Shown: positions 1-64,000 of the stretch, piece after piece
Layout of the letters: the number at the start of each line of letters is the position of its first letter
Position numbering within the stretch: position 1 is the first letter of the stretch
From: a virus
Taxonomy: Duplodnaviria > Caudoviricetes
Reading direction: 5' to 3' (one strand)
Virus record (IMG/VR): IMGVR_UViG_3300037847_002819
Span: 31,890-95,889 of that record
DNA length: 64,000 bases
The notes under the pieces: model-generated
What the model was told of the DNA's origin: nothing
Database searches by the model: none
The model's input: only the letters and a program-made list of their open reading frames with translations
Position numbers and translations under genes: made by a program

Positions 1-494
1 TAATGACCATAAATAGGTTCTTCGTCATCGCTTGCAACAACAACCTTTTTTCCTCCTCTTTTAACTTCATCAAATGAAGTAGGAGTATGGAAAAGAATAT
101 TTCTAGGATTTAATTTACTTTTAGGTTGTTCGAAAATTGCTAATTTATCTTGTATTTTTTCCAAGTCTTCAAGATTGTCTTTTGTTAAAACCTTCTTTCC
201 TTTAATAGCCTTAGCAATATCTTTCAAAACTTCAAATACTCCTTTATCTCCTTTATTACGAGAATTAGGCCGCCTATACGCAGAAGTAACATGTTGTTCT
301 AATTGACCAAATAAAGTATTAGGAACTGCTTTTTTTCCTTGTTTTGTTTTTCTTCCTTCTGATTGAATATCTTTATCGCTAATCCCTTTACATTTAGTTT
401 CCCATGCAATATAATCAGCAATAAAATCTAATGTAGGACTATCAACGGTATTGCCGAAACCATCACTTGTTCGTGCTTTCTTCTTACTCGGCAT
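1..494 (-). CDS. hypothetical protein, runs off the window edge (MPSKKKARTSDGFGNTVDSP...)
   Basis: Manually translated open frame from ATG at 494 to window start; overlaps the stop of the upstream gene; absent from the ORF track because it has no stop in the window. Confidence 0.75.
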   Translation of the reverse strand, partial: MPSKKKARTSDGFGNTVDSPTLDFIADYIAWETKCKGISDKDIQSEGRKTKQGKKAVPNTLFGQLEQHVTSAYRRPNSRNKGDKGVFEVLKDIAKAIKGKKVLTKDNLEDLEKIQDKLAIFEQPKSKLNPRNILFHTPTSFDEVKRGGKKVVVASDDEEPIYGH

Positions 495-855
495 CTTCAT
501 CTTCCTCCTTCTTTTTGTGTGAATATCTTAAATTTATTATGTTGGGTGTGGCAGTGCTAACCGCCCCTGCTTCTCTTAGGAGAACATCGGTATAAGAAGA
601 TTCTTGCTTTTTAATTTCTGACATTACCTGTTGTAATAATTCACCTAGACTATATGCTTCAAGAGTTTTTTTACCGTCAACAGTAACGAAGTATTTACCT
701 CCGCCTTTTTGACGAACCTTGACATATCCTGTATCATGGTGCAAAGACATATTAGTTCCGCCTTTGCCGACACCGCCTTTAATGTCACCTTCTAAACCTA
801 ATGCTTCTAGAAACTCTCTAGGAGTCATCATTTTGAGAATGTTAAACCAATTCAT
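484..855 (-). CDS. small protein, MxW N-terminal motif family (MNWFNILK)
   Basis: ORF with ATGA overlap to upstream gene; shared N-terminal motif. Confidence 0.8.
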   Translation of the reverse strand: MNWFNILKMMTPREFLEALGLEGDIKGGVGKGGTNMSLHHDTGYVKVRQKGGGKYFVTVDGKKTLEAYSLGELLQQVMSEIKKQESSYTDVLLREAGAVSTATPNIINLRYSHKKKEEDEDAE

Positions 856-1148
856 TCATTGTCCTCCTGTAACATTCCCCAAGCCATTCCCTGTTCTTCT
901 TGGTATGAATCATCCATCATTTGAATAGTAGTTTTCAAATCGTTTATAGCACCTAATAATTCATTAATTGTTTTATTAATTTCTGTATCTCCGGCTTTAT
1001 TATCCTTAGAAAAATATATGTCTCTTAATTTCCTACTGATATAACTTAGCGAATTCTGTATTTCTTCGTGGTCTTCTAATACATCTGTTAATCTAGCCAT
1101 TCCTGAAAAACTAGTAATTTCCTTTTTCAGAATGGTTTGCCAAGACAT
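852..1148 (-). CDS. small protein, MxW motif family (MSWQTILKK)
   Basis: ORF; GAGGGG RBS-like sequence upstream; motif. Confidence 0.8.
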   Translation of the reverse strand: MSWQTILKKEITSFSGMARLTDVLEDHEEIQNSLSYISRKLRDIYFSKDNKAGDTEINKTINELLGAINDLKTTIQMMDDSYQEEQGMAWGMLQEDNE

Positions 1149-1157
1149 TGTTTCCCC

Positions 1158-1475
1158 TCAAATATTTTCATCAATAAATTTAACGCTATCATCAGGGTTT
1201 CCAGCAAACATTTGCGCTCTTTCGACTAACTCTAAAGCAAGCCTAGCAGTTTTTTGAAATTCTTTAGAAGTGTTTTTTAATTTAGCAGTTAACTTACTCC
1301 ATTCATTCTTTTCTTCATCTGATAACATATTATAAGTTCTTCCTCTTGTCATCAAACCTAATTTAAGACTGATACTTTCAGTTTCATTTCTCAACTTTTC
1401 TAAATGCTCCCCTGCTTCTAATATTTCTTCTGTTATGGATTCATAATCCTTTTTTACAATATCAAACCAACTCAT
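1158..1475 (-). CDS. small coiled-coil protein, MxW motif family (MSWFDIVKK)
   Basis: Start reassigned to the ATG at 1475 from the motif and its position just after the upstream stop. Confidence 0.8.
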   Translation of the reverse strand: MSWFDIVKKDYESITEEILEAGEHLEKLRNETESISLKLGLMTRGRTYNMLSDEEKNEWSKLTAKLKNTSKEFQKTARLALELVERAQMFAGNPDDSVKFIDENI

Positions 1476-1476
1476 T

Positions 1477-1839
1477 TTAATCATCTCTCAAATGCGATAA
1501 ATATTCTATTTCGGGGTCTAAAGCATCTTCTATTGCTTCTGGGAAATCAATATCTTTGAAATTGAATCCATGTAATTCAAGTCTTTTTGTGAATCTTTCA
1601 TCCCTTTCTAATCTATCCGGTATTTCATCATTTAACATTTCTCTAATTTCTTTATCTGATTTACCTTCTCTCATAGCATCAGCGATTAAATCCAATGCGT
1701 GTCGTCTAAAACCCATACCTGCAAATTTACCATCATAATCATAATTGAGTTCATCTCCAAGATAAATAGCGGTTAGTTCTGTTGCATTAGCAACATCAGT
1801 CAACATATTGTCTTTTTTGATAATATTTTTCCATGACAT
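1477..1839 (-). CDS. small acidic protein, MxW motif family (MSWKNIIKK)
   Basis: AGGTGA RBS upstream of ATG 1839; motif. Confidence 0.8.
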   Translation of the reverse strand: MSWKNIIKKDNMLTDVANATELTAIYLGDELNYDYDGKFAGMGFRRHALDLIADAMREGKSDKEIREMLNDEIPDRLERDERFTKRLELHGFNFKDIDFPEAIEDALDPEIEYLSHLRDD

Positions 1840-1848
1840 TTTTTTCAC

Positions 1849-2097
1849 CTAATCGCCTAGAGAAATACCTAAAGCATCTAAATCTGCTACTTCTTTTGCC
1901 TCTAGTATTTTCTTCTTTTGCTCAATCAACTTTTGCTTTTCATCCACTTCTCGCAACATTTGGTAAAGTTCTTTTTGGGTTTTACGCCTTAGTTTTTCCA
2001 ACTCTTGTTTTTTTCTATCCTCAACCATTTGTTGTCCGGCTCTTTCACGATAGTCGAATGTTTGACTTCCAACTTTAATTACATCTTCCCATGTCAT
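1849..2097 (-). CDS. small coiled-coil protein, MxW motif family (MTWEDVIK)
   Basis: Start reassigned to 2097; motif. Confidence 0.8.
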   Translation of the reverse strand: MTWEDVIKVGSQTFDYRERAGQQMVEDRKKQELEKLRRKTQKELYQMLREVDEKQKLIEQKKKILEAKEVADLDALGISLGD

Positions 2098-2098
2098 A

Positions 2099-2380
2099 CT
2101 AATCATCCATCCCAAATATTTCTCTTAATTCATCACGCAATTGTTCATATCTTTTGGAATCAATTTTACCTTTCATAAACAACCTGCCTATTTTTTCTAT
2201 TCCTTGTTGATAGGTATGCGCCCCTGTTTGTAGTTCGGGCGACCTTGTGGAATAGTCATCCCTTGCTGATGTTGGTTCTTCATAAGAAGGACTCATGCCA
2301 TATTCTCTAAACGATTTAGGGTCTATGTTTCTTTCATTATCAGAAATCTTTCTTCTTTTTATTATGTCTTCCCAACTCAT
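2099..2380 (-). CDS. small protein, MxW motif family (MSWEDIIKR)
   Basis: AGGTGG RBS, ATGA overlap; motif. Confidence 0.8.
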   Translation of the reverse strand: MSWEDIIKRRKISDNERNIDPKSFREYGMSPSYEEPTSARDDYSTRSPELQTGAHTYQQGIEKIGRLFMKGKIDSKRYEQLRDELREIFGMDD

Positions 2381-2484
2381 TTCTTACCACCTGCGATTAA
2401 ATCTTTTTTGAGTTCTTTTTCTGCTTTATCTAATTCTTTAGACTTAGCATCAAACCAAGTATCTAGTAATGTGCATCTTGTCAT
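2377..2484 (-). CDS. 35-aa hypothetical protein (MTRCTLLDTWFDAK...)
   Basis: Manually found; fills the gap exactly, GGTGA RBS, ATGA overlap downstream; lacks the MxW motif. Confidence 0.6.
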   Translation of the reverse strand: MTRCTLLDTWFDAKSKELDKAEKELKKDLIAGGKK

Positions 2485-2485
2485 A

Positions 2486-2785
2486 TTAATCACCGTAGTA
2501 TATTTGGCCTTTGTCTCTATTCTGATAGGTTACATCAAATAGTAATTTTTGTGAATATTTTAGATTGGTTTTAACGCCTCTAATCCTTTCTTTTAATGTG
2601 GATAAGATAACCTTCTCTATTTTATCTCTATCATATTCGGGGTAATTATCAAATTCTTGCTTAATGGTGTCCACTACATCATCTAATTCTTTGTATAATT
2701 CATCCATAAATTGCCTTTGGCTATCATCTAATCTATTAGATATGAAATTTCTATCGCTTTTTTTAATCTCATCTTTCCATGTCAT
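2486..2785 (-). CDS. small protein, MxW motif family (MTWKDEIKK)
   Basis: ORF; motif. Confidence 0.8.
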   Translation of the reverse strand: MTWKDEIKKSDRNFISNRLDDSQRQFMDELYKELDDVVDTIKQEFDNYPEYDRDKIEKVILSTLKERIRGVKTNLKYSQKLLFDVTYQNRDKGQIYYGD

Positions 2786-2786
2786 A

Positions 2787-3164
2787 TCAATGCCCCCTAA
2801 AACCTGACCCTTTACTCCCCATTTTAGGAGGTTTATTTCTTCGAGTTAATTCTCTTAACTCTTCTTCGGTTGCCCTTCTTCTTGGTTTTGGCTTATCTTC
2901 TTCTTTCATTCTATGTGGCCTATTTTTTCTTGGAGTTCCGAAAGGCTGCCTATAATCCGTTAAAAGACCTGTTCTTCTTCTTTTTTCCCTTCTCGCATCT
3001 CTATGAGACATTTCTTCAGCAGCAATATCTGACGATGAAGCCCTTCTCATATATGCTCTATCTTCTTCGGGAAGTTGAGTTAATTCATCTATTGACTCTA
3101 ATTCTTTTTTTCGCCTTCGCTTTAATTTAGCCCTGTCTAATTTTAATACTTCCTTCCATGTCAT
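2787..3164 (-). CDS. very basic small protein, MxW motif family (MTWKEVLK)
   Basis: ORF; Arg/Lys-rich; motif. Confidence 0.8.
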   Translation of the reverse strand: MTWKEVLKLDRAKLKRRRKKELESIDELTQLPEEDRAYMRRASSSDIAAEEMSHRDARREKRRRTGLLTDYRQPFGTPRKNRPHRMKEEDKPKPRRRATEEELRELTRRNKPPKMGSKGSGFRGH

Positions 3165-3484
3165 AGTTTCCCCGCCCTTCTGTCTTTTAATTTTTGATAC
3201 CTTTCTTTTTGGTCTGCGATTAATTTACCCATTTTACTCCGTTCAGTGTCCATCATAGAATCAACTTTTTCTCTTTTCGCTCTCTCTTTCCTTTGCCTCT
3301 TCATTTCTTTTGCTCTTTTACCTGCATCGGGAGCAAAGGGGTCAAATGGTTTTTTAGAAGGAGGCGGTAATTCCTTTTCGGGTTTAGGTTCAATATCAAC
3401 CTCATCCTTTTCTCTAGGATTACGCCTTCTATCTTTATCTCTAATTCTTCTCATATCATCTTTTAGTATATCTTTCCATGTCAT
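3161..3484 (-). CDS. highly charged small protein, MxW motif family (MTWKDILK)
   Basis: GGTGA RBS before ATG 3484; motif. Confidence 0.8.
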   Translation of the reverse strand: MTWKDILKDDMRRIRDKDRRRNPREKDEVDIEPKPEKELPPPSKKPFDPFAPDAGKRAKEMKRQRKERAKREKVDSMMDTERSKMGKLIADQKERYQKLKDRRAGKL

Positions 3485-3489
3485 AATAA

Positions 3490-3879
3490 TCACCAATCTT
3501 CAGGGTCATTCATCCAACCATCACTTTCAACATTAAGATAGATTTCTAGACCCATACTTTCTGCTACTGATTTTATTTCTTGTGCGTTTGGTTCTTTAAT
3601 CATTTCAATTCTAGATGGGTCTTCTCTAAACTTAGCATATTTATTGAAAAATGCTACAAGAGGGGAATTAGGATGTTTATCAAAAACATTTCTTTTAAAA
3701 CTACTATTTTCCCTCATTCGTGCTTCAAGACCATTATCCCAATCGTTACTATAAAATGTTAGCCAATACTTATCACTATCTCCTATATTTGGGTCATATA
3801 CATAAATATCCCCCACTACCGGAAATCCGTGTTCTCGCTGCGTTGGTATGTTTTGTTTTAATATATCTTTCCAAGTCAT
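3490..3879 (-). CDS. small protein, MxW motif family (MTWKDILK)
   Basis: ORF; motif. Confidence 0.8.
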   Translation of the reverse strand: MTWKDILKQNIPTQREHGFPVVGDIYVYDPNIGDSDKYWLTFYSNDWDNGLEARMRENSSFKRNVFDKHPNSPLVAFFNKYAKFREDPSRIEMIKEPNAQEIKSVAESMGLEIYLNVESDGWMNDPEDW

Positions 3880-3880
3880 A

Positions 3881-4213
3881 TTAATCCCCTCTCAATTCTA
3901 ATAATTTTTCTAATTCAGCCTTTCTTTTCCTATAATCATCATCCATAGCGGTTTCTAATTTTTTAAGACTAACAGTTGTTTGATTAAGTAATTTTAGAGT
4001 ATTATTCACATATCCCTTAAACATCGTGTTTTTATATCTTGATAATTCTTTTTCAGCATCCCTTATACTATCCTCTAAATCATCAAAGTCAGCCTTTTCC
4101 AAAAACTTCAAATATCCTTCTAATGAACGAACATGGCTTTTATTTGCATTCTTAGTTTCTCCAAATACTTTTGTAGTAACTCTTTTCTTTTTAATCTCAT
4201 CTTCCCATGTCAT
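3881..4213 (-). CDS. small coiled-coil protein, MxW motif family (MTWEDEIKK)
   Basis: ORF; motif; first gene of the array. Confidence 0.8.
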   Translation of the reverse strand: MTWEDEIKKKRVTTKVFGETKNANKSHVRSLEGYLKFLEKADFDDLEDSIRDAEKELSRYKNTMFKGYVNNTLKLLNQTTVSLKKLETAMDDDYRKRKAELEKLLELRGD

Positions 4214-4350
4214 AATAACCCTTTTCCTGTTTATTGCTTAAAATAAAAACGATTTTTCAAAAAATGTGGCGGAATTTTTTTGGCACTAGCGTCAACTTTT
4301 TTTTATTAATTAATGTATTCCCAGAATAAAATCTTAATCATTTAATATAA

Positions 4351-4575
4351 TCATTTAATATTTAATGTAGTTTGTCTTGTATTTGGTGAATAAACATCTG
4401 CTAATTTAGATTTAATCTCTTTAAGTTTCTTTGCTATTTCTTTTAATTTAACCTTGTTATCTTCAGTGGTTTGTATGTTCTTTTTACTTGTATTTGATTT
4501 AATATCCGAAACTATTTCTGTTATTTGTTGATTAATACCTTGTATCATGCTTTGTATGTCATCAGCACTAGTCAT
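4351..4575 (-). CDS. hypothetical coiled-coil protein
   Basis: ORF with TTATATG-like box upstream. Confidence 0.6.
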   Translation of the reverse strand: MTSADDIQSMIQGINQQITEIVSDIKSNTSKKNIQTTEDNKVKLKEIAKKLKEIKSKLADVYSPNTRQTTLNIK

Positions 4576-4808
4576 GTATATCTCGGATTAGGCGAGGGTT
4601 GTAAAACATATAATAATGCCGGTTTAATGGCGAAATAATTAACCTTCAAATGTTAATATTGGTTAATTAACCGTTAAATACAGGCATTTTAATGTTAATA
4701 TAAAAAATAAAAAATTTGGACAAAGCCATATGGTTGTATAAATAATAATATCAGCCAATTAATGTTAAAAGCATATGGTAGCAACTTTGGTAATGAGGAA
4801 CGAATGGC

Positions 4809-4845
4809 TACCTTATATGAAGTCCGAGGTCGAATAGTAGTGGCT
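4809..4845 (+). promoter_or_regulatory. archaeal TATA promoter and shared leader of paralog 1
   Basis: ACCTTATATG box followed by TCGAATAGTAGTGGCT, which recurs identically at 5595-5610. Confidence 0.65.
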
Positions 4846-4891
4846 TCGGGGATTGAAGCATTAATCTAACACATTTAGGAGTTGATTAAAA

Positions 4892-5380
4892 ATGGAAATA
4901 GAAAAATGGAATGATAAAGTTGCCATGATTATTGCATGGTTAAAGGAAAATGACGCAGGTGCTATGGGACAGGTTATTCAAGTTAATATTGAAGCCGGTA
5001 ATGAAGCACAAACAGATGAAGATAGGAATAGATTTTGGGAGGCAGTTAGAGCCTTGTGTAAAACACTTCCAAATAGCCCTATTAAGAAAGGTCGTGGTTC
5101 AACACTACCTAATGAAGTCCAAGCGGTTTTAGATTCAATATCTGATGAAGTCGCTCAAGCCGCTAGTGATTTTTTTGCTATTGGTGACATGAATATGCTT
5201 CTTTTGAAGCATGGAAAGAGTGGCGGTGGTTTATTCACTGCTGACGAGTATTCTGCATATATGTCACAAACAGTAGTTAATTCTCTCAAGAGGAGATACA
5301 AAGACAAAATTTGGGATGGTAGTCGTCAAGGACTATTAACCCAAGCATTCCCCGTTGAGGAGGTTGACGAGGAAGAATGA
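4892..5380 (+). CDS. hypothetical protein, paralog family P (copy 1)
   Basis: AGGAG RBS; shares DEDRNRFWEAVRALCKTLPNSPIKKGRGSTL with copy 2; acidic tail. Confidence 0.9.
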   Translation: MEIEKWNDKVAMIIAWLKENDAGAMGQVIQVNIEAGNEAQTDEDRNRFWEAVRALCKTLPNSPIKKGRGSTLPNEVQAVLDSISDEVAQAASDFFAIGDMNMLLLKHGKSGGGLFTADEYSAYMSQTVVNSLKRRYKDKIWDGSRQGLLTQAFPVEEVDEEE

Positions 5381-5415
5381 TTGATGCTTTAATCCCCAAG
5401 CCCCAGATTCACCAA

Positions 5416-5503
5416 ATAACCCGCATAGGACTGATAATTCCGATTCTTATATTTATTATCTGTATGATTAATCAGCCTATGCGGGTTATGCCTTATTTTT
5501 TTA
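5416..5503 (+). terminator. stem-loop plus T-tract
   Basis: ATAACCCGCATAGG...CCTATGCGGGTTAT 14-bp inverted repeat followed by a T run. Confidence 0.7.
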
Positions 5504-5659
5504 TTTTAGGGTAGTAAAACCAAAGTGTATTCATTACATGAATATTTATTACCATATGGTTGTATCTTTGAGCAACCCTACATATAGTAGCACATCGAAT
5601 AGTAGTGGCTCAAAGGGATTGAGTCGGTATTGATGGAGTCAATACAGGAGATGAAAAGA

Positions 5660-6190
5660 ATGGAACAAGAAAAGTGGATAACAAAGTCTAACGAAATTAG
5701 AGCATGGCTTGAGCATAATGATGCAGGGGCTATGGGAGCAGTAATAACAGTAAATCTAGATGCTGGCGATTCAGCCGCATCCGATGAAGACAGAAATCGT
5801 TTTTGGGAAGCAGTTCGGGCATTATGCAAGACCCTCCCAAACTCGCCAATAAAGAAAGGTCGTGGCTCAACGCTAGACCCAGCAATTCAAGCCGTTGTGG
5901 ATTCTGTGAGCAATCGCATTCAAAATGCTTTTGTCACAATTTCTGACGCTGAATTGCTACTTGAAGTAATGCTACCACATGGTAAAACAGGTGGCGCATA
6001 CGCTAACATTGAAGCATTGGCTTCTGATATGGCAACAAAGGCTGTAAGAGTCCTAAAGGCGGCATTGAAAGATGGTCGCTGGGATGGAACAATGAGCGAT
6101 AGTGGACTAACAGGCATGACTCCGCCTATGAAGTCTGATTCCTCTAACGAGGAAGCAACGGAAGAATCCCAAGAGGAGGAAACCGTCTGA
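5660..6190 (+). CDS. hypothetical protein, paralog family P (copy 2)
   Basis: Start reassigned to MEQEKW by alignment with MEIEKW of copy 1; AGGAGATGA RBS; promoter CCCTACATATAG at about 5576. Confidence 0.9.
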   Translation: MEQEKWITKSNEIRAWLEHNDAGAMGAVITVNLDAGDSAASDEDRNRFWEAVRALCKTLPNSPIKKGRGSTLDPAIQAVVDSVSNRIQNAFVTISDAELLLEVMLPHGKTGGAYANIEALASDMATKAVRVLKAALKDGRWDGTMSDSGLTGMTPPMKSDSSNEEATEESQEEETV

Positions 6191-6280
6191 TACCGATTCA
6201 ATCCCTTTAAGCCCCATACGATTCCTACGGGCATCCGGTAACACCTGTTAAAATTACAATTGAATCTGAACATAGGTCAA

Positions 6281-6359
6281 TGCGGAAGAGTAGGAAAGGG
6301 GAAACAGTGAGAAAACCAAAGGACACTCACTGTTTCCCCTTCCGCCCACTATTTTTTTT
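6281..6359 (+). terminator. stem-loop plus T-tract
   Basis: GGGGAAACAGTGAG...CTCACTGTTTCCCC inverted repeat then T8. Confidence 0.75.
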
Positions 6360-6578
6360 AATAGGGTTGTGTCAAATACTGCGTATTACCAAAGTATGAC
6401 ACAACCATATGGTAGCGACTTTGTGCTACCTTATCTGTTAAAAAAATAAAGATGGATTTTTATACAGAATCCTAACTGTTGCCGCCATCTCAGGCTCAGG
6501 CTTAGGCGACTATACCACCGTATAGTCTCGTTACATTTTGTCCGGTGGGGAACGCATAAAACCACATTCTTTGGACTA

Positions 6579-6737
6579 TCATACATATCTTCTTTTAGAA
6601 GTCAAGGGTTTATCCGGATTTAAAGCACACCCAATGGCAACTTTATCTTTATTCCGTTCATTCATTTTAGCGACATAACCTGCCCACCAAACTTCTCCAG
6701 CCCTAATTTCTGCTCTCATTTTACTTCTTCTATTCAT
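6579..6737 (-). CDS. 52-aa hypothetical protein (MNRRSKMRAEIRAGEVWWAGY...)
   Basis: Manually found; GGAGATGA RBS; downstream hairpin GACTATAC/GTATAGTC and T-tract. Confidence 0.5.
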   Translation of the reverse strand: MNRRSKMRAEIRAGEVWWAGYVAKMNERNKDKVAIGCALNPDKPLTSKRRYV

Positions 6738-6883
6738 TTAATCATCTCCATAATTATCCGGTTCATTATCCTTAACATAAGTATCATACAACATAACCCA
6801 TTCACAGTCGTTACAACAAATGAAAACACTACCTGCATAACTCTCTTCTAATTCAGTATTTGCACTACCGCAAGCATCACAAG

Positions 6884-7120
6884 TCATTCTTCCTCATCCC
6901 CCATATATTCTAGGTATTCTTCAAACTGCACATATGATACGGTTGCAATCGTTAATGCGTTAATGTTCATTGTATGTGAAGTATTAGGATTCTGATAACC
7001 TTCATTACGCCTCTTCCATACATGAAACATTATTTCTTTATCCTCGAAATAACTAACCACTCGCTTTTCAATCGTATTGTCCGGATGGACTATTGTTCCC
7101 CACTTTACTTTGGTTTCCAT
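6884..7120 (-). CDS. hypothetical protein, probably leaderless
   Basis: ATG 7120 lies about 20 nt downstream of CCTTACATATAG (minus strand 7152-7141); ends GDEEE. Confidence 0.65.
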   Translation of the reverse strand: METKVKWGTIVHPDNTIEKRVVSYFEDKEIMFHVWKRRNEGYQNPNTSHTMNINALTIATVSYVQFEEYLEYMGDEEE

Positions 7121-7212
7121 GTTGTTACAAATTAAACGACTATATGTAAGGTTTGACAAAGTTCAAACCATATGGTTGAGTAATGGTTCTTTTGAATTAA
7201 TGGATAACCATA

Positions 7213-7590
7213 AAAAAAATTTAGGCGAATCCAGCGAGAGAGATAGCCACCGGCTTAGTTTTCGACTCTCTCGCTGAATTCTAAAGGGTGTCAGCCTAGA
7301 AGATACCGTTTCCGGTTCTAGGAAGGTGAGTGGATTATCTTGCACCACTAAGTTTGTAACTCAATTTACTGCTTGTTCAATTGAGGGTCACACAACCTTC
7401 TAATGTATTCATCAATTGGTGATTGATGCCCTTTTGGGGAACATACGCTTCAAGAACCACTACCATACTATCCAATAGGACTTCCGATAATGGGTGAAAC
7501 CCGCACCACACGGTTAAGAAGTGCATTACGCCGCTACTAGCGTTGTTCTGCCACTGACTATCCAGCAAAGGTAGCGAACCCTTGCTGAAC
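7213..7590 (-). ncRNA. candidate large structured non-coding RNA
   Basis: Own TATA-like box and T8 tract; many nested helices; GAAA tetraloop; G-U wobbles fit the minus strand; no credible ORF. Confidence 0.6.
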
Positions 7591-7712
7591 AATACTATAT
7601 TCATCAATACTTTATCTAGGGTTTATTCAAAAGACTCAACCATATGGTAAGATGTGCGAATCTTTTGATGCTTCGCAGATATTACCATAAAAAAAATAGG
7701 TGATGGCCGATT

Positions 7713-8102
7713 TTACTCGGCCACCACCATTAATCCATGACTAGGTAGTGTTTTCAACAATCCCCAAATTGCCTCCAAATATCTAGGGTGTAATTGTTCC
7801 TTCCACAAACTAACAGTAAATTGGACTACATCATACAGATTGCTTTCATACACAATCCGATAATCAATCACATTATCAATTCCTTCGTTTATAACTCTGA
7901 TTTTGAATTTGGTCATAGAATCCTCATTTGTTTGTTCCTCTTCGTATCTGCTTGGAATACCTTGTTCTGCACGATTACATTCACCACAGGTAGCGATGAT
8001 TTCATAATCTGCATATTCATCTTCACAATCACCTAGTCCATAGTGACCTATTGATATTGATTCTCCACAGTTGTTCTTGCATGATATATTTGTCCATGTC
8101 AT
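7713..8102 (-). CDS. hypothetical protein with Cys motifs (CKNNC, CGEC), putative Zn-binding
   Basis: ORF alone in a cassette with CCTTATGATAAAG promoter and T-tract. Confidence 0.7.
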   Translation of the reverse strand: MTWTNISCKNNCGESISIGHYGLGDCEDEYADYEIIATCGECNRAEQGIPSRYEEEQTNEDSMTKFKIRVINEGIDNVIDYRIVYESNLYDVVQFTVSLWKEQLHPRYLEAIWGLLKTLPSHGLMVVAE

Positions 8103-8225
8103 ATTAATATCAATTCAATTACTTTATCATAAGGTAAGTTTCAAAGACTTACCATATGGTTGTAACTTTGAGGATTAGCGTAGCCAACCCTATATGAAAT
8201 AGGGTAATTCATAGTATTGGTTCTT

Positions 8226-8495
8226 ATGGGATTAAGCATAGAAATTGAATTAGAGAACGGGCAGTGGAGTGGGACTCTCACTATGTCTGCTTGTGAAGCC
8301 GCAAAAAACTACCAACCAGAAGTTTTACGATTTTTGGCAAAAGAGTTGAAGAAGAATAGAAGCCTAGTTATCACAACAATGCATATGCGTGATAGCAGAA
8401 TTCGAGTAAACGGAGTTTGGAATTCAGCGCAGTTGAACAGATTCTCCCGTTTCCACGACCAAATGTTTAGAGAATACAACAAAAACGAGTCGTGA
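8226..8495 (+). CDS. hypothetical protein
   Basis: CCCTATATG promoter at about 8188; hairpin terminator follows. Confidence 0.65.
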   Translation: MGLSIEIELENGQWSGTLTMSACEAAKNYQPEVLRFLAKELKKNRSLVITTMHMRDSRIRVNGVWNSAQLNRFSRFHDQMFREYNKNES

Positions 8496-8507
8496 AATTA
8501 AGAATTA

Positions 8508-8567
8508 GGGGTGTCGAATCCGGAGTTAGTTGTTTTATCCGGATTCGGCATCCCGCACCATTTTTTT
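8508..8567 (+). terminator. stem-loop plus T-tract
   Basis: GGGTGTCGAATCCGGA...TCCGGATTCGGCATCCC then T7. Confidence 0.75.
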
Positions 8568-8769
8568 AGGGTTCTCGTTCTTCACTTCGTTACCCCAAAG
8601 TCCCACTATCACCAAGAAAGATACTATTAGAGAGCGATTAGTTGAAGGTGATTTATTGATTCTAAAATATCAACACATTATTTTGGATTGTTTTCAATTG
8701 ACCGTATAAGAAATATGTATAGTCATAAAATACTCATATGATATACCATATAATATATGATGCAAAAAA

Positions 8770-9080
8770 TGTTTCCACTCAATTTTCCAACCGGAATCGG
8801 AAATAAAAATTAAGAAACTTAGGGGTTGTGCAACATAACCCCTAAGAAATTAATATTATTCTATTATTCCATTATTCCATACCATACATACACAATCCTA
8901 CCCCCTCTCTTTGATTTGCCCTCTCTCTCTATGAGATAGTGACCCCCCATTTTGAGTGGAATAATGGAATAATGCCAAACCCTCTAGAAACTCAAGGGTT
9001 GTGCAACATAACCTTGAAGTTTCTAATTCCATTATTTTTCCGAATAATTTTCCGGTGGAATAATGTATTTGAGTGAAAAT
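8770..9080. repeat. repeat/palindrome cluster, candidate replication origin or packaging site
   Basis: Two hairpins sharing the 18-mer GGGTTGTGCAACATAACC (8823, 8996); tandem ATTATTCC and inverted GGAATAAT repeats; no ORF. Confidence 0.55.
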
Positions 9081-9143
9081 TAATTATCGCTTATTAAACA
9101 CTAATTCTGAACAGGTTCGCAAGTAGCCGAAAATACAGATAAT

Positions 9144-9177
9144 TGACTCCCTTTATATGGTGTTAGCATATGGAGAG
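9144..9177 (+). promoter_or_regulatory. promoter class TGACTCCCTTTATA (copy 1)
   Basis: 29/34 nt identical to 15883-15916; contains a TTTATA TATA box. Confidence 0.75.
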
Positions 9178-9212
9178 TCTGCCCCCAAAATGGCGGGGTA
9201 GGATATGATAAT

Positions 9213-9689
9213 ATGGATGATGTAAAGTGGGACAGTATCGTTATTGAAACGAATGAATACCTAGAAACAGATGCGATTGATGGTGCGTTGAAACAAGTGG
9301 TTCAACTACACCTTGAAGTCGGTCAAAATAACCCGAATGAAAGAGATGCTGCGGCAAATGCGCTAAAGGCACTATTGAAAGGCCGTGATGGTTCACCATT
9401 TGGCCGCAAAGGTGCAAAGAGCGCAGTTCCAACAAGTGTTAGAGTAGTAATTGACCGCATTTGCGGTGTCGTTGAAGAAGCGGCAGTTAACTACTACAAC
9501 CATGATGGAATTATGGCGGCTCTTTGTCTTCGTCATGCTAAATCCGGTGGAGGACAATATGAGTCTGCTGAAGATTATGCAAAGGCACAGGCAAAGAAAG
9601 CACGAACCCAACTAAGTAAGATGTTCAAAGAACAAACTTGGGATGGGAGCGTTGAGTCGCTTTTGTCAAGTGAATCTTCTGAAGAATGA
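9213..9689 (+). CDS. hypothetical protein, paralog family P (copy 3, divergent)
   Basis: Shares KW, GA.KQV.Q, A..ALL, SP..KG, H.KSGGG.Y and WDGS motifs with copies 1 and 2. Confidence 0.85.
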   Translation: MDDVKWDSIVIETNEYLETDAIDGALKQVVQLHLEVGQNNPNERDAAANALKALLKGRDGSPFGRKGAKSAVPTSVRVVIDRICGVVEEAAVNYYNHDGIMAALCLRHAKSGGGQYESAEDYAKAQAKKARTQLSKMFKEQTWDGSVESLLSSESSEE

Positions 9690-9736
9690 ATTTAATTTAA
9701 TTCTGAAAGATTTGGTTTAACCCTAATGGGTCTTTT

Positions 9737-9776
9737 GCCCCTCACAGGAGTTCGCTCTTGTGGGGGGCTTTTTTTA
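9737..9776 (+). terminator. GC-rich hairpin with TTCG loop plus T7
   Basis: GCCCCTCACAGGAG TTCG CTCTTGTGGGGGGC TTTTTTT. Confidence 0.8.
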
Positions 9777-9821
9777 TTGTATGATAAGAGGCAATAGATT
9801 CAGATTAATTTATTAAAAAAC

Positions 9822-10004
9822 GGACTTCGGGCGACCTGACCCTCACTATAAGTAGTCCGGCCACCCTAGACAACGGTGAAAAGGGTTGTCGCACTAATCG
9901 CTCTTGACAAGCAATTGTGTGACATTCTTTCATTATGGAAGAAGTTGAGAGACATGGGGCTTTAGGAGAATATGTCTGATTTATCAGATTGTCTCTCCTT
10001 CTTC
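9822..10004 (+). ncRNA. candidate structured RNA directly upstream of the tRNA
   Basis: Consecutive stems: GGACT/AGTCC, ACCCT/AGGGT, GCAC/GTGT, GAAGAAG-GAGAGACA/TGTCTCTC-CTTCTTC. Confidence 0.4.
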
Positions 10005-10010
10005 CGCTTT

Positions 10011-10172
10011 GGGCTATTGGCGCAGTCAGGTAGCGCAACGGGCTTTTAATGAGGTTTTATCGAAGTAATAAATGAGGACTTGCTCAATTTTCGATTATGT
10101 GTTATACTTTCTCATAACTCATTTTCCTCAAAAGATACCCGTTGGTCGTGGGTTCGAACCCCACATAGCCCG
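10011..10172 (+). tRNA. tRNA-Lys(UUU) with an 88-nt intron at position 37/38 (10049-10136)
   Basis: Acceptor GGGCTAT/ATAGCCC; D-arm GCGC/GCGC; anticodon stem ACGGG/CCCGT; T-arm GTGGG-TTCGAAC-CCCAC; BHB formed by CTTT/AAAG helix with TAA and ATA bulges. Confidence 0.93.
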
Positions 10173-10263
10173 CTTATTCAAGTGTAAATTTTTACACATT
10201 TTCACCGCCTAAGAAATTGGGCGTTTTCACATTCCCTAAAAATAACAATAGGAGGAAATAAAA

Positions 10264-11697
10264 ATGATAACAGGAACAAAAGAGCAAGAAGCAATTTGGA
10301 ATGAAATAGCAAATGGCACAAGTCACATTATTGTTGACGCAGGTGCAGGTGTTGGTAAAACATTTACAATTGTTGAAGGAGCAAATAGAGACAATGGACA
10401 AAAGAAAGCATTTTTGTGTTTTAATAAATCCATTCAGAAAGAATTAGCAGAAAGACTGCCAGATGATGTGGAAGCAAAGACTTTCCATGCATTAGGTTTT
10501 GCTGCATTAAGAAGTGCTGGAATTAGAACTAAGGTCAATAATTTCAAATTGAGAAATATTATTGATGATATGCTTGGTCGTGATTTTTACGCACAACCAT
10601 TAACTAAACTAATTAGTTTGATTAAAGGTTCAATGGTTGACGGTGACGATAAGAAGTCTATTTACAGATTGATTGATGAATATAATATTGAATTCAAATC
10701 AGACCGTGAAGAGTTAATCGCTATTGATAGTATTCCAGCCATTCTTAATCAATGCAAGAGAAATACTGCTATGATTGATTTTGATGACATGATTTGGCTA
10801 CCTTTAGTATTAGATATGCCATTACCTGTTTTTGATACATTATATGTTGATGAAGCGCAAGATTTCAATGAAATGCAAAGAGAATTGATTTCTAGATGTG
10901 TTGCAAACGGCAGATGTATTATTGTGGGCGACCCTAATCAAGCAATTTATGGTTTCCGAGGAGCAGATTCAAATTCAATGGATATGTTTGTCAAGAGGCT
11001 AGAAAAAGGTGATAGAGAAATCAAGCGTTTTTCTTTGAGTTTGACTTGGAGATGTCCTAAAACAGTCGTTGCAGAAGCAAACAGATATGTCAAGAATTTT
11101 ACTTGCCGTTCTGATGCAATAGATGGAATGGTTGTTGAGAATGCACCGTTTAATCCACAGGCAAACGATATGGTTCTATGCAGATATAATGCACCTTTGG
11201 TTTCAGCGTTTTACGATTTAATTTTACAGGGCAAGTCTGCCTATGTTCTAGGTCGTGACATGACTAAAGGACTGATTAATGCAGTTAGAAAAATTACTAA
11301 GAATGATAATATGGGTTCAGAAGAGTTTTCTGAATTACTAGCACAAGACTTCAAATTTACTTATGATAAGTTGGTTGCGGCTGATAAGGTCAATCAAGCA
11401 AACAACCTTGAAGATAAGTATGAATGTTTGAAGATTTTTGCTTCTATGGCTACTACTGTTGGTGGAATTGTAAATGAAATCAAGAGAGTATTCGATAATA
11501 ATGAAGAAGGAGAGATTATGCTTTCCACTGTTCACAAGGCTAAAGGTCTTGAGGCTGATAATGTATATATCTTGGCTACGGACAGAATGCCTCATCCAAA
11601 GGCATCTAATCCTAGAGAAGAAAGAAACATTTGCTATGTAGCAATTACAAGAGCCAAAAGAAATTTGTTTTATTGTGGGCCAAAACCAAAGAATTGA
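10264..11697 (+). CDS. uvrD: UvrD/Rep-type superfamily 1 DNA helicase
   Basis: AGAGVGKT Walker A, VDEAQD, VGDPNQAIYGFRGA, TVHKAKGLE, YVAITRAK. Confidence 0.93.
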   Translation: MITGTKEQEAIWNEIANGTSHIIVDAGAGVGKTFTIVEGANRDNGQKKAFLCFNKSIQKELAERLPDDVEAKTFHALGFAALRSAGIRTKVNNFKLRNIIDDMLGRDFYAQPLTKLISLIKGSMVDGDDKKSIYRLIDEYNIEFKSDREELIAIDSIPAILNQCKRNTAMIDFDDMIWLPLVLDMPLPVFDTLYVDEAQDFNEMQRELISRCVANGRCIIVGDPNQAIYGFRGADSNSMDMFVKRLEKGDREIKRFSLSLTWRCPKTVVAEANRYVKNFTCRSDAIDGMVVENAPFNPQANDMVLCRYNAPLVSAFYDLILQGKSAYVLGRDMTKGLINAVRKITKNDNMGSEEFSELLAQDFKFTYDKLVAADKVNQANNLEDKYECLKIFASMATTVGGIVNEIKRVFDNNEEGEIMLSTVHKAKGLEADNVYILATDRMPHPKASNPREERNICYVAITRAKRNLFYCGPKPKN

Positions 11698-11708
11698 GGT
11701 GAATAAAA

Positions 11709-11909
11709 ATGAGTAAATATGGAATAATGACAAAAGCACTAGATGAATGGAGTATAACAAAGGAGGTGTTGTGGGATAGTCTGAAGAAAAGAGTAATCTT
11801 TTTGACAGACGAAACCACTGACCTTTCTAAGATTAATACAGATTATGTTGTAACTTTTACTAGTTATGCAGATTGGGCTGGGAAGTTTATGAATGGTGAT
11901 TTAAGATGA
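11709..11909 (+). CDS. hypothetical protein
   Basis: GAGGTGA RBS. Confidence 0.7.
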   Translation: MSKYGIMTKALDEWSITKEVLWDSLKKRVIFLTDETTDLSKINTDYVVTFTSYADWAGKFMNGDLR

Positions 11910-12046
11910 ATGGAAGAGAAGTAAGAATAATGCTTATGACTTGTAAAGGATGCGAAGCAACGGCAAGATACAATATTCATAGTAGTGTTGCTTTTGTTGA
12001 TGCTAGTCGTGCTTTGAAAGCAAAATGCACTTGTAAGGAGGAATAA
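11906..12046 (+). CDS. small Cys-rich protein (CKGC...CTC)
   Basis: Manually found; GGTGA RBS, ATGA overlap. Confidence 0.55.
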   Translation: MNGREVRIMLMTCKGCEATARYNIHSSVAFVDASRALKAKCTCKEE

Positions 12047-12048
12047 AT

Positions 12049-12489
12049 ATGGGATATAGAAGTGAAGTAAGTATAGTAACAAGAAAGGACAATAAAGAAT
12101 TGTGTGACATATTAAAAGCAGAATACGAGCAAGACAAGGATTTGTGGGATATATTCGAAGAAGGCACTATTAAAATGTATAATGGACAAAAGGAAGAAAT
12201 TTTGTATGTCCAATGCGATTATGTTAAATGGTATGATGGATATAAAACAGTTGATGATATTATGTCTGCAATTAGCCGTATTGAAGATGAAGAAAGTTAT
12301 GGATTCGTTAGAATAGGAGAAGAATGGAATGATGTTGAAACAATGGGTTATCCTTATGACTATGGTTTAACTATTCATAGATATGCTGAATTCAGTGCTA
12401 ATTTTTTAACAGATGAAGAAATCTGTATATGTAACAACCTAGACCATCAAACATTAAATGTTGATTGTCCGGTAAATAAGGAGGAATAA
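12049..12489 (+). CDS. hypothetical phage protein (MGYRSEV...KWY...FVRIGEE family)
   Basis: AGGAGG RBS; motif pattern common in tailed-virus hypothetical proteins. Confidence 0.75.
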   Translation: MGYRSEVSIVTRKDNKELCDILKAEYEQDKDLWDIFEEGTIKMYNGQKEEILYVQCDYVKWYDGYKTVDDIMSAISRIEDEESYGFVRIGEEWNDVETMGYPYDYGLTIHRYAEFSANFLTDEEICICNNLDHQTLNVDCPVNKEE

Positions 12490-12491
12490 AT

Positions 12492-12740
12492 ATGGTAGGA
12501 TTATGGAATATGGAAAGTAAAAGACCGGTATGTGCTTATTGTAAAATACAATCAGTAACGGATTGTGATAAAACAGGTGCGCCAATATGTTCAAAACATT
12601 CGGCAATAGTGCCTAATGGTGCAGAAGTTAATGTTTATGCAAGAAAACACGCACCAAGAAGTCACAAAAAGAAGATGGAAGCCTTAGCAATTAAGAGAGG
12701 TTTATTTAATCCGGAGGATGGTGAGCAATTTGAGTTTTGA
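12492..12740 (+). CDS. small Zn-finger protein (CAYC, C, CSKH)
   Basis: RBS; Cys/His pattern. Confidence 0.7.
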   Translation: MVGLWNMESKRPVCAYCKIQSVTDCDKTGAPICSKHSAIVPNGAEVNVYARKHAPRSHKKKMEALAIKRGLFNPEDGEQFEF

Positions 12741-13056
12741 AAAAGAATGGAATAAGAAGGCGAAGAAGATTTACAAGAACGCAGTTAATCATGGTTTTTG
12801 GAAAGATGAAGTAAATGATGGTGAAAGAATGGCATTGATTCATGCTGAAATTTCAGAAGCATTAGAGGCTTTGCGTGAAGGTAATCCTTCTTCGAATAAG
12901 ATTATGGAGTTTAGTAATCTTGAAGAAGAATTAGCAGATGCGGTAATCCGAATCATGGATTATGCTTTTGGTAAAGACTTAGATGTTGCAGGTGCTATTG
13001 TTGCTAAGATGGAATATAACGAAAGCCGTGAATTTATGCATGGTAAGACTTTTTGA
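12718..13056 (+). CDS. MazG-like nucleotide pyrophosphohydrolase
   Basis: LIHAEISEALEALR and EEELADAVIRIMD metal-binding ExxE/ExxD motifs; K..YN..R...HGK tail. Confidence 0.88.
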   Translation: MVSNLSFEKEWNKKAKKIYKNAVNHGFWKDEVNDGERMALIHAEISEALEALREGNPSSNKIMEFSNLEEELADAVIRIMDYAFGKDLDVAGAIVAKMEYNESREFMHGKTF

Positions 13057-13066
13057 GGTGATATTA

Positions 13067-13210
13067 TGCATAAATTACACAAAGAGTATTTAATTGAATG
13101 GGCTTCACAATATATTGATGATGTTACTGATTTAGAAATAAAAGGTGATGTTGTAAGATTGATTGTGGGCGGTAAATTGGTGGGTATTATTACCTATCAA
13201 AAAATATGAG
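13067..13210 (+). CDS. 47-aa hypothetical protein
   Basis: Manually found; GAGGTGA RBS. Confidence 0.55.
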
Positions 13211-13502
13211 TCCATATTCTCTCGGACTTATGTTCGGTGGGCGGATAGTAATATGAGAGAATAAGGTCACAGGGGGTTTGCTAATAAAAAGAAGACATTT
13301 AGCGATGCATCTATCTCGTTTATTGTTGATGAAGGAGTTTAGTCAAGGGTTTTCATACATACTTCGGTATTCCTTGACTCTAGCCGTATAAGCAACACAA
13401 TCTTCTTTTCCCCCGATAGCAGGTTTTCTAAGTAATAACAAGAAGTTTAATTCTATTTAGATAGTGGTAATATTACCATGACTTGTTCCCTGCGCCTTTT
13501 AG

Positions 13503-13733
13503 GTGATACTAATGAAAATAATAGATTTTTTTAGAAGATTAAGAAAAGAGCCGGTAATACCTGTTCCTAAATGTAGTAGGTGTGGTTTAGCATCATCCTA
13601 CGAAATGATGACTTCTTTCGTGCATAGCGGAGAAGTTATTGAATTCAAACTATGCGAAAGTTGTTTAGAAGAATACAACGCAAAATATAATTCGAGGTGG
13701 ATTCCACCACCCATAACAAAAAGGGAGGAATAA
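13503..13733 (+). CDS. Zn-ribbon protein (CSRC, CESC)
   Basis: AGGTGA RBS favours ATG 13512. Confidence 0.7.
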   Translation: MILMKIIDFFRRLRKEPVIPVPKCSRCGLASSYEMMTSFVHSGEVIEFKLCESCLEEYNAKYNSRWIPPPITKREE

Positions 13734-13735
13734 AA

Positions 13736-13957
13736 ATGAATATAGAAATAGAATATGGAAATACAATATACAATAATGATAAGATAGCAAAATACACTAA
13801 GTTTCAATTCGACACACTGAATGACTTAGAACAATTTTGGGTAATTAGAACAGATGAAGGCGATTGGAAGGCTGATTTGAAAAGTTTAGTAATTACTCAT
13901 CAAATGTGGGTTGATTCAAAAGAGTTTTTTATGGAAGCGGGGCGTGAAGAAGAATGA
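13736..13957 (+). CDS. hypothetical protein
   Basis: GGAGG RBS before ATG 13736. Confidence 0.65.
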   Translation: MNIEIEYGNTIYNNDKIAKYTKFQFDTLNDLEQFWVIRTDEGDWKADLKSLVITHQMWVDSKEFFMEAGREEE

Positions 13958-14259
13958 GTGAATGTTTAGAATGTCAAGGTAAAGGGTATGTTATTGAACC
14001 CGACCATCAGCACGATTGCATGATTAAGCGAGAATGTATAACTTGCATGATGGATGATAATTATAGAGAACACTTAGCCTTTGAAATGGCAAAGTTGATT
14101 AGTGGCTTGAGCAATCAGAAACTAGCGCAAACAGTGGCTAGTCTATTGGTTAATCATAGCAAATATATTAGTAACTCACAAGATTTCTTGCATGATATTG
14201 AGAATTATATTGCTCATAAGAATGTAAGTAACTTGTTTGCATTAGCGGGAGGAATTTGA
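13954..14259 (+). CDS. protein with DnaJ-like Zn motif (CLECQGKG...CITC)
   Basis: CxxCxGxG motif. Confidence 0.7.
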   Translation: MSECLECQGKGYVIEPDHQHDCMIKRECITCMMDDNYREHLAFEMAKLISGLSNQKLAQTVASLLVNHSKYISNSQDFLHDIENYIAHKNVSNLFALAGGI

Positions 14260-14511
14260 ATGAAAACGAATGTTGAATTTAGAATAGTAAATACAAGTGA
14301 ATTACCACCGATTGTAATTTCACAGAATGAAAATGATGAGCCGAAAGTTGTATTGAATACCTATCATAGAATATGGATTAGTCTTAATAGAAAGATTATT
14401 GCAGGTATTATAGATAACTTACCGGAGAAGATAGATATGATACTAACAGGCTATCTTCAAGAACAAAGACAGTTTGAAAAAGACGATTTAGAGATGATGA
14501 ATGATGGTTGA
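14260..14511 (+). CDS. hypothetical protein
   Basis: ORF with RBS, operon context. Confidence 0.7.
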   Translation: MKTNVEFRIVNTSELPPIVISQNENDEPKVVLNTYHRIWISLNRKIIAGIIDNLPEKIDMILTGYLQEQRQFEKDDLEMMNDG

Positions 14512-15772
14512 AACAATAGTAGCAAAGAGAAGTTTAGGACAAGGCCGTTGGGATAGAAAACTAATGGAAAGAATGGTTGAATTATCTGTTGCTGATAATT
14601 ATGAAGAAGCAAAAGAAGAATGGATTGCCACAGGTTCAGTTTGGTGGGGCGGTGATGAAGATGCTCCCGAATGGGTTAGAAACTCACAAATGGGAAGAGG
14701 TAAATGTCTTTGCGGTCATAGTGTAGTTTATCATTTTGAAATTGTTAATACTGAAAATGGTATTGTTGAATGTGTTGGTTCAGACCATATCAATACTTAT
14801 CTAATTATGAAAGAAATTGCTAACAGAACCGGAAGAGATATTGAAGATATTACAGAAGGTGAAATTGATACTTGGATTCAAGAGCGAACAAAAACAATGA
14901 TGGCTAAAGCATGGATGCACCAAAACGGTGAACAGTTTAATATGATATATGAAAAAATCAAAGAGGCTGATATTCTAATTAATGTTAAAGGACAACCTAA
15001 TTTGTTTTGGGATAGTAACGATAACCGTTACAGATATACTTCTGCCCTTAGAAAAAAGGGAGTTGGTTCACCAACAGATAGGTATTATCAAATGGCTTCT
15101 ATTGTTTGGCGTTGGGAACACCCTAACAACAAAAGGGCGCAATCAAGAACAAGAGGCTATCCAACAGATAAGTTGTGGCAAGATATGATTATTTTTGATG
15201 CTATGTTCACTATTAAACACAAAGAAAGGTTTGATAGTTTAATGAACCATGCTCAAGAAAGAACAGAACATTATCTTAGACAACAGGAAATAAGAAGGCA
15301 AAGAGAAGCCCAAAGGCGATTAGAATTAGAAGAAAGACAAAGAGCGTGGGAAGCCGGAAGAGAAGAAAGAGAGCGTCAAGCCGAAATCGCTAGACAAGAT
15401 AGAGAAAGGCGACAAAAGGAACAAGAAAGAAAAGCAACCGAAAGGGCTAAACTAATCCTAAGCACATCAGCAAATGAAACATTTATGCAAATGTGTATGT
15501 ATTATGGTTTAAGACCTTTTGATGTATCTTTGGCAGAAACCGCTTGGGAATATAAATTCTTATCCAGCGTTAAAACACAATTGTCCGAGAGAAGAGAATT
15601 AACAGGAAGTCAATTATCTTCATTAAAAGGAATTTGTGATAAAATGATAACTCCAGCCCAAATCAAATACTTGGAAGATTTGGGCTATTGCCCCGAAGAA
15701 AATTCGGAATGGAGAACGGGATTAACCCGAAAAGAGGCAAGTAATGAAATAGAAAGAATGAAAGAGGAATGA
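14501..15772 (+). CDS. hypothetical protein: CLCGH/CVGSDH metal site, long coiled coil, C-terminal T.AQ..Y...EAS..I domain
   Basis: Long ORF; motifs seen directly. Confidence 0.8.
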   Translation: MMVETIVAKRSLGQGRWDRKLMERMVELSVADNYEEAKEEWIATGSVWWGGDEDAPEWVRNSQMGRGKCLCGHSVVYHFEIVNTENGIVECVGSDHINTYLIMKEIANRTGRDIEDITEGEIDTWIQERTKTMMAKAWMHQNGEQFNMIYEKIKEADILINVKGQPNLFWDSNDNRYRYTSALRKKGVGSPTDRYYQMASIVWRWEHPNNKRAQSRTRGYPTDKLWQDMIIFDAMFTIKHKERFDSLMNHAQERTEHYLRQQEIRRQREAQRRLELEERQRAWEAGREERERQAEIARQDRERRQKEQERKATERAKLILSTSANETFMQMCMYYGLRPFDVSLAETAWEYKFLSSVKTQLSERRELTGSQLSSLKGICDKMITPAQIKYLEDLGYCPEENSEWRTGLTRKEASNEIERMKEE

Positions 15773-15882
15773 ATATGGGATTATTGAAAGAATTAGTAGT
15801 AGGAACAATAGCCGTAGTAGCGGCTTCAACAATGATTTGGCCTTTGGCCGCTTTAGCAATAGGGGGAGACGAGAATGAAGAA

Positions 15883-15916
15883 TGACTCCCTTTATATGCA
15901 GTCAGCACATGGAAAG
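15883..15916 (+). promoter_or_regulatory. promoter class TGACTCCCTTTATA (copy 2), drives the Ubl gene
   Basis: 29/34 nt identical to 9144-9177. Confidence 0.75.
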
Positions 15917-15936
15917 AATAAGACGGAGATGATAGA

Positions 15937-16137
15937 ATGATTAAGTTAACAATTTTGAACGAAACAGGACACACAGAATTAGTTATGGCTTCCGAAGAAG
16001 TCATTGAGCAGATTGATACACACCCTACACATTGGGTTTTCATCAATGGTGAAATGATGGCTAGAGAAGAAATAGCAGGTATTAATTGGGACACTGTTGA
16101 GTCAGTTGATTTAACGCCAGCAATCGTTGGCGGTTGA
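15937..16137 (+). CDS. ubiquitin-like (ThiS/MoaD/SAMP-type beta-grasp) protein
   Basis: 66 aa; WVFINGE and VDLTPAIVGG-stop match the ThiS/MoaD V.vNge and v.i.p.v.GG signatures. Confidence 0.8.
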   Translation: MIKLTILNETGHTELVMASEEVIEQIDTHPTHWVFINGEMMAREEIAGINWDTVESVDLTPAIVGG

Positions 16138-16168
16138 TTTTATTAACCCGACTATATTTGCGACATTT

Positions 16169-16211
16169 GGGGGGAGAATGGGGCTTAGTGCCTTGTTCTC
16201 TCCCCTTTTTG
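16169..16211 (+). terminator. hairpin plus T-tract after the Ubl gene
   Basis: GGGGGGAGAATGGGGC TTAGT GCCTTGTTCTCTCCCC TTTTTT. Confidence 0.75.
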
Positions 16212-16215
16212 CAGT

Positions 16216-16596
16216 GTGGTTAATATGAATTTGAAACATTTTATGTCTCCCGATGCTCTTAAAATTTTATTTGAACTGAATGGTTGGAATTTGACAAAAC
16301 CATTCATCCGTGATGAAGTAGCGGTTTTTACACCGGACTTCTATCCCGAAGGTTATGTTATTGGTCGTGGTAAATACGGCCAAATATACGCTTCGGGTGA
16401 AACAAAAATTCTATTCAAGGATAAGGAATATTCTTCTGTAAGTATTTTATTAGAAGAATATCCTTTCGCAGTTAATAACTTTGATGAGTGGGAATTCATC
16501 ATTGAGAAAGAGTGGGTAATTAGTAAAAAAGGTGAGTGGCTTTCATCCTTTTCAACTCTATTTGAATTACCTAAAGCCAGCAAATATAGGTGTTAA
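16216..16596 (+). CDS. hypothetical protein
   Basis: ORF; likely start ATG 16225. Confidence 0.65.
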   Translation: MVNMNLKHFMSPDALKILFELNGWNLTKPFIRDEVAVFTPDFYPEGYVIGRGKYGQIYASGETKILFKDKEYSSVSILLEEYPFAVNNFDEWEFIIEKEWVISKKGEWLSSFSTLFELPKASKYRC

Positions 16597-16598
16597 AG

Positions 16599-18461
16599 AT
16601 GTCAAATACAGCAATAGAAACATTGTCTGATATTACAGTGCATATGAAATATGCAAGGTATTTACCAGCAAAGAAAAGAAGAGAAACTTGGAATGAAATA
16701 GTTGAAAGAAACAGAAATATGCATATTAAAAAATATCCAGAATTAACAGAAGAAATAGGTGAAATATATGAAAAATTCGTCAAAACAAAGAAAATCCTCC
16801 CTTCTATGCGGTCTATGCAATTTGGGGGCAAACCTATCGAAATTAGTCCAAATAGGGTTTATAATTGCGCTTATATGCCTATTGATTCCCTTTTATCTTT
16901 TAGCGAGGCTATGTTCCTACTTCTCGGTGGAACGGGGGTTGGATATTCAGTCCAACGCCATCATATTGAGCAATTACCGGAAATCATTCAACCTAATCCC
17001 GAAAGAAAACGCAGGTATCTTATTAGTGATTCTATTGAAGGATGGGCTGATTCAATTAAAATCCTTTTGGAGTGTTATACCGGAAATAGGAGTAGTAGTC
17101 CTATTTTTGATTATTCTGATATTAGACCAAAAGGAAGCCTATTAAGGACTAGTGGCGGAAAAGCGCCGGGTTTTCAGCCATTAAGGGAATGTTTAGTTAA
17201 AATAGAAGGAATGCTTCAAAATAAAAATAATGGCTCTAAATTAGATTCAATTGAAGCACATGATATTATGTGTTATTTAGCAGATGCAGTATTAGCAGGT
17301 GGTATTAGGAGAGCCGCTATGATTAGTTTATTTAGTGCAGATGATTCTAAAATGATTAGTTGTAAGTCTGGTAATTGGTGGGAAAATAATCCACAAAGAG
17401 GTCGTGCAAATAATTCAGCAGTTATTCTTAGACATAGAGTGACTAAAGACTTCTTTATGGGTCTATGGGAAAGAATACAACATAGTGGTAGTGGTGAACC
17501 GGCAGTTTATTTCAGTAATGATAAAGATTGGGGAACAAACCCATGTTGTGAAATTGCTTTGCGACCATATCAGTTTTGTAATCTAACAGAAGTAAATGCT
17601 TCTGATATTACAGACCAAGCAGATTTAGAAGCAAGAGTAAAAGCGGCTTCATTCATAGGAACGCTTCAAGCAGGTTATACTGATTTCCATTACCTTAGAG
17701 AAATATGGAAAAAGAACACTGAAAAAGATTCTTTGCTCGGTGTATCTATGACAGGTATTGCTTCTAATGTTGTTGAACCTTTAGATTTAGAAATGGCTTC
17801 GTTTGCCGCTAAACAGGAAAACAAGAGGATTTCTAAAATCATTGGTGTAAAACCTGCGGCTAGAATTACTTGTGTAAAACCTGCTGGAACTACTTCTCTC
17901 GTTTTAGGAACAAGTAGTGGTATTCATGCTTGGCACGACAATTATTACATTCGAAGAATTAGAGTAGGTAAGAATGAAGCAATCTATTCTTATCTATCAT
18001 CTAATCATCCGGAATTGGTTGAAGATGAATACTTCAATCCGGAGGAACAAGCAGTTATTTCTATTCCTCAAAAGTCTCCCGATGATGCTATCACAAGACA
18101 TGAATCAGTATTTGATTTATTGGAGCGTGTTAAGAATTTTAGTATTCGTTGGGTTAGAACAGGCCATATTGATGGTTTGAATAGCCATAATGTGTCTGCA
18201 ACAATATCTGTTAAAGATGATGAATGGGATGATGTTGGCGAATGGTTATGGATGAATAGACACTACTACAATGGTTTGTCTGTATTACCTTATGATGGAG
18301 GAACATACAAACAAGCACCATTTGAAACAATAGATAAGGAAACATATGATGAAATGATGTTAGCCTTAACTAAGATTGATTTAACTAAAATTACCGAAGA
18401 ACAAGACGATACTAACTTAACAGGCGAATTGGCTTGTGCTGGTGGGGCTTGTGAAATCTAG
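16599..18461 (+). CDS. nrdJ: class II (adenosylcobalamin-dependent) monomeric ribonucleoside-triphosphate reductase
   Basis: YNC, GGTGVG, GGIRRAA, TNPCCEI, CNLTE, TCVKPAGT and C-terminal CAGGACEI. Confidence 0.92.
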   Translation: MSNTAIETLSDITVHMKYARYLPAKKRRETWNEIVERNRNMHIKKYPELTEEIGEIYEKFVKTKKILPSMRSMQFGGKPIEISPNRVYNCAYMPIDSLLSFSEAMFLLLGGTGVGYSVQRHHIEQLPEIIQPNPERKRRYLISDSIEGWADSIKILLECYTGNRSSSPIFDYSDIRPKGSLLRTSGGKAPGFQPLRECLVKIEGMLQNKNNGSKLDSIEAHDIMCYLADAVLAGGIRRAAMISLFSADDSKMISCKSGNWWENNPQRGRANNSAVILRHRVTKDFFMGLWERIQHSGSGEPAVYFSNDKDWGTNPCCEIALRPYQFCNLTEVNASDITDQADLEARVKAASFIGTLQAGYTDFHYLREIWKKNTEKDSLLGVSMTGIASNVVEPLDLEMASFAAKQENKRISKIIGVKPAARITCVKPAGTTSLVLGTSSGIHAWHDNYYIRRIRVGKNEAIYSYLSSNHPELVEDEYFNPEEQAVISIPQKSPDDAITRHESVFDLLERVKNFSIRWVRTGHIDGLNSHNVSATISVKDDEWDDVGEWLWMNRHYYNGLSVLPYDGGTYKQAPFETIDKETYDEMMLALTKIDLTKITEEQDDTNLTGELACAGGACEI

Positions 18462-18469
18462 GTGATTAG

Positions 18470-18814
18470 ATGAAAACTCGCAGGATTCGGCCTATCCGTC
18501 ATTTGAGTTTTGATGACTTTGTAAGAGTCATTATTTCTTATGATGATGTATGGTCTAATTCTGCGAAAAAGAAGATTAAATTAGCACTTGACGCTTGTGC
18601 AGGTTTAGAAGATGAAACAGACAAAAAGTATAGACTTTGGCAGACTGTTAAAATAGTATTATGGGAAATACCCGAAGCGGTGGAAAGAGGCTTTGCTGAC
18701 TATGCTAGAAAAGCATTTGCAGAAAGACATGAAGCCCTTCAATACCATAATAAAAACCAAACTGATTTCTATAATAATTATATTTACGGAATAATGAAAG
18801 GGTGGTATAAATGA
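18470..18814 (+). CDS. hypothetical protein
   Basis: AGGTGA RBS. Confidence 0.7.
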   Translation: MKTRRIRPIRHLSFDDFVRVIISYDDVWSNSAKKKIKLALDACAGLEDETDKKYRLWQTVKIVLWEIPEAVERGFADYARKAFAERHEALQYHNKNQTDFYNNYIYGIMKGWYK

Positions 18815-18982
18815 AAGAAAAAGACCCCGAATATACAAAGAGTCATTGGTCGTATAAAAAAAGAGTCGCTACTAAATGTAGGATTTGTGGAGGCCAACTG
18901 CTTTTACCGGAAGATATGAAAAAAGAAATTCACAAAGAATGTGTTAATAATATAAATGATAATAGTTATATGATGTGATAAA

Positions 18983-20230
18983 ATGAATGAATTAAAAATA
19001 AGAATACGAAGACCTGACGATTCCCAAGAATTTTGGAGAACAACGATTAAAAGTAATTTGATTAAATCGGCATACGATGTTCAAATTCAATCTAATAGAA
19101 ATGCGAAAGACCCTGTTCATTCTGCTATTACGACTTTCTTTTCTAGTAACTTAAAATCTTCAAGAGGATATTATAATAGACACTATAAATATATGAGATT
19201 ACCTTCACAGGACTTCAACGAAGTTATTGATATTGGAGGTTGTTTGATAGCATTAGGAAGAAGGGGTAATAGATATACTCTAAATGGTAAAACGGAAAGT
19301 TTGCATACTATTGCTTCTGCTTTGGCTAGAGTTACTTTCAAGTCCTGTTTTGAAAAAGATGTGGCTAAACTAATGAAAGGACTGTATGCTACTCTAAGTA
19401 TTCCCGAAGATGTAAAGTATTGTTTAGAGAATAGAGTGCCATTTCATTTCTTCGATAATTTTCAGAAAACCGAAGTTAGATTGAATTGTCAACAGATTAG
19501 CGATAGCGAAGTTGCAATTGAAGTTAGTGATGGAGTTTGGGGAACAATGACTAATAAAGAATTAGAATCCTTCTGTGCTTTTTATCTTCATGGTAAAAAG
19601 AGAAGTAAAAAATGGATGTTTTGTTCTCCTGAGATTCTTTATGAAAGAACAGTAGGAGTTAAACCAAAAATTTCAGATAGAAAACTAATGATTGAATTTC
19701 TAAAGCAAAATAGACAACAGGATATTGTCGAAGATAGGGCTAAGTTATTGGTTAAAGAAACGGCAGAAAAATATCCCGACAGAATCAAAGTCGTTTATGA
19801 TGATGATAAAGAAGTATCAGCCATGTATGTTCGTGGAAAAGGTTGGGATTGGAAACTTACTAACACTAAATTCAAATCAGATATTCAGATGGTTTCGACA
19901 TTTGTTTACTCAACACCCGATACTGATGAATACTTCGCACAAAGAATTGAGAAGTGGGAAGAAGAATGTTTGGGAATTAATAATGATGCTGTTAATAATG
20001 GTTCTGAAGAAGAAATTAAATTACCGCCAAAACCAACTAATGAACCTCAATGGAAAGGGCCGATTTGTATTGATAATATGTCTGGTGGTTCTTCTTTAGG
20101 CGACCAATTTGTAGCAAGAGCATTAGCACTTCTTAATGATACTTTAACAGTAAAAATAGTTAACACGATTAAAAGGTATATATGTAATGATGAAAATAGT
20201 ATAAGAGTTGATTTTGATGAAATGCAGTGA
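18983..20230 (+). CDS. hypothetical protein with C-terminal VRG...ICI...GD...ALALLND domain
   Basis: Long ORF; C-terminal pattern resembles a domain found at the end of DUF4132-type proteins (from memory, unverified). Confidence 0.75.
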   Translation: MNELKIRIRRPDDSQEFWRTTIKSNLIKSAYDVQIQSNRNAKDPVHSAITTFFSSNLKSSRGYYNRHYKYMRLPSQDFNEVIDIGGCLIALGRRGNRYTLNGKTESLHTIASALARVTFKSCFEKDVAKLMKGLYATLSIPEDVKYCLENRVPFHFFDNFQKTEVRLNCQQISDSEVAIEVSDGVWGTMTNKELESFCAFYLHGKKRSKKWMFCSPEILYERTVGVKPKISDRKLMIEFLKQNRQQDIVEDRAKLLVKETAEKYPDRIKVVYDDDKEVSAMYVRGKGWDWKLTNTKFKSDIQMVSTFVYSTPDTDEYFAQRIEKWEEECLGINNDAVNNGSEEEIKLPPKPTNEPQWKGPICIDNMSGGSSLGDQFVARALALLNDTLTVKIVNTIKRYICNDENSIRVDFDEMQ

Positions 20231-21116
20231 ATGTGGTTGTTTAGTCTTTAATTATAATGAAAGACTAGGAGAGACAGAATGTAGTGATTGCGGATTAGTA
20301 ATCGTAACAGATTTGTTTGAAGAAAGTGTCAGAATGATAGATGATGGAAAGGTTGTCCATTCTGCTGAAAGGGGAGAATTAGGTTCTGTAATAACAGGAA
20401 AGGGTTCGTTTAAGTTTAATAGAAGAGGTAACAATAATGTTATTCCTAGACATATTACTGCTGGTTTGCAGACTTGTAATATGATTCTATCTTCTATCCA
20501 AATAAACCATCCTCTTAAAGATAGAGTTAAGGAATGTTACTTAGAAGCACAAAAGAAAGGTTTGTTTGGAAAAATCAAACTAGAGGCTAGATGCACTGCT
20601 ACTGTCTTCTATGTTCTGAAAGAAAATAGAACACCTGTTCCTATGAAAAAATTATGTTCTGAATATTCGTGTTCAACTAAAGTAGTGAATAGATTAGTGC
20701 GGAAAATGATTCACCACTTCAAAAGTAAGAATATACTTTATGGAGCAGACCCCTCTTTTATGTTAAAGCAGACCTGTTCTAGAATAACAGATGATGTAAT
20801 GTTTTATTCTAATGCTATGGATTTGATGTTAAAGTTAGAACCTATCATAGAAGACCATTGTTATCATAAATCAAAGGCATATTACGCAAGTGTATGTTGG
20901 GTGGCGACAAATATGTTTAGATATTATGGTGTAACTAAGAATGATATTTCTGAAAGCACAGATATTTCCTTATCAGCAATAGGAAAGACAAGTAAAAAAT
21001 TAATCCAAATGTTAGGATTCGATAAAATGTCCGAAATTAAAGGGCGAGATATAATAGAATATGGTGATATAAATGACAATAAGAATGAGAGATGTAATAC
21101 CGACAAGCGAGCATAG
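20217..21116 (+). CDS. tfb: transcription initiation factor B (TFB/TFIIB)-like protein
   Basis: N-terminal Zn ribbon CSEC...GETECSDCGLV followed by two cyclin-fold-like helical repeats. Confidence 0.85.
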   Translation: MKCSECGCLVFNYNERLGETECSDCGLVIVTDLFEESVRMIDDGKVVHSAERGELGSVITGKGSFKFNRRGNNNVIPRHITAGLQTCNMILSSIQINHPLKDRVKECYLEAQKKGLFGKIKLEARCTATVFYVLKENRTPVPMKKLCSEYSCSTKVVNRLVRKMIHHFKSKNILYGADPSFMLKQTCSRITDDVMFYSNAMDLMLKLEPIIEDHCYHKSKAYYASVCWVATNMFRYYGVTKNDISESTDISLSAIGKTSKKLIQMLGFDKMSEIKGRDIIEYGDINDNKNERCNTDKRA

Positions 21117-21248
21117 ATATTGGAAAAAGGATTTTCTAAATACTTATGTGACTACCAATAATAAAAGAAAAGAGTATTGTAAATATCAAACTCTTTTGGG
21201 TCGTAAAGACTCGTTTAAGATATATGAAGAAGCAAGGAGGAAGTTTAA

Positions 21249-21884
21249 GTGAATATATTTGCACTATCAAGAAATCCGCAAGAAGCGGCACTAGAAATGT
21301 TAGACAAGCACATAGTTAAAATGCCAACGGAAACTTGCCAAATGTTACATACAAATGTTTTGTATTTTGACTACATTGAACATTATGGTGAAGAACCTAC
21401 TTTAGCGCAAGTAAAGCAGTTTCATAGAGATATTAATTCAAAACTAATGAAACCTGCTATGTTGAATCATCCTTCAACAATATGGGCTAGACAGAACCCT
21501 CATAATACTCGATGGTTATATGAGCATGGTAAAGCATTATGTGAAGAATATACCTATCGCTACGGCAAGGTTCATGGTTCGCAATCTAGAATATTAGATA
21601 TAGCATATACGATTGATGAAGATTCTAATTGGTCGTTTGCTACACCTGTAACTATTGCTATGGATGATAAGTATAGATTAGTCAAAGATAACAGGATTCC
21701 CGATTGGGACTTCGTAATTAATAGTTACAGACATTATTACCTTCAAGGTAAATGGAGGTTTGCTGAATGGAGGGCAAATAGAATGCCAACATGGTGGCCT
21801 AAAGACCACTACAAAAACAAATACAATGAAGGAATAGACAATTATAATAAAAGATGGAATGCAAAATTGGAGAGATTAGAATGA
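21249..21884 (+). CDS. pyrimidine-dimer DNA glycosylase (T4 endonuclease V-like family)
   Basis: MNIF, DKHIVKM..E..QML, NHPSTIWAR, EY..RYGK.H, YR.YY motifs. Confidence 0.8.
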   Translation: MNIFALSRNPQEAALEMLDKHIVKMPTETCQMLHTNVLYFDYIEHYGEEPTLAQVKQFHRDINSKLMKPAMLNHPSTIWARQNPHNTRWLYEHGKALCEEYTYRYGKVHGSQSRILDIAYTIDEDSNWSFATPVTIAMDDKYRLVKDNRIPDWDFVINSYRHYYLQGKWRFAEWRANRMPTWWPKDHYKNKYNEGIDNYNKRWNAKLERLE

Positions 21885-22441
21885 AGAGAAAAATATTGAT
21901 TATAGGAGTGGGTGGTATTGGGAGTTTCCTAGTGCCACTATTAGATAAAGTAGGAATGTATGATATTTCAGTGGCAGACCCCGATAAGGTCGAAACTAAG
22001 AATTTAACATATCAAAACTTTACAGAAGAAGATGTTAATTTTCACAAAGTAAGTAGGATGAATGCTCGATATAATAGTGTTAATAATGCGAGCAAATTTC
22101 CTATCCTAACTTCTAAACAAATGCAAGGATATGATTTAGTCGTATGTTGTGTTGATAATTTATCAGTTAGAAGAACCTTGTATAATTCAAATATTAAATG
22201 GTTGGATTTAAGAGCGCAAGGTCGTAATGGGGCTTTCGTTACTTCTGATGCAGACCCTAAAATGTATGATTCTTTATTAGCAGGGCCAGATGGTTCATTT
22301 TCTTGTCAAGGAAATTCATGGGATGGTAGCAATAGTGGCGTTCATTTCATGCAAGTTGTTATTGCAGGTATTGGCGCACAATGGATTCAAAGATGGTTTA
22401 ACAAAGAAGATGTAAAATCCTTTATGGTAATTAATGTATAG
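21881..22441 (+). CDS. ThiF/MoeB/E1-like adenylating enzyme
   Basis: ILIIGVGGIGS, DPDKVETKNL..Q, KV, DLVVCCVDN..RR; candidate catalytic Cys in FSCQ; no CxxC zinc pairs. Confidence 0.9.
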   Translation: MKRKILIIGVGGIGSFLVPLLDKVGMYDISVADPDKVETKNLTYQNFTEEDVNFHKVSRMNARYNSVNNASKFPILTSKQMQGYDLVVCCVDNLSVRRTLYNSNIKWLDLRAQGRNGAFVTSDADPKMYDSLLAGPDGSFSCQGNSWDGSNSGVHFMQVVIAGIGAQWIQRWFNKEDVKSFMVINV

Positions 22442-22452
22442 GAGGAATAAAA

Positions 22453-23532
22453 ATGAAAGGAGAGAAATGGACAACAGGACAAATAATGAGAGGCGCATAT
22501 TTGCGCTTAGTGGAAAAAAGAACTTGGCCGCAAATTAAAACACAGATGGAAAAAGAAGGCTTTCCTGTTAGAAGTGTTGATAATTATGGTGCTACAATTA
22601 GAAGATGTATCAATCAATATAACATATCTTTTGATGATGAACCTAAAACAAGTGATTGGAGAAGTGACCCTGCCACAAGAAAACAATGCAGGTATATTGC
22701 TTCTATGACACTACCCGATGGTAAAAATAGCGAAATCACTAAATTAACAAATGAGTTAATAGAAGCCTCAAAGCGTGGTGAATTTGATAAAGAGGCCGCT
22801 AATGAGCAGATTAAACTATTAGAAACTACTCTATTAGAGGCTCAATCTTTCAATGTTAAAGCGAAGAATAATACTAACTTGTTATACAGTGGTGTTGCTA
22901 CCCGTTGGACTCCAAAAGAAGATGCTCTTTTGGTTAATTGGATGAATGAGCATAAAGACGGAGAACAGGGTTTTCCTCCTAATCTGAATAGAACCCCTAG
23001 AGCGTGTCGTGAAAGATGGTTGAGAAGCCTAAAACATCTAACTCCTTCTATTAAGACTGTTAGAAAGAATGGCACATATACTCTTCAAGATGAAACACCT
23101 TTGGAGCAAACATTGGTGTATTATGAAGAACCTAAGAATACAAGTAAAAGACCTAAAAATTGGACTCGCTTGAATAATGAAAGTATTGAATATCCTAATA
23201 CTAACAAACCGTGGACATATGATGAATCATTAGAAGCATTGGTAATGTGGCATTCTATGTCAATTGATGATGCGAGAGAAAAGTTTGGTCGCCCATATTG
23301 GGTGATAGCAAAACATATCGAGAAGCATTTTGATTTTACATATGCTGAAAGTAAATCGTTGCTTATGGAGGCCGCAGGTATCAAGAATCAATTAGAGGCT
23401 AATAAGTTAGCAGAAAAGAAACCTTCGCTTAGGAAGCGTTGGAGAGACAAGAGAAACGCTAAAAAGCAAAGGCGACTAGAGAAGAAACTAGCAAAGACCC
23501 AAAGAAAATTGGAGAAGATGGAGTTGGAATAA
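22453..23532 (+). CDS. Myb/SANT-repeat-containing putative DNA-binding protein
   Basis: RWTPKEDALL...RTPRACRERW; further KWT and PWTYDE repeats; basic C-terminus. Confidence 0.7.
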   Translation: MKGEKWTTGQIMRGAYLRLVEKRTWPQIKTQMEKEGFPVRSVDNYGATIRRCINQYNISFDDEPKTSDWRSDPATRKQCRYIASMTLPDGKNSEITKLTNELIEASKRGEFDKEAANEQIKLLETTLLEAQSFNVKAKNNTNLLYSGVATRWTPKEDALLVNWMNEHKDGEQGFPPNLNRTPRACRERWLRSLKHLTPSIKTVRKNGTYTLQDETPLEQTLVYYEEPKNTSKRPKNWTRLNNESIEYPNTNKPWTYDESLEALVMWHSMSIDDAREKFGRPYWVIAKHIEKHFDFTYAESKSLLMEAAGIKNQLEANKLAEKKPSLRKRWRDKRNAKKQRRLEKKLAKTQRKLEKMELE

Positions 23533-24021
23533 ATGAATGGTAAATTTAATACAGTAATGAAAAGAATAGATTTAGAAGCAAATAGATTAAAGGCTGAATT
23601 ATACATAGATGCTTATTATGAACAAGGTATGGAAATAAAAGATTTATTTGAACATATTTGGTTTGCTTCAACAGAAATACTGAATGGTTTAGAGGTTCAA
23701 GTTGTTATTGATTCTAATGACGCTATTCATATTTCGTCAGGTTCAGCAGGTTATGTTGATTTTCAAATTGACCCTGTTGGAATGAAATTACCGATTAAGT
23801 GCTGGATTCACACACACCCATTCGGTAGTGCTTATTTCAGTGGAACTGATATTAGAACAGTTAGTATTTGGCAACCATTAATGAAGACTGCTTATGTGTT
23901 AGGTGGAGATGGGCATTATGGTTCTTGGAATCAAAAAGAACCTTATCTATTAGATATATACCGTAACCATGAATATGAAAGAACACAAGTTTGGGTTAGA
24001 AAAGGAGATGAAGAAGAATGA
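23533..24021 (+). CDS. JAB1/MPN+ (JAMM) metalloprotease
   Basis: N-terminal Glu (LEVQ) and WIHTHPFGSAYFSGTD, matching HxH...S..D. Confidence 0.88.
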   Translation: MNGKFNTVMKRIDLEANRLKAELYIDAYYEQGMEIKDLFEHIWFASTEILNGLEVQVVIDSNDAIHISSGSAGYVDFQIDPVGMKLPIKCWIHTHPFGSAYFSGTDIRTVSIWQPLMKTAYVLGGDGHYGSWNQKEPYLLDIYRNHEYERTQVWVRKGDEEE

Positions 24022-24332
24022 GATTTAGAAGAATTAAAAGTGGAAATAATGCAATTAGACAATACAAAGGAAAGCCGTTCAATAAAGAAACGCAGTATGG
24101 CGAATCGGATGCTAAGGCAGTCGCTAGAATAACTCTAAGTGAAAGAAAGCGAAGACATATGTCAAAACACCCTAATGATGAAAATACTACTAATCCAAAC
24201 AAGGGAGTTTATTGGGGCAAGAAAGGTAAGTCTCACAAAGACTTAATGGAATTCCATAAGAATCATATTTGGACATATATTGATGCTGATATGAATAAGG
24301 GATGGGTTAACATCAGTGGTGAAGAAGAATGA
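24018..24332 (+). CDS. basic hypothetical protein
   Basis: ATGA-coupled ORF. Confidence 0.7.
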   Translation: MRFRRIKSGNNAIRQYKGKPFNKETQYGESDAKAVARITLSERKRRHMSKHPNDENTTNPNKGVYWGKKGKSHKDLMEFHKNHIWTYIDADMNKGWVNISGEEE

Positions 24333-24601
24333 TACAATGGATGCTTAGGAAGACAATATGGTTTATGGGTCTTGTTTATGTTACATTAGACAAGTTTGTA
24401 AAATATGAAGATAGTGATAAAATCTTAGGTATTAAGATTGATGATGATTTTCAAAGAATGACAAGAAGAGAATTATGTAATTATGTCGAATTTAAGTTTG
24501 GCTGGGATGAAGGTTCTTTTTGGGGATTGCAGTCCACACAGAAAATTAGAGTATGTTGCCAAGTGGCAAGAAATAATAGATTCAAAGGTGAAGAAGAATG
24601 A
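24329..24601 (+). CDS. hypothetical protein
   Basis: ATGA-coupled ORF. Confidence 0.7.
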   Translation: MIQWMLRKTIWFMGLVYVTLDKFVKYEDSDKILGIKIDDDFQRMTRRELCNYVEFKFGWDEGSFWGLQSTQKIRVCCQVARNNRFKGEEE

Positions 24602-24777
24602 ATACAAAAGTAAAGGCAGAAGTGTTAGATGAAATAATAAGTTATTTGGATATTATGAGAGAGAACAGTCAACATCATCAAGATGAATATGACGCTATTC
24701 AGTTTTTGCTAAATAACAGAACAAAAACAATTTGGCAGTTGCCATTTGAAATAACCCCTTTAGGTGATGCGGAATGA
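24598..24777 (+). CDS. 59-aa hypothetical protein (MNTKVKAEVLDE...)
   Basis: Manually found; ATGA overlaps at both ends. Confidence 0.6.
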   Translation: MNTKVKAEVLDEIISYLDIMRENSQHHQDEYDAIQFLLNNRTKTIWQLPFEITPLGDAE

Positions 24778-24989
24778 AAGCAGTAGGAGAATATGTAATT
24801 GTAAAAATAGAAGAAACAAAAAGCGAAAGTGGTATTTTAACTAAAGCCGCTAATCAAGGAAGAGTGATAGATTGTAAGGTTGATACTAGCCTTAGAGATA
24901 AGATTGTTCTTTTTAACGATAAGAGAGACTATACAAGACAAAACGATATTTTGTTTATTCCCTATGAGTTTATCTTGGCGGTGGTATAA
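24774..24989 (+). CDS. groES: GroES/Cpn10-like co-chaperonin (short)
   Basis: MKAVGEYVIVK..ETKSESGIL and terminal ILAVV; upstream of GroEL. Confidence 0.8.
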   Translation: MKAVGEYVIVKIEETKSESGILTKAANQGRVIDCKVDTSLRDKIVLFNDKRDYTRQNDILFIPYEFILAVV

Positions 24990-25138
24990 TGTGCGATAAT
25001 TGCGGTCAAAATGCAACTAGATACAAAGCGTTTGGTGCTACCGGCTGGAGATATTTTTGTAGTGAAAGATGCTACGCTAGATTTAATGCTATGCCTATTC
25101 AAGAAGAAGGATATTATGGATTGGAGAGATTAGAATGA
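24989..25138 (+). CDS. small Zn-finger protein (CDNC...FCSERC, TRASH-like)
   Basis: Manually found; coupled overlaps. Confidence 0.55.
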   Translation: MCDNCGQNATRYKAFGATGWRYFCSERCYARFNAMPIQEEGYYGLERLE

Positions 25139-26652
25139 TAATTAATGGAGAAGAAGTAAAAGAGAAATTAAAAGAAGGGATTGATTTAGTAGCAAATACT
25201 GTTAAACCAACATTAGGGCCACAAGCAAAAACAGTTATTTTGCAAGGTAATCCTCCTGTTATAATTAATGACGGAGTTACAATTACTAAGTATGTATCAA
25301 GTAATGACCCTTATGTTCAAATGGGAGTCCAAATGGTGCAAAACTTAGCAAGTAAAGCACAGGATAATTCGGGCGATGGAACAACAACGGCCTGTATTAT
25401 TGCTCAAGCACTTGTTGAGAATATTCAGAAACAAGAGAATTATAACATTAGAGTGCTTCAAAATGAATTACAAGAGGCTCAAGAAATTATTGCGTCTTAT
25501 CTGATAGATAACGCAATACCTATTCTTGATGATGATATTCTGAATGTTGCTACTATTGCGGCTAATAATGATGATGAGTTAGGTTCTCTAATTCAAGAGG
25601 CTATCAATGCGGTAGGTCGTGACGGTATCATTACAGTTGAAGAATCCAAAACTCATAAGACACAAATAGTTACAAGAAGTGGTTTAGAGTTTGATGAAGG
25701 TTATCTAAGTCATATGATGTGTAATGGAGATGATGGTAAAGTAACATTTGATAATCCCGTTATCTTTTCATCTAATCTAAACATTAGACACTTTCAAGAA
25801 ATACTTCCGTTGCTAGAATTATGTGCTAAGAATAAGAAACCATTGGTAATCATTTGTCGTGGTATGGAAGGCACTGCACTAAGTAATGTAATTATGAATG
25901 TTCTTCAAAAGACAATTGAAGTAGCAGTGGTAAAAGCACCAAACTTCGGTGATGCTCAATTAGATGAGTTAGACGATATTGTAACTGTTTGTGGCGGTAA
26001 AATGTTTAACGAAGAAAGTAAAGATGAGCCGTCTATGGCTACTTTGGATGAGTTAGGAACTGCTGATAAAATAATCATATCTAAAGATAATACTGTTATT
26101 ATTGGTGGAGGTAATGCTGGTTCTGATTCAAAAGAACAGAAGGTTTCCTCTCTAAAAGAATTGTATGAATCAACTGATGATAGGTATGACAAGATGCGCT
26201 ACAAAAAGCGAATAGCAAGATTGAATGGCGGTATTGCTACTATTCAAGTTGGTGCATCTTCACAAATGGAAATGCGTGAAACTAAAGAAAGATTAGATGA
26301 TGCGCTTAATGCTACTAAAGCAGCACTTGACGAAGGTATTGTTATTGGTGGAGGTAAGGCACTTCTTAATGCTAGAGATTCTTTAGATGTAGCAAAGAAG
26401 GGTCATCATGTAGTGTATGAATCGTTAATTGCCCCGTTTATGACTTTATGTGATAACAGTAGTGTTGATGATTTGCATTATCTTCCTTTAGAAACAAATG
26501 AATCAATAAATGCTATGACGGGTGAAGTAGGAAATATGTTTGAATTGGGTATTGTTGACCCTGTAAAGGTAACTAGAAACAGTTTCCTTGCGGCTATGTC
26601 AATAGCAAAACTTTTCCTAACTACCGAAGTAGCAGTTTTGAGAGAGGAATGA
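25135..26652 (+). CDS. groEL: group I chaperonin GroEL
   Basis: TLGP, INDGVTI, GDGTTT, KAPNFGD, ERLDDALNATKAA, GIVDPVKV. Confidence 0.95.
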   Translation: MIINGEEVKEKLKEGIDLVANTVKPTLGPQAKTVILQGNPPVIINDGVTITKYVSSNDPYVQMGVQMVQNLASKAQDNSGDGTTTACIIAQALVENIQKQENYNIRVLQNELQEAQEIIASYLIDNAIPILDDDILNVATIAANNDDELGSLIQEAINAVGRDGIITVEESKTHKTQIVTRSGLEFDEGYLSHMMCNGDDGKVTFDNPVIFSSNLNIRHFQEILPLLELCAKNKKPLVIICRGMEGTALSNVIMNVLQKTIEVAVVKAPNFGDAQLDELDDIVTVCGGKMFNEESKDEPSMATLDELGTADKIIISKDNTVIIGGGNAGSDSKEQKVSSLKELYESTDDRYDKMRYKKRIARLNGGIATIQVGASSQMEMRETKERLDDALNATKAALDEGIVIGGGKALLNARDSLDVAKKGHHVVYESLIAPFMTLCDNSSVDDLHYLPLETNESINAMTGEVGNMFELGIVDPVKVTRNSFLAAMSIAKLFLTTEVAVLREE

Positions 26653-27056
26653 ATATGAAGAAAAGAGCCGTAACTGTAACTTTACCTGCTCCTCATGCGG
26701 CAGAAGTTAAATGTCCTATTTGTGAAGGTAACAAGTGTAAAGTTTGCAAAATGACAGGAAAGTTATCTATTCAAGTAGCACCAAAGATACCTATTCAAAG
26801 AGCGCATATTATCAAATATGTCATTGAGAATATACATGATGTTGCTAACGAAATAACTAGAAATTATGGCTTAGTCCCAGAAGTAAATACTATTGAGGTC
26901 ATTGAAATAAATGAAGGCCAATACGAAATAGTGCAAGTATCATCACTAGGCGGTGCTTGTTGGGTAGTAAATCGTTTAGATGAATTAGATACACCAAGAT
27001 ACTTTACTTCAAGAAAGGAGTTAGAGAAATTCAAGGAGGGATGGTTCAGTGAGTGA
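26649..27056 (+). CDS. hypothetical protein with Zn motif (CPICEGNKCKVCKMTG)
   Basis: ORF; DnaJ-like Cys motif. Confidence 0.75.
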   Translation: MNMKKRAVTVTLPAPHAAEVKCPICEGNKCKVCKMTGKLSIQVAPKIPIQRAHIIKYVIENIHDVANEITRNYGLVPEVNTIEVIEINEGQYEIVQVSSLGGACWVVNRLDELDTPRYFTSRKELEKFKEGWFSE

Positions 27057-27246
27057 GCCAATGGAAATAAAAGGAAGGATTGTTAGAAATGCCAACGATG
27101 AAGTCCTTGTTAAAAGAGGAATTTATTGGAACATAGAAGTTATGGATATTAGATGGTATAAGAATGACAAACCAACAAAAGGTATTCGTCTAAATATAGA
27201 GGAAGCCAAAACATTACTGAACATATTAAAGAGGGAATTAGAATGA
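27049..27246 (+). CDS. PC4/Sub1-like ssDNA-binding protein
   Basis: DIRWY....PTKGIRL..EE matches the PC4 DiR.wy...PtkKGi.l motif. Confidence 0.75.
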   Translation: MSEPMEIKGRIVRNANDEVLVKRGIYWNIEVMDIRWYKNDKPTKGIRLNIEEAKTLLNILKRELE

Positions 27247-27524
27247 AATTTAGAATTAGTGAAGTGCAAGCGAAAGCGAGTGTTAGAAAAGCGAATAAGC
27301 ATAGGCAATTTGAAATGGGTGCTTTAGATAGACATAGAAGATATTCAACTGAATTGATTGATTTGTGGTCTGCATTCATAGAATTAGAAATGCCCGTTGG
27401 TGCGGGTGAAGGAAGAGGTTCAAGAGTAACTAAGGAACATATTGATAAATCTTGGAGTAAGTTTCAAGGTCATATGTTGAAATTATTATTATTGAATAGA
27501 CTGTTTGGAGATGAAGAAGAATGA
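27243..27524 (+). CDS. hypothetical protein, possible histone fold
   Basis: Helix-loop-long helix-loop ending RVTKEHI. Confidence 0.6.
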   Translation: MKFRISEVQAKASVRKANKHRQFEMGALDRHRRYSTELIDLWSAFIELEMPVGAGEGRGSRVTKEHIDKSWSKFQGHMLKLLLLNRLFGDEEE

Positions 27525-27889
27525 ATTTGAATAAGATATTTTTAGATGTAACGAATGATAAAAGATTTGTTGAATGGGCAAAAGCGATGAAAAAGAAAAT
27601 TAAGAACAACCCTGCGGCATTGGCTCATTTTGAGCAAAATTATGCCGTAGTTAGGAATGGTATGTTCTTACCAAGAGCATCATTTGTGATGTATTGGGAA
27701 ATGTTTAATTCCGACAATTTGGCTAGATTAGCACCTGCTATCAGTCAAGCCTCGATGATTCATATGCTACATCGTTTAATGGAACAAAATAAAAATGAAG
27801 AGTCAGCAGTAATGCAGACTATGATGATTAATTATGTTAGAATGATGAACAGTATAGAACAAGGGGCGGCTTCTGATGAAGAAGAATGA
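27521..27889 (+). CDS. hypothetical protein
   Basis: ATGA-coupled ORF. Confidence 0.7.
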   Translation: MNLNKIFLDVTNDKRFVEWAKAMKKKIKNNPAALAHFEQNYAVVRNGMFLPRASFVMYWEMFNSDNLARLAPAISQASMIHMLHRLMEQNKNEESAVMQTMMINYVRMMNSIEQGAASDEEE

Positions 27890-28109
27890 ATGGATTTACT
27901 TAGCAAATGCTATGTGGACTTATGCTGAAAAGCATGAAGGTAAAATTAGCCGCCTTCTAAAAGAATTGGTTAAAATAGTAAATAAAAATATGGAGATGAT
28001 TATAAATGACAATGAACAGACTAGCGAGACTATTAGAAAGCACAGACCAGAAAACACCAACACAACAAGTTTCGATGATAACGGAACAAGTGGGAACATT
28101 CAAGAATAA
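27876..28109 (+). CDS. hypothetical protein, 3-prime part overlaps the ligase
   Basis: ORF fills the gap before the ligase. Confidence 0.5.
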   Translation: MKKNEWIYLANAMWTYAEKHEGKISRLLKELVKIVNKNMEMIINDNEQTSETIRKHRPENTNTTSFDDNGTSGNIQE

Positions 28110-29535
28110 ACCAGCACTATTCGCAATTTTGGCTAGAGAATATCCTAATAATAACATAGGATTATCAAGAGCGAAAAAGTGGATGGCTAAGATATACGAT
28201 GTTTTTGAAGATGAAATAGAAATTGAATACAAAGCACATGATGATTTAGGAGATGCTATCTATTACTTGGATATATCAGCAGAAACAAAAGAACAAACTC
28301 CGCTATCAAGTGTATTGAGTTTGCTTTCTATGGATTGTGATGGTATCAAAACTGAATCTTTCAAAACTATACAACACGCTATTATTAATATGAGTGCATT
28401 AGAATGTCGTTGGTTTATCCGCTATTGGCTAAAGACACCACGCAACGGAATCAATAGTGGTATTGTTAAGAAAGTAATAGCAAAACACTACAACAAGAAG
28501 GTATCAGAAGTTAAGAAGCATTGTAACTTTAACACTATTTCTGATGTGGTAAGATATTATGAATCTAATTCTGAACCACCTACTAATCTAGAACATGGGT
28601 CTTTTGTAGCACCTATGTTAGCAAAAGAAATACCTATGAACAAATGGCCTGTTAATAGAATCGTTGATTACAAATATGATGGTAATAGGTATCAGATTCA
28701 CAAAGAAGGAGACAGTGTAATTATCTTTAACCGCAAAGGAAATATTGTTACTCCGCAGTTTCAAGATGTAGTCGAACAAGTTAGAAAATACAATGTTCAC
28801 ACTTGTATTCTTGATGGGGAAATATATCCTATTAATGAAGATGGTTCACCTGCTGAACATAAACTAATGGGAACAAGAGTCCATTCTAAGAATCACGAAG
28901 AAGCAAGAGAAAGGGTCAAAGTAAAATGGGTTATTTTCGATTGCCTAAAGTTTGGTAAGGACACCATTATGGACTTGCCGTATTCTGATAGATTAATAGC
29001 GATTAAAACATTACCCGACCAAGCACATAGAATGACAGGAACAGATACCTTAGCATTTTACAATAGAGCAATCAATGACGGCTTTGAAGGCATTATAGTT
29101 AAGGATGCCTCTTTGCCTTATGAATCCGGTAAAAGAAGTGTTGGTTGGGCTAAATACAAACCCCCTAGAATTAATCTAGATGTAGTTGTTCTTAGTGCAA
29201 AGTATGGTGAAGGAAGAAGGGCAAATGTATTTGCTTCATTCGCTATGGGAGTTAGAAGTGAACATGGTGATTATGTTCCTTTAGGTTCTATTGGTAGTGG
29301 TTTCAGTGATTCGCAGTTAGTTAGATTGACAAATGATTTAAGAAGAAATATTGATAGTCATTCTAATGGCACATATCACTTCATCCCAAGAATTGTTCTT
29401 GAAGTAACTGCTGATTTAATTTCACAAGATGCTCAAGGTAATTGGGGATTAAGGTTTCCAAGACTAGTTAGAATTAGAGATGATAAGTTTGTAGCAGATA
29501 TTAATACATTTGATGATTTAATGGAGATGGTGTGA
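28006..29535 (+). CDS. lig: ATP-dependent DNA ligase
   Basis: KYDGNR adenylation motif, LDGE, FD, EGIIVK, Y..GKR..W.KYK, LRFPR..R.RDDK. Confidence 0.95.
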   Translation: MTMNRLARLLESTDQKTPTQQVSMITEQVGTFKNKPALFAILAREYPNNNIGLSRAKKWMAKIYDVFEDEIEIEYKAHDDLGDAIYYLDISAETKEQTPLSSVLSLLSMDCDGIKTESFKTIQHAIINMSALECRWFIRYWLKTPRNGINSGIVKKVIAKHYNKKVSEVKKHCNFNTISDVVRYYESNSEPPTNLEHGSFVAPMLAKEIPMNKWPVNRIVDYKYDGNRYQIHKEGDSVIIFNRKGNIVTPQFQDVVEQVRKYNVHTCILDGEIYPINEDGSPAEHKLMGTRVHSKNHEEARERVKVKWVIFDCLKFGKDTIMDLPYSDRLIAIKTLPDQAHRMTGTDTLAFYNRAINDGFEGIIVKDASLPYESGKRSVGWAKYKPPRINLDVVVLSAKYGEGRRANVFASFAMGVRSEHGDYVPLGSIGSGFSDSQLVRLTNDLRRNIDSHSNGTYHFIPRIVLEVTADLISQDAQGNWGLRFPRLVRIRDDKFVADINTFDDLMEMV

Positions 29536-29969
29536 TGGGTGATGAATATGCAAAGCCGCATGATAAATATGTTGCAGATGAAAAGGGAAATATATTTTCA
29601 ATAGAACAGTTAAACAAAAGGCAAACTGAAAGAATGTTGGAGTTATACAAGAAACGAATGAAGATTTCTATTAATAAACTAAGACATTTACATCATAGGA
29701 TATATGATATTATAGGCAAAAAATATCCCAAAGATGCGGCATTCAGAAGGGCAAAAATAGATAAGAAGATTAGTAAAGAGGCTGGTTTTGTATTGAACGA
29801 TGACCTTCGTAATGTTCATGCTAAAATAAAAGAGGCAGATATACAACATCAAGAAATCCTTAGACATAAGACATTTGTTAACATGGCTATTGTTCAATTA
29901 GAAAATGGTGCAGACCATGATTTGATTTTGAACCTGTTAAAACAAACACAAAGGAGTGAACCCGAATGA
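29532..29969 (+). CDS. hypothetical protein
   Basis: Coupled ORF. Confidence 0.7.
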   Translation: MMGDEYAKPHDKYVADEKGNIFSIEQLNKRQTERMLELYKKRMKISINKLRHLHHRIYDIIGKKYPKDAAFRRAKIDKKISKEAGFVLNDDLRNVHAKIKEADIQHQEILRHKTFVNMAIVQLENGADHDLILNLLKQTQRSEPE

Positions 29970-30412
29970 TACAGAAAGGACAATTGACAGTTATTGATAT
30001 GGAGACATATACTTGCATTGATGTAAAGGATGGATATGCTTATTTGAAAAATGTTCTTCACGAACAAGGCAGACCGAAAAAGATGCTTCAACATCTTGTT
30101 CCATACTTTACAGAAGATGGTGAGTTTATAGAACCTAAACAACCGGAGAAGAAGAAATACTCTTCTAGAATCAGTCTTAAACAATTGATTAATAATAGCA
30201 CTGAAATGCCGGTCAGTAGGTCTTTTGTTAGTTTATTGTCTGAATGGTTAGAAAGTGCTATTTCCGATATGGTAGTGTGGGCTGAAGATAATGCGAATGC
30301 TAAAAATCATCAAAGGATTTCAGCGCAACATTTGTATTGGTGGGAGTTGAGTCACACTCAAGAACCTAACGGGCATTGGCCTTCACAGGAAGATTATGTA
30401 AAGGAAAGGTGA
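29966..30412 (+). CDS. two-domain protein with C-terminal histone-fold-like domain
   Basis: LKQLINNSTEMPVSRSFVSLLSEWLESAISDMVVWAEDNANAKNHQRISAQHL parallels the archaeal HMf pattern. Confidence 0.65.
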   Translation: MIQKGQLTVIDMETYTCIDVKDGYAYLKNVLHEQGRPKKMLQHLVPYFTEDGEFIEPKQPEKKKYSSRISLKQLINNSTEMPVSRSFVSLLSEWLESAISDMVVWAEDNANAKNHQRISAQHLYWWELSHTQEPNGHWPSQEDYVKER

Positions 30413-30416
30413 TTAT

Positions 30417-30773
30417 TTGCTTCAAGATGAACATATCCAAGAATGGATTAAAGAGTATGGAGGAGTTACTTCCTATACTTATCTTGTTTATGGAGAAGTT
30501 GATAATAGAGATTTAATGATGATTCAACAAGGATTAACTCTTAGGTTAGTGCATAAAGGTCACGACCACATAATGTTATTTATTGAAGAAATAATTGATG
30601 AAGAGTTAGCGAATGCTTTAGGGCAATATAGAGGAACGCAAATCAATGTTGTTTTTCGAGGAGATAATTCAGATGTTGAAGACTTGATAACTTCAACAAT
30701 TTCAGAAGGATTAGAATATTTGAGATTGAAGCATGACTTTGTAGGAGTTATGGGAGCGAATGAATATGTATAG
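30417..30773 (+). CDS. hypothetical protein
   Basis: AGGTGA RBS, TTG start. Confidence 0.7.
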   Translation: MLQDEHIQEWIKEYGGVTSYTYLVYGEVDNRDLMMIQQGLTLRLVHKGHDHIMLFIEEIIDEELANALGQYRGTQINVVFRGDNSDVEDLITSTISEGLEYLRLKHDFVGVMGANEYV

Positions 30774-31164
30774 TAAAGATATGATAGTAGGAATTATGTT
30801 AAGTGTAGGAAAACCGGAAATACAAATCATAAGAGATGATAATTCTAACATAGGTTATAGAGTTAGATTGATGGTTAAGTTAAGAGGAAGAGAAAAGTTT
30901 GTTGAGGCAGTGTCGAGAACACTTCTTCAACACGAAATAAAATCTTCTGTAATACAACAGGAATCTAAATCAAGACCTGCACCAATACTAAAAATTGGTG
31001 GCATTAAAAATATGTATAGATTGATGGTTTTAATCCATCCTCATCTTATTGATAAGAATGACCTATGGACTCCGTTTAGGAAAGCAGTAGGAATAGTTTC
31101 AGATAATAAACACTTAACGCTAGAAGGTATGGAAGAATTATTCCGTATAAAGGGATTGATATAA
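30766..31164 (+). CDS. degenerate single-motif LAGLIDADG endonuclease-like protein
   Basis: IVGIMLSVG replaces the LAGLIDADG helix; GYRVRL strand; KHLTLEG tail typical of LAGLIDADG_1. Confidence 0.65.
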   Translation: MYSKDMIVGIMLSVGKPEIQIIRDDNSNIGYRVRLMVKLRGREKFVEAVSRTLLQHEIKSSVIQQESKSRPAPILKIGGIKNMYRLMVLIHPHLIDKNDLWTPFRKAVGIVSDNKHLTLEGMEELFRIKGLI

Positions 31165-32015
31165 TGGGTATGAGTAATTTGAATAACAATAGACCAATAC
31201 TAATAACAGGAAAAACAGGAACAGGAAAAACAACAAAGGCAAAAGGTATGTTACCCAACGCTTTAGTTGTATATGCAAACGAAATGAACATTCAAGATTT
31301 AGGTTCTTTACCTAAAGAGAATGGTATTATTATAGAAGATGTGCATTACAAACCTAATAAAGATTCTATTCTCAATGTTATTAGAAGGTATAGAGGTGAA
31401 ATAGTTTTAACTTCGTTAAATGAGAAAGATGTTCCAAAGGAAATCAAGGCTAAGTGCCAAATCAAGAGAGCAGGTTCTCATAATTATTTAGCCGAATCAA
31501 TCAAAGAATTAGCACCGCATTGTCAAGAACCGTTTGCTTTAGATATGGACACCTACTCTTTAGTTATGTTCTATCTAAAAGAAACTGATAGAGACATTGT
31601 TTCGGAAGTATTGAAACACAATAAACCAGCCGACACACAGATTATGTCTTGGCTTGTTGAAAACATTCACCCTAATAAGATATTATTTATTGATGGTGTA
31701 GTAAAAAGAAGATGGAGTCAAAACTATTTCTATGAGATGTTGGCTTATTGCCATAGCGGTAATGTCTATGGAAGAATCAATATGCCATCAAGAGGTAGTT
31801 ATTCTAAGATACCTAGACTTCTAAAAAGAATAGGTATCAAGAATGGAGATAAAAGAATCTTTACACAAATGAAAAATGATGATGAGTTTGTAAAGTATGT
31901 TAAAACTAAGTTTAACAATGCTGATTGTAGGATTCTTAACTTAGGCGAAAAGAAAAGAAGAAAAAGAAAGGAAAAAATAAAAGTAAAAATGAATACATTG
32001 GAGGAATATTTATGA
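31164..32015 (+). CDS. AAA+ ATPase, clamp-loader large subunit-like
   Basis: LITGKTGTGKT Walker A, IIIEDV Walker B; PIP-like MNTLEEYL tail; next to RFC small subunit. Confidence 0.7.
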   Translation: MGMSNLNNNRPILITGKTGTGKTTKAKGMLPNALVVYANEMNIQDLGSLPKENGIIIEDVHYKPNKDSILNVIRRYRGEIVLTSLNEKDVPKEIKAKCQIKRAGSHNYLAESIKELAPHCQEPFALDMDTYSLVMFYLKETDRDIVSEVLKHNKPADTQIMSWLVENIHPNKILFIDGVVKRRWSQNYFYEMLAYCHSGNVYGRINMPSRGSYSKIPRLLKRIGIKNGDKRIFTQMKNDDEFVKYVKTKFNNADCRILNLGEKKRRKRKEKIKVKMNTLEEYL

Positions 32016-32305
32016 GAAATAAACAGTTAGTAAATTCCTTGTTTTATGTCTTACAAGACAAAGAATTAGGAGTTGGAGAAATTATACATGAATTGAAAGA
32101 ATACGGTCACAGTAGTAGGGGCAGGTCTTTTACTACTCAACAAATCGCTTGTATTCTTTCTAAGAATAAGTTATTTGTGAAGTCAAGAAAAAACTCCAAA
32201 GTAACTCTTTGGAAAACAAATCCTTCTTACGAATACATAGATGTAAAGAGAGAAGTTGGCGGAGCAGTATTACCAAATTGGAGGAAGAGAAATGTTGTGG
32301 ACTGA
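32012..32305 (+). CDS. winged-helix-like protein
   Basis: L..GEI...L...TTQQIA.IL....F......W pattern. Confidence 0.55.
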   Translation: MRNKQLVNSLFYVLQDKELGVGEIIHELKEYGHSSRGRSFTTQQIACILSKNKLFVKSRKNSKVTLWKTNPSYEYIDVKREVGGAVLPNWRKRNVVD

Positions 32306-33206
32306 AAAATATAGACCTAAGACTTTGCGAAATATCAAAGGACAAGAGCATTTTGTTTTAGATGCGGAAGTATGGGTTGAAGAAAAGAATATGCCTAATG
32401 TATTACTCTATGGTAATGCTGGAACAGGTAAAACAGGAGCAGGTTTGGCTTTGGCAAAAAGTATCTTAGGTGAAAATGCTAAAGATAATTTTGTTGAAGT
32501 AAATGCTTCTGATGATAGGCGACTAGAAGTAATTAGAACCACTATCAAAAGGGTTGCTCAAAGCGGCACTATTGGGGATGTTCCCTTTAGGATTTGTCTA
32601 TTAGATGAAATGGATGGTATGACAAAGGATGCCCAAAATGCTTTGAAAAGAATCATGGAAAGATATTCTAGTAATATTCGTTTCATTATTACCTGTAATG
32701 ATAAAAGTAAAATTATTCACCCACTACAAAGCCGGTGTGCTAACTATCACTTTAAGCCACTGTCTAATGAAGTAGTATTAGAAGTAATCAAGGAAATACT
32801 TCAAAATGAACAGGTGACTAGTTTTACGGATGATGAGTTGACTCCCTTTATAGCCTCCTTAGACGGTGATATGCGTAGGGCGATTACGGAATTACAAGCG
32901 GCTAAATCATCCGGCTTTTCATTAACAAAGCAAATAGAAAATTCACTACAAGAATATAATAAAATACTAATGCTAATACTAGATAAAAAACCAAACGAAT
33001 CACTTACATTACTTCATAATTTAATTTATGAAGGAAGAACAGTAAAGGAGATTTGTGTTGGTATTCACGACACAATAATTAATTCAGAAGGATTAGATAA
33101 TCTAACTAAATTTAAGTTACTAAGAACAATAGGAGAAAGCGAATGGCGTTCCACTACCATGACACCAAAGGTATTACTATCTTGGATGGTAGGGCAATTA
33201 ATTTGA
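32292..33206 (+). CDS. rfcS: replication factor C small subunit
   Basis: WTEKYRP, GNAGTGKT, EVNASDDR, LDEMD.MT.DAQ.AL, LQSRC, GDMRRAI. Confidence 0.95.
   Translation: MLWTEKYRPKTLRNIKGQEHFVLDAEVWVEEKNMPNVLLYGNAGTGKTGAGLALAKSILGENAKDNFVEVNASDDRRLEVIRTTIKRVAQSGTIGDVPFRICLLDEMDGMTKDAQNALKRIMERYSSNIRFIITCNDKSKIIHPLQSRCANYHFKPLSNEVVLEVIKEILQNEQVTSFTDDELTPFIASLDGDMRRAITELQAAKSSGFSLTKQIENSLQEYNKILMLILDKKPNESLTLLHNLIYEGRTVKEICVGIHDTIINSEGLDNLTKFKLLRTIGESEWRSTTMTPKVLLSWMVGQLI
32839..32852 (+). promoter_or_regulatory. third TGACTCCCTTTATA copy, inside rfcS, possible internal promoter for the SSB gene
   Basis: 14-nt exact match to the 9144 and 15883 promoters. Confidence 0.5.
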
Positions 33207-33223
33207 AAAAAAGAGGGAAAAAT

Positions 33224-34432
33224 ATGAATGAAGAAATGAAGAATGAAATAGAAAAATCTGTGCAATATATTGATATGAGCGTTGAAGATGCAATTGCTAA
33301 ATTTGAAAGCATTTGTGCAGAAAATGGAATAGGAACAGACGACCCTTTGGCAAAGGGGCTTTGGCGTAATTATGTTGCTCAAAGTAAAAGGGCTAATAAA
33401 CCAAACAATTCATCAAGCGGTTCACTTGTAAAGAAAACATTTGGTTTCTTTGTGGCTCTTGAAGAACCGAGAGACATGATGAGTTGGAACAGAAATAAGG
33501 CTAAAGAAGAATATCGAAGAGATTCTGATAATGCTTTAGAACAAGGTATTGTTGCTACTGCTGAAGAAAACGCTATGGGCGGTTGGAAAATTACTCGCTA
33601 TTACAAGGGTGATTTACAAGAAAAAGAGGTTGCTGAAAGACCTGCTACTGCCGAAGAAATGGAAGATGGTGTATGGGTTATTCCTTTAGATAATACAGAA
33701 AGATACCAAAATGGCGGAGAAAACCGTAACTACGGTAAGCCACTTCCTTTAGAGCAATTTAGAAGAAGCGGGGTATTCTATGGAAGTGTTGAAGGTGGAG
33801 AAATGAAGAAGTATAACTTCTCATATAAGAATCAAGGTGGAGTTGACTTTACTCCGAATACCTATGATTTCGTTCACTTTGTAGCAATTCCTAGTGATGA
33901 TGGTAATAATTTGTATGGTATGACTGATGTGACTAAAGCAAGTCTAATCAGAAATGCTGACTTAAATCCAGACAATTCTGATTATAGAAATATGGATAAT
34001 TATGATTTCGAAGAATGTCTAGCAAATAACTTTGGTAGCCATTTAACACCATTGGTTGAAATTGATAGAGCGCACATTCTTAGGCAGACACTTCCTACTA
34101 GTGAGCGTTTCGTTATTACTGATGGAACAGTTTGTAATATGAATATGATGCCGACAAAGAATGGTAATCGTATTTTGAATATAACCGACCTAAATTCTGA
34201 ATTTGACTATGACAACGATAACAACATGACTACTTGTTGGATTCCGTCTAATGTTGAATTGGACTTTGGTATTGGTTCTTCTGTTATTATTGTAGGAAGA
34301 ACTTCACAGCGAATTACTGATGAAGGGGCTGACCCTGTAACAATCAATGTTACCGGACTGTATGTAACAGAAAAGAGAGGTTCACCTGTTGAAGTGAATC
34401 AACCTGTTGAAACCGATTTCGATTGGTTTTGA
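33224..34432 (+). CDS. RPA/SSB-like OB-fold protein
   Basis: C-terminal OB pattern (ITDGTV...RILNITD...TCWIP...FGIGSSVIIVG...INVTGLY); acidic-aromatic tail DFDWF; replication context. Confidence 0.65.
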   Translation: MNEEMKNEIEKSVQYIDMSVEDAIAKFESICAENGIGTDDPLAKGLWRNYVAQSKRANKPNNSSSGSLVKKTFGFFVALEEPRDMMSWNRNKAKEEYRRDSDNALEQGIVATAEENAMGGWKITRYYKGDLQEKEVAERPATAEEMEDGVWVIPLDNTERYQNGGENRNYGKPLPLEQFRRSGVFYGSVEGGEMKKYNFSYKNQGGVDFTPNTYDFVHFVAIPSDDGNNLYGMTDVTKASLIRNADLNPDNSDYRNMDNYDFEECLANNFGSHLTPLVEIDRAHILRQTLPTSERFVITDGTVCNMNMMPTKNGNRILNITDLNSEFDYDNDNNMTTCWIPSNVELDFGIGSSVIIVGRTSQRITDEGADPVTINVTGLYVTEKRGSPVEVNQPVETDFDWF

Positions 34433-34534
34433 AGTTTAACTCCAAATGAAGGCATACAAGTGTAAGCATAAACTTGTGGAGAAATAGATGCTCAAATGGG
34501 TGCGAAGCCCTGTTTAGATTTAAGAGGTATTAAA

Positions 34535-34801
34535 ATGAATGGAATATTAGAAGGAAGATTTCTAATCAAAGGTAATAGTTATATCATTGATTTGATAAAT
34601 GTTGACTTCCTAACTTGGAAAGAGAATGCAACAGAATATGAAACCTATTGGCTAAAGATGCACATAGGTTCGAAAGAAGCAAGATATGTTTGCTCTAGAG
34701 AAGAATTGAAAGTAATAATAGAAGAATGGACTAAGGTTCATGGAAATAAAATAGAAATAAATATAGATGAATTAGGTGAAGAAGATGAGTTTAACGAATA
34801 G
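34535..34801 (+). CDS. hypothetical protein
   Basis: GAGGT RBS before ATG 34535. Confidence 0.65.
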   Translation: MNGILEGRFLIKGNSYIIDLINVDFLTWKENATEYETYWLKMHIGSKEARYVCSREELKVIIEEWTKVHGNKIEINIDELGEEDEFNE

Positions 34802-35594
34802 ACAAGGTAATGCTAGTAATATGAGTTTTGGTAAAGCACAAGAAGATTTTAACAATAAGTTTCAGCAAATGATGGCTGAAAAAAGGAAGCAAGTTAATTC
34901 AAGATTAGTATTAGGTATTTGGGGTCATCCCAAAACAGGAAAGACAGGAATCGCTTTAGATTTTCCCGATAGACCAATTTATGTTTTAGATTGGGATAAA
35001 GGGGTTGAATCAACATGGCGTGAACATCACGAAGCGACTGAGCGCATACAAGTGTTCTGTCCAATTGAAATGAATAAAGACAATGTTATTGATATAACAA
35101 AGAGCGAAGAGAATTCGCATATGTTTATCAAATATGTTAGGTCTAAGATTGAAGAAGGAGAAAAGCCCGTCTTTGTATTAGACGGTGTTGATACATGGTT
35201 AGATTCATGTATATTGAAGATTAACCCTAATCCTACTTTAGTTACAAAGGTTATGCCGTATCAATATGGTGCTAGAAACAAGACTTTCTATCACCTATTG
35301 GATTCAATATATCTTCTTGATTGTGATGTAATTTACATTACTCACGAAACAGAAAAGTATCAAGACGGTTCTCCAATTGGTATGATTGCTAATTGGAAAG
35401 ATTGGGGAGGAAAACTAGAACAAGAGATACATTGTTCAAGAAAGAAAATAAAAGGTGAAATGCACTATTTGGCTGAATTAGTTGGTAGTCGAACAAATGG
35501 TAATTTGGTTGGCACTACTTGGACTCTTAGACAAGGCACACCACCTAATATCGTTTGGAACGGTATTCCTGAATTAAGGGAGGGTAATATTTGA
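34785..35594 (+). CDS. RecA-superfamily ATPase (RadB/Sak4/AAA_24-like recombinase)
   Basis: GIWGHPKTGKT Walker A, LD.DKG, FVLDG Walker B, YITHE. Confidence 0.75.
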   Translation: MSLTNRQGNASNMSFGKAQEDFNNKFQQMMAEKRKQVNSRLVLGIWGHPKTGKTGIALDFPDRPIYVLDWDKGVESTWREHHEATERIQVFCPIEMNKDNVIDITKSEENSHMFIKYVRSKIEEGEKPVFVLDGVDTWLDSCILKINPNPTLVTKVMPYQYGARNKTFYHLLDSIYLLDCDVIYITHETEKYQDGSPIGMIANWKDWGGKLEQEIHCSRKKIKGEMHYLAELVGSRTNGNLVGTTWTLRQGTPPNIVWNGIPELREGNI

Positions 35595-36385
35595 AATTTA
35601 CAATATGGCCGAAGACATTACAAAAAGGATTAGAAGACATACAAGGAAAAGGAATGTATTTAGGAGACAGTGGTTTAACTAACTCTAAGTTAGGAGAATA
35701 TGTTTTGATGGAATTGGCAAACGATACCTTAACTCTATGGAATGGTGATACTACATTTGGGTTAACGGTATCTTTGCCTGTTGAAGAAACATTAGAAGAA
35801 GGCACTTTTATTGGTAATGCCGCTATGATTATACCTTACTTGAAGAAGTTTAATGGTATTATTACTCTTCACTATACTGACTTTTTGGCAGTTAGTAGTG
35901 GAAACAAATCTGCTACTATTCCAGCCGCAGTTAATCATCCTAACATTGATGCTATTGAAAGAATCAAACAAATGGTTGCTGATGTAACATATGAGCCTGT
36001 GATTAATAATCTATGGAAGTTTGGTTCTTCAAACTTTGAAGGTGCATTTCAAGTAACTGATGAGTTGTTTGATGAAGCGGTTAGTGGTTGTGAATTGGTT
36101 AAAAGCGGTGTATATCTTTTGAATTATTTACCTACCGATAATGACGAAAGTGTTCATGCTTCTGTTACTATTAGTAGTGAAAATGGAACTGCTAATGCGT
36201 ATAAGCAAACTATTCACCCAACTCAATCAATAGGTGAAGCCGCTACTTTGCAGTATTCAAGTCCACTTCATAAGTTTTTGAAAGGACAGGGATTGCTTAA
36301 CTTTTATGTGAAAGACGAGTTTCCTCTTTTGATTGTTGGAGAAAATAAGATGATTGTAAAAGCACCCTTCACAGGAGTTGACTGA
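35591..36385 (+). CDS. DNA sliding clamp (PCNA-like)
   Basis: 264 aa; terminal FPLL...K.IVKAP pattern; directly upstream of PolB. Confidence 0.65.
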   Translation: MKFTIWPKTLQKGLEDIQGKGMYLGDSGLTNSKLGEYVLMELANDTLTLWNGDTTFGLTVSLPVEETLEEGTFIGNAAMIIPYLKKFNGIITLHYTDFLAVSSGNKSATIPAAVNHPNIDAIERIKQMVADVTYEPVINNLWKFGSSNFEGAFQVTDELFDEAVSGCELVKSGVYLLNYLPTDNDESVHASVTISSENGTANAYKQTIHPTQSIGEAATLQYSSPLHKFLKGQGLLNFYVKDEFPLLIVGENKMIVKAPFTGVD

Positions 36386-38041
36386 ATGATAATTAGTAGG
36401 TGTTTAGATGGAAAACACATATACAAATCTTGGAGAGAGAATAACGAGAAAAAATTCGAATTGGAAAGATTTAGACCCTACTTTTATGTGAAGGAAAACG
36501 AAAAGGAACATACAACATATTCTCCTTCTAAGTATATCAAACGAGAGTTTGAATATGAAAGAGGAGAATGGGTGAATCTAGATGGTGATAGATTAAAGAG
36601 AGTATATGTTGAAAACTCTTTTGATGTTTTTTCTGCTAGAAAAATGTTTAAGCAAACATATGAAGCAGATGTTCCATATACATTTAGATATGCAGTTGAT
36701 TGTATTTCGGAAATGCCGGAGTATAAAATGCGTAAATGGTATTGGGATATGGAATGGCAACAAGGAGGAGAACATCATAATAAAATTACTACTATTGTAA
36801 TGTATGATAATTATGATAAGGACTATCATCATTGGGTTTGGTTTCCTAATAAATACAAACATGAAATTGAAAAAGCAAAGCCAAAATATGTTTTTGGTTC
36901 TGAAAAAGAAATGCTTGAACATTTCATTAACACAATGATAGATAAAGACCCCGATATGTTAATTGCGTGGTTCGGTAACTTCGCTGATATACCTAAATTA
37001 CTTGAAAGGTGTTGTGCTTTAGGAATTAACCCTAATAGAATGTCTCCGATTAACCGGATAGATGGTGTTAAACAGACTAAGAACGGCTTCAAATATACTA
37101 AAGGTGAAAAGGGGTTCTCGCCAATAGAACAACCCATAGGGGGTCGCATAACCCTCTCATTAGACATGGCTTTTGAAAGACAATGGAATGACTCGCAAAG
37201 AGGAACATTACCTTCTCTATCTTTGGACTATGTATCTGAATCTTTACTTAACAAGAAGAAGTTAGTTTCAGAAAAGTTTCCCGACCCAAACGAATTCTAT
37301 CGTAGGGCTTGGTTAGAAGATACTGAAACTTATTTGCAGTATGCTCTAAAAGATGTTGAATTGATTGTTGAAATAGATGAAACTAATTATTGTAGCGAAG
37401 CGATTATTGCACTACAAAGATTACTGAAAGCACCATTTGATGCTTGTTTTTATGCAAGCCATATGGGTTCTATTTACTTCATGCGTAATGCTTGGTGGAA
37501 AGCACCAACAGGTAATAAGAAAGCAGAAAAGAAGTCTTATCAAGGGGCTATGATTTATGACCCGTTGAGTGAAAACACTAACGGATTACATCTTAATGTG
37601 GCGGCTTTTGATTATGCAGGTCTATACCCTGCTATGATGATTTCAAGAAACATTTCGTTTGAAACTAAAAGCGAAGAACCTACCGAGTTTGGTGTGAACA
37701 TATTGACTCCTAGAGATTTTAGCGAGGTAACAGAAACAAAGATGCTATACTACAAAACCGATAAACTAGGATTGTTGCCTAAGTCTGTATTAGAACTCAA
37801 AGAGTTGCGAAATGAATATAAGCGACTTATGCGTGAGGCGAGAGAGAACAATAATAACAGTGACTATATCAAGTGGTATAACAATCAAATGGCGGTAAAG
37901 AGACTAATGGCTTCATTTTACGGAATCATTGGCTATACCGGTTTTAGTTGGGCTGATGCTGATTTAGCGGCTAGTATTACTGCTAGTGCTAGAGAAGCAA
38001 TTAGATTGGCGGCTTTTAAGGCAAAGGAGATGAATGTATGA
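36386..38041 (+). CDS. polB: family B DNA polymerase, N-terminal part (exonuclease, motifs A and B)
   Basis: PYFY, YEADVPY..RY, WDME (ExoI), SLDYVS, Y...DV (ExoIII), FDYAGLYP, Q.AVK.LM.SFYG. Confidence 0.93.
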   Translation: MIISRCLDGKHIYKSWRENNEKKFELERFRPYFYVKENEKEHTTYSPSKYIKREFEYERGEWVNLDGDRLKRVYVENSFDVFSARKMFKQTYEADVPYTFRYAVDCISEMPEYKMRKWYWDMEWQQGGEHHNKITTIVMYDNYDKDYHHWVWFPNKYKHEIEKAKPKYVFGSEKEMLEHFINTMIDKDPDMLIAWFGNFADIPKLLERCCALGINPNRMSPINRIDGVKQTKNGFKYTKGEKGFSPIEQPIGGRITLSLDMAFERQWNDSQRGTLPSLSLDYVSESLLNKKKLVSEKFPDPNEFYRRAWLEDTETYLQYALKDVELIVEIDETNYCSEAIIALQRLLKAPFDACFYASHMGSIYFMRNAWWKAPTGNKKAEKKSYQGAMIYDPLSENTNGLHLNVAAFDYAGLYPAMMISRNISFETKSEEPTEFGVNILTPRDFSEVTETKMLYYKTDKLGLLPKSVLELKELRNEYKRLMREARENNNNSDYIKWYNNQMAVKRLMASFYGIIGYTGFSWADADLAASITASAREAIRLAAFKAKEMNV

Positions 38042-38172
38042 AATGCATCTATTGTAAGAAGGGTAAAATGGAAATAGTTTGGTATAAGAAACCAAAGGTA
38101 GGTCATAGATTAATGAAAGATAAAGCAAAATTACAATGTAATAATTGTGGTCATAAGGAGTTGTTTGAATGA
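38038..38172 (+). CDS. 44-aa Zn-ribbon protein (CIYC...CNNC)
   Basis: Manually found; ATGA overlaps both sides. Confidence 0.6.
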   Translation: MKCIYCKKGKMEIVWYKKPKVGHRLMKDKAKLQCNNCGHKELFE

Positions 38173-38378
38173 AACAAAGATGTAAAAAATGGATAATGAA
38201 TTTAATTGAATTTTGGGATGAACCCTTTACTGCGGTTCATGTAAGAGAGAGGCTTGTTGATAAACATGGGACTAACTGTGTTCCTTGTTCTGGTTCTATT
38301 GCTAATTTTCTTAAAAGAAATTGTGATGTAATAGGAATGCATGATGGAAGAAATCTATATTCTAGGAGGAAAAGATAA
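38169..38378 (+). CDS. small winged-helix-like protein
   Basis: Coupled ORF. Confidence 0.65.
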   Translation: MKQRCKKWIMNLIEFWDEPFTAVHVRERLVDKHGTNCVPCSGSIANFLKRNCDVIGMHDGRNLYSRRKR

Positions 38379-38587
38379 TGCCATACACATATGACAGGAC
38401 TTGGAAAGAAATACATGATATGTTAGATAAAGCAGAAAGGAAACAAAACTCACATTATACCGAAATGCAAAAGGGCGGTAAAACGGAGAGGCTTTATCAT
38501 ATGCGTAATTATAAAGCATTAGAAGGTGTCATTAAAGCCCTTAAATGGACTCTTGGTGATAAAGACATAGAGCATCCTTTGGAGTGA
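38378..38587 (+). CDS. hypothetical protein (..ALKW.LG motif)
   Basis: AGGAGG RBS. Confidence 0.7.
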   Translation: MPYTYDRTWKEIHDMLDKAERKQNSHYTEMQKGGKTERLYHMRNYKALEGVIKALKWTLGDKDIEHPLE

Positions 38588-38592
38588 TATAA

Positions 38593-38763
38593 ATGAAAAC
38601 TAAATATGTAACTGTAAAAGTATCGTATGATACAGAAGAAACTTGGGATATTACTTTACAAGAAGTAAAAGAAATATTTCAAATGATGAATAACTTGAAG
38701 CGTCATGCTATCATTACTGAAATAGAACAAGGTGTTAACCATGATGATGGACAAGACGAATGA
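38593..38763 (+). CDS. 56-aa hypothetical protein
   Basis: Manually found; GGAGTGA RBS. Confidence 0.6.
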   Translation: MKTKYVTVKVSYDTEETWDITLQEVKEIFQMMNNLKRHAIITEIEQGVNHDDGQDE

Positions 38764-38872
38764 GTTATTGGAAGAATTGCTGGCTATGATAGCAAAATCA
38801 AATAAGATATTGATGATGGTAAATATCGTGAACATAGCAACCATCTTAACAATAGTAACGGTGATATTATGA
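38741..38872 (+). CDS. small protein with hydrophobic C-terminus
   Basis: Manually found; ILMMVNIVNIATILTIVTVIL; ATGA overlap downstream. Confidence 0.5.
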   Translation: MMMDKTNELLEELLAMIAKSNKILMMVNIVNIATILTIVTVIL

Positions 38873-39153
38873 ATAGATATGAATTGGATAAATTAAATGA
38901 AGAAATTAAAAGACTTACTATGGAAAATGAAGGTCTTGCTAATAGAATAGATGAATTGGATGAGAAGATTGAAAAACTGCAAAATACAATTGAAAGATTG
39001 GAAATAGAGTTGGATAGGCAATATAATGAGGATTCGCAAACATACAATGTAGCAAAAGCGATTCACGAAATGCAAAACGACCTACAAAAGTTGCATCCTG
39101 AATTAACATTCAACAATCTAATATATGCACCCGATAAGGTGGGCGGAGTATGA
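38869..39153 (+). CDS. coiled-coil protein
   Basis: Heptad pattern; GGTGA RBS. Confidence 0.7.
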   Translation: MNRYELDKLNEEIKRLTMENEGLANRIDELDEKIEKLQNTIERLEIELDRQYNEDSQTYNVAKAIHEMQNDLQKLHPELTFNNLIYAPDKVGGV

Positions 39154-40031
39154 AAGTAGTTTATGGGCATACAGATTCAATCTATGTTCAGATTGATTCA
39201 GTTGAAAAGGCTCAAACTGCTATCAAAGAAATAGAAGCAAGTGTTAGAGAACATTTTCCTAATGTATTAGGTTTAGATGAACACCCTGTTCAGTTAGAGT
39301 TTGAAAAGTATTTTTCTGCTTTAGGCGTAGGAACGGTAAAGAATCGTAATGCAGGGTTAGTATCTTGGGAAGATGGAGTATGGTTGGATGAACCAAAATT
39401 CACCATGACAGGTTTTACTGCTAAAAGAGTTAGTGAAACTAAAATGGCAAAGGAGGTTCAAACTACTGTGCTAAAAATGTGGGTGAATCAGAATACTCAA
39501 GACGAAATAAATAAGTATTTACACAATACTTATTCTTCTGTTCTGAATGGCAAAATACCTATTAATTCTATTATTAAAAGGTCTAGACTAAAGAGCAATA
39601 GGCTTACTGTAAAATGTCCGGATTGTGGAACTAAGCATAGCATAAAAGAACACATTAAATGGTGTAAAAAATGCGGTGTGGAAGGTAAATTATTCAGAAC
39701 ATTAGACAATGCAAAACCCTCTTTTGGTGAGGGTATTTCCGGAATATTATATGCTTGGCAAAATACAGATGCCGAGTTTGATGATTCATATTTATTTATG
39801 AAAGTAAGGAATTTGCATAAGACATATACTCATCCTTTAACGGGAGAGAAGCGAAAAGCCGAATATATTTCCGGCACAACCTATGCAGACTTTGAGAGTT
39901 ATGAACCGGATTGGCGACACTACGCTGAACAGGTGATAAAGAAGGCCGAGCCTATTTACAAGGCGATGGATTGGGATTTGTCAAGCATTAGAACAGGTAA
40001 AATACAAAAGAAATTAGATGATTGGTGGTAA
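39150..40031 (+). CDS. polB: family B DNA polymerase, C-terminal part (motif C, thumb, Zn ribbon, PIP box)
   Basis: VVYGHTDSIYV, LEFEK, K.R.AG, CPDC...CKKC, QKKLDDWW. Confidence 0.92.
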   Translation: MKVVYGHTDSIYVQIDSVEKAQTAIKEIEASVREHFPNVLGLDEHPVQLEFEKYFSALGVGTVKNRNAGLVSWEDGVWLDEPKFTMTGFTAKRVSETKMAKEVQTTVLKMWVNQNTQDEINKYLHNTYSSVLNGKIPINSIIKRSRLKSNRLTVKCPDCGTKHSIKEHIKWCKKCGVEGKLFRTLDNAKPSFGEGISGILYAWQNTDAEFDDSYLFMKVRNLHKTYTHPLTGEKRKAEYISGTTYADFESYEPDWRHYAEQVIKKAEPIYKAMDWDLSSIRTGKIQKKLDDWW

Positions 40032-40032
40032 T

Positions 40033-40938
40033 ATGAATAACGATGAAAAATATAATGCGGTAATTTCTGCTATGCCGGAATTTACTTATGATTGGAAGCA
40101 TGAAAATTATGATGACCCTAGCAAACCTATATTGAAAATAACTAAATCTTCTTTAGGTTCTTTCGATTGGTGCGCTAAAAAGTATGATTTTTCCTACATT
40201 CAGCGTTTGCCTCAAGACCAAACGGAGGCTATGTTGAAAGGAACAATTTGCCATACTTCAAGAGAGAATTTTTTCAATGACTTTGATGTTAAGAAAGCAG
40301 AATCAATGACTGCTAATGAGTTGTATGAGTATTGTCAAAGCCTTCATCCTATTGATGATTATTTGGATATTTCAATTACTCAATCAGCGTTTGAAGCCGA
40401 GAGGTTCATTGAAGCGAGGGATGCAAATAAGATTGATGAATATTTGCCTGTTTGTAACGAAGGAAAATTCGATGCAAATATAACAATTGATAAAGATACA
40501 AACCCTAAGTTTCCTCTAAAGAGAGACTACAAAATACATATTCAAGGTATTATTGATAGAATCTTTGAAGAAGATGGAGGGTATATTCCTTTTGAGTATA
40601 AAACAGGTGCTTGGAAAGATTACAAAGCAACAAGTATGAGAAAGGAAATGGCTTTCTATCAATTACTTATTGAAAATGCTGAAGATGAAGTATTGATTAA
40701 AAATGGATTAGACCCTAATAAGAAAGTAACTCATTGGGGTTGGTATTATCCGGTTTCTAATTATGTATTTTCAGAAGGTGTAAAGAAAAGAACAATGACT
40801 TCTGTAATGAATAATATTGCTAAGTTGATTTGGTCTTATGAAAACTCGCATTTCCCTGCAAAGTTTTTCTATAAGACTTGTTCGCATTGTTCTTTCTTTG
40901 GTATCTGTGATGCGGCACAAACCGATACATGGGTGTGA
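40033..40938 (+). CDS. Cas4/AddB-like PD-(D/E)XK nuclease with Fe-S cysteines
   Basis: SS...FDWC, GT..H, GIIDRI, EYKTG, CSHCSFFGIC. Confidence 0.85.
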   Translation: MNNDEKYNAVISAMPEFTYDWKHENYDDPSKPILKITKSSLGSFDWCAKKYDFSYIQRLPQDQTEAMLKGTICHTSRENFFNDFDVKKAESMTANELYEYCQSLHPIDDYLDISITQSAFEAERFIEARDANKIDEYLPVCNEGKFDANITIDKDTNPKFPLKRDYKIHIQGIIDRIFEEDGGYIPFEYKTGAWKDYKATSMRKEMAFYQLLIENAEDEVLIKNGLDPNKKVTHWGWYYPVSNYVFSEGVKKRTMTSVMNNIAKLIWSYENSHFPAKFFYKTCSHCSFFGICDAAQTDTWV

Positions 40939-41077
40939 TTAAATGAAATGTAAATTATGTAAAGAAGAAATAGAAGGCCACGGTCATATGCTAACAAAAG
41001 GAAATGGTGAATGGTTTTGTTGTGATGGTTGCAATTACACAATAGTATTACCTGCAAGATTAAAGGGGGTTCACTAT

Positions 41078-41451
41078 TGAACGAAGATATGATAAAAGAA
41101 AAAGTATTGTCAAGAAATTGGACATTTACAGAAATATCTAATCTAAAAGATACTATCAATAAACTTTGTAACGAAATCTATTCGGAGTCAAAACTAATTG
41201 AAAGATTTGATTTAGTTAGAGAAGTAAGAATAAACGAAAACTTCGTAGGACATACATTTGAAGATGTAATGAGAGAAGCGATACATACTAAACTATCCGG
41301 TGAAATAGCCGGAGTTATAAGGAATATGTTAAACAATGCAACAGTTAATTTTGGAGGTAAAAATAATGAAATATCCGAGGGAAGTTTGGGCGGGGAGTCA
41401 CATAAAGAACGCCCCACAAATGAAAAGAAAAGTAGTCTTATCGAGGAATGA
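41078..41451 (+). CDS. hypothetical protein
   Basis: ORF; start uncertain (TTG 41078 or ATG 41088-region); a small Cys-rich ORF starting at 40943 precedes it. Confidence 0.55.
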
Positions 41452-42409
41452 ATATGCTAAGTTTGTTAATGCTCAAAATAATAGGACAAATGTTTATACA
41501 ACCGTTTACGACTTTGAACATTTTTCAGAAACGGCAAAGATAGAATCGTCTGTTATTCTTGATAGAATCTTTTTAGATTTTGATGGACATGATAATGATT
41601 TAGAATTAGCATGGAGAGATTTGAAAATGATAATGCAGAAGGTTATTGAAAACGATTGGAAACATACTATCTTCTTTTCGGGAAGAGGTTTTCATTTGTT
41701 TTTATTTGGTGAACCAACTGATTCTATTAGAGATATTCAAACCTTTTTTAGAGGAATGAAAGAAGTGCTTAAACAAGCCTTTAGCGGAAAGAATACTTTA
41801 GATGATAGAGTAGGGCAACCAACAAGATTGAGAAGAGTTCCTAATACAGTTAATATGTCATCTTCCGATAAAGAAGGTAATCCGTATTATTGTATTCCTT
41901 TGATTAAAGAAGACCTTTCTTTTAATCTTGAGCATATTCTTGAGTTAGCAACCAAACCCCGCCTTTTACCGTTCCAAATGGGCGGCAATAAGAAGGTAGT
42001 TTTTCCAAAAGCACCCCCTATTGATAAGGTGGAGGGCGAAATTAGTGTCGCAAAATATACAGGTAAATTGCCAATATTGCCCTGCTTACATAGTGCCATT
42101 ATGACGGAGAATCCTTCGCATATGGCTAGAGCATATCTTGTTTCTTGGTATAGAGACTTGCTAACAGGAAGACGACCTATCAATTCCTTGAACGAAAAAC
42201 AAGAAGTGTTAGATTTAGTCGTTGCCGAAATCAAACAACTAGTTGAAAATAATGATGAAATATGGCTAGATTGGGATGAAGCAACTACAAGAAAACACGC
42301 TAAGTTTACAGTGTTCGGAAATTACAAAACTCCTTTCTGTAATAAGTTAATTTCTGATGGTTATTGTGTAGGAAAGTGCTGGCGTTATCCAGATTATTTA
42401 GGTGAGTAA
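41366..42409 (+). CDS. archaeo-eukaryotic primase, PriS fused to a PriL-like Fe-S C-terminal domain
   Basis: FLDFD, FSGRGFH, RLRRVPNT.N; LPC...H..R...C.KL...YCVGKC. Confidence 0.88.
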   Translation: MKYPREVWAGSHIKNAPQMKRKVVLSRNEYAKFVNAQNNRTNVYTTVYDFEHFSETAKIESSVILDRIFLDFDGHDNDLELAWRDLKMIMQKVIENDWKHTIFFSGRGFHLFLFGEPTDSIRDIQTFFRGMKEVLKQAFSGKNTLDDRVGQPTRLRRVPNTVNMSSSDKEGNPYYCIPLIKEDLSFNLEHILELATKPRLLPFQMGGNKKVVFPKAPPIDKVEGEISVAKYTGKLPILPCLHSAIMTENPSHMARAYLVSWYRDLLTGRRPINSLNEKQEVLDLVVAEIKQLVENNDEIWLDWDEATTRKHAKFTVFGNYKTPFCNKLISDGYCVGKCWRYPDYLGE

Positions 42410-43106
42410 TATGTTAATAATAGACAGTCGAGAAAGACAAGGTTCTAAATTAGTGCATTTAGTTGAGACTAAATGTAGGAGTTTAGGAATCAAAACAGAA
42501 AAAAAGTGGCTTGAGATTGGAGACTATGTTTTTGATGATGTTTGTTTTGAAGCAAAATCATCAACAGATTTTTTAGGTTCAGTAATGAATAAAAGAATAT
42601 GGACTCAAATAGATAATATGGATAGACACTACAAAACAAATATAGTTATTATTTATGGTTCTTTAGATGAAGCGATTTATAATGTTAAAAGGCATACAAA
42701 ATCTAAGATTCAAGAACCTGCTAGAACAATAATGTTAAATAATAAATTTCTAGGAGCAATAGGAAGAATTACATTAGATACTGATGTAAAGGCTTTTTGG
42801 GTTTCTTCTGAAGAAGAAGCGGCATTAATTATATCCGCTATTTGTAAAATGAAACCTATTGTTAGAGATGTAATTAGGCCGGAAGTATTCAAAAGAATCA
42901 CTACCGATGATTTAAGATTAGATGTTTTAACAAGCATTAAAGGTGTTTCCTATAAAAAAGCAAAGGCTCTAATTAAAGAGTATGGTTGTATTATGGAAAT
43001 AGGAGAGCAGTCTGTCCATGAATTGTGTCACATGGATGGTATAGGAGAAAAAACTGCTAAAAGAATTTTAGACACATTAAACAGTGAAGATAAGGTGAAA
43101 ATATGA
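42402..43106 (+). CDS. ERCC4/XPF (Hef-type) nuclease with HhH motifs
   Basis: IIDSRE, LEIGDY, EAKS..DF..S, Q...M, IKGVS.K.A, DGIGEKTA..I. Confidence 0.88.
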   Translation: MSNMLIIDSRERQGSKLVHLVETKCRSLGIKTEKKWLEIGDYVFDDVCFEAKSSTDFLGSVMNKRIWTQIDNMDRHYKTNIVIIYGSLDEAIYNVKRHTKSKIQEPARTIMLNNKFLGAIGRITLDTDVKAFWVSSEEEAALIISAICKMKPIVRDVIRPEVFKRITTDDLRLDVLTSIKGVSYKKAKALIKEYGCIMEIGEQSVHELCHMDGIGEKTAKRILDTLNSEDKVKI

Positions 43107-44641
43107 ATGACGAATTAACTAAAGTTGAAGATGTTAAAACTGCCTTGATGTATGAAGGCGAAGATGAAGAAAAATACATGGAACAGTATGAAGAGAATAC
43201 AAAGTTCTTTGCAGGTCAATTACCTGCAATTGTTCAAGAGTTTCAAAAAGATGCTACTAATGTAGCACATTATAATGAAATACCTGCGGCAATTTGTTAC
43301 TTTGTAATCTTAGGACAAATATGTAAAGATTATATTAGTATTCCTAATGGTTTCAGTATTGAAGATTCAAGAGTGCATTTCTGCCAAATTCAAACTTCCG
43401 GAACGGGTAAATCAACATTATACAATTTTGTTGGCCCTGTTGCTAATAGAGTATTTAAGAAGATTAATGATACTAATAGTCATCCTTTAGCAGAATTAAT
43501 ACCTGCTGAATACGAAGGTGAATTTGTGGCTAAGAAGCCTAAGAATTTTAATGTCTTTTCCACTACTCTTTATACTGATGCCGCATTGATTGGGCATTAC
43601 AAAGAAGAATTAGATAGAGAAGAAGATAGCGAAACTAAAGGTGAGTTTAGGCAAAAAAGAATTGCAGGTGAATTGGAAGGTAGTGGTTTAGCACATTGGG
43701 ATGAGTTTGAATATTCTGGTGTGTTTAAGGAAAGCCAACATAAACAAGATGCTATTGTTATGCTTAATACTTTTATGAATACATTACACGGTGAAAATTG
43801 GGTTGTATCTAAAAAATTGAAAGAAGGCGATACAATGATGTGTTTTTGTGAGCGTTCTGTTTTGGCTATGACTTATCCGCCACATGAATTAGAATCAGTA
43901 ATGACAGAAAAAGGTGTTCTTCAAAGAATGCTTCTGTTTATTTGGGATGTTCCGCACTTTATTCAAGATAAAATGAGAAGAAAGCAAATATCATATGCTG
44001 GTAAAATTATGAATACAGATATGCCAATTGAAAAACACGCAAATGCTTTCTTTAAGATATATTGTATGGTAAAAGAAAGATGGGAGTCTGTGGATAAAAA
44101 CGGGCTTGAAGTAATGAAATTTTCGAGTGAATTTAACGATGTATTGGAATTAGAATACGAAGGTATGGAAATGTATATTCAATCCGCTTCACCCGAAGTT
44201 AGAAAGATTGCATCTAATTTTACTACCCGTTTGCTTAAAATTCTAATTAAAATGTCTGTTCTTTGTAGCGTGGCGCAAAGTCGGTCTATTGCTAAAAAAG
44301 AAGACCGCTTCCTAGTGACGGGTTACAATGTCCGTCAAGCCGCTACCATCGTGCGACAATGTTATATGACACTTGTGGATTGGTTAGAACGAAGCCTAAG
44401 AGTTAGGCGAAGAGGCATGGCTGAAAAAGCACAAGAACCTCAATTTATCAAAGTATTCACTGAAATGGAGAAAGATGAAGAAGGATATGTTAGTAAAAGA
44501 CTATTTCTAGAAACTCTTATGGAGAAAATAGGTCTTCAAAAAGCAAGAATCTATGAATTATGGAATCATAATGAACATCACTTTGAAACAGATAAACAGG
44601 GTCGTTCAGTATTTATTAAATTGAAGGAGGGTAAAAAATGA
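43103..44641 (+). CDS. MCM-like AAA+ replicative helicase (divergent)
   Basis: SGTGKS Walker A, WDEFE Walker B, QRML Arg finger, TRL sensor 2, C-terminal wHTH. Confidence 0.7.
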   Translation: MNDELTKVEDVKTALMYEGEDEEKYMEQYEENTKFFAGQLPAIVQEFQKDATNVAHYNEIPAAICYFVILGQICKDYISIPNGFSIEDSRVHFCQIQTSGTGKSTLYNFVGPVANRVFKKINDTNSHPLAELIPAEYEGEFVAKKPKNFNVFSTTLYTDAALIGHYKEELDREEDSETKGEFRQKRIAGELEGSGLAHWDEFEYSGVFKESQHKQDAIVMLNTFMNTLHGENWVVSKKLKEGDTMMCFCERSVLAMTYPPHELESVMTEKGVLQRMLLFIWDVPHFIQDKMRRKQISYAGKIMNTDMPIEKHANAFFKIYCMVKERWESVDKNGLEVMKFSSEFNDVLELEYEGMEMYIQSASPEVRKIASNFTTRLLKILIKMSVLCSVAQSRSIAKKEDRFLVTGYNVRQAATIVRQCYMTLVDWLERSLRVRRRGMAEKAQEPQFIKVFTEMEKDEEGYVSKRLFLETLMEKIGLQKARIYELWNHNEHHFETDKQGRSVFIKLKEGKK

Positions 44642-44868
44642 CAAAATGGGAAAACCAATATGTAGTGTTTGATGTAACTAAAGGGCCAAAAGTAATTATT
44701 GAGACTTTAGACACATATGGAGATGAAGGCTGGGAATGCTGTTCTATGCTAAGTATTGCAGGAACAAACATTGTTGCGTTTCTAAAAAGAAGAATAGGCG
44801 ACAATGAACCTGTTGAAGATGCAGAAGCAAAGAAGATTTCTAAACTGTGGTCTAATGGTTCTGAGTGA
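44638..44868 (+). CDS. DUF4177-like small protein
   Basis: KWE...LD.YG.EGWE...FLKR pattern. Confidence 0.65.
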   Translation: MTKWENQYVVFDVTKGPKVIIETLDTYGDEGWECCSMLSIAGTNIVAFLKRRIGDNEPVEDAEAKKISKLWSNGSE

Positions 44869-44873
44869 TTATA

Positions 44874-45467
44874 ATGTCTGTATTAGCGTTAGATATTGAA
44901 ACAAAGAATATGTCACATGACATAGGTGGGTTTGGTAATACCCATATGTTTCAAGTATCAACTGTTGCCACTTGGGATGGTTCAAATGGCACTGTTTATG
45001 TTGATGAACCTGTTGATTCTTTTGCTAAGTCTGGTCATGTAATTAAACCTCTTTCTGAATTAAAATATGATTTAGATAATCATTTGCAAAAAGGAGGAAG
45101 TGTGCTAGGTCATAATATAGCGGCCTTTGATTTACCTATTCTTAGAGACTCTATGGATATTTATTGCATTCATAAATATCTAAATGAAGAAAAGTATATT
45201 GATACAAGTAAATATATTCTAAAAGAACATGGTGAAAGAATACAATTAAAGAACCTTGTAAAATGTTCTTTAGATGATGCTAAACTAATGGAAAGTGCTG
45301 ATGCACCTAAATTATGGAAAATGGGAAGATACGATGAAGTGGTTGAGTATTGTATGAAAGATACTCAATTAGTATATGACCTTTGGAAGTATGGACAGGA
45401 TAATGGTATTGTTAAAGCGTTTTCTATCGAAAAAGAAGAATTTGTGGAATTAGGAGTGGAATGGTAA
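44874..45467 (+). CDS. DEDD/RNase H-like 3-prime-5-prime exonuclease
   Basis: LDIET, GHN...FD, YC.KD. Confidence 0.85.
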   Translation: MSVLALDIETKNMSHDIGGFGNTHMFQVSTVATWDGSNGTVYVDEPVDSFAKSGHVIKPLSELKYDLDNHLQKGGSVLGHNIAAFDLPILRDSMDIYCIHKYLNEEKYIDTSKYILKEHGERIQLKNLVKCSLDDAKLMESADAPKLWKMGRYDEVVEYCMKDTQLVYDLWKYGQDNGIVKAFSIEKEEFVELGVEW

Positions 45468-45622
45468 TGTCAACGGCAGAATGGTTTGGCCTACTTGTTT
45501 TCCTAGTAATCATCACATTATTGTTCTTTGCCGCTTTTGGTGGTAATAATATTACAGACCAAAGTGTTGAAGACTATATGAGAAGATTAGTAGGAGAAAA
45601 AGAAGGTGACAATAATAAATGA
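45467..45622 (+). CDS. small membrane protein
   Basis: Manually found; WFGLLVFLVIITLLFFAAF transmembrane segment. Confidence 0.6.
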   Translation: MSTAEWFGLLVFLVIITLLFFAAFGGNNITDQSVEDYMRRLVGEKEGDNNK

Positions 45623-45777
45623 GTTTAAAGCAAACTTGTAAGTATTGTAATACGCCTACATTAGCGAAGCGTATATTAGGATTTTACATAGGTTCTAATG
45701 ATAAAATTAAATTGTGGGAATGCCGAGAATGTGGCGGCATTTGGTCTAACAAAACTAAAGGGGGAGGTAGTCTTTAA
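45619..45777 (+). CDS. Zn-ribbon protein (CKYC...CREC)
   Basis: Manually found; last plus-strand gene. Confidence 0.6.
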   Translation: MSLKQTCKYCNTPTLAKRILGFYIGSNDKIKLWECRECGGIWSNKTKGGGSL

Positions 45778-45847
45778 TAGGCTACTTCCCCCATTTTTTT
45801 TGTCATTTTTTTTCTTGAAAAAATACTCTAAATTGGAGTATTTTTTA
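45760..45847. terminator. convergent terminator zone
   Basis: GGGGGAGGTAGTCT/AGGCTACTTCCCCC plus T7; AAAAAATACTCT/GGAGTATTTTTT palindrome at the strand switch. Confidence 0.75.
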
Positions 45848-45850
45848 TTA

Positions 45851-46336
45851 TCATGGGATAGTTACTCCGTTAGCAATAAATTGCAAAGGAACAACAACTG
45901 CGCTAACTCCATCAAAAACAATGCACCTTACAGTAAAAAATGCTTCAAATGGTGCGTCTAAATCAGATGCCGGTCTTGCACCATCAATTGTTAAAGTGTT
46001 ATATCTCGGTGTATTTGTAGTTCCAGTTGAATTAATTGAGAATCTTGGTGTAGGAGAACCAAGAGGATTAGGATTGTTAGGATAAGTGTCAGAAATTTCA
46101 TCAAGCCAACCGGCTTGCCAATTATAAGTATATGCTCCTGTTCCTCCCGATGCTACTACTGATACATCAAATCCTCCTTGATTAGTAAATGTTACAACTG
46201 AACCTGTTGCTGACCCTACTACATCAATTATTTCATTAAATGGGGCAATTGGGTCAATTGTGGCTGATAAAGGCCCACCGCCTCTTTTTGCTTTTGAACC
46301 AAAACCCGAAACTGTTCTTCCAAACATAGTTATCAC
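45851..46336 (-). CDS. putative tail-tip/fibre accessory protein (Ig-like beta sandwich)
   Basis: ASGGTGAYTYNW motif; end of tail operon. Confidence 0.6.
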   Translation of the reverse strand: MITMFGRTVSGFGSKAKRGGGPLSATIDPIAPFNEIIDVVGSATGSVVTFTNQGGFDVSVVASGGTGAYTYNWQAGWLDEISDTYPNNPNPLGSPTPRFSINSTGTTNTPRYNTLTIDGARPASDLDAPFEAFFTVRCIVFDGVSAVVVPLQFIANGVTIP

Positions 46337-48441
46337 TCATCATTATGTCCATCTATTGTATAAAACAATTTAATTCCTAAAAGAAGCGCATCTTCATTTA
46401 GAGTATCGTTAGAATCTGAAACATCTCTATACACTTGGAAACAGGTTAAATCATTTGCGGCTGGTGAACCGCCAATTGTAATTGCACTACTTTCTGCACT
46501 AATATGAACATATCTAACCGTTCCTACTTGTGTATCATCAGTTACAACGGGAGTTCCGAATGCAGTATCAATTGCGTCATTATTAGATAATGAAACACCT
46601 TGAAGCCCCCAAGAAACTCCACCGCTTGTTTCATAAATATTAGTCCAATAGAATTGTGCGGTAATCGTTCCTTCATTCCACATTTTAGGCATAGCAATTG
46701 TAAATTGAGCGTGTTCGTCTGAATCTTTATCAAACGCTAATGCTCTAATATCCGGCCTACCGGCAGTTGCGGCGGCAGTTGTGGCTAAATCAGCACAACC
46801 GGCATCATTTCTAGGACTAATCGCTTCTGCTGGAATCCAAATAGAATGTTTTCCACCAAGTAAAACGGGATAATCTTCTCCTTGTGTAGTTTGACTTGAA
46901 GGATGGAAAGCCGTGTAATGCAAGTGAGCATCTGTTTTAGTCCAAATATGACCTACTTCCTTATTACTTGTAGTATTTTGTGGAAGCGCATCTCCTCTAA
47001 ATAGACCTATTGCTGCTGCCCAAGCAAGCGCACTAACATTGTTTTCTTTGGCAGTTCCGCCATAAAAAGTAACAGACGGAAATGGTGAAGCACTATCGTC
47101 ATTATTATCCACTTGTTTGATATACAACTTTAATGCACCTTGCGCTTGTGAATCGGTAGCGTGGGTTGAGGAAGCATCTAAACTTGTCCCTGCAATAGAA
47201 ACATAAGTGACTTCTGCATCAGAACCGCCCGCATGAGTTTCTATTCCATCAAACTTAATTACACCTAAGTTTTGGTCGTCAACTATACTTGAATCATTAC
47301 GGAAAAATGAAATATCCGGTGCGGCATTATTGCCACTTGTAGCGGTTTCAACTCTAAGTGCATTATCTGTTTCTGAAGTATTTTTAATATGTAAATTAGC
47401 AGTTGGAGTAGTAGTTCCAATACCTACTCTTGAAACATCACCATCAATTCTCATTACTTCCGTAGTTACGCCACCGTCATTTACTTGAAATATAATATCT
47501 TTATCTTGAGTTACATTTTCGATAATTGCATTATCAGAAGATGTGCTTAATTTCAAATCAGTGTTAATTGTTGTTGCACCGTTCACTGTCAAATCAGTTC
47601 CAACAGTAGCAGTGGTTGTAGTGGTTAATCCACCGCCAATAGTTACATTATCGGAAGTGTCCATTGTAATTGTTGAACCACCATCAGATGCTTGAATTAC
47701 ATTTCCACCGACTTTAATGTTCCCACCGGAATGAAGAAGTCCTTCTGTTGAAACTTCTCCATCTCCTTGAACCTTAAATTGAACCTGTGATGCACTATCA
47801 ATAACTTCAAAAGTATCTGTTGCGGCAGTTCCGGCTAATTTAACTTTAACATCTGTGCTACTTCCAGCAGTAATCGTTGTTACTCCACTAGCACCACTAA
47901 TATTAGCAGTTTCAGTATAAGCACCCGAATTATCATAACCAATGCTTAAATCATTACTAACTTTACTTGTAGTTAAAAATTGCACTAATCTATCAGTAGT
48001 AGCATTAGAACCTTGAGCCGAACCTGCAACTAATTTAATTACTGCAATAGGAATATCACCATCTGTTAAATCTGGTATTCTATTAGTAACTGAATTAGAA
48101 CCTCTTAATGCCATTGTGTTATTTGCTTGAGCAACTAACAATTGGTAAACATCTTCTGTTGCATGAACGCCTGTTAAATTAGTAGCATTTAATTGTGTTA
48201 TTGTAACTAATTTACCATCTCTATATGCTTTACCTGTCGTTACTGCTATTTGTGTATAAGTGCTAGAAGTTAGGGTAATATCAAAATCAGTAGCACTTCC
48301 TTTAATAGCATAGTTTCCTCTAATACCTTGACTTAACGCTTTAATTAATCCGGAGTGCGGATAATCAATATCGTCAGATATTTGCGTTGTTGTGGTTACT
48401 CCTGATGTAGTGCTATAATGATGCGGGTTTTCTATTGCCAT
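46333..48441 (-). CDS. tail fibre / receptor-binding protein
   Basis: Gly/Thr-rich beta repeats, EVMRIDG..RVGIGTTTP...LH motif, C-terminal beta-sandwich. Confidence 0.8.
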   Translation of the reverse strand: MAIENPHHYSTTSGVTTTTQISDDIDYPHSGLIKALSQGIRGNYAIKGSATDFDITLTSSTYTQIAVTTGKAYRDGKLVTITQLNATNLTGVHATEDVYQLLVAQANNTMALRGSNSVTNRIPDLTDGDIPIAVIKLVAGSAQGSNATTDRLVQFLTTSKVSNDLSIGYDNSGAYTETANISGASGVTTITAGSSTDVKVKLAGTAATDTFEVIDSASQVQFKVQGDGEVSTEGLLHSGGNIKVGGNVIQASDGGSTITMDTSDNVTIGGGLTTTTTATVGTDLTVNGATTINTDLKLSTSSDNAIIENVTQDKDIIFQVNDGGVTTEVMRIDGDVSRVGIGTTTPTANLHIKNTSETDNALRVETATSGNNAAPDISFFRNDSSIVDDQNLGVIKFDGIETHAGGSDAEVTYVSIAGTSLDASSTHATDSQAQGALKLYIKQVDNNDDSASPFPSVTFYGGTAKENNVSALAWAAAIGLFRGDALPQNTTSNKEVGHIWTKTDAHLHYTAFHPSSQTTQGEDYPVLLGGKHSIWIPAEAISPRNDAGCADLATTAAATAGRPDIRALAFDKDSDEHAQFTIAMPKMWNEGTITAQFYWTNIYETSGGVSWGLQGVSLSNNDAIDTAFGTPVVTDDTQVGTVRYVHISAESSAITIGGSPAANDLTCFQVYRDVSDSNDTLNEDALLLGIKLFYTIDGHNDE

Positions 48442-48442
48442 T

Positions 48443-48796
48443 TCATTCCACCTCTAATATAAAAAATATCTCTAAATCACTAGTATTTGCTATTGGCCCA
48501 ATTGCGTCAAAATTTAACCTAGCCAACATATTATCATTTGAATCAAAAAAGGCTGCTTCTCTAATACTTTTACCTGTTAAATTAGTATTAGAACCTGCTA
48601 TTCTTAAACTATATTCAACAGTATTTTCATCGGACTTAATTGCTGATTTAGTATATGCCGCATCAGCCGCCCCTATATCAACATCTAAATCCGTTGCAGA
48701 AGGGCTAGTTGAATTTCCTCCTTGACCCACTCTAGCATTACTTAGCAGTGTAACTAATTGGGTTGCCATTAATGATTTGAATTTATCTGTTATCAA
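48443..48796 (-). CDS. tail/baseplate protein
   Basis: IREAAFFD....MLAR pattern resembling fibre-attachment domains. Confidence 0.6.
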   Translation of the reverse strand: MITDKFKSLMATQLVTLLSNARVGQGGNSTSPSATDLDVDIGAADAAYTKSAIKSDENTVEYSLRIAGSNTNLTGKSIREAAFFDSNDNMLARLNFDAIGPIANTSDLEIFFILEVE

Positions 48797-51700
48797 TATT
48801 CTTCCTCCAATAATATTGTATGGGTAACTCCTTGCCCTTCCTCATGCCCTAGTGGTCGGGTGTTGGTATTTAGATGTGTTCCAAATCCTAAAACCGCACC
48901 ACCGCTACTACTTCTTTCTCTAATCGTTAGTCTGATAGGTTTTATTTTAATTTTTTCTAAAAAGGTATTATACACACTACTTTCATCGAATTTAACATTT
49001 CTTGTTGATGCTCTAATATTTCTTTGTTCTATTGCTAATTCAGCAAACCTATCTTCTAATTGTTTAGAATATCTTCCTAATTGTAGCCTCATGTTTCCTA
49101 ATAATAAATGTTCCACTTGCAATACCAAAAACTGATTTCTAAATATAGACTCTCTTGCTATTTCTAATTCTATTACATCACCTGCTCGTAATTGCGATAA
49201 ATGTTTATGCCCCACAGTAATAGTTATTTTTTCGTTTAATTCGGTATGTAATTTTAATAATTGAAAAGCGTGTTTATCTGTTTCTTCTTGGGTTATTAAA
49301 GTATCATCATAAACTTCTAAAGTTTTCTTTCCTATTTGACTAATAGAAAACATATCTCTTCGTGTTGTTTTAGTATTTTTTCCATATACAATTACTTCAT
49401 TATAAAAATCAAACATATTCTTAGTTTTTTCGTAATCATATATTTCAACATCTCCGGTATCTTTTATTAGAATGCCTGTAAAGAAAGACGAATCATCTCT
49501 ATTTTTAATTTGGAAAGTATTATCAAAATGCAATACTTTATCTTTTTTAGATAAAAGATTGTTAATTGCGCTAAATAAATCTATTCCTTGATAGTTAGGT
49601 GCTAAGAATAAAGGATAGTTTGTCGCTGATGAAGTAAATTCAATATCATTTTCTTCAAGTAAAGTATTTATTAAATCATCTGTTTCACTGCAAATAGTGA
49701 CACCTGTGCCTATCATAGCCCTTTCATATTCGCCTTCTATTTCATCTTTTATTTTTATTGTAAAAGGTTCGCTTATTGAAGGAACTCCTATCATTTCTTG
49801 CATTTCTTCAAAATTTAAGAAATATCCTATATCATCATCATCATCGGTATAAGTTACTGCGGTTCTTAACTTATTTTCTCCATCAGCAATTATCAATGAT
49901 TTATTCATCTGTATTCCAGCAGTAGTCTCTCCACTAATAGTTTTTCTTATATCTAGTTTACCTTGTTTATACAGATTACCACTATTTTCTGTATCTAATA
50001 CAACATACATTGACAATGCCGCTTCTTGGCCTCCTGTGTTGTAATGTATTGCCGATGCTCCCGTTCCTATACTGTTTCCTAGTGTTCTTTCACCAGCAGA
50101 TTCAACTAAAGTATAATCTTTAATATCAGTATAACAAGAATTTTCTCCACTAATTTTAGTGTATTTAGAAGAAAGTTCGTTTAATCTTATATTTTTAGGG
50201 CTGAAATTATAAAAACAAGTATGGTTAGGTTGCATTAGTCTATACCACCCAACAGGCAATTCTATGTTAGTTGTTATAATATGTCTTAAACTTGTATTTG
50301 TTGTATCTATTGTATGTGATAAAATATATGCAATTTTATCGGGAGTTTGCCCATTTAATGAAGGGTTAGTTATAAAGTTACTACTATACGAACCAATTGA
50401 ACCATCTTCTTCATAATATTTACCTGCTTCACTTACTAAATAACAACCTGTTAAATCGTTAATAACATCTAAAAATAGCCTAGATATATTTCCTTCTGCC
50501 GTAGTCGAACCGTCTAATAAAGAGTTAATAGCAACTGCTTCATCAATATCAATAATATAATTGTAGGTTGAACCTCCGACTCTATTTTTTCTAGTATCAA
50601 CAGTCAAGTCCCTCGGAGAAGATGTGGTAGTAACATTATTATTTATTCTAAATAAAGAACTACTATCTATTTGAGTAATTACAGAATTATTTGGTATAGG
50701 TAATCCTGTTATTTTCATACCCACTCTTAATGCAGTAGTATCTCCCGAAGCCATTTGAATAATTTTAGGATTGCTTCCAAAAGAAGAACCGCTACCGGCA
50801 GTAGTATCTGTGTTACAGGATATGTCGAAAGTTACATCTTCACTAATATACAATCTAGGTTTGAATCCCATTAATACTCCGTCTGCTGTTTTACCCGCAG
50901 TATGGGTATTTGTAGTTAAAGTGTTATCTTCCCACTTAGCAAAATCAAATTGTGTTTTCATGCTAATACAAGCGAAATGGTCGTGACCGGTTTCATCTAT
51001 TGTTCTAATACTTCCGCCCATAATAGGTTGCCCTACCATTCCTTTACTCGCTTTAGCACCATTAGCGTTTTCAACATTAAATCTATCTAAGAATAAAGGT
51101 AGCATTCCTTTGTAAAGTAATTCTTCTGCTGAACAATCATTAGAATTACCTTCTTCTTTCATTCTAGATAATTTGTAAAATACTTTAGAAGGAGGCCAAA
51201 AAGAAAAGTTTGTTGATAAGGTATGGACTAATCCTTGAAGGCTTTGTTCATCCATATTAATAGGTAGCCATAAATTAGGGTCACGGTGTTCATGCCCTGC
51301 CGGTGCAACCCCTAAATCATTATTGTATGTGTCTTCAAAGGCACTACCGCTTTCTCCGTAATATTCAGTTCCACCACTACTTTCACCTACTCTTCTAGCA
51401 ACCATTGTTTTCAACATATGTATTTGGTTTTGGAATCTAGCAAAAGTATCTCCTTTACCATGACCTGTTATCCTAGCAGTTCTATTACTATTATTATTAG
51501 GATAAGAAGAATTATATCCCGCACTTACAAAATGTAATCTTCCGGTAAAAAAAGAATTTCCGTTTGTTTTAATTGGCCCATCTGATAAATCTATTTTATA
51601 TGGGTCACCACCACTTCCTGTTCCACTTGTTCCAGAAATAGTTCCTATATATCTTCCATTATCATCAAATATAAAATTTCCAGAAGTAATGCCGAAACCG

Positions 51701-54700
51701 GAAGGATTAGAATTTAATTCGATAGCATTGGAAACATAATCACTAACTGCTACATTACCGCCACTAAATAAGGAATCTAATTGTTTTGGCATCTTAAATG
51801 AATAATTCCATTGAGGTAATACCTTGTCTTTTGCCGGAGCATTTTCGGGGTCTATTTGATTAAAAGCAAAATCAACTACTACTTCTGTTAATCTCATTAT
51901 TGAGAATCTTGTAAGATTGGCTAAATTTGCTTCGCTAGAACTAATATCAACCATTGAATAACTTGAGTCATTAAGATTTATATTTTTACTTCCTCCAAAA
52001 AATTGTTCTTTATCATCAGAAAAATCAACAATAGAGGGTTTTTTAAGCAAAAATAAATTGTATTTTTCTAAACTTCTTCCTGTTCTCAACAAACTGTCTT
52101 TTCGTGCGCTTGAATACCCTACAATATCTCCGTTAATAAACAAAAACATTCTTGCAATTTTAGGGTCTAGTAAGTCTAAGTTATCAACTGCGGTAAATGG
52201 AGAACTTTTTCCTGTTGCGGTATCTGATATATCTGTTGGGTCTTTATAGAAAGCAACCCTTTCTGGACTACCTCCACTTTTAGTTACCTTTTGTTCAAAA
52301 AATTTAGAACCTGCGGCATTAGTCCAACCACGACTTTCTGGTAAAATATGATTATCTGCGGCATCTTTTCCTGTTTTTCCGTAATGAACTAAATTTGTTG
52401 CTCCTATTCCTCTATATGCATTCGCATAATATTTAATTTTAGAAGATATATCAGAATAATAAAGAGCGTTGGTTCTTTCACAAGCAATAGGTTCTGTGGT
52501 TTTATTAATATTACCCTTTTCAATATTAAAAATCCTATAATAAGGAGAACCATATTTATCTGCATATGCTATTTCACCTGTTTCAGAACTTTGAAATAAT
52601 TCATAATTTAGAGGAACTGTTATTGTGAAATTATCTGTTGAGGTTCGATTTTCAGGATTTGCTAAAATTATTGTTTTTCCTCCATGTAAGTGTGCGCCAT
52701 TTAAGAAATTCATTTCATGGGTTTTATGACTAGTTTCTCCATCAGTTTGATAATTTAGAACTCTAATATATAAATTATCAATGTCTTGTTCTAACACTTT
52801 GCTAACATATATTGTAATTGTATCTGCCGCTTCATTCAAATCGGCTTGGATAAATCTGCCTAAGTAAGTAACTGTTCCTAAATTATCGTTTTGCGTTGTG
52901 CTGGCATAAACAGGATTTCCATGATGTTTTCTTTGATTGGCCGTTGAAGAAAGTGATTCAGTGGAACTTGTTGCTGGAATAGTAAAATAACGATTTCCTA
53001 CTGTGCTGGCATTCACTTGTCCTAAGTCAGTCGAAGATAAATCAGTATCTATCATATTAGCATAGTTAATATCCACTCTTCCTAAAGTTAAAGGAATGTA
53101 TGGTGCTAACTCAACAATAGTTTCATTATTATTATCATCTTCTGTAATATTTAAAACTGTAAAATCTAATAAAGTATTAACTGTATCAAAATCTGAAAAT
53201 GCCTTATTTACGCCATCATTGGTTCGACCATCATCAAGTCTCCCTTCAAAGATAGGGCTTTTTTTCACACCCTTTATTCCTGAAATATAATACCCTACTG
53301 ATTCAGAATTATTAGTATTAGCACTACTACCTACTAGTTCAACAACTTCTCCTCCAGAACCATTTAGGGTAGTGCCTCCATTAAAATATAATCCTTTATT
53401 AGAAGCACCGCTTAAAGTGGAAACAGTATTTGTTTTAGTATTTGCAGACATGGCTTTATTAAACATATAGTATTTAGAATTAGATGTATATAATTCATAA
53501 CTATAATCTATACTACTATCAATGATTCCTGTTTCATTTATTGATGTTAAACAATCAGCGTGTAAAGTAATGGTATTTCCAGAAACACTCTTTAATATTC
53601 CCAAGAAAATAAATTTTGAATGTGCATTGGTATGAGCAAATAACAACTTTCCTTCATCAGAAGTAGTTAAAATAGCACTACCTGAACCATTATCGTTATT
53701 ACTCACAACAATGTCGGGTGATGACATTGAGGCAGAAATGATGACATTACCGCTACTTGCCATATTTTCTCCAGATGCATTTTGTGGTGGAATTAAAGGA
53801 GTATAAGGACTATGTGAAGAATAAATAATATCTTTAGAATGTAATGTATTTTTATTTATTATTGGGCCTAATAGTTTTCTTATTTCTGAACGACCAGAAA
53901 GTTCGAAAATAGTCTGCCCATTTTCTTTGTAATAAGAATTTTTTTCTATTGAACCATCAAATTTTTCAACTTCAATATAATAAGAACCTTCCATATAATC
54001 TAATGCCGAAACTCCTGTATTTGTTGTTGTTGGAAAACTAAGCGTCAACAACTGTTTATTTTTATCAGAATTAGTAACAGTGGCTTCTAGGAAACTAAAA
54101 TCTTTAGATATTAATTTAACATAAAGCCTATCATTTCTATTTTCTAAAATATCAAAAGTAGTTAATAAAGTGCTATCAGTAGTATTCCACGCCCTTCTAT
54201 AAATAACACTTCCGTCAGTTAAACTATATGAAGAAGCAGAACTAAAGATTCCTCCCGTTTCTAATCTATGGACTGCTCTAAATTTAACATCTTGTTCTTT
54301 TCCCGTAGTGCCTAAATTATTGATAGCGTCTATTGTTTCAACAATTAGAATGCGATTTCCTATTTTAACTTCATCACCCAAATTAAACATAGTGCTTAAA
54401 TCATATTCGGTAGTGAATCTGTATTCATTTAGACCTAGATAAGATTTTATTTTAGCCTTTAATGCAAACCAATCATTGAAATTACCCTTATGTAATCTAT
54501 GCCTAACTCTTAATTTATCAAAAGTGTTTATTTTAGCAGGTAGCAATCTTTTAGTATCAACTACCTTTGTTTCACAATAACTGCCTCTTGTTCCTATGGA
54601 TTCTTCTAATGTTAAATCAATTACATTATACAATTTATTTGCTCTAGTAGGAGAAAAGTCATAATGGACATATCTTGTTGGCCCTCTATATGAAAGATTA

Positions 54701-55815
54701 CTTAAAGGGTCTATATCTAAATTAGTGCTTCTTTTAGCATTATGAAAACAATCATCATAGTCGCCAAAAGAATCAGGTGGGCTAATCAATTGATATGTTC
54801 CGCTAGTAAATTCTTGTGCTAAGGAGCGAGGAATATTAAATACTTCTGCATAAGCAGGGTAGTCCATATCTTTTAGATTATCTGTTAATGTTAAATTCAT
54901 TGTATATTTACTATAATCTTTAATTACATAGCCATTATCTTGTGATGTAACAAAGGTGTTTTTAACACTAGGTTCAGTAGTTGTAGTGTTCGCACCCTTA
55001 AATTTCATAAAATATTTAGTATTATGGTCTAATTGATTCTTTTTATCTAAATTGTCATTAAAGAAGTAAAATAAAGGTTCAGCACATACTAAGTCTTCTT
55101 GTAAATTATTTTTAATACCTGCTGAAACTGCTAAAATTTTACAACCTCTATCATCATCTAAAATCTTTGGCCCTCTAAATACCATAAACTTAGTTCCTTC
55201 TGCTATTTCTGTTCCTAATCTTGGCTCAAAATCAAAAGAATCTCCGGCATTATCATCATTATTTAATTGAGTAATTTTAGCAAAATGATGTAATAAGTGA
55301 TTATCTGAGTGTATTAAAACAAAATAATTGTAGGTGTTCAGGTCTATCGCACTTAATGATACTCCTTCTGATGTTGCAGCATGGAAGTTTTTGATTCTAA
55401 ATCCTTCTGTTGTTTCTAAATTTAAGTATTCTGTATCTGCACTATCTGAACCTTGTAATTGCTGAACAAAATTTTCAGCAGAACCCGTTAAAGTATGTTC
55501 ATAAATAATAGTGTATAATCTTTCATTTCCAGAAAATGCACCAAATGTTCTAAATTTAGGATTAGTAGGAACATTATAATTAGTCTTATTAAATGTAGCA
55601 TTAATTGTAGCGGCTGAACCTCCAATAGTATTGCTTAAAGTAACTTGATTACTACCCAATCCTGTGGCAACAATACGAGAATTGTCAGGAATACCATCTC
55701 CTGTTACACCCATTCCTATGTAATAAGTTCCATTAACATTAGATAAAACGGTATTAGTATTTCGATAAACTTCTTCAACAATACTTTCGTTAGATTCAGC
55801 AAAAATACGGGTCAT
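48793..55815 (-). CDS. large (2340 aa) tail tip / baseplate hub protein
   Basis: Position after TMP and Dit; GR...KLL and C-terminal N.VIVYG...S....G...L..GD.I hub segments with large beta-rich insertions. Confidence 0.75.
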   Translation of the reverse strand: MTRIFAESNESIVEEVYRNTNTVLSNVNGTYYIGMGVTGDGIPDNSRIVATGLGSNQVTLSNTIGGSAATINATFNKTNYNVPTNPKFRTFGAFSGNERLYTIIYEHTLTGSAENFVQQLQGSDSADTEYLNLETTEGFRIKNFHAATSEGVSLSAIDLNTYNYFVLIHSDNHLLHHFAKITQLNNDDNAGDSFDFEPRLGTEIAEGTKFMVFRGPKILDDDRGCKILAVSAGIKNNLQEDLVCAEPLFYFFNDNLDKKNQLDHNTKYFMKFKGANTTTTEPSVKNTFVTSQDNGYVIKDYSKYTMNLTLTDNLKDMDYPAYAEVFNIPRSLAQEFTSGTYQLISPPDSFGDYDDCFHNAKRSTNLDIDPLSNLSYRGPTRYVHYDFSPTRANKLYNVIDLTLEESIGTRGSYCETKVVDTKRLLPAKINTFDKLRVRHRLHKGNFNDWFALKAKIKSYLGLNEYRFTTEYDLSTMFNLGDEVKIGNRILIVETIDAINNLGTTGKEQDVKFRAVHRLETGGIFSSASSYSLTDGSVIYRRAWNTTDSTLLTTFDILENRNDRLYVKLISKDFSFLEATVTNSDKNKQLLTLSFPTTTNTGVSALDYMEGSYYIEVEKFDGSIEKNSYYKENGQTIFELSGRSEIRKLLGPIINKNTLHSKDIIYSSHSPYTPLIPPQNASGENMASSGNVIISASMSSPDIVVSNNDNGSGSAILTTSDEGKLLFAHTNAHSKFIFLGILKSVSGNTITLHADCLTSINETGIIDSSIDYSYELYTSNSKYYMFNKAMSANTKTNTVSTLSGASNKGLYFNGGTTLNGSGGEVVELVGSSANTNNSESVGYYISGIKGVKKSPIFEGRLDDGRTNDGVNKAFSDFDTVNTLLDFTVLNITEDDNNNETIVELAPYIPLTLGRVDINYANMIDTDLSSTDLGQVNASTVGNRYFTIPATSSTESLSSTANQRKHHGNPVYASTTQNDNLGTVTYLGRFIQADLNEAADTITIYVSKVLEQDIDNLYIRVLNYQTDGETSHKTHEMNFLNGAHLHGGKTIILANPENRTSTDNFTITVPLNYELFQSSETGEIAYADKYGSPYYRIFNIEKGNINKTTEPIACERTNALYYSDISSKIKYYANAYRGIGATNLVHYGKTGKDAADNHILPESRGWTNAAGSKFFEQKVTKSGGSPERVAFYKDPTDISDTATGKSSPFTAVDNLDLLDPKIARMFLFINGDIVGYSSARKDSLLRTGRSLEKYNLFLLKKPSIVDFSDDKEQFFGGSKNINLNDSSYSMVDISSSEANLANLTRFSIMRLTEVVVDFAFNQIDPENAPAKDKVLPQWNYSFKMPKQLDSLFSGGNVAVSDYVSNAIELNSNPSGFGITSGNFIFDDNGRYIGTISGTSGTGSGGDPYKIDLSDGPIKTNGNSFFTGRLHFVSAGYNSSYPNNNSNRTARITGHGKGDTFARFQNQIHMLKTMVARRVGESSGGTEYYGESGSAFEDTYNNDLGVAPAGHEHRDPNLWLPINMDEQSLQGLVHTLSTNFSFWPPSKVFYKLSRMKEEGNSNDCSAEELLYKGMLPLFLDRFNVENANGAKASKGMVGQPIMGGSIRTIDETGHDHFACISMKTQFDFAKWEDNTLTTNTHTAGKTADGVLMGFKPRLYISEDVTFDISCNTDTTAGSGSSFGSNPKIIQMASGDTTALRVGMKITGLPIPNNSVITQIDSSSLFRINNNVTTTSSPRDLTVDTRKNRVGGSTYNYIIDIDEAVAINSLLDGSTTAEGNISRLFLDVINDLTGCYLVSEAGKYYEEDGSIGSYSSNFITNPSLNGQTPDKIAYILSHTIDTTNTSLRHIITTNIELPVGWYRLMQPNHTCFYNFSPKNIRLNELSSKYTKISGENSCYTDIKDYTLVESAGERTLGNSIGTGASAIHYNTGGQEAALSMYVVLDTENSGNLYKQGKLDIRKTISGETTAGIQMNKSLIIADGENKLRTAVTYTDDDDDIGYFLNFEEMQEMIGVPSISEPFTIKIKDEIEGEYERAMIGTGVTICSETDDLINTLLEENDIEFTSSATNYPLFLAPNYQGIDLFSAINNLLSKKDKVLHFDNTFQIKNRDDSSFFTGILIKDTGDVEIYDYEKTKNMFDFYNEVIVYGKNTKTTRRDMFSISQIGKKTLEVYDDTLITQEETDKHAFQLLKLHTELNEKITITVGHKHLSQLRAGDVIELEIARESIFRNQFLVLQVEHLLLGNMRLQLGRYSKQLEDRFAELAIEQRNIRASTRNVKFDESSVYNTFLEKIKIKPIRLTIRERSSSGGAVLGFGTHLNTNTRPLGHEEGQGVTHTILLEEEY

Positions 55816-57056
55816 AAATCCACCTCCTCGAATCTAAGATATAATAAAGCATCGTTAAAATTAGGCATTAAATTATCTATTGATGTAAAAGAAGTAATTT
55901 TATTACTAATTGCCAATTCGTGAAACTCTCCCATAAATTGTTTGCAAGTAGTAGCACCGTTAATACCGGTAGCAGTTCCTCCGCTTAAAGTATCATAAAT
56001 ACCGGAAACAGTCATATCGTTTAGACCATTAGAACCTAAATAAATATCTGTTTTAGCAAATTCAAAGGTAGCAGTTTCGCTATGGGTATCTGATTTAATA
56101 GGAATACCGTTAAGATACAATGTTATTAATTTAGTTTTATCATTATAAACACAACCCACATGAAACATTTGGTCTATATATGTCGGGTGTTTGTATGTTG
56201 GTAGGAATAAGTCAGTGCCTCCGGCTAGTGCTGGTGTTGCTGCATTCATCTCTAAATCACTACCGCTTACACTGTAAATTGTGCCTAATGAAGTAAATGT
56301 TGTTCCGCTACTGCGATAAAAAATCTCTTGTCCTGTAATAAAAGGATGAGTCGCTGATGCCAAAGGCAAATCTATGTTGTCTTCTGCACCGTTAGTATGG
56401 ACTTCGGCAACCTTAGCGAACATAACTCTCCCTGCTTTGTTAAAGCCACTAAACAAATTAGAAGTGTTAGTAGTGTTATATCTGAAAGAATGTCCTTGAC
56501 TCGGTTTGATAACAACATCAGAAGTAACTGTTTTTGTGGTGCTTCCTATTTTTACAGTGGCTTTAATTTTGTATTGGGCTGGATTATTTTGTGTATGCGT
56601 GGTTGAATTTACTAAAGATATTGTAAAGTTATCGTTATCGAAAATCATCATTTCGTGCGTAATTCTATTTGCTCTTGATAGATACAATTCATTTTGCATT
56701 TCAGTTTCATCATTAGCATCACTCGCACCTAAGTCATAAGTCTCTTGTAGTAGTCCCGCCATTATTTTTTTACTATCGTTTCTAGTATTTCCTACACCTA
56801 AAGCAGTATTAGAAAGGTCAACTGCGGTTTGGTGAGTGCTATTACCATTTATCTCATATGGAGTAATCAATGCTTCGAAAGAAAAAGAACCTTTATGCGC
56901 CCATAAACCATAGCCTACATCATCAAATGTTCCTGCATTATCTGTATTTGGTATATTATCATCATAAGACATTTTAACAAAAGCATTACACATTATTGGA
57001 AAAACCAATGAGCGTTGTTTTCCTGTTAAAACTTCATACATTTTATCACGGCCCAA
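55812..57056 (-). CDS. LamG/concanavalin-like domain tail protein
   Basis: FSFEALI, FHVGCVYN...LYLNG, IYLGS, FMGEFHELAI. Confidence 0.75.
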   Translation of the reverse strand: MGRDKMYEVLTGKQRSLVFPIMCNAFVKMSYDDNIPNTDNAGTFDDVGYGLWAHKGSFSFEALITPYEINGNSTHQTAVDLSNTALGVGNTRNDSKKIMAGLLQETYDLGASDANDETEMQNELYLSRANRITHEMMIFDNDNFTISLVNSTTHTQNNPAQYKIKATVKIGSTTKTVTSDVVIKPSQGHSFRYNTTNTSNLFSGFNKAGRVMFAKVAEVHTNGAEDNIDLPLASATHPFITGQEIFYRSSGTTFTSLGTIYSVSGSDLEMNAATPALAGGTDLFLPTYKHPTYIDQMFHVGCVYNDKTKLITLYLNGIPIKSDTHSETATFEFAKTDIYLGSNGLNDMTVSGIYDTLSGGTATGINGATTCKQFMGEFHELAISNKITSFTSIDNLMPNFNDALLYLRFEEVDL

Positions 57057-57684
57057 CTATTGCTACTTCGAATTGCATTGAAAAACTAATATCAACTGCT
57101 TCTGCTTCCATATTAAAACTAAAACTGCGAATAAAACCTGCTACTCCCGAAGCCGTTGAAGAATCTGGAAAATCAGAACCTTTGAATGATACTCCTAAAT
57201 TGTCTCCAAATCCTTCTTCTCCTCTTGATGCGAAATTAAAAGGAACTAAAGTTTCTGTTGTTCTTGCAGCATAATTGTTCCCTACTTTAGAAGGATAAAG
57301 AATAATTAATTCATTTATCGCTTGGTTGACCTGTAAGCCTGTTGAATCAACACTTGATGCAATCATCTGTGCAACTTCGTGAGCAGTATAGGTTAAAGCC
57401 GTTTCATCATCTTCTGCGGAAGTATCGGTAGCGGTTTTTGTTTTCTTAATTACTGTTTCAGAAATAAAACCGGTTAAATCTATTTGTTTAGTAGCCATAC
57501 CTAAATCTAAAGCGGCAGTTACAGATTCACCCGTTACAACACCGGAGAACGGAATAGGAAAAGAAGGAATGGTTTTACTTACAGAAACTCCAACCGATGT
57601 AACATTCAACGGAATAGTATTAACTGTTAAATCAGTAGTTTCCTGTTCAGCATACTGCCCAAATTTCAAATATACATATGTCAT
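57046..57684 (-). CDS. distal tail protein-like
   Basis: Immediately after TMP; DLGM...I.L.G pattern. Confidence 0.55.
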   Translation of the reverse strand: MTYVYLKFGQYAEQETTDLTVNTIPLNVTSVGVSVSKTIPSFPIPFSGVVTGESVTAALDLGMATKQIDLTGFISETVIKKTKTATDTSAEDDETALTYTAHEVAQMIASSVDSTGLQVNQAINELIILYPSKVGNNYAARTTETLVPFNFASRGEEGFGDNLGVSFKGSDFPDSSTASGVAGFIRSFSFNMEAEAVDISFSMQFEVAIVGP

Positions 57685-57688
57685 TTAA

Positions 57689-59878
57689 TCACCCTAATGT
57701 TCTTGAAGATACCGTTCTGTTCATTTTATTGTTTACCATATTACCTATCTTTTCTGCAATTCTTCTTAATTCTGCATCAGAAGTATCTTTCGCATTAATA
57801 GTAATATGATTATTAATTACTGTTGAACCGCTTGTCATTGACCTACTTTGTGAATTAGAATAAACTCTTGAACCTGCTGGTAATTTAACTCTTTCTGGGC
57901 CTCTTTCTCCGACTAATGTTGTATTGCCGTGAGTTAAACCGCCTGTTGCTAATCCATCTGCACCGAACCATTCTAATACATCATTGATGGAACTTTTAAT
58001 TGATTTCCAAATGCCTGTAATCCAACCCCATAAACTACTAAATAATCCACCAACCCAATTAAGACCATCTCTAATCCATTCAACTTCTTGATAAAGTTTC
58101 ATAAATAATGCGGTAACAAATGCAGCAATCAATACAAACATCATAATAGGTAAAGCATATATTCCTATTAACAACAGTGCTTGGCTTAACAGATACTTTA
58201 TGAAATATAATCCGATTAAGGTTACTCCTAATTTAAGAAGTGCTGGTAATGCTACTTTCCACCCTCCATCAAAGAACCAAAATATTCCATCTATAAGAGA
58301 ATAAAATAACCCAACTGCGATTGCGAAAAGACCCTTTGCGAATATGGTTATTAAATTCCAACCTATATCCATTAGAGATGACATTATAGTTCCTAAATAA
58401 TCAAACATAGCCGTAAAGTCACCGGATAAAAATGCCCCTACTATTCCAAATATTGCCCCTCCTATGGTTAACACACTACCTATTATTTCTTTAATATCAT
58501 CTATTACTCCAAATTGACCCATTATTCCTACAATATCATAAGCAACTTTAGCAACTGCTAATAGAGCAATCATTCCCAATATGCCGAATATTAAGAACTT
58601 AAATGCCATATTGAGAATAGGCTTCATAAATTGTTGGAATGCGAGTGCTTTCATTTGTATTTTAAGTTTTAATTTATCTCTTGCTTCTTCGCTTTTCATT
58701 AATTTACGCATAAAATAAATAGGCTTAAACAACTTTTCAACCATTTCTTCTGTGTTATCGTCTTCAAATGCCGCATCAACATCCCCCAATTGTCCTTTCA
58801 ATGCCTTTCGTCTATCTTGAACCATCTTATGAATAACTTTGAATTCTTTACTTTCTGCTCCTTTTTCAAATGCTTCTTGTATTTGCATCGCTTCCGCCAT
58901 TTTATCCTTAAACGACTCATATGACTCTTTATTTTTATTAACATTTTCAGTTACCTGTTCAAATGCGGCTGCGTATGCTTCTTGTTGTGACCTTCCTCGA
59001 ATTATTGCTTGGTTAAAAGCAGTAGTGGATTCTAATGCATCCAATTGTGTTTGTGTATAATTAGCAAGTTCAATAGTTGATAAATCGACTGCTTTTGCTT
59101 CTTGTTTTCTTTTTTCTATGTGTTCTTCAGCATTTTTTATGTAATTTTCTGCTAGTCTGTTAGCCGCTTCCCTATCCTTTTTTTGCTGCTCGAATTGTTT
59201 CTTTTGTGTTTCTTGTAATTCTTTTATTTTTTTGCGTCTTGTTCTTTCTTGTCTCTCAAAGTTCTTCAAATCCTTTTTACTAACTTTACCGTCTTTCATT
59301 TTTTCGACATGAAGTTTTTGAAAATTTTCTAATTCTTTTTGCTTTCTTTTAATCTCATTATTATACACTTCTTTGGTTTTCTTCTCTCTTTCTTTAATTG
59401 ATTTCAACTCGTCTTCTAATGAAGATTTTCTTCTATCTATCGCATTTGTAGTTGCTTTAATGTCTTCTAGTCTTTGAGCATTCAATTCCACTTCTTTCTT
59501 ACTAACTCTATCATTAAAATCATCTTGCACTTCTTTCAAAGCCTTATATTCTTCATTAATCTTTTTAACACCTTTAATGCTTTTAGCCAAAGCCTTTTCT
59601 TGTTCTGTTTGAGCCTTAATAGCCTCATCTGTTCTTTCACCAAAAGCACCAATAACTTCTAATGTTCCACGCAAATAATTCTGAAACTTCCAAAGACCTG
59701 TTCCGGAAGTTAAACGACTAAATGTAGTCCAACGCTTACCGGCCTTTCCTGTTGATTTAGACCATTCAACAATCTTACTACTGCTTAATGCGAATCTTTT
59801 AGAATTTTCAGAAAGTGTTGCAGATAAATCAGAAATAGATTGTGAAACATTGTTAATGCTTTGTTCAGCCTCAGACAT
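57689..59878 (-). CDS. tape measure protein
   Basis: Long coiled coil, hydrophobic segments, LATGG...LVGERGPE C-terminal motif. Confidence 0.85.
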   Translation of the reverse strand: MSEAEQSINNVSQSISDLSATLSENSKRFALSSSKIVEWSKSTGKAGKRWTTFSRLTSGTGLWKFQNYLRGTLEVIGAFGERTDEAIKAQTEQEKALAKSIKGVKKINEEYKALKEVQDDFNDRVSKKEVELNAQRLEDIKATTNAIDRRKSSLEDELKSIKEREKKTKEVYNNEIKRKQKELENFQKLHVEKMKDGKVSKKDLKNFERQERTRRKKIKELQETQKKQFEQQKKDREAANRLAENYIKNAEEHIEKRKQEAKAVDLSTIELANYTQTQLDALESTTAFNQAIIRGRSQQEAYAAAFEQVTENVNKNKESYESFKDKMAEAMQIQEAFEKGAESKEFKVIHKMVQDRRKALKGQLGDVDAAFEDDNTEEMVEKLFKPIYFMRKLMKSEEARDKLKLKIQMKALAFQQFMKPILNMAFKFLIFGILGMIALLAVAKVAYDIVGIMGQFGVIDDIKEIIGSVLTIGGAIFGIVGAFLSGDFTAMFDYLGTIMSSLMDIGWNLITIFAKGLFAIAVGLFYSLIDGIFWFFDGGWKVALPALLKLGVTLIGLYFIKYLLSQALLLIGIYALPIMMFVLIAAFVTALFMKLYQEVEWIRDGLNWVGGLFSSLWGWITGIWKSIKSSINDVLEWFGADGLATGGLTHGNTTLVGERGPERVKLPAGSRVYSNSQSRSMTSGSTVINNHITINAKDTSDAELRRIAEKIGNMVNNKMNRTVSSRTLG

Positions 59879-60108
59879 TATCTCACCTTTGCCTTTCTTT
59901 GTATTTTATCCATTTCTTCCGCTTTATATTCCTCAACAACTGAATGAACCTGTAATAAATCTTTAACAAGACTAACAGGCATTTGATATACTTCTAAAGG
60001 ACTTATTCCTAAAGCCTTAGAAAGCATATATACGGTGACTAAAGATGCCGTTTTGTGGTCAGTTTCCTTTCCCTTAAACGCACCTTTAATCATCCTTTTT
60101 TTCTTCAT
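59878..60108 (-). CDS. tail assembly chaperone, downstream (T-like) ORF
   Basis: L...LGISP.EV..MP motif; overlaps the upstream chaperone across an A7 run. Confidence 0.7.
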   Translation of the reverse strand: MKKKRMIKGAFKGKETDHKTASLVTVYMLSKALGISPLEVYQMPVSLVKDLLQVHSVVEEYKAEEMDKIQRKAKVR

Positions 60109-60475
60109 CCTCCTGCATTAGACTCATAGGGTTAGGAAGAATTTCTTTTAATTGGTTGCCAACATAAGGGCTAAGACGCAACATATCAATTGTTGTTAAT
60201 GAAGGTTCTGTCTTTTCAATAAAGTTTTCGACCATATACCTATACATGGCATTTATATCAAGGTCGAAAGATTGAGTGCGAGAGTTAATTTTCATGACGG
60301 AATTCAAGGCTTTTTCGGCTTCAAGCCAAGTAGGTTCTTTAACCCATACCTTGATGTATTCGTCTAATTCTGCTGACACTTTAACATAATGTAGTGTCGA
60401 TTCGTTCAATGCAAAAAGCACATTTTTATTACTTATAATTTTCTTTTCCATATTATCCACCTTCAAAACCAACAA
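60086..60475 (-). CDS. tail assembly chaperone (G-like)
   Basis: Between major tail and TMP genes; AGGTGGA RBS suggests start at MEKK. Confidence 0.7.
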   Translation of the reverse strand: MLVLKVDNMEKKIISNKNVLFALNESTLHYVKVSAELDEYIKVWVKEPTWLEAEKALNSVMKINSRTQSFDLDINAMYRYMVENFIEKTEPSLTTIDMLRLSPYVGNQLKEILPNPMSLMQEDEEKKDD

Positions 60476-60640
60476 ACAAACAAACGGTGTTGGTGGAATA
60501 TTATTCTGCTAATTTAGACTTCTTAGGTTCTTCTTTTTTTACCTCAGTAGTTTCTTTTTTAGCAGGTTTCTTTTTCTTTGAGGCTTCTTCTAGTCTTTTT
60601 CGAACTAAAATTCCTTTTTCTGATTTTGATACCATTTTAA

Positions 60641-62284
60641 TCACCCCTGCAATACCCAATGAGTTTTAACTGTGCATGATTCTAAACTTCTAGGCATTAC
60701 TGTTCCTTCAACAGTAATTGGCCCTTTATCTTCAGGAATAGTAAAGTTAGCAGCATTTAGGTGATAATCTGCTAATTTAATAAGTATTTGTTCTCCATTT
60801 GCTTTGTCAAATTGTAAAGTAAGAAGAGTTGAAGAAGTGTTATCTGTTTCTGTTTCATTAAACAATTCTTCAAACAGTTTATCATCAGTTACCATAGCAG
60901 TAAATGAAACTTCATAATTTCTTTGTGCGGGAATACCTTCTTTTAGGTCTTTGTTACCAATACCAATATATCTTTTATCTTGTAAGTTGTTATTGATAGT
61001 TAAAGTTAGGTTAGTAACCTTTAGGAATTGTTGCCCAAAGATACTAAACAAACCGCTTGAGAAGAAGAACGGTTCTAAAAATTCAGGGTCTTTATCAGTT
61101 GTGCTAGTATTATTGGCCTGTTCGAAATTAAACAATTGGCGATTATCTGTTATTCCGCCCCTTGCTTCATAGTTTTCATCTTGGTCTAATTTATGAACTG
61201 TTCTTGTATTCAAATCCATAGTCATTTTAACTTCTTCATTTTCATTAGCGGTCATAGTGAATGTATTTACCCTATTTCCGGTAGCAATTCTAACGAAGGT
61301 CGTGTCTTCTGAATCTGATGCAGTATTAGTAGTTAATGTGCTAGATTTAGCCAATGTTTGTTCAAGAGCAAAAGAAGGAAGTTTTTCTCCGTTTGCTTCT
61401 TCAAACTTATATGTGATAGGATTTGCTACATTTGTTGCAGATGATGTAGGTCTGTCCAATAATTCCATATTAGTATTCACATCAAAACCGTGTAGTAAAG
61501 GAGGAACTAATGTATTTGAACCTCTTGCGGTTTTATAGAAAAATGGCCCTTGTTCCAAAAATTCGCTTGAAGTAATCGTTCCTGTTTCAGCACCGCCATT
61601 AGTAGTATCAAGATAAACATTCCTTCTATCATCTTTTGTTGTATTTGCACCATGACCTGTTAGTTTGTTAGCGGGATTATTTGCCTCAAAAGTAGCAGTA
61701 ATTTCTGTGCATTTACCTAAAGCATAGTAAAGCCAAGCACCATGATTAGCCATCACTGCTAAATTACCACCGGAAGCAGTTTTTATTCCCTTATATTGAT
61801 GAGTAAAGTTTCTTGAACCGCCAAGTGAAAGATTTAATTGTTTCATCTCAACTTCAAGATTAGGGAATGTTGATGATTCGATTAAGCCTAACCAATTGTC
61901 AGCATTTAATCGCTTGGTTGAACCTGTGTATAAACCAACACAAGGCGCACCATATCCTCTAATGTGAATGAAATCACCAGAAACAATTGTTCTTGGGTCG
62001 GGAGAGAGAACTATGTCTTTTTCAGTGTTTGAAGTAATAGTGTGAGTTGAAATTACAGTTGTTGGTGCGCCTGTTGCATATAATTCAACAGTGCATCCTG
62101 TGTATAAATTATTTACCATCAAAAAGTGCGCTTCCCAATCATCATGCGCTCTTACGGTATTTGTGTTTGCGGAATTTTCTCCGCTTCCTGTGCTATTGCT
62201 ATGGTCTAACGGTATATACAAATCCACTTCGGGAATCATCGTTAAACTTGCTTGACTTCCTAAAAATATATCTTCTGCTGACAT
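60641..62284 (-). CDS. major tail (tube) protein
   Basis: C-terminal LTINNNL...R.YEVSF tube-protein pattern; position. Confidence 0.8.
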   Translation of the reverse strand: MSAEDIFLGSQASLTMIPEVDLYIPLDHSNSTGSGENSANTNTVRAHDDWEAHFLMVNNLYTGCTVELYATGAPTTVISTHTITSNTEKDIVLSPDPRTIVSGDFIHIRGYGAPCVGLYTGSTKRLNADNWLGLIESSTFPNLEVEMKQLNLSLGGSRNFTHQYKGIKTASGGNLAVMANHGAWLYYALGKCTEITATFEANNPANKLTGHGANTTKDDRRNVYLDTTNGGAETGTITSSEFLEQGPFFYKTARGSNTLVPPLLHGFDVNTNMELLDRPTSSATNVANPITYKFEEANGEKLPSFALEQTLAKSSTLTTNTASDSEDTTFVRIATGNRVNTFTMTANENEEVKMTMDLNTRTVHKLDQDENYEARGGITDNRQLFNFEQANNTSTTDKDPEFLEPFFFSSGLFSIFGQQFLKVTNLTLTINNNLQDKRYIGIGNKDLKEGIPAQRNYEVSFTAMVTDDKLFEELFNETETDNTSSTLLTLQFDKANGEQILIKLADYHLNAANFTIPEDKGPITVEGTVMPRSLESCTVKTHWVLQG

Positions 62285-62314
62285 AATTAATCTCTCCTTT
62301 CCTTTACAAACTTA

Positions 62315-62824
62315 CTAAGGGAGTGTTAATGCGAATCTTTTTGCTTCAATGTTTACTTTATATCCAAATAATCGTTTTGAACGGTCATTACTTTCATTTC
62401 TAGAACCAATAAATATTTGATTAAACTTAGAACCATCACTTGCAGTATAGCCCCTTCGCCCCCGTTCAATTGCATGACGAGCAATCAAGTATAAAGCCCT
62501 TAGCCTATCTTTGCCAAATGCAGCGTCAGTTCCAGCCCTTTCATCATGTATTGTTCGAATGTGCATAGTAAATGTATATGTCTCATGTCTAACATCAAAA
62601 TGAGTAGTAGGATATTCTATGTTTTGTCCATCCTCAAAGAATATAATTACATCTTTAGCGGTTAAATCATACCTAACCCCTCTATTTTTTTGTAATGTTC
62701 TAACATCAACAAAGTTAGGAGTTCCAGCGTGGTCTGCTGAAATAGTGCCAGCACTTTGTAATGTGGTAGCGGAACTAGCCCAATTAGTGCTAACTAAATC
62801 AATTAAAAGCGAAACTTCATCCAT
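62315..62824 (-). CDS. putative tail completion/terminator protein
   Basis: Size and position upstream of the tube gene. Confidence 0.55.
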   Translation of the reverse strand: MDEVSLLIDLVSTNWASSATTLQSAGTISADHAGTPNFVDVRTLQKNRGVRYDLTAKDVIIFFEDGQNIEYPTTHFDVRHETYTFTMHIRTIHDERAGTDAAFGKDRLRALYLIARHAIERGRRGYTASDGSKFNQIFIGSRNESNDRSKRLFGYKVNIEAKRFALTLP

Positions 62825-63021
62825 TCAGCCGCCTCCTTTTTTATTTGTTCACTAACTGCTTTTGAGTAACTTTCACTAGCATTATTAATCATTTCTTCTT
62901 CGCTGAAACTAACATCAAACCCTAATATTTCTGATAATTCTTCTAGGGCGGCTTGTCTTTCCTTTTCAATGGCTAAATACCTATTGAAGTCTTTAAGTGA
63001 AACCGCCATGCTTCTTGCCAT
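62803..63021 (-). CDS. hypothetical protein
   Basis: AGGTG RBS. Confidence 0.6.
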   Translation of the reverse strand: MARSMAVSLKDFNRYLAIEKERQAALEELSEILGFDVSFSEEEMINNASESYSKAVSEQIKKEAAEWMKFRF

Positions 63022-63033
63022 AATAACACCTAA

Positions 63034-64000
63034 TCAAAGTAAGAACACTAAGTCACCTTTACCTTTCAGTATATCCATCGCTTCTTTTTTCAGAATATCA
63101 TATTTCTCTTTAGTGTTAATATTACCACCCGTTTCAGCAATCATTATTGTTTGGTCGTCATGTCGTAATATTTCAGCCGCTACTAACATTGTTGTTGCTT
63201 TGTGTATAGCGGAAGGAACACGGCTACTGCCAGCAATATAGGTTACAATGATTGAATTTTGAGTATGGTATGGATAGTCTCTAAGGAAGAATACTCGACC
63301 TTCATCCCCAATAGTCCAAAAAGAACCAAGCCTCTTCATATCTTGCATATCAGTAAATGGCGTTGATGTAGTGCTTGAATCTTGACCTGCTTTATCTGCT
63401 ATTGTAAGTGTGCAAGCAGAACCATCTTCACCGGATAAAAGGCTAGAAATGTTGATTTTATTACTATCATCGGGGTCTGTGCTGGCATAAAAGAAATCAC
63501 TTATGTTTAGACCATTAGGTGAAGAAGTCAATACTTTGTCTCTTGTTGCTCCTGTAAATTGTGCAGTGCTAGCAGGGTATTCTTCATTAATCAAATGACA
63601 TATTTCCTTTGCAGTTGTTTTAGAACCGAAGCCATTATGGAATGTATTATGTGCCGCTAAACTTCCTTCTGCATGATGATACAATACCCACGAATCACCA
63701 CTATTAGGTAATTGTAATGTAATACTTCTTAGATTATTATATCCGCTACTGTCTAATGTAATAGATGCGGAAGCCGATGCTAACTCTTGATATTGATTTC
63801 CTTGCCAAACCTTTAGAGAAATAATCTTCTTAACTTTCATAGTATCTAACTGAATAAATCCAACATAGCCACCATAATAAGATTGCATAGGATGGCGAAT
63901 AAACTCAAAGTTATGGAATTCGTTTTCATAAATAATTGGTCTGTATGACCTCTTTACTTTATCATCAACAATACCTTCTATGTTTTTGATAATAGCACCA
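63034..64000 (-). CDS. head-tail adaptor-like protein, 5-prime end outside the window
   Basis: Frame stays open to 64000; VTYIAG...VP.AI..AT..LVAA adaptor motif. Confidence 0.7.
   Translation of the reverse strand, partial: GAIIKNIEGIVDDKVKRSYRPIIYENEFHNFEFIRHPMQSYYGGYVGFIQLDTMKVKKIISLKVWQGNQYQELASASASITLDSSGYNNLRSITLQLPNSGDSWVLYHHAEGSLAAHNTFHNGFGSKTTAKEICHLINEEYPASTAQFTGATRDKVLTSSPNGLNISDFFYASTDPDDSNKINISSLLSGEDGSACTLTIADKAGQDSSTTSTPFTDMQDMKRLGSFWTIGDEGRVFFLRDYPYHTQNSIIVTYIAGSSRVPSAIHKATTMLVAAEILRHDDQTIMIAETGGNINTKEKYDILKKEAMDILKGKGDLVFLL

What the first reader, a model, noticed from the sequence alone, without database searches (positions are those of the whole stretch)
4726..8200. Repeated symmetric double-hairpin DNA element (CCATATGG core) partitions the region into short cassettes
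Seen: cores at 4726, 4771 (variant), 5552, 6405, 7168, 7640, 8152, all intergenic; I saw no perfect copy elsewhere. Reading outward from the core on either strand gives GGT-stem...CTTT(T)G...stem-ACC(C/T/A)TA. Stem sequences differ but stay paired: GGTAGC/GCTACC (4771, 6405 right), GGTTG/CAACC (5552, 8152 right), GGTTTGA/TCAAACC (7168 left), GGTAAGT/ACTTACC (8152 left), GGTTGTGTCA/TGACACAACC (6405 left), GGTAA/TTACC (7640 right). The outer ACCYTA runs into a TATA box where a gene starts or into a poly-T terminator where one ends. Cassettes lie in both orientations. Inference: a covarying cruciform/ssDNA structure acting as a recombination site (by analogy to integron attC or T4-type PeSL elements), a hairpin-dependent early promoter, or a DNA-entry signal. 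No recombinase is recognisable in this window.
Basis: partly seen in the sequence, partly recalled or inferred. Interest (0 to 1): 0.88.

Follow-up and report, generated by a model that had tools for sequence, protein, structure and literature searches.

The report
Hairpin-flanked palindromes bounding mobile viral gene cassettes
In an abundant ocean virus of archaea, a repeated DNA site made of a 10-letter palindrome between two small hairpins marks the exact points where single-gene units are inserted, lost, moved or flipped between related viruses, which resembles bacterial integron cassettes and phage T4 shuffling motifs but has not been described for these viruses.

Summary
CCATATGG occurs 7 times in the window (0.78 expected), 6 of them in 4726-8159. 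A half-element pattern (TATGGT-stem-CTTTG-stem-ACCnTA) hits 11 times, only in 4774-8192, and nowhere else in the complete 95.9-kb genome.

The virus fits magrovirus group B (GroEL, split PolB, RNR). Related viral contigs carry the same arrays at the same place: 47 of 49 loci, 360 cores. Stems differ between copies but stay paired (swap test p=2e-11; base pairs 70-82% paired against 39-49% shuffled).

Comparing relatives shows the function. Four exact cassette insertions or deletions, one core-to-core inversion of the window's P2 cassette and one translocation all have their junctions inside the core. The array holds 317 mostly single-gene cassettes, each with its own TATA box and terminator, in 95 protein families (66 singletons).

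No tyrosine or serine recombinase, Y1 transposase or Hjc is detectable in the genome.

Best reading: these are cassette recombination sites read as folded DNA, and the enzyme is unknown. The main rival is a PeSL-like regulatory motif that recombines as a by-product.

I class it as a new variant of a known kind (integron attC, T4 PeSL, HGTV-1 motif). My searches found no description of it for magroviruses.

The parts
4700..4738 (.). Array boundary element: A-rich run, TTTGGACAAAG, core CCATATGG (4726-4733), TTGT. It has no left hairpin.
   Evidence: The same variant (AAAGCCATATGGTTGT) occurs in 33 of 48 related loci and is the leftmost core in 32.
4771..4815 (+). Variant core GCATATGG (4771-4778) plus the right half-hairpin GGTAGC...GCTACC, then TTATATGA, the TATA box of P1.
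   Evidence: The 4726 and 4771 cores are joined by an imperfect inverted repeat (I1).
5507..5580 (.). Full double-hairpin element, core 5552-5559.
   Evidence: Folds as two adjacent hairpins, z -2.46. It is one end of the cassette that is inverted in L133.
6362..6433 (.). Full double-hairpin element, core 6405-6412.
   Evidence: z -4.25. It is the other end of the P2 cassette inverted in L133.
7147..7212 (.). Full double-hairpin element, core 7168-7175.
   Evidence: z -2.24.
7617..7689 (.). Full double-hairpin element, core 7640-7647.
   Evidence: z -5.25. It is the left end of the 512-bp joint seen in run X6.
8130..8192 (.). Full double-hairpin element, core 8152-8159.
   Evidence: z -1.53. 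It is the right end of the 512-bp joint in run X6.
8567..8616 (-). Degenerate half-element (TAGGGT...CAAAG...ACC) after the T-run of ORF 8217-8495. There is no palindromic core.
   Evidence: Relaxed regex and direct reading.
4816..5506 (+). Cassette P1: TATA box, gene 4892-5380 (P family, 162 aa), terminator hairpin 5416-5489 and T-run.
   Evidence: An RNA-library contig covers 4842-5390.
5581..6361 (+). Cassette P2: TATA box, gene 5660-6190 (P family), terminator hairpin 6296-6341 and T8.
   Evidence: Inverted core-to-core in L133.
6434..7146 (-). Cassette holding a short operon of small ORFs (6579-6737, 6738-6887, 6884-7159) read leftward from the TATA box next to core 7168.
   Evidence: ORF 6738-6887 has a 56% identical homologue in L133.
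7213..7616 (-). Cassette with no convincing ORF. Candidate structured RNA.
   Evidence: Weak manA-RNA match at 7323-7587 (28.3 bits, gathering score 55.2). An RNA-library contig covers 7288-7544 at depth 48. A homologous piece lies in the opposite orientation in L122.
7690..8129 (-). Cassette with gene 7713-8102 (129 aa, no known family) and a hairpin plus T8 terminator at 7699-7728.
   Evidence: The cassette is skipped by a contig joint 7638->8151 in DNA run X6.
8193..8566 (+). Cassette with ORF 8217-8495 and terminator hairpin 8508-8554.

Best explanation
The elements are the junction sites of a gene-cassette array in the early or hyperplastic region of group-B magroviruses. The array lies between the leftward block of small genes and the rightward replication module. 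Each site is a 10-bp palindrome (ACCATATGGT) flanked on both sides by a small hairpin with a conserved base (TAtGGT/ACCyTA), a conserved C-TTT-G apex and a free but paired middle.

Shown: recombination crossovers fall inside the palindrome. A unit of [right hairpin - promoter/gene/terminator - left hairpin - core] can therefore be inserted, deleted, moved or, because the core is its own reverse complement, flipped, and this always regenerates complete sites.

Inferred: pairing is kept while stem sequence drifts, so the site is most likely read in a folded form, either single-stranded during replication or extruded and protein-stabilised. That comparison is recalled, not tested.

The outer ACCyTA also serves as the start of the TATA box when a gene leaves the site, so each cassette travels with its own expression signals.
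For: Restriction and enrichment.

Conservation in relatives: 22 of 117 pattern-scan loci have 2 or more halves. Of 49 loci found through the neighbouring P gene, 47 carry 2-13 cores, all upstream of that gene except 2 stray cores. That gives 360 cores and 694 distinct halves, and 509 halves have CTTTG within 31 nt against a 7.3% background.

Covariation: a copy's own 3' arm folds better than swapped arms of similar length (-5.8 against -3.2 kcal/mol, 83% of 86 copies, p=2e-11, RNA parameters). Pairs 1-3 beyond GGT/ACC are paired in 82/70/74% of copies against 45/39/49% shuffled, 0 of 1000 shuffles reach this, and several pair types occur. In a gapless alignment of 15 copies, 88.7% of cells are paired against 79.2% shuffled (0 of 500), and slid controls give 29-41%.

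Crossovers at the core: there are four exact indels of 173, 397, 370 and 438 bp, in L148/L149, L161/L159, L142/L138 and L134/L138. The window's P2 cassette is inverted core-to-core in L133, and the outer hairpins stay with the flanks. A P cassette is translocated between L009 and L096. Of 36 HSP ends in array zones, 10 lie within 15 nt of a core centre against 6.3% expected (p=5.6e-5). A contig joint 7638->8151 in DNA run X6 shares the 10 core letters on both sides (side only 20 nt).

Cassette nature: 317 cassettes, median 489 bp, 95 protein families with 66 singletons, and families found in both orientations. Each cassette has its own TATA box and its own terminator, separate from the element hairpins.
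Against: No tyrosine recombinase, serine recombinase, Y1/HUH transposase or Hjc resolvase profile hits the complete genome. PHROGs and Pfam give nothing for the flanking genes. A dedicated enzyme is therefore hypothetical.

Several hairpins are thermodynamically weak, from -1.3 to -3.3 kcal/mol, and one has z +0.46. Only 10 of 36 alignment breakpoints are at cores.

Exact junctions at a 10-bp identical repeat are also what rare homologous or microhomology recombination would leave. In one high-identity cassette pair (L150/L160) the identity begins at the ORF start rather than at the core.

No excised circle or single-stranded intermediate was observed.
Confidence: 0.6

Rival explanations
1. 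PeSL-like regulatory motif. On this reading the element is mainly a transcription unit boundary, and cassette shuffling is only a by-product of ordinary homologous recombination between repeated motifs, as proposed for T4-type PeSLs and for the HGTV-1 motif. The boundary role could be an operator for a dimeric regulator on the ACCATATGGT palindrome, an insulator or roadblock between back-to-back units, and an upstream promoter element.
For: The hairpin's 3' end is continuous with the TATA-like box and sits where BRE would lie. An RNA-library contig starts at 4842, about 26 nt past that box (contig ends are weak evidence). A perfect 10-bp palindrome is typical of dimeric DNA binders (general knowledge). 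All sites lie in one co-regulated-looking region at the divergence of the two transcription arms. No recombinase was found. PeSLs show the same combination of promoter, stem-loop and indel end points (PMC2839356 abstract and section 13; PMC4122927 abstract). A passage in PMC3950731 reports a TATA plus inverted-repeat motif before HGTV-1 ORFs.
Against: A duplex-binding regulator gives no reason for compensatory changes in stems. Hairpins are equally frequent on terminator sides (253 of 346) and promoter sides (256 of 348). The distance from core to TATA varies from 22 to 47 nt. Cassettes already have separate terminators (hairpin plus T8) before the element. Only about 10-12 bp are identical between copies, which is little substrate for homologous recombination, yet the junctions are exact.
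Confidence: 0.25
2. Replication-origin or priming signals. On this reading the array of hairpin-flanked palindromes at the cumulative GC-skew minimum is the viral origin (ORB-like repeats) or a set of single-strand initiation sites for the viral primase.
For: The array sits at the genome-wide cumulative GC-skew minimum (about 40 kb of 95.9 kb) and at the divergence of the two gene arms, next to the replication module. Folded single-stranded DNA signals are known for priming (general knowledge).
Against: The number of sites varies from 2 to 13 between relatives, and unrelated genes lie between them. Sites are gained and lost together with cassettes. Skew here may simply follow gene orientation. 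A separate nested inverted repeat with an AT-rich tract at 8772-9079 was noted by another first-stage reader as an origin candidate; I did not test it.
Confidence: 0.06
3. RNA-level signal. On this reading the hairpins act in read-through transcripts as processing or termination structures.
For: Covariation is equally compatible with RNA pairing. Intergenic hairpin processing sites are known in phage early regions (general knowledge).
Against: T-run terminators precede the hairpins for incoming genes, and TATA boxes follow them for outgoing genes, so the predicted transcripts exclude them. The conserved loop reads CTTTG on the outward strand on both sides, so no single transcript direction sees the same motif. 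No U-run follows the hairpins.
Confidence: 0.04
4. MITE- or REPIN-like selfish repeat that inserts by itself between genes.
For: The element is an extragenic, paired and inverted set of hairpins, which superficially resembles REP doublets (recalled).
Against: Copies are not near-identical, since the stems all differ. They are confined to one array. Indels between relatives always carry cargo plus one site, never a naked element. No Y1 transposase was found.
Confidence: 0.02

Closest known systems
Integron attC sites and gene cassettes (bacteria)
   Same: Both are arrays of mostly single-gene cassettes at a fixed platform with highly variable content. In both, the recombination site is conserved in structure, with only short conserved motifs and variable paired stems. 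Crossover falls in a short conserved core so that sites are regenerated. There is also a distinct site at the array boundary, which is attI-like in position.
   Different: No IntI or other tyrosine recombinase was found in the genome. The core is a perfect palindrome (ACCATATGGT), not GTTRRRY. The site is two separate hairpins flanking the core, not one long bulged hairpin. Cassettes carry their own promoter and terminator and occur in both orientations. The host is an archaeal virus.
PeSL (promoter-early stem-loop) motifs of T4-type phages (PMC2839356 abstract and section 13; PMC4122927 abstract)
   Same: Both are intergenic composite motifs with a promoter and a stem-loop, concentrated in a hyperplastic, ORFan-rich early region. 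Insertions, deletions and replacements between close relatives end in the motif. Cassettes are self-contained 'regulatory cassettes'.
   Different: PeSL stem-loops are the terminators and sit at varied positions relative to a sigma-70 promoter. Here the terminators are separate, the promoter is a TATA box, and there is an extra invariant palindromic core between two covarying hairpins where the crossovers map. PeSL exchange is attributed to homologous recombination. Mini-circles were shown for PeSLs and not here.
Conserved TATA-box plus inverted-repeat motif before ORFs of halovirus HGTV-1 (Sencilo 2013, known to me only through a passage in PMC3950731)
   Same: It is an archaeal tailed virus related to magroviruses, and the motif combines a TATA-like box with an inverted repeat in front of many small ORFs. 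It was likened to PeSLs and to genome shuffling.
   Different: The strict half-element pattern has 0 matches in the 143,855-bp HGTV-1 record. I could not see the original description, so the architecture and any evidence for crossovers there are unknown to me.
Folded single-stranded recombination or promoter sites: the CTX-phage attP(+) used by host XerCD, and the N4 virion-RNAP hairpin promoters (both recalled, not tested)
   Same: They are small DNA hairpins recognised by structure plus a few bases. A host-encoded enzyme could explain why no viral recombinase is found.
   Different: No Xer-type site, integration event or virion RNA polymerase was examined or found here. These are analogies only.

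Membership tests
Integron (IntI / attI / attC) | An IntI-type tyrosine recombinase encoded next to the array | tested here: not met
   PF00589 searched in six frames over the complete 95,889-bp genome gave 0 matches. The control rang in 14 of 14 genomes.
Integron (IntI / attI / attC) | Cassette boundaries at the attC core GTTRRRY within one long imperfect hairpin | tested here: not met
   Boundaries are at ACCATATGGT between two separate short hairpins. The attC consensus is recalled.
Integron (IntI / attI / attC) | Promoterless cassettes in one orientation, expressed from a platform promoter | tested here: not met
   Cassettes have their own TATA-like box and terminator and lie in both orientations.
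Integron (IntI / attI / attC) | A variable cassette array at a conserved platform, with structure-conserved and sequence-variable sites | tested here: met
PeSL motifs of T4-type phages | A repeated intergenic motif combining an early promoter with a stem-loop, concentrated in a hyperplastic region | tested here: met
   A TATA-like box abuts the hairpin. The elements are confined to one ORFan-rich array. The promoter type differs (archaeal TATA rather than sigma-70).
PeSL motifs of T4-type phages | The stem-loop is the transcription terminator of the upstream gene | tested here: inconclusive
   Separate hairpin plus T-run terminators lie before the element. Whether the element hairpins also terminate cannot be tested here.
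PeSL motifs of T4-type phages | Indels and replacements between close relatives end in the motif | tested here: met
PeSL motifs of T4-type phages | Mini-circles formed by exchange between neighbouring motifs | not testable with these tools
REP / REPIN / MITE repeats | Many near-identical copies dispersed over the genome, with an associated Y1 (RAYT) transposase | tested here: not met
   The stems all differ and the copies are confined to one 3.9-kb array. PF01797 gave 0 matches.
Magrovirus group B (genome context) | Bacterial-type GroEL, split family-B DNA polymerase and ribonucleotide reductase in a tailed-virus genome of about 100 kb (Philosof 2017 passages) | tested here: met
   GroEL-type chaperonin. 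PolB in two ORFs, 36386-38041 and 39150-40031. RNR and ATP-dependent ligase. Tail tube protein. Genome of 95,889 bp. No tree was built.

The most novel reading that the evidence does not exclude
Group-B magroviruses carry a previously unrecognised structure-specific site-specific recombination system. It would be a viral, integron-like cassette platform in Archaea. Its sites are double hairpins around a palindromic crossover core that are read as folded DNA. Its recombinase would belong to no known family, or would be a hijacked host enzyme. The ever-present, multi-copy P protein family is a candidate partner, as are the unannotated flank genes.
Probability: 0.35. Interest if true: 0.92.

Novelty: new variant of a known kind. 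Interest (0 to 1): 0.8.

Why it matters
Magroviruses are reported to be among the most abundant viruses of the surface ocean (Philosof 2017 passages), and their hosts are uncultured. A defined site where single genes are swapped, inverted and lost explains how these viruses turn over their early (probably host-takeover or anti-defence) genes. It also gives a simple sequence handle (ACCATATGGT plus hairpins) for cataloguing that accessory gene pool in metagenomes.

If a dedicated enzyme reads the folded site, this would be the first cassette-capture system of the integron type outside Bacteria, and a new structure-specific recombination tool. If the exchange is only homologous recombination at a regulatory motif, it still extends the PeSL principle from T4-type phages to archaeal viruses, with much sharper junctions. 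It would also leave open why a regulatory motif needs compensatory base pairing.

Tried and rejected
Covariance model. Model R1, built from 15 gapless halves, found only 5 of the 11 window halves (the short ones), plus one hairpin at 23917-23945 inside an ORF. It added nothing over the regex, so I did not use it on the relatives.

Rfam. No family matches the elements. The only hits in 4000-10400 were the tRNA, a sub-threshold manA match and two weak hits.

P family function. Pfam found 0 families and PHROGs 0. The AlphaFold model (pLDDT 87) had no Foldseek PDB match at E<=0.001. VIA-align returned only generic three-helix bundles at Z about 8 or lower. The ESM Atlas gave no usable hit, and tblastn against the phage collection gave no match. 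Its role therefore stays open.

Cellular genomes. All were single chance-like matches in unrelated taxa, and none had 2 or more strict halves. This says nothing about the host.

HGTV-1. It has no copy of the half-element pattern.

RNA libraries. Contigs of runs X18 and X20 lay on P1, P2 and the no-ORF cassette and on none of the elements. Absence of cover in contigs is not evidence, and I do not use it as such. Contig ends of run X8 at 6430, and the loose ends at 4702/4703 and 4738 in X6 and X8, may only reflect assembly breaks at repeats.

CATATG as a restriction target. The hexamer is not avoided outside the array (34 copies), while many other palindromic hexamers are absent. I found no support for a nuclease-avoidance explanation of the core.

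High-identity cassettes on divergent backbones. Only two candidate pairs turned up. In the better one (L150/L160, 90.7% against 65-69% backbone, inverted) the identity begins at the ORF start and not at the core, so it is not clean evidence for core-bounded transfer.

Literature. 'magrovirus' gave 22 papers. The main texts of PMC5434244, PMC11706807 and PMC10160649 contain none of promoter, palindrom-, hairpin or intergenic. The searches found nothing on such arrays in archaeal viruses. Supplements are closed and could hold relevant annotation.

Full report
1. THE OBSERVATION

The octamer CCATATGG occurs 7 times in the 64-kb window, where 0.78 is expected, and none of 100 dinucleotide-preserving shuffles reaches 7. 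Six copies lie at 4726, 5552, 6405, 7168, 7640 and 8152. The seventh, at 37459, is inside the PolB gene and has no neighbouring hairpins.

Reading outward from each core on either strand, a regular expression for TATGGT-(2-25 nt)-CTTT(T)G-(2-30 nt)-ACCnTA finds 11 half-elements, all between 4774 and 8192. That gives five full double elements (cores 5552, 6405, 7168, 7640, 8152) and one single half (4774-4815). A composite pattern spanning both loops and the 10-bp palindrome matches 5 times against 0.00 expected.

Folded as single-stranded DNA, each double element gives two adjacent hairpins (z -1.5 to -5.3). The single halves range from -1.3 to -12.5 kcal/mol, with z at or below -2 in 7 of 11 and one at +0.46. 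The structure is real, but several copies are weak.

2. GENOME CONTEXT

The window is bases 31890-95889 of a 95,889-bp virus record that CheckV rates complete. Its two ends overlap, as in a circular or permuted assembly. In the whole genome the elements occur only in this one array.

The array sits where a leftward gene arm and a rightward gene arm diverge, and at the minimum of the cumulative GC skew.

The gene content matches the published description of group-B magroviruses (passages of PMC5434244). It includes a GroEL-type chaperonin, a PolB split into two ORFs, a ribonucleotide reductase, an ATP-dependent ligase and a tail tube protein, and an intron-bearing tRNA. I built no phylogeny.

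3. ANATOMY

Each half is a hairpin with three parts. The base is conserved in sequence (TA-t-GGT pairing with ACC-y-TA). The apex is C-TTT-G, often extended to GC-TTT-GC or AC-TTT-GT. The middle of the stem varies. The left hairpin ends in ACCATA and the right one begins with TATGGT, so the two share the central TA of the palindrome ACCATATGGT.

After the outer ACCyTA there is one of two things. Where a gene leaves, there is a TATA-like box (for example TTATATGA or CTACATATAG), followed about 25-35 nt later by a Shine-Dalgarno or start codon. Where a gene arrives, there is an A-run, which is the T-run of the incoming gene.

Incoming genes have their own terminators, a GC-rich hairpin plus T7-T8, before the element. 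The element hairpins are therefore a third component beside promoter and terminator.

The copy at 4726 lacks a left hairpin. It is a conserved array-boundary variant (A-run, TTTGRAACAAAG, core, TTGT), present in 33 of 48 related loci and leftmost in 32. A degenerate half without a core lies at 8567-8616.

4. RELATIVES

Of these, 22 have two or more strict halves, 3 have one and 92 have none; those 92 are chance hits of the loose pattern.

Because a roughly 160-aa protein family ('P', three copies in the window) was the commonest neighbour (29 members in 18 loci), I searched with a sub-alignment of its helicase-proximal members. The first attempt with the full alignment failed; the repeat is.

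Of the 49 loci returned, 47 carry 2-13 cores, all upstream of that gene apart from 2 stray cores. The two loci without cores have under 700 nt of upstream sequence. After I dropped 4 near-identical loci, the array zones hold 360 cores and 694 distinct halves. CTTTG lies within 31 nt of the core in 509 of them, against 7.3% for random 45-nt windows, and equally on the two sides: 256 of 348 left and 253 of 346 right.

5. COVARIATION

Among 92 distinct halves, the 5' arm joined to its own 3' arm folds better than when joined to 3' arms of similar length from other copies. The means are -5.8 and -3.2 kcal/mol, the copy's own arm beats the mean swapped arm in 83% of the 86 copies tested, and Wilcoxon p = 2e-11 (RNA energy parameters).

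I counted position by position on 87 distinct copies. The first three pairs beyond GGT/ACC are Watson-Crick or G-T in 82, 70 and 74% of copies, against 45, 39 and 49% after shuffling partners, and 0 of 1000 shuffles reach the observed values. Several pair types occur at each position, for example T-A 32 and A-T 31 at the first. The pair next to C-TTT-G is formed in 67% against 43%.

On a gapless 15-sequence alignment, the pair-counting tool gives 88.7% paired cells against 79.2% shuffled (0 of 500). The covariation score is 0.232 against 0.097 (0 of 500), and slid controls give 29-41%.

Pairing deeper in long stems is not above chance in my simple register, probably because of bulges.

6. WHAT THE SITES DO: COMPARISON OF RELATED ARRAYS

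In contig pairs that are 86-97% identical, four indels are exact:

- L148 has 173 bp between cores 2991 and 3164 where L149 has one core.
- L161 has 397 bp between cores 4010 and 4407 where L159 has one core.
- L142 has 370 bp between cores 5219 and 5589 where L138 has one core.
- L134 has 438 bp between cores 4677 and 5115 where L138 has one core.

In each case the extra unit is [right hairpin - cargo - left hairpin - core], and the outer hairpins are those of the unoccupied site.

The window's P2 cassette is inverted in L133 exactly from core to core. Window 5552-6095 and 6352-6413 align to L133 3281-2728 and 2493-2430 on the opposite strand, while the flanks are colinear. At hairpin level, the break lies between the left and the right hairpin of each site, which is inside the core.

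In L122, the closest relative, a piece of the no-ORF cassette and a distant homologue (30% amino-acid identity) of gene 7713-8102 lie in the opposite orientation but in the same order. This suggests cassette-wise flipping. An orthologous P cassette sits on opposite sides of a three-gene block in L009 and L096.

Over 9 independent locus pairs that gave alignments (11 were chosen; one gave no HSPs), 10 of 36 alignment ends inside array zones lie within 15 nt of a core centre against 6.3% expected (binomial p = 5.6e-5), and 18 of 36 lie within 60 nt against 24.6%. The other ends are not at cores.

In public DNA run X6, whose contigs mostly match at 99% or above (15 of 21 laid), a contig joins 7638 to 8151, and 10 letters fit both sides. 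Depth over 7712-7945 is 0.12, against 2-7 in most neighbouring bins. The shorter side of that joint is only 20 nt, and the tool warns that such joints can come from repeats.

7. THE CASSETTES

There are 317 core-to-core segments, with a median of 489 bp and a range of 37-1611. Of these, 269 have an ORF of 40 aa or more. These ORFs fall into 95 families, 66 of them singletons. The largest is the P family, with 80 members in 43 loci: 23 on the strand of the anchor gene and 57 opposite. Three further families occur in both orientations. One window cassette has no convincing ORF and looks like a structured RNA.

8. MECHANISM

Shown: the sites are the junctions of cassette insertion and deletion, inversion and translocation. 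The crossover interval is the palindromic core. The hairpins are under selection for pairing.

Inferred: the site acts in a folded state, and a dedicated activity recognises hairpin base, loop and core. A palindromic core explains why both orientations occur and why complete sites are always regenerated.

Against a dedicated system: Pfam profiles for tyrosine recombinase, serine recombinase, Y1 transposase and Hjc find nothing in six frames of the complete genome, with positive controls ringing. The flank genes and P proteins match nothing informative.

The main rival is that the element is a regulatory motif, with shuffling as a by-product of homologous recombination, as proposed for PeSLs. 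That rival does not explain compensatory stem changes, the equal presence of hairpins on terminator sides, the variable core-to-TATA distance, or how exact junctions arise from about 10 bp of identity. I give 0.60 to the recombination-site reading and 0.25 to the PeSL-like reading. The remainder goes to origin or priming, RNA-level and selfish-repeat readings.

9. COMPARISON WITH WHAT IS KNOWN

The system works like an integron array in three respects: a structure-conserved site, a short crossover core and a boundary site. It is not an integron: there is no IntI, the core and hairpin architecture differ, and cassettes carry promoters and lie in both orientations.

It works like T4-type PeSL shuffling (PMC2839356 abstract and section 13; PMC4122927 abstract). 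It differs in promoter type, in having separate terminators, and in the palindromic core with two covarying hairpins.

A TATA plus inverted-repeat motif before ORFs of halovirus HGTV-1 has been likened to PeSLs (passage in PMC3950731). The original paper was not available, and the HGTV-1 genome has no copy of the present pattern.

In the three magrovirus papers I searched, the main texts contain none of promoter, palindrom-, hairpin or intergenic, and further searches found no description of such arrays in archaeal viruses. Supplements were closed.

10. VERDICT

The enzymology and the physical state of the site are unknown. I class it as a new variant of a known kind and rate its interest at 0.8.

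Noticed in passing
window 10011-10172: A tRNA gene (Rfam 53.6 bits; ARAGORN missed it) carries an insert of about 88 nt. Contigs of DNA runs X6 and X8 join 10048 to 10137, so related strains carry an allele without the intron.
   Followed up: partly
window 7213-7620 (minus strand): This cassette has no convincing ORF. It gives a sub-threshold manA-RNA match at 7323-7587 (28.3 bits, gathering score 55.2). A metatranscriptome contig covers 7288-7544 at depth 48, with adapter directly after 7544. It is probably an expressed structured RNA carried as a cassette.
   Followed up: partly
window 4892-5380, 5660-6190, 9213-9689 and 80 cassette copies in 43 related loci: The P family comprises all-alpha proteins of about 160-190 aa with invariant W6, P63, G67 and G143, HGKSGGG-like and WDG motifs, and an acidic C-terminal tail. 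It is the commonest cassette cargo, and one fixed copy lies next to the UvrD helicase. The AlphaFold pLDDT is 87. There is no Pfam, PHROG or fold match.
   Followed up: partly
whole genome (G000): The genome strongly avoids many palindromic hexamers: CCATGG 0 against 14 expected, TGCGCA 0 against 13, ACATGT 1 against 13, TTTAAA 9 against 78. CTATAG, GATATC, GTATAC, CTTAAG, AGATCT and TGATCA are all 0 outside the array. CATATG (34) and CAATTG (50) are common. This looks like restriction-site avoidance.
   Followed up: partly
window 23917-23945: A hairpin with the element's base (TATGGTTCTT...AAGAACCTTA), but without CTTTG and without a core, lies inside ORF 23533-24021. The covariance model scored it 20.2 bits. 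It may be chance or a relic.
   Followed up: no
window 36386-38041 and 39150-40031: The family-B DNA polymerase is split into two ORFs about 1.1 kb apart, as published for magrovirus group B1. The lone non-array CCATATGG (37459) lies in the first part.
   Followed up: no
genome ends (G000 1-60 and 95830-95889): The first and last roughly 60 bases of the record overlap, so the 'linear' record is a circular or circularly permuted assembly. The cumulative GC skew has its minimum at about 40 kb (the array) and its maximum at about 77 kb.
   Followed up: no
window 4820-4880 and 5590-5650: The 5' leaders of P1 and P2 share a conserved stretch (TCGAATAGTAGTGGCT...GGGATTGA), and related loci have TTGCTTCGGGG-like leaders about 25-30 nt after the TATA box. 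Another first-stage note proposes long 5'/3' stems around these mRNAs. I did not test that.
   Followed up: no
window 8772-9079: This is a nested inverted-repeat, ORF-free stretch between the array and the fixed P gene, flagged by another first-stage reader as a possible origin. It is partly conserved, and partly inverted, in L133.
   Followed up: no

What the first reader, a model, noticed from the sequence alone, without database searches (positions are those of the whole stretch)
4830..6224. Two paralogous genes are each enclosed by a long 5-prime/3-prime RNA stem that includes the stop codon
Seen: copy 1, GGGGATTGAAGCATTAATC (4848-4866) pairs with GATTGATGCTTTAATCCCC (5379-5397); copy 2, AAAGGGATTGAGTCGGTATT (5612-5631) pairs with GATACCGATTCAATCCCTTT (6189-6208); both extend through GGCT/AGCC. 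Every non-Watson-Crick pair in these core arms is G-U on the sense strand, and the arms differ between copies in a compensatory way. Both share the 16-nt TCGAATAGTAGTGGCT near the predicted TSS; the RBS stays unpaired. Inference: a panhandle mRNA that blocks exonucleases, recycles ribosomes from stop to start, or is processed/circularised like archaeal pre-rRNA stems.
Basis: partly seen in the sequence, partly recalled or inferred. Interest (0 to 1): 0.82.

Follow-up and report, generated by a model that had tools for sequence, protein, structure and literature searches.

The report
End-paired mRNAs of an archaeal virus
Two sister genes of an ocean virus that probably infects archaea are each copied into a message whose first bases pair with the bases at its stop codon, a design that related viruses keep through matching mutations and that probably shields the message's ends.

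Summary
Copy 1 (CDS 4892-5380) and copy 2 (CDS 5660-6190) are each enclosed by a long inverted repeat: 4842-4866 with 5379-5402, and 5607-5632 with 6188-6213. Both helices appear in the minimum-energy folds.

It is a selected RNA helix on the sense strand.
- Of 87 distinct family genes from marine viral and metagenome contigs, 76 have such a duplex (z below -2).
- The arms differ between clades but match their own partner. The cognate pair ranks first in 16 of 28 clusters.
- A formal count shows 9 of 28 pairs changed on both sides.
- G-U outnumbers A-C.

Metatranscriptome contigs start at 4842, the first helix base, and stop at 5398-5405, the last, in three studies.

The helix leaves the ribosome-binding site free and ends at the stop codon. 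There is no bulge-helix-bulge motif (0 of 78) and no back-splice joint, so circularisation is not supported.

The best reading is an end-to-end clamp that protects both mRNA ends. Ribosome re-use and endonuclease processing remain open.

The virus looks like a magrovirus. This scan already noted the same design in other magrovirus genomes (e1-6121997, e1-6077419). I found no published report.

The parts
4772..4789 (+). Promoter-like / cassette-boundary motif CATATGGT..CTTTG upstream of copy 1
   Evidence: One of 7 matches in the window, against 0.06 expected. All 7 lie within 4772-8170, on both strands. The motif is conserved upstream of family genes in relatives.
4812..4819 (+). TATA-like box CTTATATG; its first T is 29 nt before G4842
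   Evidence: Sequence. The same spacing of about 27-30 nt between a CC(C)+TA-rich box and the helix base appears in 23 cluster representatives, counted by eye. Reading it as an archaeal promoter is inference.
4830..4845 (+). Shared 16-mer, copy 1; its last four bases GGCT open the helix
4842..4866 (+). 5' arm of the copy 1 helix (GGCTT, bulged C, then a 19-nt core)
   Evidence: RNA contigs of runs X1 and X3 begin at 4842.
4878..4881 (+). GGAG ribosome-binding site of copy 1, unpaired
   Evidence: Sequence; centroid structure
4892..5380 (+). Copy 1 CDS: 162 aa, all-helical protein of unknown function with an acidic C-terminus
5379..5402 (+). 3' arm of the copy 1 helix; starts inside the stop codon TGA (5378-5380)
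   Evidence: RNA contigs end at about 5398 (X1), 5404 (X3), 5398 (X5) and 5405 (X6).
5416..5507 (+). Long hairpin (14-bp perfect stem 5416-5429 / 5476-5489) followed by a T-rich run, downstream of the helix
   Evidence: z -5.1. No RNA contig covers it in the 4 runs laid.
5553..5570 (+). Promoter-like motif upstream of copy 2
5576..5587 (+). CCCTACATATAG, a TATA-like box; T5579 is 28 nt before G5607
   Evidence: Sequence
5595..5610 (+). Shared 16-mer, copy 2
5607..5632 (+). 5' arm of the copy 2 helix
5647..5650 (+). GGAG ribosome-binding site of copy 2, unpaired
5660..6190 (+). Copy 2 CDS: 176 aa from the ATG that aligns with copy 1; 57% identical to copy 1
6188..6213 (+). 3' arm of the copy 2 helix; contains the whole stop codon TGA (6188-6190)
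6296..6360 (+). 16-bp perfect hairpin (6296-6311 / 6326-6341) followed by a T run, downstream of copy 2
   Evidence: z -4.6
9213..9689 (+). Third paralog (36% identical). It has no enclosing helix. It has a local 5' hairpin and a strong hairpin plus U7 terminator instead.

Best explanation
Each of the two genes is transcribed as its own short mRNA. Its very first nucleotides (from G4842 and G5607) pair with the nucleotides at and just after its own stop codon. This forms a helix of about 25 bp that closes the roughly 560-600 nt message into a loop.

Shown here:
- The helix is real.
- It is selected at the RNA level on the sense strand.
- It is conserved across a wide family of marine virus genes.
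- RNA assemblies of copy 1 begin and end at the helix base.

Inferred: the main role is an end-to-end clamp. With the 5' end paired from the first nucleotide and the 3' end trimmed or cut back to the helix, neither 5'-to-3' nor 3'-to-5' exonucleases have a single-stranded entry. The ribosome-binding site and start codon, about 20 nt inside the helix, stay free for translation.

The outer half of the helix is G+C-rich and conserved; the inner half is A+U-rich and variable. The helix is longer than what a ribosome sitting on the stop codon would melt, so the ends could stay clamped during translation. This last step is inference.
For: Structure:
- Inverted repeats and folds.
- The two genes are the two best of 83 gene calls in the window.

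Family-wide conservation:
- 121 complete family genes were found in the loci, of which 88 are distinct and 87 lack N. Of those 87, 76 have z below -2 and 66 have z below -3. Median duplex energy is -43.4 kcal/mol.

Specificity and covariation:
- The cognate arm pair is the best of 28 in 16 of 28 clusters and within the top 3 in 23 of 28. Mean energies are -40.3 (cognate) and -27.4 (non-cognate).
- In the copy 2 clade (18 sequences, 28 pairs), 91.2% of cells are paired and 9 pairs change on both sides.
- In that clade, 40 cells change on both sides, against 12.0 +/- 2.7 in shuffles (0 of 500 reach 40) and at most 13 with slid partners.

RNA strand:
- G-U 55 cells in 10 columns against A-C 10 cells in 4 columns.
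- A strand-symmetric count with one gene per cluster gives G-U 8 against A-C 1, p = 0.039.
- The sense duplex is more stable than the antisense duplex in 18 of 22 clusters, Wilcoxon p = 0.005.

Transcript ends:
- RNA-library contigs of X1 and X3 (one sample) start at 4842.
- Contigs from three studies stop at 5398-5405.
- Nothing covers 4600-4791 or 5432-5623, which argues against DNA carry-over.

Promoter spacing:
- A TATA-like box lies 27-30 nt upstream of the helix base in 23 representatives, counted by eye.
- That archaeal TATA boxes are centred near -26 is recalled knowledge.

Geometry:
- The main helix has a median of 27 bp over 78 genes, or 23 bp over 24 clusters.
- Its 5' inner end is about 20 nt before the ATG.
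- The stop codon lies within 5 nt of the 3' arm in 22 of 24 clusters and is overlapped by it in 14 of 24.

Copy 3 lacks the helix and instead carries a separate 5' hairpin and a terminator hairpin. That fits the idea that the helix does the work of end structures.

Precedent:
- The 14-bp 5'/3'-UTR pairing of B. subtilis hbs limits RNase access (PMC5737220, abstract).
- The hok tac/fbi stem stabilises the full-length mRNA (PMC9841398, passages).
Against: - No half-life, end chemistry or translation measurement exists, so function is inferred from anatomy.
- The RNA evidence is assembled contigs. They cannot prove true ends or the strand, and the 5' end at 4842 rests on one sample.
- For copy 2, one low-depth contig (2.1) runs about 50 nt past the 3' arm, to 6264. 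At least some RNA there is longer than the helix-bounded form.
- The strong hairpins plus T runs downstream would themselves block 3' exonucleases. Simple trimming back to the helix therefore does not explain the 3' end well; a cut or a termination event at the helix base may be needed.
- Five of 28 clusters, including the window's third paralog, do without a specific helix, so it is not essential to the protein family.
- The host is uncultivated and its RNases are unknown.
Confidence: 0.55

Rival explanations
1. Closed-loop translation. The helix exists mainly to bring the stop codon next to the ribosome-binding site, so that terminating ribosomes or their small subunits re-initiate on the same message. 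This would be an RNA-only counterpart of the eukaryotic closed loop. It does not exclude the clamp.
For: - The stop codon lies within 5 nt of the inner end of the 3' arm in 22 of 24 clusters. The 5' arm ends about 20 nt before the ATG, with GGAG unpaired.
- Termination-reinitiation is described in archaea and bacteria for overlapping gene pairs (PMC6728339, seen only as a search listing and abstract start).
- In haloarchaea, 5' and 3' UTRs must act together for translational control (PMC2636863, abstract).
Against: - A ribosome at the stop codon must melt the inner part of the very helix that would hold stop and start together.
- The position of the 3' arm varies from -14 to +12 relative to the stop. 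That is loose for a precise hand-over.
- There are no ribosome data.
Confidence: 0.2
2. Processing signal. The helix is the substrate of a double-strand-specific or helix-guided endonuclease that cuts the message out of a longer primary transcript. Bacterial RNase III does this at the stems that flank rRNAs. Alternatively, a host beta-CASP nuclease cuts the single-stranded C-rich/CA stretch just 3' of the helix.
For: - RNA contigs stop at 5398-5405 although the DNA continues into a hairpin plus T run that looks like the real terminator.
- Ends at 4842 and 5404 would leave a 2-nt 3' overhang (read).
- A copy 2 contig runs past the helix and may be a precursor.
- The sequence at the helix base is conserved (GCUNC...GNNGC followed by a C-rich stretch), while the rest of the helix varies.
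- That archaeal aCPSF1 prefers CA dinucleotides is recalled, not checked here.
Against: - The virus encodes no RNase III.
- RNase III is rare in archaea (recalled).
- The constant 27-30 nt spacing from a TATA-like box suggests that the 5' end is a primary start, not a cut.
- Contig ends are a weak measure of true ends.
Confidence: 0.15
3. Regulatory binding site. The helix, with its conserved base, is bound by a protein that controls translation or decay. That protein could be the encoded protein itself (autoregulation) or another viral or host factor.
For: - The helix base is conserved in sequence across clades that share only about 35-50% protein identity.
- Each paralog keeps its own arm sequence.
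- The protein has no known family or informative fold match, so an RNA-binding role cannot be excluded.
Against: - The model shows nothing that suggests RNA binding, and the protein has an acidic tail.
- The conserved 5' bases may simply be promoter or initiator sequence, with the 3' bases conserved only as their complement.
Confidence: 0.07
4. DNA-level element. The inverted repeats are recombination or inversion sites (inverton, cassette ends) or terminal repeats of a small mobile unit, and the RNA pairing is incidental.
For: - The genes sit in an array of cassettes bounded by a palindromic motif.
- Earlier notes of this scan, which I did not check, say such units are shuffled between relatives.
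Against: - Non-Watson-Crick positions favour G-U on the sense strand.
- The arms diverge freely in sequence while staying complementary. Recombinase sites do not behave this way.
- The arms are transcribed.
- According to those earlier notes, the shuffling joints are at the CCATATGG palindrome, not at these arms.
Confidence: 0.02
5. Circular mRNA. The helix guides excision and ligation as at archaeal pre-rRNA stems.
For: A long helix flanks the whole RNA in a virus that is probably archaeal.
Against: - A 3-4-3 bulge-helix-bulge pattern occurs in 0 of 78 helices, and the loops are irregular and not conserved.
- No joint was reported in four RNA runs.
- The virus has no RtcB and no splicing endonuclease.
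Confidence: 0.01

Closest known systems
Bacillus subtilis hbs mRNA 5'/3'-UTR interaction (Braun, Durand and Condon 2017, PMC5737220; abstract read; also passages of the review PMC7821165)
   Same: The 5' and 3' untranslated regions of one short, monocistronic mRNA pair over a long range. The ribosome-binding site stays usable and the pairing limits ribonuclease access.
   Different: - hbs pairs 14 bp inside the UTRs and modulates an RNase Y site. Here the helix is 23-27 bp, starts at or next to the first transcribed base and reaches the stop codon.
- It is kept across a whole gene family with paralog-specific arms.
- It sits in a virus that is probably archaeal.
- According to that review, the hbs 3' UTR is not conserved among related species.
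hok mRNA tac/fbi fold-back stem of plasmid R1 (passages of PMC9841398)
   Same: The extreme 5' end pairs with the 3' end of the same mRNA and gives a compact, stable full-length form. 3' processing is part of the cycle.
   Different: - In hok the closed form is translationally silent because the mok Shine-Dalgarno sequence is sequestered, and an antisense RNA (Sok) belongs to the system.
- Here GGAG and the start codon are unpaired.
- I looked for no antisense partner, and there is no sign that the 160-aa proteins are toxins.
Staphylococcus aureus icaR 5'/3'-UTR pairing (passages of the review PMC7821165)
   Same: [quoted passage not shown]
   Different: icaR pairing masks the ribosome-binding site and invites RNase III, so it represses expression. 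Here the ribosome-binding site is free, and the virus has no RNase III.
Processing stems that flank rRNAs: RNase III in bacteria, bulge-helix-bulge cleavage and circularisation in archaea (recalled knowledge)
   Same: A long helix formed by sequences on either side of the whole functional RNA. The apparent RNA ends lie at the helix base.
   Different: - The enclosed RNA is a translated mRNA.
- There is no bulge-helix-bulge motif (0 of 78) and no joint.
- The 5' end is probably a primary start.
End-paired mRNAs noted earlier by this scan in other magrovirus genomes (e1-6121997, e1-6077419) and in several bacteriophages
   Same: Same design, and probably the same gene family in related viruses. 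The protein shares 11 of 146 short words with the e1-6077419 window.
   Different: - Those are unpublished AI notes on other DNA, and I did not re-test them.
- This window adds RNA-contig ends at the helix base, the family-wide cognate/non-cognate test and the comparison with the helix-less third paralog.

Membership tests
mRNAs with 5'/3'-UTR long-range pairing (hbs, hok, icaR type) | Complementary segments in the 5' leader and the 3' end of the same transcript | tested here: met
   The inverted repeats are used in the MFE folds. RNA contigs of 558 and 567 nt contain both arms.
mRNAs with 5'/3'-UTR long-range pairing (hbs, hok, icaR type) | Pairing maintained by selection (covariation in relatives) | tested here: met
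   - 76 of 87 genes have z below -2.
- The cognate pair ranks first in 16 of 28 clusters.
- 9 of 28 pairs change on both sides; 0 of 500 shuffles reach the observed number of doubly changed cells.
mRNAs with 5'/3'-UTR long-range pairing (hbs, hok, icaR type) | Measured effect of the pairing on stability or translation | not testable with these tools
   Needs mutants and half-life or reporter assays.
hok/icaR subtype (repressive fold-back) | Ribosome-binding site sequestered by the closed form | tested here: not met
   GGAG (4878-4881 and 5647-5650) and the start codons are unpaired in the centroid structures. The 5' arm ends about 20 nt before the ATG.
Archaeal bulge-helix-bulge processing / circular RNA | Two 3-nt bulges on opposite strands separated by 4 bp within the flanking helix | tested here: not met
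   0 of 78 helices in the MFE duplexes.
Archaeal bulge-helix-bulge processing / circular RNA | Back-splice junction in RNA | tested here: inconclusive
   No joint in 4 RNA runs. These are assembled contigs, which drop rare forms.
RNase III processing stem | Double-stranded RNA of about two helical turns | tested here: met
   Main helix median 27 bp over 78 genes, or 23 bp over 24 clusters.
RNase III processing stem | RNase III available | tested here: inconclusive
   None in the 95.9-kb virus record. The host is unknown and uncultivated.
RNase III processing stem | Staggered cut leaving a 2-nt 3' overhang | tested here: inconclusive
   Contig ends at 4842 and 5404 would fit, but contigs cannot define ends.
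DNA inverton / terminal inverted repeats | Repeat mismatches neutral with respect to strand; repeat sequence conserved as a recombinase site | tested here: not met
   - G-U 55 against A-C 10 cells, and 8 against 1.
- Sense duplex more stable in 18 of 22 clusters.
- Arm sequences diverge between clades.
DNA inverton / terminal inverted repeats | Both orientations of the enclosed segment found | not tested
   No systematic search for flipped copies was made.
Magroviruses (tailed viruses of Marine Group II archaea, Poseidoniales) | Gene content: family B DNA polymerase nearest to haloarchaeal tailed viruses, ATP-dependent ligase(s), chaperonin in the replication block, ribonucleotide reductase in group B | tested here: met
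   - Pfam hits to PolB, ligase, Cpn60/TCP-1, RNR and a UvrD helicase.
- The best PolB matches in the phage collection are Halorubrum tailed viruses at 26% identity.
- Features as listed in Philosof et al. 2017 (PMC5434244, passages).
- Homologs of the family come from marine samples.
- No capsid or polymerase tree was built, so the group is not assigned.

The most novel reading that the evidence does not exclude
Magroviruses use a purely RNA-based closed-loop mRNA. Transcription starts at the first base of a helix of about 25 bp, and the 3' end is made at the last base of that helix by a host nuclease acting on the C-rich/CA tail. The resulting blunt-ended panhandle is immune to both exonuclease directions. 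It also hands terminating ribosomes straight back to the start codon 20 nt away.

This would be an archaeal-virus counterpart of the eukaryotic cap/poly(A) closed loop. It would give a direct, testable handle on how 5' and 3' UTRs cooperate in archaeal translation.
Probability: 0.15. Interest if true: 0.85.

Novelty: new variant of a known kind. Interest (0 to 1): 0.62.

Why it matters
How archaeal mRNAs are stabilised, and how their 5' and 3' UTRs cooperate, is poorly understood. The one functional study I read (PMC2636863, abstract) shows that both UTRs are needed but not how they act.

Here a natural, strongly covarying system gives an explicit physical mechanism: end-to-end pairing. It comes with dozens of natural sequence variants that could serve as ready-made compensatory-mutation series.

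- It is a compact element (two arms of about 25 nt) that could be transplanted to reporters in model archaea to test mRNA protection and ribosome re-use.
- It marks a highly expressed early gene family of abundant ocean viruses whose function is unknown.
- It shows that cassette genes in these viruses carry their own post-transcriptional control.

Its weight is limited because the function is inferred, the host is uncultivated, and the same design was already noted by this scan in related viruses.

Tried and rejected
- **Protein function.** All of the following gave no useful lead:
  - Pfam: 0 families for both copies.
  - PHROGs: one hit at E 0.17.
  - AlphaFold2 model: pLDDT 86, all-helical.
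  - Foldseek against the PDB: nothing at E up to 0.001.
  - VIA-align wide search: only generic three-helix bundles over residues 2-66, Z up to 8.4. The tool itself rates that as uninformative for helical models.
  - ESM Atlas: no usable hit.
- **DNA similarity.** A search of 4600-6500 against the phage collection found no match.
- **Rfam.** Over 4600-6500 there are only sub-threshold microRNA look-alikes on the 6296-6341 hairpin.
- **First G-U against A-C count.** Done by ungapped extension, it gave 65 against 45 (p = 0.07). I set it aside because the extension overruns the helix. It was replaced by the column count and the strict symmetric count.
- **Candidate third enclosed gene, 1849-2106 on the minus strand** (E -33.5, z -5.6). 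On inspection it is a scatter of short pairings inside tightly packed coding sequence, with only one run of about 10-12 bp. Rejected.
By eye, CCA or CCCA directly follows the last pair in about 8 of 23 representatives. About 10 have (U)CCC(C)UU, 3 have CAC(A/U), and 2 have neither. It is therefore not a family-wide feature, and a tRNA-like reading is not supported.
- **Copy 1 clade alignment A3**. I did not use it for pair counting because MAFFT put the arms of subclades in different registers.
- **Coverage gaps.** The parts of copy 2 and the intergenic stretches without RNA contigs are not taken as absence of RNA, except for the argument against uniform DNA carry-over.
- **Literature.**
  - Searches found no report of end-paired mRNAs in archaeal viruses. 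One search was badly set up (any 2 of 6 terms) and is uninformative.
  - The three magrovirus papers I opened contain none of these words: UTR (not asked), stem, hairpin (both asked only), promoter, inverted repeat.
Gene-family tables there could name this protein family.
Full report
**What is in the sequence**

The window is bases 31890-95889 of a 95.9-kb IMG/VR virus record rated complete, with about 34% G+C. Between 4.7 and 6.4 kb lie two tandem + strand genes. Copy 1 is 4892-5380 (162 aa). Copy 2 is 5660-6190 (176 aa from the ATG that aligns with copy 1).

Each gene is enclosed by an inverted repeat: 4848-4866 / 5379-5397 (19 nt, 89% complementary) and 5607-5630 / 6190-6213 (24 nt, 92%). 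Reading base by base:
- Both helices extend outward through GGCT/AGCC.
- The two non-Watson-Crick positions in each core arm are G-U on the + strand.
- Copy 1 has a bulged C near the base, and copy 2 has one C-A mismatch.
- The 3' arm begins inside the stop codon in copy 1 and contains the whole stop codon in copy 2.

Folding the full-length RNAs places both long-range helices in the minimum-energy and centroid structures (z -5.0 and -4.3). GGAG and the start codon remain unpaired.

Among 83 crude gene calls in the window, these two genes have the two strongest 5'/3' flank duplexes. The median for all genes is -17.1 kcal/mol.

**What virus this is**

Pfam finds a family B DNA polymerase, an ATP-dependent DNA ligase, a Cpn60/TCP-1 chaperonin, a class II ribonucleotide reductase and a UvrD helicase. 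The polymerase's best matches among 50,697 phage records are Halorubrum tailed viruses at 26% identity. Relatives of the two genes come from marine samples.

This is the gene content described for magroviruses, the tailed viruses of Marine Group II archaea (PMC5434244, passages). I built no tree, so the group is not assigned. The host is inferred, not shown.

**The helix in relatives**

The two proteins belong to a family with no Pfam or PHROG name:
- 33 protein clusters appear in the large protein collection.
- I fetched 8 viral and 80 metagenome loci. The 3 viral loci recur among the 8.
- An HMM of the family finds 155 matches in these loci.
- Of those, 121 are complete genes with enough flank, 88 are distinct, and 87 are free of N.

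For each gene I folded the 77 nt from -85 to -9 before the ATG against the 70 nt from 20 before to 50 after the end of the stop codon:
- The median duplex energy is -43.4 kcal/mol.
- 76 of 87 genes lie more than 2 SD below shuffles of the 3' window, and 66 of 87 more than 3 SD.

The arms are very different between clades. One gene was taken from each of 28 clusters of coding sequence:
- A 5' arm pairs best with its own 3' arm in 16 of 28 clusters and within the top three in 23 of 28.
- Mean energy is -40.3 for cognate pairs and -27.4 for non-cognate pairs.

The five clusters without a specific helix include the window's third paralog (9213-9689; E -15.0) and L015, L086, L093(-) and L030. L030 has a helix, but it is shared with close relatives.

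A formal count was made on the copy 2 clade (18 sequences aligned full length, 28 pairs taken from the window's own helix):
- 91.2% of cells are paired.
- 9 pairs change on both sides.
- 40 cells change on both sides, against 12.0 +/- 2.7 in shuffles (0 of 500 reach 40) and at most 13 when the partners are slid by 1-3 columns.

Examples visible:
- GGGAUUGA/UCAAUCCC becomes GGGUUUGA/UCAAACCC.
- AAAGGG/CCCUUU becomes AAGGGG/CCCCUU.
- CGGUAU/AUACCG becomes UAGUGU/AUGCUA.

**RNA or DNA**

Three strand tests point the same way:
- In the copy 2 alignment, G-U fills 55 cells in 10 columns and A-C fills 10 cells in 4 columns.
- A count that treats G-U and A-C alike while tracing the helix, using one gene per cluster, gives 8 G-U to 1 A-C (p = 0.039).
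- The sense-strand duplex is more stable than the antisense duplex in 18 of 22 clusters (Wilcoxon p = 0.005).

An earlier, cruder count (65 against 45, p = 0.07) was noisy. Each test is modest on its own. Together with the transcript evidence, they make a DNA-level reading unlikely.

**Transcript evidence**

Six RNA-library runs from three studies hold parts of 4700-6400. Four were laid.

For copy 1:
- Two runs of one sample give contigs of 558 and 567 nt that begin at 4842, the first G of GGCUUC at the helix base.
- Those contigs end at about 5398 and at 5404. The 9 loose letters of the first are only a one-base insertion.
- Contigs of two other studies end at 5398 and 5405.

No contig covers 4600-4791 or 5432-5623, which speaks against DNA carry-over. 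No joint was reported.

For copy 2 the cover is thin. One contig of depth 2.1 runs from 6116 to 6264, about 50 nt beyond the 3' arm.

Contigs cannot prove ends or strand, and the tool calls coincident stops a weak hint. Still, both ends of the copy 1 RNA assemblies fall within a few bases of the outermost pair of the helix. The arms share no 31-mer, so the assembler's word graph gives no reason for a break there; this last point is my inference.

**Promoter spacing**

Upstream of family genes lies a conserved CCATATGG...CTTTG element. It occurs 7 times in this window, all between 4772 and 8170 and on both strands, against 0.06 expected. It is followed by a CC(C)+TA-rich box.

Counted by eye, the first T/A of that box lies 27-30 nt before the helix base in all 23 helix-bearing representatives: 29 nt for copy 1 and 28 nt for copy 2. 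Information content peaks at -31/-30 and at -25.

This is the spacing of archaeal TATA boxes (recalled knowledge). It agrees with a transcript that starts at the helix base.

**Geometry**

Over 78 genes with a helix, the main helix has a median of 27 bp; over 24 clusters the median is 23 bp.
- Its 5' arm ends about 20 nt before the ATG.
- Its 3' arm starts about 2 nt before the end of the stop codon.
- The stop codon is within 5 nt of the arm in 22 of 24 clusters and is overlapped by it in 14 of 24.

The outer part (GCUUCGGGG.../...CCCCGNNGC) is G+C-rich and conserved. The inner part is A+U-rich and variable.

**How it most likely works**

Shown: a conserved, covarying sense-strand helix ties the start of the message to its stop codon, and RNA assemblies end at its base.

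Inferred: the helix is a clamp that hides both ends from exonucleases while leaving the ribosome-binding site free. This fits four points:
- The 5' end appears to be paired from the first base.
- The copy 1 RNA stops at the helix although the DNA runs on into a strong hairpin and T run.
- The third paralog lacks the helix and has a separate 5' hairpin and a terminator hairpin instead.
- There is precedent in hbs, where a 14-bp 5'/3'-UTR pairing limits RNase action (PMC5737220, abstract), and in the hok tac/fbi stem (PMC9841398, passages).

How the 3' end is made is open. The downstream hairpin should stop 3' trimming, so a cut or a stop at the C-rich tail just after the helix may be needed. 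The copy 2 contig that overshoots the helix may be such a precursor.

Two rivals are not excluded and may coexist with the clamp:
- re-initiation by ribosomes that finish next to the start site;
- recognition by a double-strand or helix-guided nuclease.

Circularisation is not supported:
- A bulge-helix-bulge pattern occurs in 0 of 78 helices.
- No joint was seen.
- The virus has no RtcB or splicing endonuclease.

It also has no RNase III.

**Comparison with what is known**

The design works like the bacterial 5'/3'-UTR interactions (hbs, hok, icaR). It differs in several respects:
- It is end-to-end and about twice as long.
- It leaves the ribosome-binding site free, unlike hok and icaR.
- It reaches the stop codon.
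- It is kept across a whole gene family with paralog-specific arms.
- It occurs in a virus that is probably archaeal.

In haloarchaea, 5' and 3' UTRs must act together for translational control (PMC2636863, abstract), but no pairing mechanism is described there.

I found no published description in my searches. The three magrovirus papers I opened do not mention promoters or inverted repeats, nor UTRs, stems or hairpins. Supplements were closed.

This scan has noted the same design before in other magrovirus genomes (e1-6121997, e1-6077419) and, with other genes, in several bacteriophages. Those are unpublished AI notes that I did not re-test.

**Verdict**

The panhandle reading is supported, its purpose is inferred, and circularisation is unlikely. 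I rate it a new variant of a known kind, of moderate to high interest.

Noticed in passing
window 4772-8170, both strands: The promoter-like motif CATATGGT-N(3-12)-CTTTG occurs 7 times against 0.06 expected. All copies lie in this 3.4-kb stretch, including two back-to-back divergent pairs (6390-6411 minus with 6406-6423 plus; 8142-8158 minus with 8153-8170 plus). Earlier notes of this scan describe CCATATGG palindromes as cassette boundaries in other magroviruses.
   Followed up: partly
window 9150-9790: The third paralog (9213-9689, 36% identical to copy 1) has no enclosing helix. It has a local hairpin just before its ribosome-binding site (z -2.3) and a 14-bp G+C-rich hairpin followed by U7 (z -5.1). 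The same protein family therefore uses two different mRNA end designs in one genome.
   Followed up: partly
window 6296-6411: The 16-bp perfect hairpin 6296-6341 downstream of copy 2 lies just downstream, on the minus strand, of a minus-strand copy of the promoter-like motif (6390-6411) and a CCCTATTAAAAAAAA box. It could be a small minus-strand RNA or a two-way terminator rather than only the terminator of copy 2.
   Followed up: no
window 5416-5507: The hairpin after copy 1 has a perfect 14-bp stem but a 46-nt loop, and 6-8 nt lie between the stem and the T run. Relatives L005-L007 have the same layout with different sequence. This is unlike a compact bacterial intrinsic terminator.
   Followed up: no
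window 36386-38041: The family B DNA polymerase ORF is only 551 aa. It matches the exonuclease domain and only positions 36-193 of the 453-position polymerase-domain profile, so the polymerase may be split. Split polymerases are mentioned for magrovirus group B1 in PMC5434244.
   Followed up: no
G000:C1:11247-11489, minus strand (outside the window; locus L004): A weak fourth match to the family (E 1.2e-4, 26% identity over residues 62-144) lies inside a 165-aa ORF in another part of the genome.
   Followed up: no
window 4892-5380 and relatives: The family protein is confidently modelled as all-helical (pLDDT 86). Conserved features are NDAGAM, LPNSPIKKGRGS, HGK(S/T)GG and WDG motifs and an acidic C-terminal tail. 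No fold or family match gives a function.
   Followed up: partly

What the first reader, a model, noticed from the sequence alone, without database searches (positions are those of the whole stretch)
7213..7620. Candidate novel ~380-nt structured RNA occupying its own cassette
Seen on the minus strand: CCCTAGATAAAG TATA-like box; 5-prime hairpin CAGCAAGGG/CCTTTGCTG; long-range GTCAGT/GCTGAC helix enclosing three multibranch domains (AGAAC/GTTCT with GCAC/GTGC and GGGT/ACCC arms; GAAGGT/ACCTTC with CTCAATT/AATTGAG and AGTGG/CCACT; CTAGAA/TTCTAG with CCG-GAAA-CGG) plus CATCAAT/ATTGATG; then a 16-bp stem GAATTCAGCGAGAGAG/CTCTCTCGCTGGATTC and T8. GC content is above the surroundings and the ORFs here lack RBSs. 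I could not match it by eye to SRP RNA, RNase P RNA or self-splicing introns.
Basis: partly seen in the sequence, partly recalled or inferred. Interest (0 to 1): 0.75.

Follow-up and report, generated by a model that had tools for sequence, protein, structure and literature searches.

The report
Stand-alone manA-type RNA, archaeal virus
The flagged stretch is a real, expressed gene for an intricately folded non-coding RNA in an ocean virus that probably infects archaea; it is not a wholly new class but an enlarged, free-standing relative of the cyanophage 'manA' RNA, which was recently reported to build RNA-only cages.

Summary
Confirmed: a structured RNA lies on the minus strand, with its 5' end at 7590, a 308-nt core to 7283, then a 16-bp hairpin and T8 (7219-7212). 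It has its own promoter element. I found homologs at 36 loci, and no reading frame is conserved. Covariation is strong: 86% of cells paired against 68% when shuffled, and 50 of 78 pairs change on both sides. Three marine metatranscriptome runs of one study hold perfect 305-323-nt contigs of just this RNA, all ending at 7590.

It is not a new class. Rfam manA (RF01745) hits it below threshold (28.3 bits, cut-off 55.2). A model built only from the new family's 5' module finds bona fide manA as the top hit, in register, in 7 of 7 cyanophage loci.

Differences from manA:
- The core is 270-310 nt, not about 190 nt.
- It has extra domains.
- It is a free-standing gene, not a 5' UTR.
- The carrier is a magrovirus-like virus (GroEL, split PolB, RNR).

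The two loops that form the manA kissing contact in a 2026 cryo-EM preprint are kept. Self-assembly acting in trans is therefore my leading reading, but it is inferred and untested.

The scan reported the same kind of RNA earlier on other DNA.

The parts
7608..7650 (-). Promoter element: palindromic core CCATATGG (7647-7640), CTTTTG, and a TATA-like TAGATAAA (7618-7611) centred about 25 nt upstream of the observed 5' end.
   Evidence: At least 6 copies of the element lie in 4700-8200. The core motif (CCATATGG, or one base shorter) sits 55-69 nt upstream of the RNA core in 34 of 34 homolog loci with enough flank. Promoter function is inferred.
7590..7590 (-). Likely transcription start (the G of aTTGttCAGC).
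   Evidence: Three RNA-library contigs (runs X1, X2, X3 of one study) all end exactly here, with 0 mismatches and no loose ends. These are contigs, not reads, so this is a weak hint. It fits the archaeal TATA-to-start spacing.
7283..7590 (-). Conserved RNA core, 308 nt, from the start to the tail ACCCUUU.
   Evidence: Alignments A4 (23 sequences) and A6 (7 sequences) and their covariation counts. Contigs cover 7268/7272/7286 to 7590.
7563..7587 (-). P1, the 5' hairpin: CAGCAAGGG (7587-7579) / CCUUUGCUG (7571-7563).
   Evidence: A hairpin is kept at this place in all subgroups with different sequences.
7554..7558 (-). P2 closing helix, 5' strand GUCAG. It pairs with CUGAC at 7294-7290.
   Evidence: 98% of cells are paired and 4 of 5 pairs change on both sides across 20 distinct sequences (helix 2).
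7523..7551 (-). P3 hairpin: GCA/UGC (7551-7549 / 7525-7523) and ACGCU/GGCGU (7543-7539 / 7532-7528), with conserved unpaired GAAC and GUAA.
   Evidence: (helices 3 and 4). Same layout as manA's UGAAU...UAAG.
7517..7521 (-). P4 junction helix, 5' strand CUUCU. It pairs with AGAAG at 7401-7397.
   Evidence: 5 of 5 pairs change on both sides within group I (helix 5).
7501..7513 (-). P5 hairpin CCG/CGG with loop UGUGGUG (7510-7504), the equivalent of manA L5.
   Evidence: The loop is invariant in 19 of 20 distinct sequences; L019 has AGUAGUU. manA has the same GUGGUG loop.
7457..7493 (-). P6 long three-tier hairpin: CCA/UGG, UAUCG/UGGUA and GUCC/GGAU.
   Evidence: 96% paired with double changes (helices 7 and 8).
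7405..7446 (-). Sub-junction. GUAU/AUAC (7446-7443 / 7408-7405) encloses hairpin CCC-CAAAA-GGG (7439-7429) and hairpin CAUCAAU/AUUGAUG (7428-7422 / 7416-7410). The last has loop CACCA (7421-7417), the equivalent of manA L7.
   Evidence: helices 9-11, 100% paired. CYCAAAAGG is conserved. The loop keeps ACC or ACU in all distinct members examined. manA L7 is UUACCA.
7326..7391 (-). Three-way junction. GUG/CAC (7391-7389 / 7328-7326) closes hairpin CUCAAUU/AAUUGAG (7385-7379 / 7366-7360) and hairpin AGUGG/CCACU (7349-7345 / 7333-7329, loop UGCAAGAUAAU).
   Evidence: helices 14-16; helices 12-14. The CUCAAUU hairpin is specific to the window's closest relatives.
7296..7321 (-). Hairpin CUAGAA/UUCUAG, with inner CCG-GAAA-CGG (7315-7306, a GNRA-type loop).
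   Evidence: A hairpin is present at this place in all subgroups: 5 of 5 pairs change on both sides and 93% are paired (helix 17).
7283..7294 (-). P2 3' strand CUGAC (7294-7290), then the tail ACCCUUU.
   Evidence: The tail CAC(C/U) is conserved, and manA's consensus likewise ends with the closing strand followed by aCcuu.
7212..7281 (-). 3' hairpin (16-bp stem, 7281-7266 / 7242-7227) followed by T8 (7219-7212). Probably a terminator and end-protecting stem.
   Evidence: I21. The stem is kept in L069 through one-sided changes, with a different loop. The RNA contigs stop at 7268-7286, so the mature 3' end is unknown.

Best explanation
**What it is**
A free-standing gene for a non-coding RNA of the manA class, carried by a magrovirus-like virus (group B1-like, host probably Marine Group II archaea).

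**Shown**
- The RNA starts at or near 7590, about 25 nt downstream of a TATA-like box that is part of a repeated promoter element.
- Its 308-nt core folds into a closing helix around several junctions, and relatives keep this fold through compensatory changes.
- It is present in marine RNA libraries far above its flanking genes.
- Its 5' module and several landmarks match manA element by element.

**Inferred**
- It acts in trans as an RNA in its own right, not as a switch for a neighbouring gene.
- By analogy with manA RNAs, which a 2026 cryo-EM preprint reports to form pentamer-based decamers and a 60-mer shell, it probably self-associates. The likely contact is a kissing interaction between the UGUGGUG loop (7510-7504) of one molecule and the CACCA loop (7421-7417) of another.
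- The extra domains (long hairpin P6, three-way junction, GAAA-capped hairpin) would set the geometry.
- What the assembly does for the virus is unknown.
For: **Structure**
- z = -5.3.
- 18 of 52 pairs are compensatory with a single relative.
- In the family alignment, 86.1% of cells are paired against 67.9% shuffled (0 of 500 shuffles reach it) and 37-45% with slid partners. 50 of 78 pairs change on both sides.
- Within group I, 90.0% against 79.6%.

**Not coding**
- No sense frame is open through the core in any of 36 homologs. Only 1 of 36 has an open antisense frame.

**Own transcription unit**
- The promoter element lies 55-69 nt upstream in 34 of 34 loci.
- A next element lies 4-404 nt downstream in 31 of 31 loci with enough flank.

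**Expression**
- Contigs 7272-7590, 7268-7590 and 7286-7590 have 0 mismatches and depth 18-46. Flanking genes have depth 2.4-3.4.
- A second study holds a relative at 7289-7540.

**Relation to manA**
- Rfam RF01745 matches over its full model length at 28.3 bits, E 4e-5. It also matches at the same locus in 3 of 4 related records: 24.4, 15.8 and 14.5 bits.
- Model R2, built only from this family's 5' module, gives the true manA as top hit, in register, in 7 of 7 cyanophage loci (11.8-21.6 bits; every other hit is 5.9 bits or less).
- The manA locus is R2's only hit in the 252-kb P-SSM2 genome, and Syn9, which lacks manA, gives none.

**Kissing loops**
- manA L5 is GUGGUG and L7 is UUACCA.
- Here L5 is UGUGGUG and the D loop keeps ACC or ACU in all 20 distinct combinations. 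L019 changes both (AGUAGUU with AACU, 4 Watson-Crick pairs).
- L5-L7' is the interface shared by the manA pentamers in preprint 10.64898/2026.07.01.735769 (section 8 and other passages read).
Against: **manA membership**
- The window's score is half of Rfam's gathering score.
- Two of six tested members (L009, and the record of L017) give no manA hit at E <= 10.
- The two-sequence full-length model R1 did not find P-SSM2 manA.
- The middle and 3' parts differ in architecture from manA.

**Self-assembly**
- It is not tested here.
- Three-base loop complementarity is expected often by chance, and rests on one covarying lineage.
- The cage report is an unreviewed preprint of in vitro assemblies at high RNA and Mg concentrations.

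**Expression**
- The data are assembled contigs: there is no strand, and the exact shared end comes from one study only.
- The contigs stop 50-70 nt before T8.

**Other points**
- The host is inferred, not shown.
- Five related virus records, one of them complete, lack the RNA, so it is dispensable.
Confidence: 0.6

Rival explanations
1. A cis-acting leader or riboswitch. The manA-like fold senses a ligand and decides whether transcription stops at the hairpin and T8, or reads on into the 78-aa gene at 7120-6884.
For: manA was proposed as a riboswitch candidate in 5' UTRs (PMC2864571, passages read). In P-SSM2 it ends 16 nt before a CDS. The window has a terminator-like hairpin right after the core. 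Terminated leaders can be abundant in RNA data.
Against: A full promoter element lies between the RNA and the next gene here, and in 31 of 31 loci with enough flank. The first downstream genes differ between subgroups. The 3' extensions differ in length and sequence. No contig joins the RNA to the downstream gene. In cyanophages P-RSM4 and P-TIM68 the next same-strand CDS is 135 nt and about 390 nt away.
Confidence: 0.12
2. A trans-acting monomeric RNA that binds a protein or small molecule, as an RNP partner or sponge. One candidate partner is the ~170-aa paralog family that surrounds it. No self-assembly is involved.
For: Many conserved nucleotides are unpaired: GAAY, GUAA, CYCAAAAGG and AAUC loops. 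Members of one ~170-aa protein family lie within 1.5 kb in 29 of 36 loci. The RNA is abundant.
Against: The neighbouring protein has no recognisable RNA-binding family, and its linkage could simply reflect a shared hypervariable early region. The two loops used for manA oligomerisation are the most conserved loops here.
Confidence: 0.2
3. A new RNA class whose likeness to manA is convergent or due to chance.
For: All Rfam scores are below the gathering score. R1 fails on manA. The core is 100 nt longer, with a different 3' half.
Against: Detection is reciprocal and in register: 7 of 7 for R2, and manA hits at the RNA locus in 4 of 6 tested members. The same order of elements and the same conserved letters recur: closing strand-UG-stem-GAAU...UAAR-stem, GUGGUG loop, UAACCA-type loop, and a tail ACC after the closing helix.
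Confidence: 0.07
4. Small protein genes: the 76-aa TTG ORF at 7607-7377 and the 61-aa GTG ORF at 7348-7163.
For: Both ORFs exist in the window.
Against: Neither frame is kept. Every sense frame has 1-10 stops in each of the 36 homologs. L009 has no sense ORF of 50 aa or more. Substitutions follow base pairs.
Confidence: 0.01

Closest known systems
manA RNA motif (Rfam RF01745; Weinberg et al. 2010, PMC2864571, passages read; cage structures in preprint 10.64898/2026.07.01.735769, passages and section 8 read)
   Same: - 5' hairpin.
- A 5-bp closing helix followed by UG.
- P3 hairpin with GAAU and UAAR internal loops.
- A junction helix.
- A 3-bp hairpin with a GUGGUG loop.
- A hairpin with a (U)AACCA-type loop before the junction closes.
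- The tail ACC(C/U)UU after the closing helix.
- A marine viral carrier.
- Reciprocal covariance-model hits.
   Different: - It scores 28.3 bits against the cut-off of 55.2.
- The core is 268-309 nt, not about 190 nt.
- It has a long three-tier hairpin, an added CYCAAAAGG hairpin under an extra helix, a closed three-way junction in place of two adjacent 3' hairpins, and an extra hairpin before the closing strand.
- It has its own promoter and terminator, and is not a 5' UTR.
- The carrier is a magrovirus-like virus (probable archaeal host), not a T4-like cyanophage or a gamma-proteobacterium.
ROOL and GOLLD large ornate RNAs (Kretsch et al. 2025, PMC12286853; abstract seen in a search listing)
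   Same: - Free-standing, elaborately folded non-coding RNAs with no known function.
- They are reported to form RNA-only homo-oligomers.
- That they occur in phages and prophages is my recollection, not something from a call.
   Different: - There is no sequence or model similarity: neither family appears in the Rfam scans of the window.
- Those RNAs are larger.
- Oligomerisation of the present RNA is untested.
Riboswitch leaders with intrinsic terminators
   Same: A conserved complex fold directly followed by a stem and a U-run.
   Different: A separate promoter element precedes the next gene in all loci examined. No ligand is known. Downstream genes are not conserved.

Membership tests
manA RNA (RF01745) | Score at or above Rfam's gathering score (55.2 bits) | tested here: not met
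   Window 28.3 bits. Relatives score 24.4, 15.8 and 14.5 bits, and two give no hit. Bona fide cyanophage manA RNAs score 169-184 bits.
manA RNA (RF01745) | 5' hairpin (P1) followed by a closing helix that encloses the rest | tested here: met
   P1 at 7587-7563. Closing helix at 7558-7554 / 7294-7290, 98% paired with 4 of 5 pairs covarying.
manA RNA (RF01745) | P3 hairpin with conserved UGAAU on the 5' side and UAAR on the 3' side of an internal loop | tested here: met
   Window GCAGAACA...GUAAUGC. GAA and GTAA are invariant or nearly so in A4 and A5. Aligned to the same model positions by Rfam and by R2.
manA RNA (RF01745) | Short hairpin with a GUGGUG loop (L5) as the first branch of the junction | tested here: met
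   UGUGGUG at 7510-7504, the same in 19 of 20 distinct family sequences. manA consensus.
manA RNA (RF01745) | Hairpin with a UAACCA-type loop (L7) as the last branch of the junction | tested here: met
   Loop CACCA at 7421-7417. Family loops include UUACCAA, UAACC, UAACU and ACCG. P-SSM2 manA has UUACCA. My numbering of L5 and L7 against the preprint is an inference, because I could not see its figures.
manA RNA (RF01745) | Two adjacent 3' hairpins directly followed by the closing strand | tested here: not met
   Here a helix closes a three-way junction, and an extra hairpin precedes the closing strand. Only the 5-bp hairpin with a long AAU-ending loop resembles manA's last hairpin.
manA RNA (RF01745) | Position in the 5' UTR just upstream of a coding gene | tested here: not met
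   A hairpin, T8 and a further promoter element separate the RNA from the next gene. P-SSM2 manA ends 16 nt before a CDS, but P-RSM4 and P-TIM68 copies do not.
manA RNA (RF01745) | Homo-oligomerisation through kissing loops (preprint 2026) | not testable with these tools
   I could check loop complementarity only: GGU with ACC or ACU in all 20 distinct combinations, UGGUG/CACCA in the window, and one covarying lineage.
Magroviruses, group B/B1 (Philosof et al. 2017, PMC5434244, passages read) | Genome of about 90-100 kb with a GroEL-type chaperonin, RNR, ATP-dependent ligase, a split family-B polymerase and tRNA genes | tested here: met
   - The record is 95,889 bases.
- GroEL scores 451.7 bits.
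- RNR.
- Ligase.
- PolB pieces lie at 36386-38041 and 39150-40031.
- A tRNA of 162 nt has an insert of about 90 nt.
- No named magrovirus sequence was compared, and the host itself was not tested.

The most novel reading that the evidence does not exclude
Viruses of archaea and viruses of cyanobacteria share one class of self-assembling RNA. In infected Marine Group II cells this enlarged manA-type RNA, made early and in bulk from its own gene, would build pentamer-based closed RNA shells. Such shells would act as a virus-made RNA compartment or sponge that sequesters a host factor or small molecule. On this reading, manA was never primarily a riboswitch.
Probability: 0.2. Interest if true: 0.85.

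Novelty: new variant of a known kind. Interest (0 to 1): 0.6.

Why it matters
manA has been an orphan 'riboswitch candidate' since 2010. In 2026 it was reported to form RNA-only cages in vitro, with no known biological role.

A free-standing, strongly expressed, enlarged relative in viruses of a different host domain does three things:
- It argues that the class works as an RNA in its own right.
- It shows which parts are core (the 5' module, the two kissing loops, the tail) and which are peripheral.
- It gives natural variants for testing how peripheral helices set assembly geometry.

It would also add a structured RNA gene to the magroviruses. None of the magrovirus texts I saw mentions one: passages of Philosof et al. 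2017 and search listings only. My searches of the held library found no paper linking manA to archaeal viruses.

Tried and rejected
**Searches that led nowhere**
- An exact 17-mer search of viral contigs gave 5 loci (L003-L007). The alignment showed they are chance hits.
- blastn of the region against the phage collection found no match.
- The 129-aa upstream protein has no relatives in viral contigs.
- The helicase is only about 34% identical to helicases of bacterial phages, which says nothing about the host.
- A genome scan with the chaperonin found no relative, so I had no handle on a Poseidoniales genome. I could not test whether hosts carry the RNA.
- Pfam, PHROGs and the protein Atlas gave nothing usable for the flanking proteins.
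- ARAGORN finds no tRNA in the window, while Rfam does.

**How the pattern scans were filtered**
- Viral: 6 of 11 stretches are true. Of the 8 loci from this scan that I gave to R1, it confirmed L031 only. I recognised L030 and L038 by eye, and R2 later confirmed them in the same records.
- Metagenome: 27 of 117 stretches are true by nhmmer.
- Genomes: 1 of 59 is true, L206.

**Models**
- R1, the 246-position model built from two sequences, missed L014, L015, L030 and L038 with default filters. It also missed P-SSM2 manA with filters off.

**Ideas dropped or left open**
- A pseudoknot between the GUGGUG loop and the tail ACC is compatible (GC 16, GU 3, AU 1) but almost invariant, so it is unsupported. 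I now prefer the D loop as the partner.
- Other kissing pairs (the P3 loop with the F or G loops) I looked at only by eye, and found no consistent register.
- Contigs do not cover 7212-7267. A part without cover is not evidence, so the 3' end stays open.
Full report
**Observation**

- a TATA-like box, CCCTAGATAAAG;
- the 5' hairpin, 7587-7579 / 7571-7563;
- the long-range GUCAG/CUGAC helix, 7558-7554 / 7294-7290;
- the CATCAAT, CTCAATT, AGTGG and CTAGAA hairpins;
- a 16-bp stem, 7281-7266 / 7242-7227;
- T8 at 7219-7212.

The 408 nt fold with z = -5.3, and 0 of 100 shuffles fold as well. G+C is 0.44, against 0.36-0.41 in the neighbouring 1-kb windows. At gathering scores Rfam finds only a tRNA elsewhere in the window.

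**Setting**

The window is bases 31890-95889 of a 95,889-base IMG/VR virus record that CheckV rates complete. Its genes include:
- a helicase and a ribonucleotide reductase;
- a GroEL-type chaperonin, an ATP-dependent ligase and a family-B polymerase split into two genes;
- a tail tube protein, and a 2340-aa ORF that I take for a tape measure by its size only;
- a 162-nt tRNA match with an insert of about 90 nt after the anticodon loop, which ARAGORN does not call.

GroEL, RNR, a split polymerase, tRNAs and a genome of about 95 kb are the features that Philosof et al. 2017 give for group B/B1 magroviruses (PMC5434244, passages read). Those authors assign magroviruses to Marine Group II archaea by inference. 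I compared no named magrovirus sequence, so both the assignment and the host are inferred.

**Own transcription unit**

A palindromic element (…CAAAG…ACCATATGGT…CTTTG…ACCCTAnATA…) recurs at least six times in 4700-8200. One copy lies at 7650-7608.
- In 34 of 34 homolog loci with 120 nt of upstream flank, the core motif lies 55-69 nt before the RNA core.
- In 31 of 31 loci with enough downstream flank, a further copy follows 4-404 nt after the core.

So the RNA sits alone between two such elements.

**Expression**

Nineteen RNA-labelled marine runs hold part of the stretch. I laid four runs on 5500-9500.
- Three runs of one study give contigs 7272-7590, 7268-7590 and 7286-7590. They are 321, 323 and 305 nt long, have 0 mismatches, and have depth 20, 18 and 46.
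- The flanks show only short contigs of depth 2.4-3.4.
- All three contigs end at 7590, about 25 nt downstream of the centre of TAGATAAA (7618-7611). That spacing is the archaeal TATA-to-start distance, which I take from established knowledge.
- A run of a second study holds a relative at 7289-7540 (5 differences, 2 gaps).

These are assembled contigs. They give no strand, the shared end comes from one study only, and the 3' end is not defined.

**Relatives**

- Helicase-based loci gave 12 close virus relatives. nhmmer found one RNA homolog, in L009 (E 8e-22).
- A two-sequence consensus fold already showed 18 of 52 pairs changed on both sides.
- Covariance models and a three-block DNA pattern then raised the family to 36 loci.
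- Within the held stretches of the 12 close relatives, the RNA is present in 6: L009, L013, L014, L015, L017 and L019.
- Whole-record searches of 5 others found none. One of those records is complete, with terminal repeats. The RNA is therefore accessory.
- One copy lies on a 14.7-kb contig binned in an 'Altibacter sp.' MAG (L206). I take that for a binning error but did not test it.

**Not coding**

No sense frame is open through the core in any of the 36 homologs (1-10 stops per frame). Only one sequence has an open antisense frame. L009 has no sense ORF of 50 aa or more.

**Structure**

*Family alignment A4* (23 sequences, 20 distinct, 325 columns), consensus fold:
- 86.1% of cells are paired, against 67.9% in shuffles (0 of 500 reach it) and 37-45% with slid partners.
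- 50 of 78 pairs change on both sides.
- The covariation score is 0.516, against 0.21 shuffled.
- The closing helix is 98% paired, with 4 of 5 pairs covarying.

*Group-I alignment A6* (7 sequences), structure written for the window:
- 90.0% are paired against 79.6%, with slid partners at 33-43%.
- All 5 pairs of CUUCU/AGAAG covary.

The CUCAAUU hairpin and the GAAA-capped inner stem are specific to the window's closest relatives. Window coordinates of all helices come and are listed under parts.

**Relation to manA**

- With lax thresholds Rfam gives one notable hit. manA (RF01745) matches 7587-7323 over its full model length at 28.3 bits, against a gathering score of 55.2. E is 4e-5 for the 1.2-kb search and 8e-7 for this one family over the genome.
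- The same model hits the RNA locus in 3 of 4 related records (24.4, 15.8 and 14.5 bits). It gives nothing in the fourth record or in L009.
- I built model R2 (82 positions) only from the family's 5' module (A5, 23 sequences; 90.1% paired against 78.6% shuffled).
- R2 hits the bona fide manA of P-SSM2 in register at 21.6 bits, where the next-best hit scores 4.4. This is R2's only hit in that 252-kb genome, and Syn9, which lacks manA, gives none.
- Over 7 cyanophage loci whose manA scores 169-184 bits in Rfam, R2's top hit is manA in 7 of 7, at 11.8-21.6 bits. Every other hit is 5.9 bits or less.

The correspondence holds element by element:
- P1;
- a 5-bp closing strand followed by UG;
- a short stem;
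- GAAU;
- a stem-loop;
- UAAR;
- a junction strand;
- a 3-bp hairpin with a GUGGUG loop;
- a hairpin with a UAACCA-type loop as the last branch;
- the tail ACC(C/U)UU after the closing strand.

The differences are these:
- The core is 268-309 nt.
- It has a long three-tier hairpin.
- An extra helix encloses a CYCAAAAGG hairpin together with the UAACCA-type hairpin.
- A closed three-way junction replaces manA's two adjacent 3' hairpins.
- One more hairpin precedes the closing strand.

I therefore file it as a variant related to manA, not as a member by Rfam's criterion.

**How it probably works**

manA was proposed as a cis-regulatory riboswitch candidate (PMC2864571, passages). A later phage paper says its role remains to be verified (PMC9964418, passages). 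In P-SSM2 it ends 16 nt before a CDS, but in P-RSM4 and P-TIM68 the next same-strand CDS is 135 nt and about 390 nt away.

A July 2026 preprint (10.64898/2026.07.01.735769; passages and section 8 read) reports by cryo-EM that manA RNAs form octamers, decamers and a 60-mer icosahedral shell. All are built from pentamers held by an L5-L7' kissing loop, plus interfaces that vary between variants, around a conserved core with differing peripheral helices.

I map L5 and L7 to the GUGGUG and UUACCA loops. That mapping is my inference, because I could not see the figures. In the window these loops are UGUGGUG and CACCA, which gives five Watson-Crick pairs, UGGUG/CACCA. All 20 distinct family combinations keep at least GGU with ACC or ACU. 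The one lineage that changed L5 (L019, AGUAGUU) has AACU in the partner loop, giving four Watson-Crick pairs.

This is compatible with a kept kissing contact but is weak statistically. My leading reading, at about 0.6 for the whole statement, is a trans-acting RNA of the manA class that self-associates. The stand-alone RNA gene and the manA relation I hold at about 0.9 and 0.85, and the self-assembly step at about 0.4.

The rivals are:
- a terminator-type cis switch;
- a monomeric protein- or ligand-binding RNA, possibly tied to the ~170-aa paralog family found within 1.5 kb in 29 of 36 loci;
- chance resemblance to manA;
- coding ORFs.

**Novelty**

In the held library I found no paper that links manA to magroviruses or to archaeal viruses. 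The searches were made, in which I saw listings and the passages cited above. Supplements were closed. After I had reached this reading, a look-up showed that this scan had already reported 'stand-alone or enlarged manA-type RNA in magrovirus' on other DNA: 13 findings, of which 8 were shown. Those are AI notes, not independent evidence, and they agree with what I tested here.

Noticed in passing
window 10011-10172 (+): A tRNA match of 162 nt (Rfam, 53.6 bits). Read by eye, the anticodon loop is CUUUUAA (Lys, UUU) and is followed by an insert of about 90 nt. That is too short for a group I intron and looks like an archaeal-type tRNA intron. ARAGORN does not call it.
   Followed up: partly
window 4892-5380, 5660-6190, 9213-9689 (+): Three paralogs of a ~160-180-aa protein with acidic tails and no family hit. 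Members of this family lie within 1.5 kb of the RNA in 29 of 36 homolog loci, often on both sides.
   Followed up: partly
window 4700-8200; also L019:6500-6560: A palindromic element TATAGGGT..CAAAG..ACCATATGGT..CTTTG..ACCCTATA. It looks like a bidirectional promoter with a central operator-like CCATATGG, and it bounds each short gene and the RNA.
   Followed up: partly
window 36386-38041 and 39150-40031 (+): The family-B DNA polymerase is split into two genes about 1.1 kb apart. A Cas4-like nuclease domain lies at 40018-40938.
   Followed up: no
L206 (contig of 14,756 bases in a MAG titled Altibacter sp.): This is the only one of the 59 genome-collection pattern hits that carries the RNA. The contig has the same flanking genes as the virus loci. 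It is probably a viral contig binned into a flavobacterial MAG, but the alternative host was not tested.
   Followed up: partly
L226, L227, L225 (S-SSM5, P-SSM4, P-HM2): Small 'hypothetical protein' CDSs are annotated on top of bona fide manA RNAs in these cyanophage records. They are likely mis-annotations.
   Followed up: no
Downstream of the core in L094, L109, L031, L019 (alignment); window 7266-7243: Several members share a purine-rich motif of the form GA.ACAAAG.CGAAAC 40-100 nt after the core. In the window a similar GAGAGUCGAAAAC sits at the top of the 3' hairpin. A conserved 3' domain is possible.
   Followed up: no
window 7268-7286: The three perfect RNA-library contigs stop at the foot of, or inside, the 5' arm of the 3' hairpin and do not reach T8. 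This could be processing, a library effect or an assembly effect.
   Followed up: no
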